This document shows, piece after piece, positions 1-13,314 of a stretch of DNA of 13,314 bases; the stretch's first letter is position 1, and every line of letters begins with the position of its first letter. Position numbers and translations under genes: made by a program. The stretch is taken from assembly GCA_018302545.1 (NCBI GenBank), contig JAGVZM010000019.1, positions 1 through 13,314 of the forward strand, read 5' to 3'. The notes below the pieces were generated by a model, which was not told the DNA's origin, made no database searches, and was given only the letters and a program-made list of their open reading frames with translations. This DNA comes from Candidatus Woesearchaeota archaeon. Lineage in GTDB: Archaea; Nanobdellota; Nanobdellia; SCGC-AAA011-G17; GW2011-AR18.

Positions 1-1
1 A

Positions 2-514
2 GTTAGGAGGGCATTAAAAGCGGGTATAAAAAAAGTAAATTTGAAAAGATATTTTAAAGATATTTTACTTAAGTCGAGAGAAAAGGTATTTATTAAATTA
101 AATGAAAATGAGATTAATGCAATAAATGATATATTTGAAAAATACTTAGGAGATCCAAAAAATTTTGAATATACTCCTTCATTAGTACATGCTGATTTAA
201 GTAAAGATCATATCTTTTACGATTATAAAATTAAAAAAATAATTGGTGTTATAGATTTTGGAGATATTCAAATTAATGACCCACTTTGGGATTTAATTTA
301 TTTAGGTAGTTTTGGTAAAGTTTTTGAGGACTATATAAATTCTAGGAAAGATTCTTATTTCATTAAAAAGAAAATTAATTTATTTCTTTTAACAAGAGCA
401 TTATATGGTCTCAAAAAGGCAATTAAAAAGAAAGATGAGAAAAAATTTGATGAGGAAAGAAAAGAGATTAATAAAAGAATAAAACAATTTTATTCAAACA
501 TATTTCATTATTAA
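2..514 (+). CDS. C-terminal part of an APH/choline-kinase-fold phosphotransferase; the 5' end lies beyond the left window edge
   Basis: The reading frame is open from base 2, with no stop before the TTG at 41 that the ORF track used as a start, so the gene is cut by the window. It contains a catalytic-loop-like HADLSKDH and a metal-binding-like VIDFGD followed by DPLWDL. This is the typical order in aminoglycoside/choline kinase-like phosphotransferases. Confidence 0.6.
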   Translation, partial: VRRALKAGIKKVNLKRYFKDILLKSREKVFIKLNENEINAINDIFEKYLGDPKNFEYTPSLVHADLSKDHIFYDYKIKKIIGVIDFGDIQINDPLWDLIYLGSFGKVFEDYINSRKDSYFIKKKINLFLLTRALYGLKKAIKKKDEKKFDEERKEINKRIKQFYSNIFHY

Positions 515-620
515 AAAAATAAGATAAATATTATTTTTAAATTATATTATTCTAATATCTATTAATTATAGTTAACTTATTTTTTACTTATCATAAATTT
601 ATGAATTCTTATTAGAAATA

Positions 621-628
621 TTTATATT
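621..628 (+). promoter_or_regulatory. TATA-like box (TTTATATT) for the VIT-family gene
   Basis: An AT octamer close to the archaeal consensus TTTAWATA lies 23 nt upstream of the ATG at 652. No Shine-Dalgarno sequence lies between them, consistent with a leaderless mRNA. Confidence 0.4.
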
Positions 629-651
629 AGTTGCTGATTATTTAATTTAAC

Positions 652-1212
652 ATGCATAACCATAAAAATAAGGTGAATTTTAGAGAATATATTCTTGGTG
701 GCCAAGATGGCTTGGTAAATGTTCTAGGAATTGTTTTAGGTGTCGCTAGTGCTACTTTAAGTACAAATATGGTTTTAATATCTGGAATTGTTGCTACTGT
801 TGCTGAGAGTATTAGTATGTCTGCTGTGGCTTATACCTCCTCTAAAGCTGCTAAAGAATATGAAAATAGTTTAATTAAAGAGGATAAAAAAGGTAGTTTA
901 AAATTTAGGGAACATAAAGCTTTACTAAAAGAGTTTAATAATCCATTAAAAAGTGCAGGAGTTGTTGGATTATCAACTTTAATAGGAAGTATTATCCCAC
1001 TAGTTCCTTTTTTCTTTTTTAGTGTCAAAATTGGAATATTATTTAGTTTAGTATTTTCTGCTACCGTATTATTCTTAGTAGGAGCTTTGAAAGCTAAATT
1101 AAGTATAGGAAACTGGAAAAAAAGCGGTTTTGAACTTATGGTAATTGGACTTTTAGCGGCAATTACTGGTTATTTAGTGGGATTATTATTGAAATTTTTT
1201 GGATTAAGTTAA
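652..1212 (+). CDS. VIT1/CCC1-family (vacuolar iron transporter-like) membrane protein
   Basis: The N-terminal motif LGGQDGLVNVLGIVLGVA and the SMSAVAYTS segment match the VIT/CCC1 signature (GxxDG...G, SMaxGeY-like). A hydrophilic loop follows, then C-terminal hydrophobic helices. The 186 aa length fits the short archaeal forms. Confidence 0.75.
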   Translation: MHNHKNKVNFREYILGGQDGLVNVLGIVLGVASATLSTNMVLISGIVATVAESISMSAVAYTSSKAAKEYENSLIKEDKKGSLKFREHKALLKEFNNPLKSAGVVGLSTLIGSIIPLVPFFFFSVKIGILFSLVFSATVLFLVGALKAKLSIGNWKKSGFELMVIGLLAAITGYLVGLLLKFFGLS

Positions 1213-1225
1213 TTAATTTCTTGCC

Positions 1226-1621
1226 TTATCTTAATATTGCCTTATTTAATTCTTCAATTTTTGAGAAATCTTCATCTTTAGTTATTAAATAAAAATTATT
1301 TTCTATAACTAAAGTTGCTATTAATAGATCTGCTAATGGGATTACAATCCCTTTTTTGTCATATTTATATTTTAGATTAGCTAAAATTTCTGCAGTTTTT
1401 TCACTTGTTTGAATTTTTGTGAACTTATTTAAAAATGATATTGTTTGTTCTTGCTTTTTTTGGACTTGTTCTTTTATTCCAACCATTAATTCAAACTCGC
1501 TGATAAAAGTTATTCTTGCGGGAGAAGGATATCTTTTTGATAATTCCTCTAATTTTTCTATAGTTTCTTCTCTTTTCCTTTCAATATCGATCAATATTGA
1601 AGTATCTAATACTAAGATCAT
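1226..1621 (-). CDS. vapC: PIN-domain ribonuclease toxin VapC
   Basis: The start MILVLDTSILID carries the first PIN acidic residue. The other conserved acidic positions are in SEFELMVG, LADLLIA and ITKDEDF. Size is 131 aa. Its ATG overlaps the upstream antitoxin stop in an ATGA junction (1618..1621). Confidence 0.85.
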   Translation of the reverse strand: MILVLDTSILIDIERKREETIEKLEELSKRYPSPARITFISEFELMVGIKEQVQKKQEQTISFLNKFTKIQTSEKTAEILANLKYKYDKKGIVIPLADLLIATLVIENNFYLITKDEDFSKIEELNKAILR

Positions 1622-1863
1622 GATCTAAAACCATACTCCTTTCTTTTTTTTCTTATTAAGTCTTCAATTTTTTCTGCTTCTTCTTCTGTAAAAATTCTTT
1701 TACCTTTAAGTATATCTTTCCAGAATATGTTTTTTCCTTTTTCATATTCTTTTAACATATTTTTTAGTAGAGTTGCTAGTTTTACATTATCTTTGGCTGC
1801 TAAACTTTTAAAGTTTGTCCAAGTCTCATCATCTATTCCTTTAATTGTTTTAACTTCTGGCAT
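1618..1863 (-). CDS. vapB: VapB-type antitoxin with a probable ribbon-helix-helix (CopG/Arc-like) DNA-binding N-terminus
   Basis: The 81 aa protein lies directly upstream of the PIN gene with a 4-nt overlap. The N-terminus shows a strand-helix-helix pattern (KTIKGIDDETWTNFKSLAAKDNVKLATLLKNMLKEY), and the C-terminus is a charged tail typical of toxin-binding regions. Confidence 0.7.
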   Translation of the reverse strand: MPEVKTIKGIDDETWTNFKSLAAKDNVKLATLLKNMLKEYEKGKNIFWKDILKGKRIFTEEEAEKIEDLIRKKRKEYGFRS

Positions 1864-1866
1864 AAA

Positions 1867-1900
1867 GTATTTAAGTATTACTTGTATTTAAGTATTACTT
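1867..1900 (-). promoter_or_regulatory. Perfect tandem 17-bp direct repeat (GTATTTAAGTATTACTT x2); putative vapBC promoter and operator
   Basis: Positions 1867-1883 and 1884-1900 are identical. Each unit contains the inverted repeat AGTA-T-TACT and, on the minus strand, CTTAAATA, which matches the archaeal TATA consensus YTTAWATA. The distal TATA copy (1885-1892) is 21 nt from the vapB ATG at 1863. Confidence 0.6.
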
Positions 1901-1965
1901 TTTGGACTTAGTTAAAATTAAATAAATTTTTAATTAAATCATAAAATTATTATTGTATTTATCCT

Positions 1966-3279
1966 CTATAATCCTAAGTTTTTCATAATCTTATCTTTGT
2001 TAAATTCTTCTAAGTCATCTAGTTCTTGTCCCACTCCCAGATACATAATTGGACGGTGAGTCACATGAGAAACAGAGACAATTGTTCCTCCTTTTTCATC
2101 TACATCTGCTTTTGTTAGTATTATTCCATCTATTCCTATTTCATTTTTGAATTGTTGCGCTTGTTCTGTACAATCATTGCCTGTAATTGCTTCTCCAATA
2201 AATATTTTTAGATCTGGTTTTGCAACTCTAATTATTTTTTGCATTTCTCCCATAAGGTTTTTATTAGAATGTAATCTTCCAGCTGTATCTATTAAAACAA
2301 CATCAATATTGTGTGCCTTTGCATATTCGATAGCATCAAAAGAAACTGCTGCTGGATCACTTCCATAATCATGAGCTATCACTTTTACATTTAATTTAGA
2401 ACCCCACTCTTTTAATTGTTGGATAGCTGCTGCTCTAAATGTGTCTGAAGCTGCTAAGACTACTGATTTTTTATTTTTTTGTAGTAGATGTGCTAATCTA
2501 GCTATTGAAGTAGTTTTTCCAGAACCGTTAATTCCTATAAAACATATAATGTAAGGCTTCTTCTCTTCTATGTTTTTTAGTAAATCTATTTTTGGAGTTA
2601 AGAATAAGTCTTCAATACTCTCTTTTAGGGAAGATATAATTGTGGCTTCTACTTCCCCTCTTTTGATTGGTTTTTCTAATATATCTTTTTTTAAATCTTC
2701 TTTTATTTTATCTACAACTTCAAAAGCTACATTATTTTCTAATAAGGCTACTTCTAAGTCTTCAAATAGTTCATTGAATTTGTCTTCTGATATTTTTGTT
2801 GTGGTTACTTTTTCTTTTATTATTCCAAAGAAGCCTTTTTTTTCTTTTGGTTCTTCTAGAATTTCTTCTTTGAATTCTTCTCTTGTATCTTCTTCTATTT
2901 TTTTAATTTTTGTATCATCTTGAACTTCTTCTAATTTTTCTTCAATTTCTTCTTTTTTAGAAATTTTTTCTTTTAATTTTGAAAAAAATCCTTTTTTTGG
3001 TTTTTCTTCTTTTTTAGAAATTGTTTCCTCTTCAATTGTTTCTTCTTGATGTGATTCTTCAATAACTTCTTCCTTTTGAGGTTTTTTTATTTTTTCTTTT
3101 TTTTGTTTAGGCTTTTTCTCTTGTTTTTTTGTTTCTTTTTTAGGCTCTCTTTTTTGGGGTTTTTTCTTCTCCTCTTTTTGAGATTCTTCTATTATATCTT
3201 CTACTTTAGGTTCTTCTTCTACTTTTTTAGAGATCTTAGATATTGTCTCTTTTATCTTATCTTTTAAAAACTTGAACAT
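1966..3279 (-). CDS. ftsY: Signal recognition particle receptor FtsY with a long Lys/Glu-rich N-terminal A-domain
   Basis: The C-terminal NG domain carries the SRP-GTPase motifs GINGSGKTT (G1), DTFRAAAIQQL, DTAGR (G3) and TKADVDEKGG (G4). The first ~160 aa are low-complexity K/E/P-rich sequence. Confidence 0.9.
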   Translation of the reverse strand: MFKFLKDKIKETISKISKKVEEEPKVEDIIEESQKEEKKKPQKREPKKETKKQEKKPKQKKEKIKKPQKEEVIEESHQEETIEEETISKKEEKPKKGFFSKLKEKISKKEEIEEKLEEVQDDTKIKKIEEDTREEFKEEILEEPKEKKGFFGIIKEKVTTTKISEDKFNELFEDLEVALLENNVAFEVVDKIKEDLKKDILEKPIKRGEVEATIISSLKESIEDLFLTPKIDLLKNIEEKKPYIICFIGINGSGKTTSIARLAHLLQKNKKSVVLAASDTFRAAAIQQLKEWGSKLNVKVIAHDYGSDPAAVSFDAIEYAKAHNIDVVLIDTAGRLHSNKNLMGEMQKIIRVAKPDLKIFIGEAITGNDCTEQAQQFKNEIGIDGIILTKADVDEKGGTIVSVSHVTHRPIMYLGVGQELDDLEEFNKDKIMKNLGL

Positions 3280-3298
3280 GTAACCTTTATTGGTAGTA

Positions 3299-3308
3299 AA
3301 TTTAAAAG
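3299..3308 (-). promoter_or_regulatory. TATA-like AT block for ftsY
   Basis: The minus strand reads CTTTTAAATT, which contains TTTAAATT. It lies 19-21 nt upstream of the ftsY ATG at 3279. This is less precise than the other promoters in the window. Confidence 0.3.
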
Positions 3309-3328
3309 GCTTTTTATTTGTAGATAGT

Positions 3329-3336
3329 TTTATATT
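3329..3336 (+). promoter_or_regulatory. TATA-like box (TTTATATT) for the FHA gene
   Basis: It lies 21 nt upstream of the ATG at 3358, in the divergent intergenic region shared with ftsY. Confidence 0.45.
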
Positions 3337-3357
3337 TTAGATAAATTCTAAGGATTT

Positions 3358-3777
3358 ATGGGTTGGAAAGATCATGTCCCTTCTTGGCTTGGTGGAAGTT
3401 CAGTTAAAAATTATACTAAGGTTAAAGTTTTTGCAAATCAAAATGGACAAGTTTTGAAATCTTGGGAATTTGAATTAAGACAAAATATAGGGAGAGATGG
3501 AGATATTGTTGGCCTAATAAGTCTTGGGAGAAGTTCTGACAATAGCTTAGTAGTACAAGGCGATGGGATATCTAGAAGACATGCAGATATTTTAGTTGTG
3601 CAAAATTCAAATAATACTATCACTTTAAATTGGAAAGATCAGAGTTCAAATGGATCTGTAATTGATGGAAATCAAGTAAAGAAAGGTCAAACATATGGAT
3701 TATGTCCAAAGAATGAGATTATTATAGGAGTTAATAAAACATTTATTATTTTTAATTTTAGTTATAAATTAGAATAG
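3358..3777 (+). CDS. Small stand-alone FHA (forkhead-associated, phosphothreonine-binding) domain protein
   Basis: The canonical FHA signature residues occur in order: GR (SLGRSSDN), SRRH (GISRRHADI), NG (SSNGSVIDGNQV), then IIIG...FIF. The protein is 139 aa with no other domain. Confidence 0.75.
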   Translation: MGWKDHVPSWLGGSSVKNYTKVKVFANQNGQVLKSWEFELRQNIGRDGDIVGLISLGRSSDNSLVVQGDGISRRHADILVVQNSNNTITLNWKDQSSNGSVIDGNQVKKGQTYGLCPKNEIIIGVNKTFIIFNFSYKLE

Positions 3778-4729
3778 ACAACTTCTTAATTAGGATTGTT
3801 GCATAAGAGCCTTTAGGAAGATAAAATTCTAATTCCAACTTAAATTTATTTATATCCTCTTCCGAATATTTTGATCTTATCTCTTTTACATTGACTAATG
3901 CATCCCTTTCCTTAGATTCTGAAACTAAATCTGGAAATTGCCTAGTAATAAAATCAGATCTAGTAATTTTTTCTTTTTCTAAAATCCTATCTAATTCTCT
4001 TTGTTTTTTTGTATCAAAGCTGACTAATGGAAGCTTAAAATTTTTTAATTTAATATTAGAAAAGTATAACTCTCCTATTGAGTAATCTTTTTTTGTAAAC
4101 TCTTTTTTTGATATTATACTTTTTAATGTTTCATTCCATAAATAGGATTGATAAGCAGAGATGTAAAATTTTAATAATTTTTTTGGTTGTTTCTGAATTT
4201 CATTAATGTAATCTTTATTAACATCTAGATCTAATAATTTGCAGGTTTCTTTAAAGTCTTTTTTTATTATTGATTTTCCTATTAAATGGGTATTATTTAA
4301 TTTTCCAAATCTTTGATCATCAAAATAATTTTCTATTTGAATATCTTTAGGAATATCAACTTTTTTGGTTAAATTTCTTACAATTATTTTGAAATTATTT
4401 CCTTTTAAATCTCCTAGATTGATTCTTTCTTTTGAATAACCTAAGAACTCTAGAGAAAAATCTTGGATTTTTATTTTATTTATTTTTTCTTTTGAAACTT
4501 TGTAAAATGAAATATATTGTGTAGTTATAGCTTGTTTATCTTTAATTCCTGCATAACCTATGAACTTAGGTTTTAGGTTTAATATTTTTGAAATCTTTTG
4601 GATTAGTTTAAAATGGTCCCATCCCTTCTTTGTTAATCTTGCTATAGAATAATCTTGTCTTTCTTTTTCTAGATTCAAGTTTAAAATTTCTTCTACAATA
4701 AAATCTTCAGGAAGGGTTTTTAGTTGCAT
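3758..4729 (-). CDS. truD: tRNA pseudouridine synthase TruD/Pus7 family
   Basis: The N-terminal LPEDFIVEEI, the catalytic-Asp motif GYAGIKDKQAITTQ and the C-terminal GSYATILIKKL are the characteristic TruD motifs. Confidence 0.8.
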   Translation of the reverse strand: MQLKTLPEDFIVEEILNLNLEKERQDYSIARLTKKGWDHFKLIQKISKILNLKPKFIGYAGIKDKQAITTQYISFYKVSKEKINKIKIQDFSLEFLGYSKERINLGDLKGNNFKIIVRNLTKKVDIPKDIQIENYFDDQRFGKLNNTHLIGKSIIKKDFKETCKLLDLDVNKDYINEIQKQPKKLLKFYISAYQSYLWNETLKSIISKKEFTKKDYSIGELYFSNIKLKNFKLPLVSFDTKKQRELDRILEKEKITRSDFITRQFPDLVSESKERDALVNVKEIRSKYSEEDINKFKLELEFYLPKGSYATILIKKLSILIYN

Positions 4730-4750
4730 TTAATTAAGACCATACAGGTA

Positions 4751-4758
4751 AATATAAA
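4751..4758 (-). promoter_or_regulatory. TATA-like box (minus strand TTTATATT) for truD
   Basis: It lies 21 nt upstream of the truD ATG at 4729. No SD sequence lies between them. Confidence 0.45.
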
Positions 4759-4811
4759 TTTTTACTTTAATCTATAGTTATTTTCCTAAATTATAACTGG
4801 ATTTGAAAAAG

Positions 4812-4819
4812 CTTAAATA
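4812..4819 (+). promoter_or_regulatory. TATA-like box (CTTAAATA) upstream of the ApgM-like gene
   Basis: It lies 21 nt upstream of the ATG at 4841. This gene also has a strong SD-like GGGAGG (4829-4834) 6 nt before the ATG. That element would only be transcribed from a more distal promoter, so the initiation mode is ambiguous here. Confidence 0.35.
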
Positions 4820-4840
4820 TCTAATGAAGGGAGGTTTTTT

Positions 4841-6088
4841 ATGGTTAATGTTTTTGTTGTTCTTAGTGGTGTTGGAGATAGGGGTTGTAAGGTTTTTAAT
4901 GGTGCTACTCCTTTAGAAGTTGCAAAAACAAAGAATTTAGATTATTTTGCTTCTAATGGAAATGGGGGATATTTCTATCCTATAAATGAGCATGTAGCTC
5001 CTGAAAATGATGAGGCAATTATGGCTTTACTGGGAACTGATCCTCAAACTCAGCATTATGGAAGAGGTGCTGTTGAAGCTTATGCAGTAGGCATTGGTTT
5101 CAAGAAAGGTTATCTTGCTTTAAGGACTAACTTTTCTACAGTAGAAAAGGAGATTGTATTGGATAAAAGAACTGGGAGAAGTTTGACTTCCAAGGAAGCT
5201 GAAGAATTTGCTAGAAGTCTTAATGAAAATATTAAATTAGAATTTCCATTTGTATTTAAACCGACATTTAGCCATAGAGGAATATTAATGTTTAAAGGAA
5301 ATTTTTCAGATAATATAACTAATGTTGATTTATCTTACAAAAAAATTGGTAAATTTGGAGTTTCTGGATATGGAGACAAAAATAAATTAAGTTCTGCTAA
5401 ACCCTTAGATCCTGAAAGCAATACAAGGAAGAGTGCTAAGATTGTTAATGATTTTGTAAAACAGTCTCAAGATATTTTAAGTAAACACCCTTTAAATGAA
5501 AAGAGGAAGAAAAATTATTTACTAGCTGCGAATGTTGTTGTTCCTAGAGATGCGGGCGTTTCTCTACCTGTCTTAAATAAGAATAAAGGATGGGGAGCAA
5601 TAGTTAGTTCTCCATTAGAAAAGGGTTTTGCTGCCTTATCTGGTATGAAAATTATAGATTATAATTATCCTGAGATTAAAAATCATGACATCTATGATAC
5701 CTTATATAAAGGAATCAAAGTTACAGTAAAACATGCTATCAAACAAATACAAGAAGGAGAGTTTAAGAATTATTTTATACACTTTAGGGAATTTGATATA
5801 GCTGGAAAGGATAATAGGCCTAAAGAGAAGGTTAAAATGATTGAGTTTTTAGATGGAACTTTATTTAAGTTTTTAAGAAAGAATAATAGGGATTTAAATT
5901 TAGTAATTACATCTGACCATAGTACCCCTTGTGATTTAAGGGCTAATGGTGTTGATCCTGTCCCTTTGATACATTTTGGTAAGGGTAAACAAGATGGGAT
6001 TCAGAGATTTACAGAACATGAGTGTTTTGAAGGACATTATAAAAAGATGTATGGTAAAGAGGTTATGCACAAAGTAGGTTTCTTATAA
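4841..6088 (+). CDS. apgM: Archaeal-type cofactor-independent phosphoglycerate mutase (ApgM) homolog, possibly catalytically degenerate
   Basis: Length and colinear motifs match ApgM and the alkaline-phosphatase superfamily: TPLEVAKTKNLDY, YGRGAVEA, LRTNFSTV, DKRTGRS, HPLNEKRKK, ANVVVPRDAG, ITSDHSTP and DPVPLI. Several expected metal or nucleophile positions are substituted (see findings). Confidence 0.7.
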   Translation: MVNVFVVLSGVGDRGCKVFNGATPLEVAKTKNLDYFASNGNGGYFYPINEHVAPENDEAIMALLGTDPQTQHYGRGAVEAYAVGIGFKKGYLALRTNFSTVEKEIVLDKRTGRSLTSKEAEEFARSLNENIKLEFPFVFKPTFSHRGILMFKGNFSDNITNVDLSYKKIGKFGVSGYGDKNKLSSAKPLDPESNTRKSAKIVNDFVKQSQDILSKHPLNEKRKKNYLLAANVVVPRDAGVSLPVLNKNKGWGAIVSSPLEKGFAALSGMKIIDYNYPEIKNHDIYDTLYKGIKVTVKHAIKQIQEGEFKNYFIHFREFDIAGKDNRPKEKVKMIEFLDGTLFKFLRKNNRDLNLVITSDHSTPCDLRANGVDPVPLIHFGKGKQDGIQRFTEHECFEGHYKKMYGKEVMHKVGFL

Positions 6089-6112
6089 TTTATTTTTGAG
6101 ATAAGATAAATA

Positions 6113-6120
6113 TTTAAATT
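6113..6120 (+). promoter_or_regulatory. TATA-like box (TTTAAATT) for the GINS gene
   Basis: It lies 22 nt upstream of the ATG at 6143, with no SD sequence. Confidence 0.45.
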
Positions 6121-6142
6121 AATTTTAATTTTTCAATTTTAT

Positions 6143-6769
6143 ATGGAAAAAGAAGGTATAATAACTTATGAAAAATTATATGAGTTTTTGAGGAATGAAA
6201 AGTATAAAAAAGAATTACAAAAGATAGATTCTGATTTTTTTGAGAGAGTTTTAAAATATTTAGATGAAAAAAAGTCTATTTTAGAAAGTCAGGAAAAAAA
6301 GGATAGTGTTTTTGCTTCTTCTAGTGTTGCGCAGACAAAAAGACAATTAGAGAATACAAGAATGATCTTAAAAGAATTATATGAAAGAAGAGAAGCTAAG
6401 ATTATACAAATGGCTTTATTTAACTCTAGAACTGGTGAAAGAATGCAAGATGTTGATTTTTTATTAGAAGAAGAGGTGATGGTCTATAATTCTTTGGTTA
6501 ATCTGTTTAATTCTTATAGAAGGGGTATTGTTGAAAATATTTTAAATGGAAATCTCCCTGATATCAGGAATATAAATGGAGTAAATAATCTAGTTGTTGA
6601 GGAAAAAGATGAAAATAGCAGTAAATTGGTTAGATTTTTACATCCAGTTCCTAAATTTGTAGGAGAGGATATGCAGACTTATGGGCCTTTTGAAACAGAA
6701 GATATAGCTAATCTACCTAAGAAAGTTAGTGAGATACTTATTAGGAATAATAGAGCAGAAGAGGCTTAG
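6143..6769 (+). CDS. gins51: GINS replication complex subunit, Gins51/Gins15 (Sld5/Psf1-like, A-B domain order)
   Basis: The helical N-terminal region has the GINS-like pattern ITYEKLYEFLRNEK...LQKIDSDFFERVLKYL and ERREAKIIQMAL. The C-terminal small beta domain is VRFLHPVPKFVGEDMQTYGPFETEDIANLPKKVSEILIRNNRAE, which resembles archaeal Gins51 B-domains. Confidence 0.65.
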   Translation: MEKEGIITYEKLYEFLRNEKYKKELQKIDSDFFERVLKYLDEKKSILESQEKKDSVFASSSVAQTKRQLENTRMILKELYERREAKIIQMALFNSRTGERMQDVDFLLEEEVMVYNSLVNLFNSYRRGIVENILNGNLPDIRNINGVNNLVVEEKDENSSKLVRFLHPVPKFVGEDMQTYGPFETEDIANLPKKVSEILIRNNRAEEA

Positions 6770-6774
6770 GAAGA

Positions 6775-6782
6775 TTTATAAA
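6775..6782 (+). promoter_or_regulatory. TATA-like box (TTTATAAA) for the L44e-S27e unit
   Basis: It lies 22 nt upstream of the ATG at 6805. This supports 6805 rather than 6820 as the L44e start. Confidence 0.45.
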
Positions 6783-6804
6783 GCGGCCAATTTTTCAGAA
6801 GTTT

Positions 6805-7119
6805 ATGAAATTGCCAAAAATGACTAAGAGATATTGTCCAAAGTGCAAGAAGTCTACAGAACAAAAAATAGACCTATATAAATCATCAGGAAAGAGGAGT
6901 TCATTATCTTTTGGTTCAATAATTAGAGCTAAAAAAAGAGGTTTAGGCACTGGAACTGGCAATTTGGGTAAATGGGGCAGTAAGCCAGCAATCTCTAAAT
7001 GGAAGAGAACGGGTGCTAAACAAAGCAAAAAATCTACTTTAAAATATACTTGTAAAGAATGTAAGAAAAGCACCCAACAAAGTGGGGGATTCAGAGCAAA
7101 AAAATTTGAGTTTAAGTAA
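6805..7119 (+). CDS. rpl44e: Ribosomal protein L44e (eL42)
   Basis: It has the zinc-ribbon cysteine pairs CPKCKK and CKECKK, a GKRSSLSFG-type segment and the C-terminal GGFRAKKFEF, all characteristic of L44e. Confidence 0.9.
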   Translation: MKLPKMTKRYCPKCKKSTEQKIDLYKSSGKRSSLSFGSIIRAKKRGLGTGTGNLGKWGSKPAISKWKRTGAKQSKKSTLKYTCKECKKSTQQSGGFRAKKFEFK

Positions 7120-7300
7120 AATAAAAAATGAATGTAAAACTAAATTTGTAAAGGTTCATTGTAATAAATGTAAGAATGAGCAAAATATTTTTAGTTGTGT
7201 TTCTAGTAAAGTTGAATGTTTGGTTTGCGGTGAACTTTTGGCTGAACCTTGTGGTGGAAGAAGTAAAATTAAAGGTAAAATTCTAGAGATATTAAACTAG
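7082..7300 (+). CDS. rps27e: Ribosomal protein S27e (eS27)
   Basis: KFVKVHCNKCKNEQNIFS...VECLVCGELLAEPCGGRSKIKGKILE is the S27e C4 zinc-ribbon core. The track start at 7082 is a GTG overlapping L44e by 38 nt. An in-frame TTG at 7106 is an alternative, so the 5' end is uncertain. Confidence 0.85.
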   Translation: MGDSEQKNLSLSKIKNECKTKFVKVHCNKCKNEQNIFSCVSSKVECLVCGELLAEPCGGRSKIKGKILEILN

Positions 7301-7308
7301 AGGCAAGT

Positions 7309-7316
7309 CTTATAAA
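7309..7316 (+). promoter_or_regulatory. TATA-like box (CTTATAAA) for the aIF2-alpha and nop10 unit
   Basis: It lies 22 nt upstream of the ATG at 7339, with no SD sequence. Confidence 0.45.
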
Positions 7317-7338
7317 TATTTACATTATCCTTTAGATT

Positions 7339-8124
7339 ATGTTTCGTAAAAAGCAAGGCAAACCTGAAATTGGAGAAGTAGTTATTTGTACAGTAAATAA
7401 AATTCTATATCACTCTGTTTTTGTTAATCTAGATGAATATGAAAAGCTGGATGGAATGGTCCATATTTCTGAAGTTTCTCCAGGTAGAATTAGGAATTTA
7501 AGAGATTTTGTTTCTGAAGGCAGAAGGATAGTATGTAAGGTTCTTAACATAAATCATCAAGGCAACATAGACTTAAGCTTGAGAAGAGTTAGCACTAATG
7601 TTAGAATAAATAAAATGCAAGAATGGAAACAAGAAGAAAAGGCAGAAAAATTATTAGAATTAATAGGAAAAGAAGTTAATATGGATTTAAATCAAATTTA
7701 TGATAATATTGGAAATAGGATATTAGAAAAATATGGGACAATATTTGAGTTTTTTCAAGCAATAGTTGAAAATGGTAAGAAAATTGTTGATGAATTAAAT
7801 CCTGATCCTAAATTAGGAGAGGTTTTATTTAAAACCGTAAAAGAGAAAATTAAACCTATTGAGGTTGAAGTTTCTGGATTTTTAAATTTAAGGAGTTATG
7901 AAGAGAAGGGAATTGAAAGTGTGAAATCAATTTTACTTAAAGCTAAAGATTATGATGTTGTTGTTAGTTATTTAGGTGCACCGAAATATAAATTAGAGGT
8001 TTTGGCTAAGGATTACAAAACTGCTGAGAAAAATTTAAACGAATTTTTAGAAGAAGCAAATAAGTTAGCAAAAACATCACATTGTGAAATAAACTTTATT
8101 AAAGATGACAAACCAGATTCTTAA
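7339..8124 (+). CDS. eif2a: Translation initiation factor aIF2 alpha subunit
   Basis: The N-terminal S1/OB domain (PEIGEVVICTV...GMVHISEVSPGRIRNLRDFVSEGRRIVCKVL) is followed by helical and alpha-beta C-terminal domains. The 261 aa size and the position next to S27e and Nop10 are typical for archaea. Confidence 0.9.
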   Translation: MFRKKQGKPEIGEVVICTVNKILYHSVFVNLDEYEKLDGMVHISEVSPGRIRNLRDFVSEGRRIVCKVLNINHQGNIDLSLRRVSTNVRINKMQEWKQEEKAEKLLELIGKEVNMDLNQIYDNIGNRILEKYGTIFEFFQAIVENGKKIVDELNPDPKLGEVLFKTVKEKIKPIEVEVSGFLNLRSYEEKGIESVKSILLKAKDYDVVVSYLGAPKYKLEVLAKDYKTAEKNLNEFLEEANKLAKTSHCEINFIKDDKPDS

Positions 8125-8269
8125 ATGTTTGAAGTGTGATAAATACACATTAGAAGAAGATTGTAGTATTTGTAGTAATAAATGTGTAAGCACTAAACCA
8201 GCTAAATTTAGGCATGATGATAAATATGGTTTTTATAGATTGTTATATAAAAAGAAGACTATGAATTAA
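8105..8269 (+). CDS. nop10: H/ACA ribonucleoprotein subunit Nop10 (54 aa; not in the supplied ORF track)
   Basis: Hand translation from the ATG at 8105 gives MTNQILKCLKCDKYTLEEDCSICSNKCVSTKPAKFRHDDKYGFYRLLYKKKTMN, with a TAA stop at 8267-8269. The protein has the archaeal Nop10 zinc ribbon (CxxC...CxxC), then P-A-K-F and DKYG.YR. It overlaps the aIF2-alpha 3' end by 20 nt. Confidence 0.85.
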   Translation: MTNQILKCLKCDKYTLEEDCSICSNKCVSTKPAKFRHDDKYGFYRLLYKKKTMN

Positions 8270-8796
8270 ATTCTTGGGTTCTCATCTATAAATCTTATTT
8301 TTCCTTCTGATATCCCAAAGTTTTCTTCTATTCTCTCTTTTAATTGGGCTATAACGGCTAACAAACTATCATTGCCAGACCTTAAAGCTTCATTAAATTT
8401 TCCTAAAGTTAGAGAACCATCTCTAAATCTTATTAAAACTTCTTTGTCTTTTACAATTATCCATCCAGGTAAAAATATTTTAACTTTAAAAAGTTCATCT
8501 TTGAAAAAACCAAAGAACTTAGATTCATAAAATGTAATGTAATAATGAAAATATATTCTATCTTTTTCTTTTCCATTTTTATCTTTTTCATGTTCTGCGA
8601 CTAAATATTCTCCTATATGTAATCTAATATTTTCCCAAAATGATGGTGCATTATGTTCTATAAATTCTTTTAAACCTTTTGATAAACTTGATAATTTTGT
8701 CATAACCTCGTTTCTTTTTAAATCTAATTTCTCTTTATCAAATTTTATATCTTTTTTGCTTATAATTGACCTATTGTATATCTCAGATTTTGGCAT
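8266..8796 (-). CDS. Hypothetical protein (176 aa), no family recognised; apparently related to the N-terminal domain of the upstream 334-aa protein
   Basis: A long ORF with an ATG start and its own TATA box at the canonical distance. The mixed alpha/beta-looking sequence is not low-complexity. I could find no catalytic or binding motif. Confidence 0.6.
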   Translation of the reverse strand: MPKSEIYNRSIISKKDIKFDKEKLDLKRNEVMTKLSSLSKGLKEFIEHNAPSFWENIRLHIGEYLVAEHEKDKNGKEKDRIYFHYYITFYESKFFGFFKDELFKVKIFLPGWIIVKDKEVLIRFRDGSLTLGKFNEALRSGNDSLLAVIAQLKERIEENFGISEGKIRFIDENPRI

Positions 8797-8818
8797 TATA
8801 TTTTATTAAATATTTAAG

Positions 8819-8826
8819 TATATAAA
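8819..8826 (-). promoter_or_regulatory. TATA-like box (minus strand TTTATATA) for the 176-aa orphan gene
   Basis: It lies 22 nt upstream of the ATG at 8796 and only 8 nt downstream of the stop of the 334-aa gene. Confidence 0.45.
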
Positions 8827-8834
8827 ATTTAGTA

Positions 8835-9839
8835 TTAATCTCTTTTTCCAGCTTTTGTTCCTTTGTCTATAGTAAAAGAAGGATCATGTTCAATTTCCCT
8901 ATTAGATACTTTTCTTCTTGCTGCACTTGCAACCATATCTTGCATAGTTAAAGGTAATTTTTCCCTGCCTTTTTTTATTTTATCATTTGGTTCAAAGATT
9001 GTTGTGTCATTTAGTATTATATTTTTTGGTTCAATATTAAATGTTTTTAAGATTGATTCTTGTAATGTACTTATTAATCCCGTATATCCTGCTTGCATTG
9101 ACTTTCCTTCAATTTTTTTAGTTGTTATTGATCCAAAACTATCTCTGGTTAAGACTTGTTTTTTTCCTGTTGTTTCCTTTAGTTTGGAAATTTTAGAATC
9201 ATATTTTGATTTTAATTTTCTAACCTCCTCTTCTAATTCATTACCTTCATAGTTTGACTTTAATTCTTTGATTTTCTTTTGATATTCTTCTTCTAATTTA
9301 TTCATATCTTTTTTTACTGCATCAAATTCTGTTTTTGATATTTTATTTGTATCTATTCTCAAACTTGGGAAGAAGAATGAGAAAAATCTTCTTATAGGTT
9401 TCATTTTAGAAGGTTCTATTCTTACAGGTTGAACAAATGAATCTTTTTTTGTGAATAGTTGTTTTTGTCTTGCTATTGTTACTAAAACTTTTGCATAAGT
9501 TACAATTACTGTTTCGTGATCTTTTGCTGTTGAATCTGGTAAATAACCTTCTGGTACAAGTATGATAGAAACCCTAAATATTGGAGTTTTTGTATCCATA
9601 ACTGCTAAGGTATAAGCTAAACAGTCTGTGTTTTCATAAGAAATAATTTGATAATTTTCTTCAAATCTAAAATTTATATTGGGAAATAGGTCCTTTCTAT
9701 TTTGTTGTAATAATCTTGTGAATGCTTGTACTGCCTCTCTTAATTTTGGAGCATCTCTTTCTAAATTTTTCTTCATTATTCGGGGATCTAGAAAATTCAA
9801 ATTTGTTATAGTTTTATCCTCATCTTCCAAATCATACAC
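8835..9839 (-). CDS. Hypothetical protein (about 334 aa) with an N-terminal globular domain, an aromatic hydrophobic patch, a central coiled coil and a C-terminal domain with a basic tail
   Basis: A long ORF with non-repetitive sequence. Heptad-like K/E-rich sequence spans aa ~168-222 (KTEFDAVKKDMNKLEEEYQKKIKELKSNYEGNELEEEVRKLKSKYDSKISKLKE). The RRFFSFFFPSL patch is at aa 150-160. The start is uncertain: GTG at 9839, TTG at 9830, or ATG at 9858 if the G4 run is miscalled. Confidence 0.6.
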   Translation of the reverse strand: MYDLEDEDKTITNLNFLDPRIMKKNLERDAPKLREAVQAFTRLLQQNRKDLFPNINFRFEENYQIISYENTDCLAYTLAVMDTKTPIFRVSIILVPEGYLPDSTAKDHETVIVTYAKVLVTIARQKQLFTKKDSFVQPVRIEPSKMKPIRRFFSFFFPSLRIDTNKISKTEFDAVKKDMNKLEEEYQKKIKELKSNYEGNELEEEVRKLKSKYDSKISKLKETTGKKQVLTRDSFGSITTKKIEGKSMQAGYTGLISTLQESILKTFNIEPKNIILNDTTIFEPNDKIKKGREKLPLTMQDMVASAARRKVSNREIEHDPSFTIDKGTKAGKRD

Positions 9840-9881
9840 CCCTTATTATAATAAACATCTAGAAAATTTTGGATTTTTTTA

Positions 9882-9889
9882 TATATAAA
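9882..9889 (-). promoter_or_regulatory. TATA-like box (minus strand TTTATATA) upstream of the 334-aa orphan gene
   Basis: It lies 23 nt upstream of a minus-strand ATG at 9858. That ATG opens only an 8-codon ORF in the current sequence, and the long ORF begins 19 nt further downstream in another frame. Confidence 0.4.
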
Positions 9890-9918
9890 ACTTATCTTTA
9901 TACTAAAATACCTTAAAG

Positions 9919-9926
9919 TTTATAAG
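9919..9926 (+). promoter_or_regulatory. TATA-like box (TTTATAAG) for the PAC2-family gene
   Basis: It lies 21 nt upstream of the ATG at 9948, with no SD sequence. Confidence 0.45.
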
Positions 9927-9947
9927 CCTTAAGATATTAAAATAAAT

Positions 9948-10718
9948 ATGGAAACTGGGTGGATGATCAAAAGATTTAGGAACGTTAATTTGAAGAGTCC
10001 AATCTTAATAGAGGGACTACCTGGAATGGGTAATGTTGGAAAAATAACTGTAGATTTTATAATAGAAAGTTTAGAGGCTACTAAAATTTTTGAGATTAGT
10101 TCATATTCTTTTCCAAATTGTGTTTTTGTTAATGATCAAAGTTTAGCAGATCTTCCTAAAGTGGAGATATATTACAAAAAGGTTAAAGGTAGAGATTTAG
10201 TATTTGTTTCTGGAGATATGCAACCTGTAGATGAAAGGGGATGCTATGAATTTTGCGATAAATTGTTAGATCTTTTTAAGAAGGATATTGAAGTTATAAC
10301 TCTTGGGGGAATTGGTTTAACAGAAATGCCAAAAAAACCAAGTTTATACTGTGTTGGAAGCGATAAAAAATATTTGAATGAATATAAATCTGAAGGTCTT
10401 AAAACTGCTGAAGGGGTAGTTGGTCCTGTAATAGGAGTTACTGGACTTCTTGTAGGATTAGCTAAACAAAGGGGGCTTAAGGGAGTTATATTATTAGTAG
10501 AGACTTTAGGAATTCCTAATTATTTAGGTATTAAGGAAGCGAGAGAATTTCTTAAATTACTAAATAAAAAATTAAATTTAAACTTAGATATAAAACAATT
10601 AAATAAGGAAGTTAAGATTATTGAAAAGGAGATTAATGATAAGATTAGTGATTTTTTAGCTAAAGAAGAGAAAAAATCTAAAGGAATTAGAAAAGAATCT
10701 GCTAATTATATTGGTTAA
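9948..10718 (+). CDS. PAC2-family protein (proteasome assembly chaperone-like, COG1938-type)
   Basis: The N-terminal motif PILIEGLPGMGNVGKITVDFII is the hallmark G-x-P-G-x-G-x-V-G of archaeal PAC2/PbaA/PbaB-like proteins. GGIG and VGPVIGVTGLL segments follow, then a charged coiled C-terminal tail. Confidence 0.75.
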   Translation: METGWMIKRFRNVNLKSPILIEGLPGMGNVGKITVDFIIESLEATKIFEISSYSFPNCVFVNDQSLADLPKVEIYYKKVKGRDLVFVSGDMQPVDERGCYEFCDKLLDLFKKDIEVITLGGIGLTEMPKKPSLYCVGSDKKYLNEYKSEGLKTAEGVVGPVIGVTGLLVGLAKQRGLKGVILLVETLGIPNYLGIKEAREFLKLLNKKLNLNLDIKQLNKEVKIIEKEINDKISDFLAKEEKKSKGIRKESANYIG

Positions 10719-11591
10719 TTATTCTAATTTCTTTAAGGCTGCTTTGTCTTCTATAAATTCTGTTGGGCAAAATTGTTCAAAATAGGGAATTGAAAATAAC
10801 ATAGCCCATTTTTCAGTTAAGTAATGTGAACAACCTATAATATTAATTCCTTCTATTTTTTTAACTTCTTCTAATGTTTTAGGATAATTTTGTTTACTAT
10901 ACTCAGAAGCATTAGGAGTTATAATTCCTGTAATATAAGTAGTGCATCCTTTATCTCTTGCTTCTTGAATTATTTCGGGTACAAATCCTCCACCAGTAAC
11001 AACAGCTACTTTTCCAACTTCGTCATTAGATTTCATAGTTTTTACTTTATAATCAAGTAACTTACTAAGTCTTTTACATAAAGAATCAAAGTCTTTGTCT
11101 TTTAATTCTCCAATTAGTCCTAAAATTAATTTTGGATTTCTAGGACCTTCTGGAGCAAATTCTTCTTTAACCTTTAAGCCAATAGTTCGTGCAAAACCAT
11201 AAGCAGTACTTACAATTTTATTATTTCTATTTCTATCCATTGGAGTATGTAATGAATAAACTGATATTCGCATTTCTTCCATAATTTTATAATCTTTTTC
11301 AGAGATATGAATAAAACCTTGACCTTTTTTACTTCCATCCCAATCAAAAGGATGTTTAATACCTCTTCTCTTAATTTCTTGAAGAAGATATGTATTTGGT
11401 GCAAAAGCAGTATATATTTTTCTTACTTCATCTGAATTTTTGAACATTAATCCTGTGTGACGTAATTTTCTTCTAAAGGAAGGTATTGATTTATTCATAA
11501 AAAGATCATCAAACATCCAAGACCAATCATCTTTAACATTTGAAACGTCAAAATCTTCTAGTAATCTTACTAAAACTGATTTCAAATCCAT
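10719..11591 (-). CDS. NIF3-family (DUF34, dinuclear metal centre) protein, divergent
   Basis: Colinear NIF3-like motifs are present: GLMF...VRKIY, KHP in place of the usual HHP, YSLHTPMD (compare HTNLD), KVAVVTGGG...EARDKGCTTYITG and GCSHYLTEKW (compare GHYxTE). The N-terminal half carries insertions. Confidence 0.6.
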   Translation of the reverse strand: MDLKSVLVRLLEDFDVSNVKDDWSWMFDDLFMNKSIPSFRRKLRHTGLMFKNSDEVRKIYTAFAPNTYLLQEIKRRGIKHPFDWDGSKKGQGFIHISEKDYKIMEEMRISVYSLHTPMDRNRNNKIVSTAYGFARTIGLKVKEEFAPEGPRNPKLILGLIGELKDKDFDSLCKRLSKLLDYKVKTMKSNDEVGKVAVVTGGGFVPEIIQEARDKGCTTYITGIITPNASEYSKQNYPKTLEEVKKIEGINIIGCSHYLTEKWAMLFSIPYFEQFCPTEFIEDKAALKKLE

Positions 11592-11612
11592 AAATTTAAA
11601 ATTATTTTTAGA

Positions 11613-11620
11613 TATATAAG
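11613..11620 (-). promoter_or_regulatory. TATA-like box (minus strand CTTATATA) for the NIF3-like gene
   Basis: It lies 21 nt upstream of the ATG at 11591, within the 38-nt gap after the endonuclease Q stop. Confidence 0.45.
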
Positions 11621-11629
11621 TTTTATTCT

Positions 11630-12865
11630 TTAGAAATCAGTTAAGGATTTCTGTAGTTTTTCATCTATTTTTAGATCACCTAAGATTAGTTCTCCGTAAA
11701 CTCCATCATGACCTGGTTTTATTTTTAGTTTATTTTCTCTATTTAAAATTATTATTTTTGCTAGTTTTGGATGTACAATTTTATTTAATTTTTCTTCTGG
11801 AACATTTAATAATATATTGTATTCATTTTCAAAATTTTTTATTAAGTGATTATATAACTCTTGTATTTTCTTAGATGTGAAAGATTTTATTCCATAAGAA
11901 GCAGTTAATAATTCATGCAGAGGCAATACTTTTCTAGAATATTGTAAATTTTTTGGTTCTTTTCTATCTGCTAATTCTTCAATCCTATATTCTACCCCTA
12001 TTGTTAATTGTTTATTGCATTTTGGGCAAATTCCTTTTAATTTTTTAGTTTCTTGATAGTTTAAAGAGATATTACAATTTCTGTGCCCATCTACATGATA
12101 TTTTCCATATTCTGGGTTTGCTTCTATTGTTCCTTTTAATCCATCTCTTGTTCTAATTGCTTTTATTATATTTTTGTAAGTTAGTTTATTAAAATCAAAT
12201 ATTGTTGCTTCTCTTCCTAATCTTGATGGGTGTGAAGAATGTGGATCTGAAAATGAAACTAAATTGTATCTATCTAATTTTGATATTCTTCTGTTCATCT
12301 CTATATCACTAGAGATTCCTGTTTCTATTGCATGAATATATTTACTTTTTTCTTCAAAACATTCTTCAACAGAATCAAAGCCTGATTTGGATCCTAGTAT
12401 GCCAAAGAAGGAAGTCCATGCATGAGCGGGAATTACTTCTATATCTTCAGATATTGATCTTAATATATCTATAAACTCAATTGAACTCCATCCGAAAATA
12501 GGACGCCCATCATAATCTATTCTTCCTTTTTTTAATAAAACTTGTATAAATTGGTCAACTACTTCTTTGTTAGGTAATAAAACCACATGATGAATTCTTC
12601 TTCCCTTTCCCCCTTGAGAATACATTAAAGAAATCTCTGTAGTCCATATAAAAGGAAATTTGTTTTTTGTCCATAATATTCCAGATTCATCTTCAGTTAA
12701 TTTTGAAGTGATTTCTTTATTCCATAATGGATGTTGAGCATCTCCTGTTCCTAAAACATTCAAACCTTTTACTCTTGCATTTCTTTCTAAATCTTCAATT
12801 GTAGTTGTTTTAGAACATGCTTGTGCATAACGACCATGGATATGAAAATCCCCTATAAGTTCCAT
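11630..12865 (-). CDS. endoQ: Endonuclease Q (PHP-domain endonuclease acting at deaminated or abasic sites)
   Basis: The N-terminal PHP motif GDFHIHGRYAQACSK is followed by GTGDAQHP, RIHHVVL, IPAHAWTSFFG, SFSDPHS...LGRE, GKYHVDGHRNC plus the CPKCNKQLTIGVEYRIEELAD zinc-finger region. The C-terminus is GHDGVYGEL...QKSLTDF. This order and size (411 aa) match what I remember of Pyrococcus-type EndoQ. Confidence 0.75.
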   Translation of the reverse strand: MELIGDFHIHGRYAQACSKTTTIEDLERNARVKGLNVLGTGDAQHPLWNKEITSKLTEDESGILWTKNKFPFIWTTEISLMYSQGGKGRRIHHVVLLPNKEVVDQFIQVLLKKGRIDYDGRPIFGWSSIEFIDILRSISEDIEVIPAHAWTSFFGILGSKSGFDSVEECFEEKSKYIHAIETGISSDIEMNRRISKLDRYNLVSFSDPHSSHPSRLGREATIFDFNKLTYKNIIKAIRTRDGLKGTIEANPEYGKYHVDGHRNCNISLNYQETKKLKGICPKCNKQLTIGVEYRIEELADRKEPKNLQYSRKVLPLHELLTASYGIKSFTSKKIQELYNHLIKNFENEYNILLNVPEEKLNKIVHPKLAKIIILNRENKLKIKPGHDGVYGELILGDLKIDEKLQKSLTDF

Positions 12866-13299
12866 TATTTTAACACCTTTATCAAATCTATCATTCTATC
12901 TTCATAATTATATTTTTTATAAAGATTATAAGCGATTTTATTATAAGCCATTACTTCAATTTTGATTACATTACATTTTTCTTTTATTAAATAATCTTCT
13001 ATTTTCTTCATTAAAATATTAGATAATCCTTTACCTCTATATTCTGGGAAGATAACTAATTCTAGGATACGGCCTATTCTTGTTTTTATACAATCTAATT
13101 CTTGATTTTTTGTTGTATTTTTGATATTTCCTGCAACACAGCCTACAAATTTATTTTTATCAAATGCCAAATAAATAATTCCTTTATTTTTATTAACCTC
13201 TTTAAGTAAATTTAAAACATAATTTTTACCATATTCTGGTTTTCTAATCTCTCTTTTTAATGGATCTATTTTTACAAGGTAATCTTGTAGTTCTTCCAT
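12865..13299 (-). CDS. GNAT-family N-acetyltransferase
   Basis: The acetyl-CoA binding motif A (ILELVIFPEYRGKGLSNILMKKIEDY, i.e. R-G-x-G-x-[SA]) is present, and the 144 aa size is typical. Its TAA stop shares one base with the EndoQ ATG (TAATG at 12863-12867). Confidence 0.8.
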   Translation of the reverse strand: MEELQDYLVKIDPLKREIRKPEYGKNYVLNLLKEVNKNKGIIYLAFDKNKFVGCVAGNIKNTTKNQELDCIKTRIGRILELVIFPEYRGKGLSNILMKKIEDYLIKEKCNVIKIEVMAYNKIAYNLYKKYNYEDRMIDLIKVLK

Positions 13300-13314
13300 A
13301 CATTTAATTAAATC

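Follow-up and report, generated by a model that had tools for sequence, protein, structure and literature searches.

Why should one of the gene strings most conserved in archaea, the one that nop10 closes, be parted from its usual downstream neighbour by two opposite-strand genes of no recognisable family, and what could these genes be? In the window (i.e., the whole 13,314-nt stretch of the Candidatus Woesearchaeota contig that was analyzed), Gins51, L44e, S27e, aIF2alpha and Nop10 follow each other in one orientation, a PAC2-family gene lies downstream on the same strand, and nop10 and PAC2 stand 1.68 kb apart, with orfB and orfA on the opposite strand between them (this interval is referred to below as the slot). 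The features on which the argument draws are the following.

6143-6769, plus strand: Gins51 (Pfam match)
6805-7119, plus strand: L44e (Pfam match)
7082-7300, plus strand: S27e (assigned by eye and from its L001 counterpart)
7339-8124, plus strand: aIF2-alpha (Pfam match)
8105-8269, plus strand: nop10 (Pfam PF04135, E 1e-13), left border of the slot and last gene of the L44e-S27e-aIF2alpha-Nop10 string
8266-8269: TTAA, common to the convergent orfB and nop10 stops (4-nt overlap)
8266..8796, minus strand: orfB (J4216_05190), ORF of 176 aa from ATG, an orfB-type member of the slot family
8819-8827, minus strand: TATA-like box of orfB, TTTTATATA, ending 22 nt before the ATG and lying 8 nt past the orfA stop
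8835..9839, minus strand: orfA (J4216_05195), ORF of 334 aa from the GTG at 9839, the orfA-type paralogue
9837-9842: GGGGTG, a Shine-Dalgarno-like run overlapping the orfA GTG
9882-9890, minus strand: TATA-like box of orfA, TTTTATATA, 42 nt upstream of the GTG
9915-9925, plus strand: promoter box of PAC2, AAAGTTTATAA, ending 22 nt before the ATG and back-to-back with the orfA box
9948-10718, plus strand: PAC2-family gene (Pfam PF09754, E 5e-35), right border of the slot

An earlier note on this DNA had it that the L44e-S27e-aIF2alpha-Nop10 string is often followed directly by a PAC2-type gene, and that the pair appears to interrupt a conserved block. The adjacency is borne out by the related loci in which both genes lie on one strand (73 of the 73 loci having both): the gap after nop10 is shorter than 100 nt in 59 of these 73 (24 nt in the relative L001; the slot measures 2-60 nt in most relatives), and aIF2alpha is upstream of nop10 in every one of them where it was detected. 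Berthon et al. 2008 (PMC2643942) described for Euryarchaea the same L44E-S27E-aIF2alpha-Nop10 string with an ATP-grasp-superfamily gene after it, and gave that downstream gene as COG2047, where the earlier note had named COG1938. The gene string is, thus, indeed split, whereas the notion of a broken functional block is weakened by PAC2 having a promoter box of its own, which was seen at a constant spacing in eight of the eight loci examined, carriers and non-carriers of slot genes alike, and which in the non-carrier L001 overlaps the nop10 stop codon. Because this TATA box is conserved even where PAC2 abuts nop10, the insert is taken to lie at a boundary between transcription units. The accompanying remark that all remaining genes of the window can be assigned stands for those scanned against Pfam, with two exceptions: an 81-aa protein that partners the PIN gene, and a 411-aa gene (11630-12865), the sole assignment of which is a precomputed PF27218 (MJ0043_C) match.

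orfA and orfB are genuine, native-looking protein genes. The GC content of the pair is like that of the flanks, synonymous codon usage matches that of the other window genes, both ORFs show GC1>GC2>GC3 with purine-rich first codon positions, and the orfA call of 331 aa at NCBI, where the slot proteins are annotated as “hypothetical protein”, is consistent with an in-frame TTG at 9830. The two stand in tandem on the same strand, 38 nt apart, and the 4-nt stop overlap with nop10, the 108-nt divergent region shared with PAC2 (9840-9947) and the separate TATA-like box for each gene are all present in the sequence as previously described. That they could be ORFs which arose by chance opposite a spacer with no coding role, a reading that might lean on the empty family searches and on a 176-aa run which shuffling alone can reach (when the region was shuffled 1000 times, stop-free runs went up to 216), is for practical purposes refuted by the 334-aa ORF, longer than anything in 1000 of 1000 shuffles, by the gene-like codon usage and codon-position composition, by the conserved promoter boxes, and by a homologous protein, 34% identical, that is encoded in this slot elsewhere.

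Searches of Pfam, NCBIfam, PHROGs, PADLOC and PDB sequences returned no family match for either orfA or orfB, and family searches with the slot proteins P0003, L011x and L009x gave nothing above threshold. Calling the pair “orphan” in the strict sense is, nevertheless, no longer appropriate, as homologues exist in two other Woesearchaeota lineages, on L002 and on L011/L010. P0003, first found by an exhaustive profile search, is an orfB-type protein encoded as a single copy between nop10 and PAC2 of L002, on the opposite strand, and is 34% identical to orfB (BLASTP E 1e-25), while L011x, a 240-aa minus-strand ORF, is the single orfA-type copy in the nop10-PAC2 slot of L011/L010 (BLASTP E 6e-5 against orfA). 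The same exhaustive search also returned P0004 (1974 aa), a false positive produced by summed weak matches of many tandem repeats of about 80 aa. P0003 in turn matches orfA (BLASTP E 2e-4 to 8e-4), the direct comparison of orfA and orfB yields BLASTP E 0.014-0.08 and an hhalign probability of 5%, and an HMM of orfB and P0003 alone found none of orfA, L011x and L009x, for which reason leave-out profiles were used. With these, the held-out member was the top match among 4436 ORFs (E 4e-5, 1.3e-4 and 6e-6, against 0.19-0.65 for the next-best match), the HMM of orfB, P0003 and L011x, for instance, recovering orfA at E 1.3e-4. Furthermore, orfB is far nearer to P0003, and orfA nearer to L011x, than orfA is to orfB, and secondary-structure elements occur in matching order in the orfA and orfB AF2 models. 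Judged by these comparisons, orfA and orfB are distant paralogues within one family, with the paralogy resting on transitive links and a small search space because the direct link is weak and the orfB and P0003 profile misses the orfA side.

The family, which comprises four proteins and is joined by one positional analogue, is fast-evolving and previously undescribed, and is, as far as detected, found only in a small Woesearchaeota clade. Between the window and L002, the slot gene is 34% identical and PAC2 is 64% identical, and a word-indexed search across 5.8 billion clusters gave self matches only, with P0003 alone being added when the family alignment served as the query. The positional analogue, L009x from the L009 slot, was considered as a further member on the grounds of an N-terminal “LVKLSNLTKDF” and a C-terminal “LAKEFSIGKKYIRL” that look alike by eye, but its similarity was never significant enough to claim homology (hhalign P 0.012 and 0.099).

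orfA, orfB, P0003 and L011x all keep to the slot and to its strand, and L009x is likewise placed. The 3' junction with nop10 is a 5-nt gap in L002, an overlap in L011 and about 3 nt in L009, and at the other end, the 5' end of the slot gene lies opposite PAC2 across a divergent region of 75-108 nt in carriers, which is predicted from the boxes to be a bidirectional promoter region. Four of the five slot genes (orfB, P0003, L011x and L009x) have a TATA-type box at a distance of 22-24 nt from the ATG on its upstream side, that of orfB sitting in the 38-nt spacer without facing PAC2. PAC2 of the carrier lineages is 63-69% identical to that of the window. L003-L005 are three independent assemblies of the window's population, two of which (L003 and L004) show no difference from the window across the pair, and the third (L005, spanning part of orfA only) differs by three SNPs, all nonsynonymous and all in the C-terminal unit of orfA (residues 226-290). 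All carriers fall within one weakly supported clade of the species tree, and as its bootstraps reach just 50-73%, the tree fits one gain with one loss as well as a gain in a subclade.

Could the two genes form an obligate two-protein module, e.g., a heterodimeric machine or a pair acting in defence or as toxin and antitoxin? Their tandem, same-strand arrangement with a 38-nt spacing and the identical or near-identical retention of both in the L003-L005 assemblies would agree with it. On the other hand, the L002 slot has the orfB-type gene alone and the L011/L010 slot the orfA-type gene alone, the members are paralogous rather than two distinct components, each gene has its own TATA-like box, and no PADLOC match, nor any Pfam or NCBIfam match to defence or toxin-antitoxin families, was found for any of the five slot proteins. 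Since relatives carry one copy or none, the “two-protein module” of the earlier note has to be given up, and an obligate partnership is decidedly improbable.

The domain layout, which the functional readings have to accommodate, can be broken down for orfA as follows (all on the minus strand).

9435..9839, minus strand: residues 1-135, the N-terminal domain common to the family (helix and beta meander, motif LDP...FPNI)
9165..9434, minus strand: residues 136-225, a lineage-specific insert
8970..9164, minus strand: residues 226-290, a C-terminal hairpin-helix-strand unit matching orfB residues 116-176
8838..8969, minus strand: residues 291-334, a basic tail (pI 9.8, pLDDT <50), probably disordered according to the model

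The first of these is supported by an hhalign P of 0.008 against orfB with P0003 and by alignments A3, A6 and A7, and the C-terminal unit by BLASTP E 0.014 with a shuffle p of 0.0005 (alignment A8). The insert is missing from both orfB and P0003 and is partly aligned in L011x; the K/E-rich stretch predicted to form a helical hairpin or coiled coil (about residues 169-232, nt 9144-9335) slightly overruns it, and residues 171-220 (pLDDT 77-88) are the sole well-predicted part of the orfA AF2 model. Both models are single-sequence and of low confidence (pLDDT 57 for orfB, 46 for orfA), that of orfB beginning with a long helix, from which it passes through three extended beta strands to a C-terminal strand/hairpin-helix-strand unit; the C-terminus itself is drawn as strand-helix-helix-strand. 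Neither a signal peptide nor a membrane segment was found in the slot proteins (Kyte-Doolittle maximum over a 19-residue window <=1.25), hydrophobic residues take up most of the conserved positions, among which neither cysteine nor any catalytic-type residue occurs, and the pI is 9.0-9.5 in four of the five proteins.

It was the neighbourhood that had led the earlier note to mention an RNP, ribosome or proteasome role, which for the pair is pure conjecture. An RNA- or RNP-associated accessory factor tied to the L44e-S27e-aIF2alpha-Nop10 string, e.g., a small basic RNA-binder engaged in ribosome or H/ACA RNP biogenesis, would suit the position beside nop10, the two stop codons of which overlap or lie almost end to end in every carrier, and the basic pI. 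A pI of 9-9.5, however, is probably typical of proteins from so AT-rich a genome, i.e., genome background; the opposite strand and own promoter imply that the slot genes are not co-transcribed with the string, no RNA-binding domain was found in Pfam or NCBIfam, and the gene is missing from sister lineages whose flanking genes are identical. Unrelated genes occupy the slot elsewhere, and position, therefore, says little on function, which leaves this reading improbable.

Equally improbable is a proteasome-linked adaptor with a ubiquitin-like (beta-grasp) fold, co-regulated with PAC2 through the bidirectional promoter and serving proteasome assembly or substrate delivery. It draws on sub-threshold PF00240 matches at equivalent positions, in the alpha1-beta3 part of the profile (E 0.018 for full-length P0003, 0.0033 for its C-terminal fragment and 0.17 for the orfB fragment), on a faint match of the orfA C-terminal region to E1_UFD, the ubiquitin fold domain (E 0.19), and on the divergent layout with PAC2 being constant in all carriers. 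Yet the best PF00240 score is 17.6 bits against a gathering threshold of 25.4, about 26 of 72 profile positions (18-44) are covered, and orfA-type members have no PF00240 match. When the C-terminal profile was compared with PDB sequences, designed helical proteins came out on top and the ubiquilin UBL reached E 1.2, while Foldseek of the orfB model retrieved no beta-grasp protein. The orfB-type proteins end right after the beta3 equivalent, which makes a complete beta-grasp impossible in that unit alone, the C-termini (ENPRI in orfB, VIYQR in P0003, AGKRD in orfA and YRAKF in L011x) carry no diglycine, and the PAC2 promoter is the same in non-carriers. The signal may, thus, serve as a lead and does not amount to membership, finding no support in the PDB profile or fold searches. 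A broader version, in which the family would be a clade-specific partner of PAC2, a homologue of proteasome assembly chaperones, is highly doubtful; the slot protein would then be a divergent ubiquitin-like adaptor driven by a promoter back-to-back with that of PAC2, and as such a new proteasome accessory factor of a DPANN lineage, with orfA and orfB forming a hetero-oligomer through their N-terminal helices and the orfA coiled coil.

The possibility that the slot genes are domesticated or decaying virus or mobile-element cargo, devoid of a host function and tolerated at a permissive boundary, is unlikely, even if several observations speak for it. A slot of 2-60 nt in most relatives implies that the inserted DNA came from elsewhere, the distribution is patchy, divergence is fast (with three of three orfA strain SNPs being nonsynonymous), and the same nop10-PAC2 junction took up unrelated genes elsewhere: L018 has an alpha/beta hydrolase there, L057/L058/L066 have a protein of 63-65 aa, and L041 has an ORF of 94 aa. 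Against it, no viral relative was found in IMG/VR scans, GenBank phages, PHROGs or BFVD, no integrase, tRNA or Rfam family was found at the locus, the search for flanking repeats gave chance-level AT-rich matches only, and the composition is fully native, all of which sets the insert apart from an integrated mobile element or provirus. In addition, intact ORFs and boxes have been kept in at least three lineages (PAC2 63-69% identical), which argues for purifying selection on some function. Native codon usage, and nothing mobile or viral being detectable, indicate that the gain is old; the view of the pair as an old, fixed, lineage-specific insertion rather than a fresh mobile one, to which the slot being kept elsewhere also points, has, therefore, held up.

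We consider it somewhat better than an even bet that orfA and orfB belong to one fast-diverging, clade-specific family in a fixed slot, which arose through a single acquisition, tandem duplication and differential loss and encodes a binding or oligomerising protein. The DNA would have been acquired once, at the seam where the string closed by nop10 gives way to PAC2 with its separate promoter, and an early tandem duplication would have placed the orfA-type gene beside PAC2 and the orfB-type gene beside nop10. Vertical inheritance with differential loss would then have left both in the window, the orfB-type gene in L002, the orfA-type gene in L011/L010 and none in L001/L008/L012. As sister lineages do without the gene, the protein would be dispensable. 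More tentatively, the product may be a soluble, non-enzymatic alpha/beta protein in which an amphipathic N-terminal helix lies against a beta meander of three strands and a small hairpin-helix-strand unit comes next, and to which orfA may have added the helical hairpin or coiled coil. Its role might be that of an accessory protein that binds a partner or oligomerises, and orfA and orfB might pair in hetero-oligomers where a genome has both. The non-enzymatic adaptor reading is a best guess and an argument from absence.

What is well documented here is that one lineage gained genes of its own, which do not make up a new two-part system. Its interest lies, first of all, in the nop10-PAC2 seam, a permissive spot within one of the most conserved gene strings of archaea, where PAC2 has its own box and which has collected no fewer than four lineage-specific inserts unrelated to one another. 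Two “hypothetical proteins” have, moreover, become a small family that can be defined by its paralogues, its fixed slot and the spacing of its promoters, and for which gain, duplication and differential loss offer a plausible history, which makes it a tractable case of young or fast-evolving genes in DPANN archaea. Present evidence calls for no new mechanism or system, and a functional payoff would come only if the lead towards ubiquitin-like proteins and PAC2 were true.

How does the locus compare with systems already known? Its gene order matches the LSIN cluster (Berthon et al. 2008, PMC2643942), which is preceded by Gins15 and leads on to an ATP-grasp-superfamily/PAC2-type gene, and differs from it in the 1.68-kb opposite-strand pair between nop10 and PAC2. 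Phage scaffolding and coiled-coil proteins (PF06810, phrog_206) weakly match orfA residues 164-239 (E 0.01-0.05), but Phage_scaffold scores 16 bits against a cutoff of 35, is limited to the K/E-rich insert and matches no other member, and the likeness is compositional only. The C-terminal unit of the slot proteins, read as hairpin, helix and “F-x-I-x(4)-I-x-hydrophobic” strand, recalls the beta1-beta2-alpha1-beta3 of ubiquitin, and a proteasome-related gene, PAC2, adjoins the slot genes. From ubiquitin-like proteins (PF00240, archaeal SAMPs, proteasome shuttle UBLs) the family differs in its sub-threshold scores, the partial fold of the orfB-type and the diglycine-free end. A further parallel is offered by the lineage-specific (“ORFan” or taxonomically restricted) families of DPANN archaea, which likewise match no known family, are narrowly and patchily spread, diverge fast and duplicate in tandem; unlike a singleton ORFan, however, the slot family has four members and an analogue, a fixed slot and strand, and a constant promoter geometry.

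The two minus-strand genes lying between nop10 and PAC2 (an interval referred to here as the slot) are set among the following features of the window, which derives from a Candidatus Woesearchaeota contig of 13.3 kb:

6143-6769, plus strand: Gins51 (ORF map and Pfam)
6805-7119, plus strand: L44e (ORF map and Pfam)
7082-7300, plus strand: S27e (by eye and from its counterpart in the related locus L001)
7339-8124, plus strand: aIF2-alpha (ORF map and Pfam)
8105-8269, plus strand: Nop10 (ORF map and Pfam)
8266-8796, minus strand: orfB, 176 aa, J4216_05190 (ORF map)
8835-9839, minus strand: orfA, 334 aa, J4216_05195 (ORF map)
9915-9925, plus strand: PAC2 promoter-like box, AAAGTTTATAA
9948-10718, plus strand: PAC2 (ORF map and Pfam)

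The TTAA at 8266-8269 is common to the stop codons of nop10 and orfB, and the spacer separating orfA from PAC2 measures 108 nt, both in agreement with the earlier note. As mechanically called, the S27e ORF begins at a GTG, overlaps the 3' end of L44e by 38 nt and encodes 72 aa; its L001 orthologue starts at an ATG and has 61 aa, which makes a start codon further downstream probable for the window gene.

Both slot ORFs are real genes. No stop-free run in 1000 shuffles of the region (maximum 216) reaches the length of the 334-aa orfA. In both ORFs GC1>GC2>GC3 holds and first codon positions are rich in purines; in synonymous codon usage each agrees with the remainder of the window no less than other genes do, the GC content (25-28%) equals that of the flanks, and protein homologues exist. 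The ORF map and Pfam confirm the gene layout given in the earlier note. Neither protein has a match in Pfam, NCBIfam, PHROGs, PADLOC or PDB sequences, and word-indexed searches with either returned self matches only. When 1.84 billion representatives were searched exhaustively with HMMER, a profile of orfB and the two orfA segments alignable to it recovered P0003 (163 aa, E 9e-11), which shares 34% identity with orfB (BLASTP E 1e-25). The same profile returned P0004 (1974 aa), a repeat-driven false positive with many ~80-aa tandem repeats, whose E of 7.5e-8 sums seven weak matches.

The gene for P0003 sits on L002, a contig of 2.2 kb from a separate assembly (GCA_964482175.1). It is alone in the nop10-PAC2 interval, runs opposite to both flanking genes and is otherwise placed exactly as in the window. 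Inspection of gene-sized nop10-PAC2 gaps in metagenome loci for further ORFs yielded L011x (240 aa, minus strand) in L011 and L010, which are one identical sequence and whose PAC2 is the nearest to that of the window (69%), and L009x (214 aa, minus strand) in L009, the latter being treated as a positional analogue because its homology to the family never reached significance in profile comparisons or leave-out searches. In every locus carrying a slot gene, its 3' end touches or overlaps the nop10 stop.

Aligned directly by BLASTP, orfA and orfB match in two collinear stretches (E 0.014 and 0.24; shuffle p = 0.0005 and 0.03, for segments picked after the BLASTP result was known), which alone is only suggestive. 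They appear, nevertheless, to be paralogues bridged by P0003 and L011x, which match orfA at E 2e-4 to 8e-4 and E 6e-5, respectively. Among 4436 stop-to-stop ORFs drawn from all loci, leave-out profiles of orfA+L011x recovered P0003 (E 4e-5, runner-up 0.19), those of orfB+P0003+L011x recovered orfA (E 1.3e-4, runner-up 0.37), and those of orfB+P0003+orfA segments recovered L011x (E 6e-6, runner-up 0.65); a profile of orfB+P0003 alone recovered neither orfA nor L011x, and hhalign between the two sub-alignments gave P 0.008, yet a probability of just 5%. The AF2 models are of low confidence (pLDDT 57 for orfB and 46 for orfA) and share one order of elements: a long and then a short helix, three long strands followed by a short one, helices, and a final strand. 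The orfA model adds to these a basic tail and, at about residues 169-232, a confidently predicted helical hairpin or coiled coil. The pair is thus neither orphan in the strict sense, homologues occupying the same slot elsewhere, nor an obligate two-protein module, as had been proposed, L002 and L011/L010 each carrying a single gene.

As orfB is much nearer to P0003, and orfA nearer to L011x, than the two are to each other, the duplication would be older than the split of these lineages, with single-copy states arising via differential loss: L002 would have retained the nop10-side copy and L011 the PAC2-side one. A neighbour-joining tree of PAC2+aIF2alpha+Nop10, in which all carriers and the non-carriers L001, L008 and L012 form one weakly supported clade (51%) and these non-carriers cluster together (73%), is consistent with a single gain and no more than one loss. 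The slot gene diverges far more quickly than the genes beside it: identity between window and L002 is 34%, versus 64% for PAC2. In three assemblies of the population of the window itself (L003 and L004 from ENA, and L005), the pair is identical except for three SNPs in L005 (Logan assembly, SRR2090155), the only ones in 2 kb, all nonsynonymous and inside 80 nt of orfA:

9038, residue 268: N>D
9067, residue 258: T>K
9114, residue 242: K>N

This cluster, of just three sites, may stem from a recombination tract or from diversifying selection.

The L44E-S27E-aIF2alpha-Nop10 string is the "LSIN" cluster, linked to Gins15 and, in Euryarchaea, almost always followed after nop10 by an ATP-grasp-superfamily gene, for which COG2047 is cited (Berthon et al. 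2008, PMC2643942). In L001 (aIF2-alpha 65% identical; the sole relative recovered from species-representative genomes), 24 nt separate nop10 from PAC2. A metagenome scan run with a PAC2 alignment gave 80 loci. Overall, nop10 and PAC2 occur together in 73 loci and share a strand in all of them (73/73); 59 of these have a gap of <100 nt, 8 one of 100-300 nt and only 6, the window included, one of at least 300 nt. Adjacency is therefore the norm, as the earlier note had it, and the insert does break it. A AAAGTTTATAA-type box, however, ends ~22-24 nt upstream of the PAC2 ATG in 8/8 loci checked, and in L001 (~10918-10928) overlaps the nop10 stop and the codons just before it; PAC2 thus appears to be a separate transcription unit even where it abuts nop10, and the insertion would lie at a unit boundary, with no operon broken.

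The slot genes have boxes of their own. In 4/5 of them (orfB, P0003, L011x and L009x) a box of (C/T)TTTATATA type has its end 22-24 nt upstream of the ATG, the spacing expected for leaderless archaeal mRNAs; that of orfA (9882-9890) lies 42 nt upstream of the start, with a GGGGTG run after it. As the earlier note held, the insert is old, lineage-specific and tightly integrated; its composition is fully native. The ancestral spacer being merely 2-60 nt, the DNA was presumably imported rather than evolved in situ. Neither an integrase nor convincing flanking repeats were found at the locus, as had been noted, nor a tRNA or Rfam family in the region, and IMG/VR scans, GenBank phages, PHROGs and BFVD yielded no relatives. 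Genes have repeatedly been gained at the junction, because other lineages hold unrelated inserts there:

L018 1902-2696, plus strand: alpha/beta hydrolase (Hydrolase_4, E 2e-23)
L057 2075-2266, L058 and L066 957-1154, plus strand: conserved 63-65-aa protein (L057 versus L066 51% identical)
L041 798-1082, plus strand: 94-aa ORF

Next to it, the window has a NIF3/DUF34 gene (10719-11591) between PAC2 and a 411-aa MJ0043_C/PHP-like gene; it is missing at the corresponding position in L001 (11726-11858), where the latter two are 131 nt apart, making its presence or absence a second lineage-specific difference adjoining the insert. L003 and L004 have 21 extra in-frame nt in this NIF3 gene at ~11357 (297 versus 290 aa in the window), the rest being 100% identical over ~6.1 kb. 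Elsewhere in the window, at 1226-1863, a minus-strand PIN-domain (VapC-like) gene overlaps by 4 nt an upstream 81-aa ORF without a Pfam match, which looks like a typical toxin-antitoxin arrangement, and a minus-strand FtsY/SRP-receptor homologue (1966-3279) has an extremely K/E-rich, low-complexity N-terminal extension of ~150 aa.

As for function, the slot proteins are predicted to be soluble (maximum 19-residue hydropathy <=1.25; no signal or membrane segment found), with zero or nearly zero cysteine and mostly hydrophobic conserved positions. The most interesting remaining alternative is a PAC2-linked ubiquitin-like adaptor: P0003 and orfB match the alpha1-beta3 part of the Pfam ubiquitin profile below threshold (E 0.003-0.17), orfA faintly matches E1_UFD, and the C-terminal unit resembles, by eye, beta1-beta2-alpha1-beta3 of the beta-grasp. 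Against it, a C-terminal domain profile searched against PDB sequences ranked designed helical proteins top, with the ubiquilin UBL at E 1.2, Foldseek found no beta-grasp, orfA-type members gave no ubiquitin match, and the slot proteins have no C-terminal diglycine. Because this lead is uncorroborated, a non-enzymatic binding or oligomerising accessory protein, dispensable in sister lineages, is our tentative reading, under which orfA and orfB may form hetero-oligomers where both occur. The slot family of proteins is, in any case, new and small, and its kind is an ordinary one: the taxonomically restricted, fast-evolving gene.
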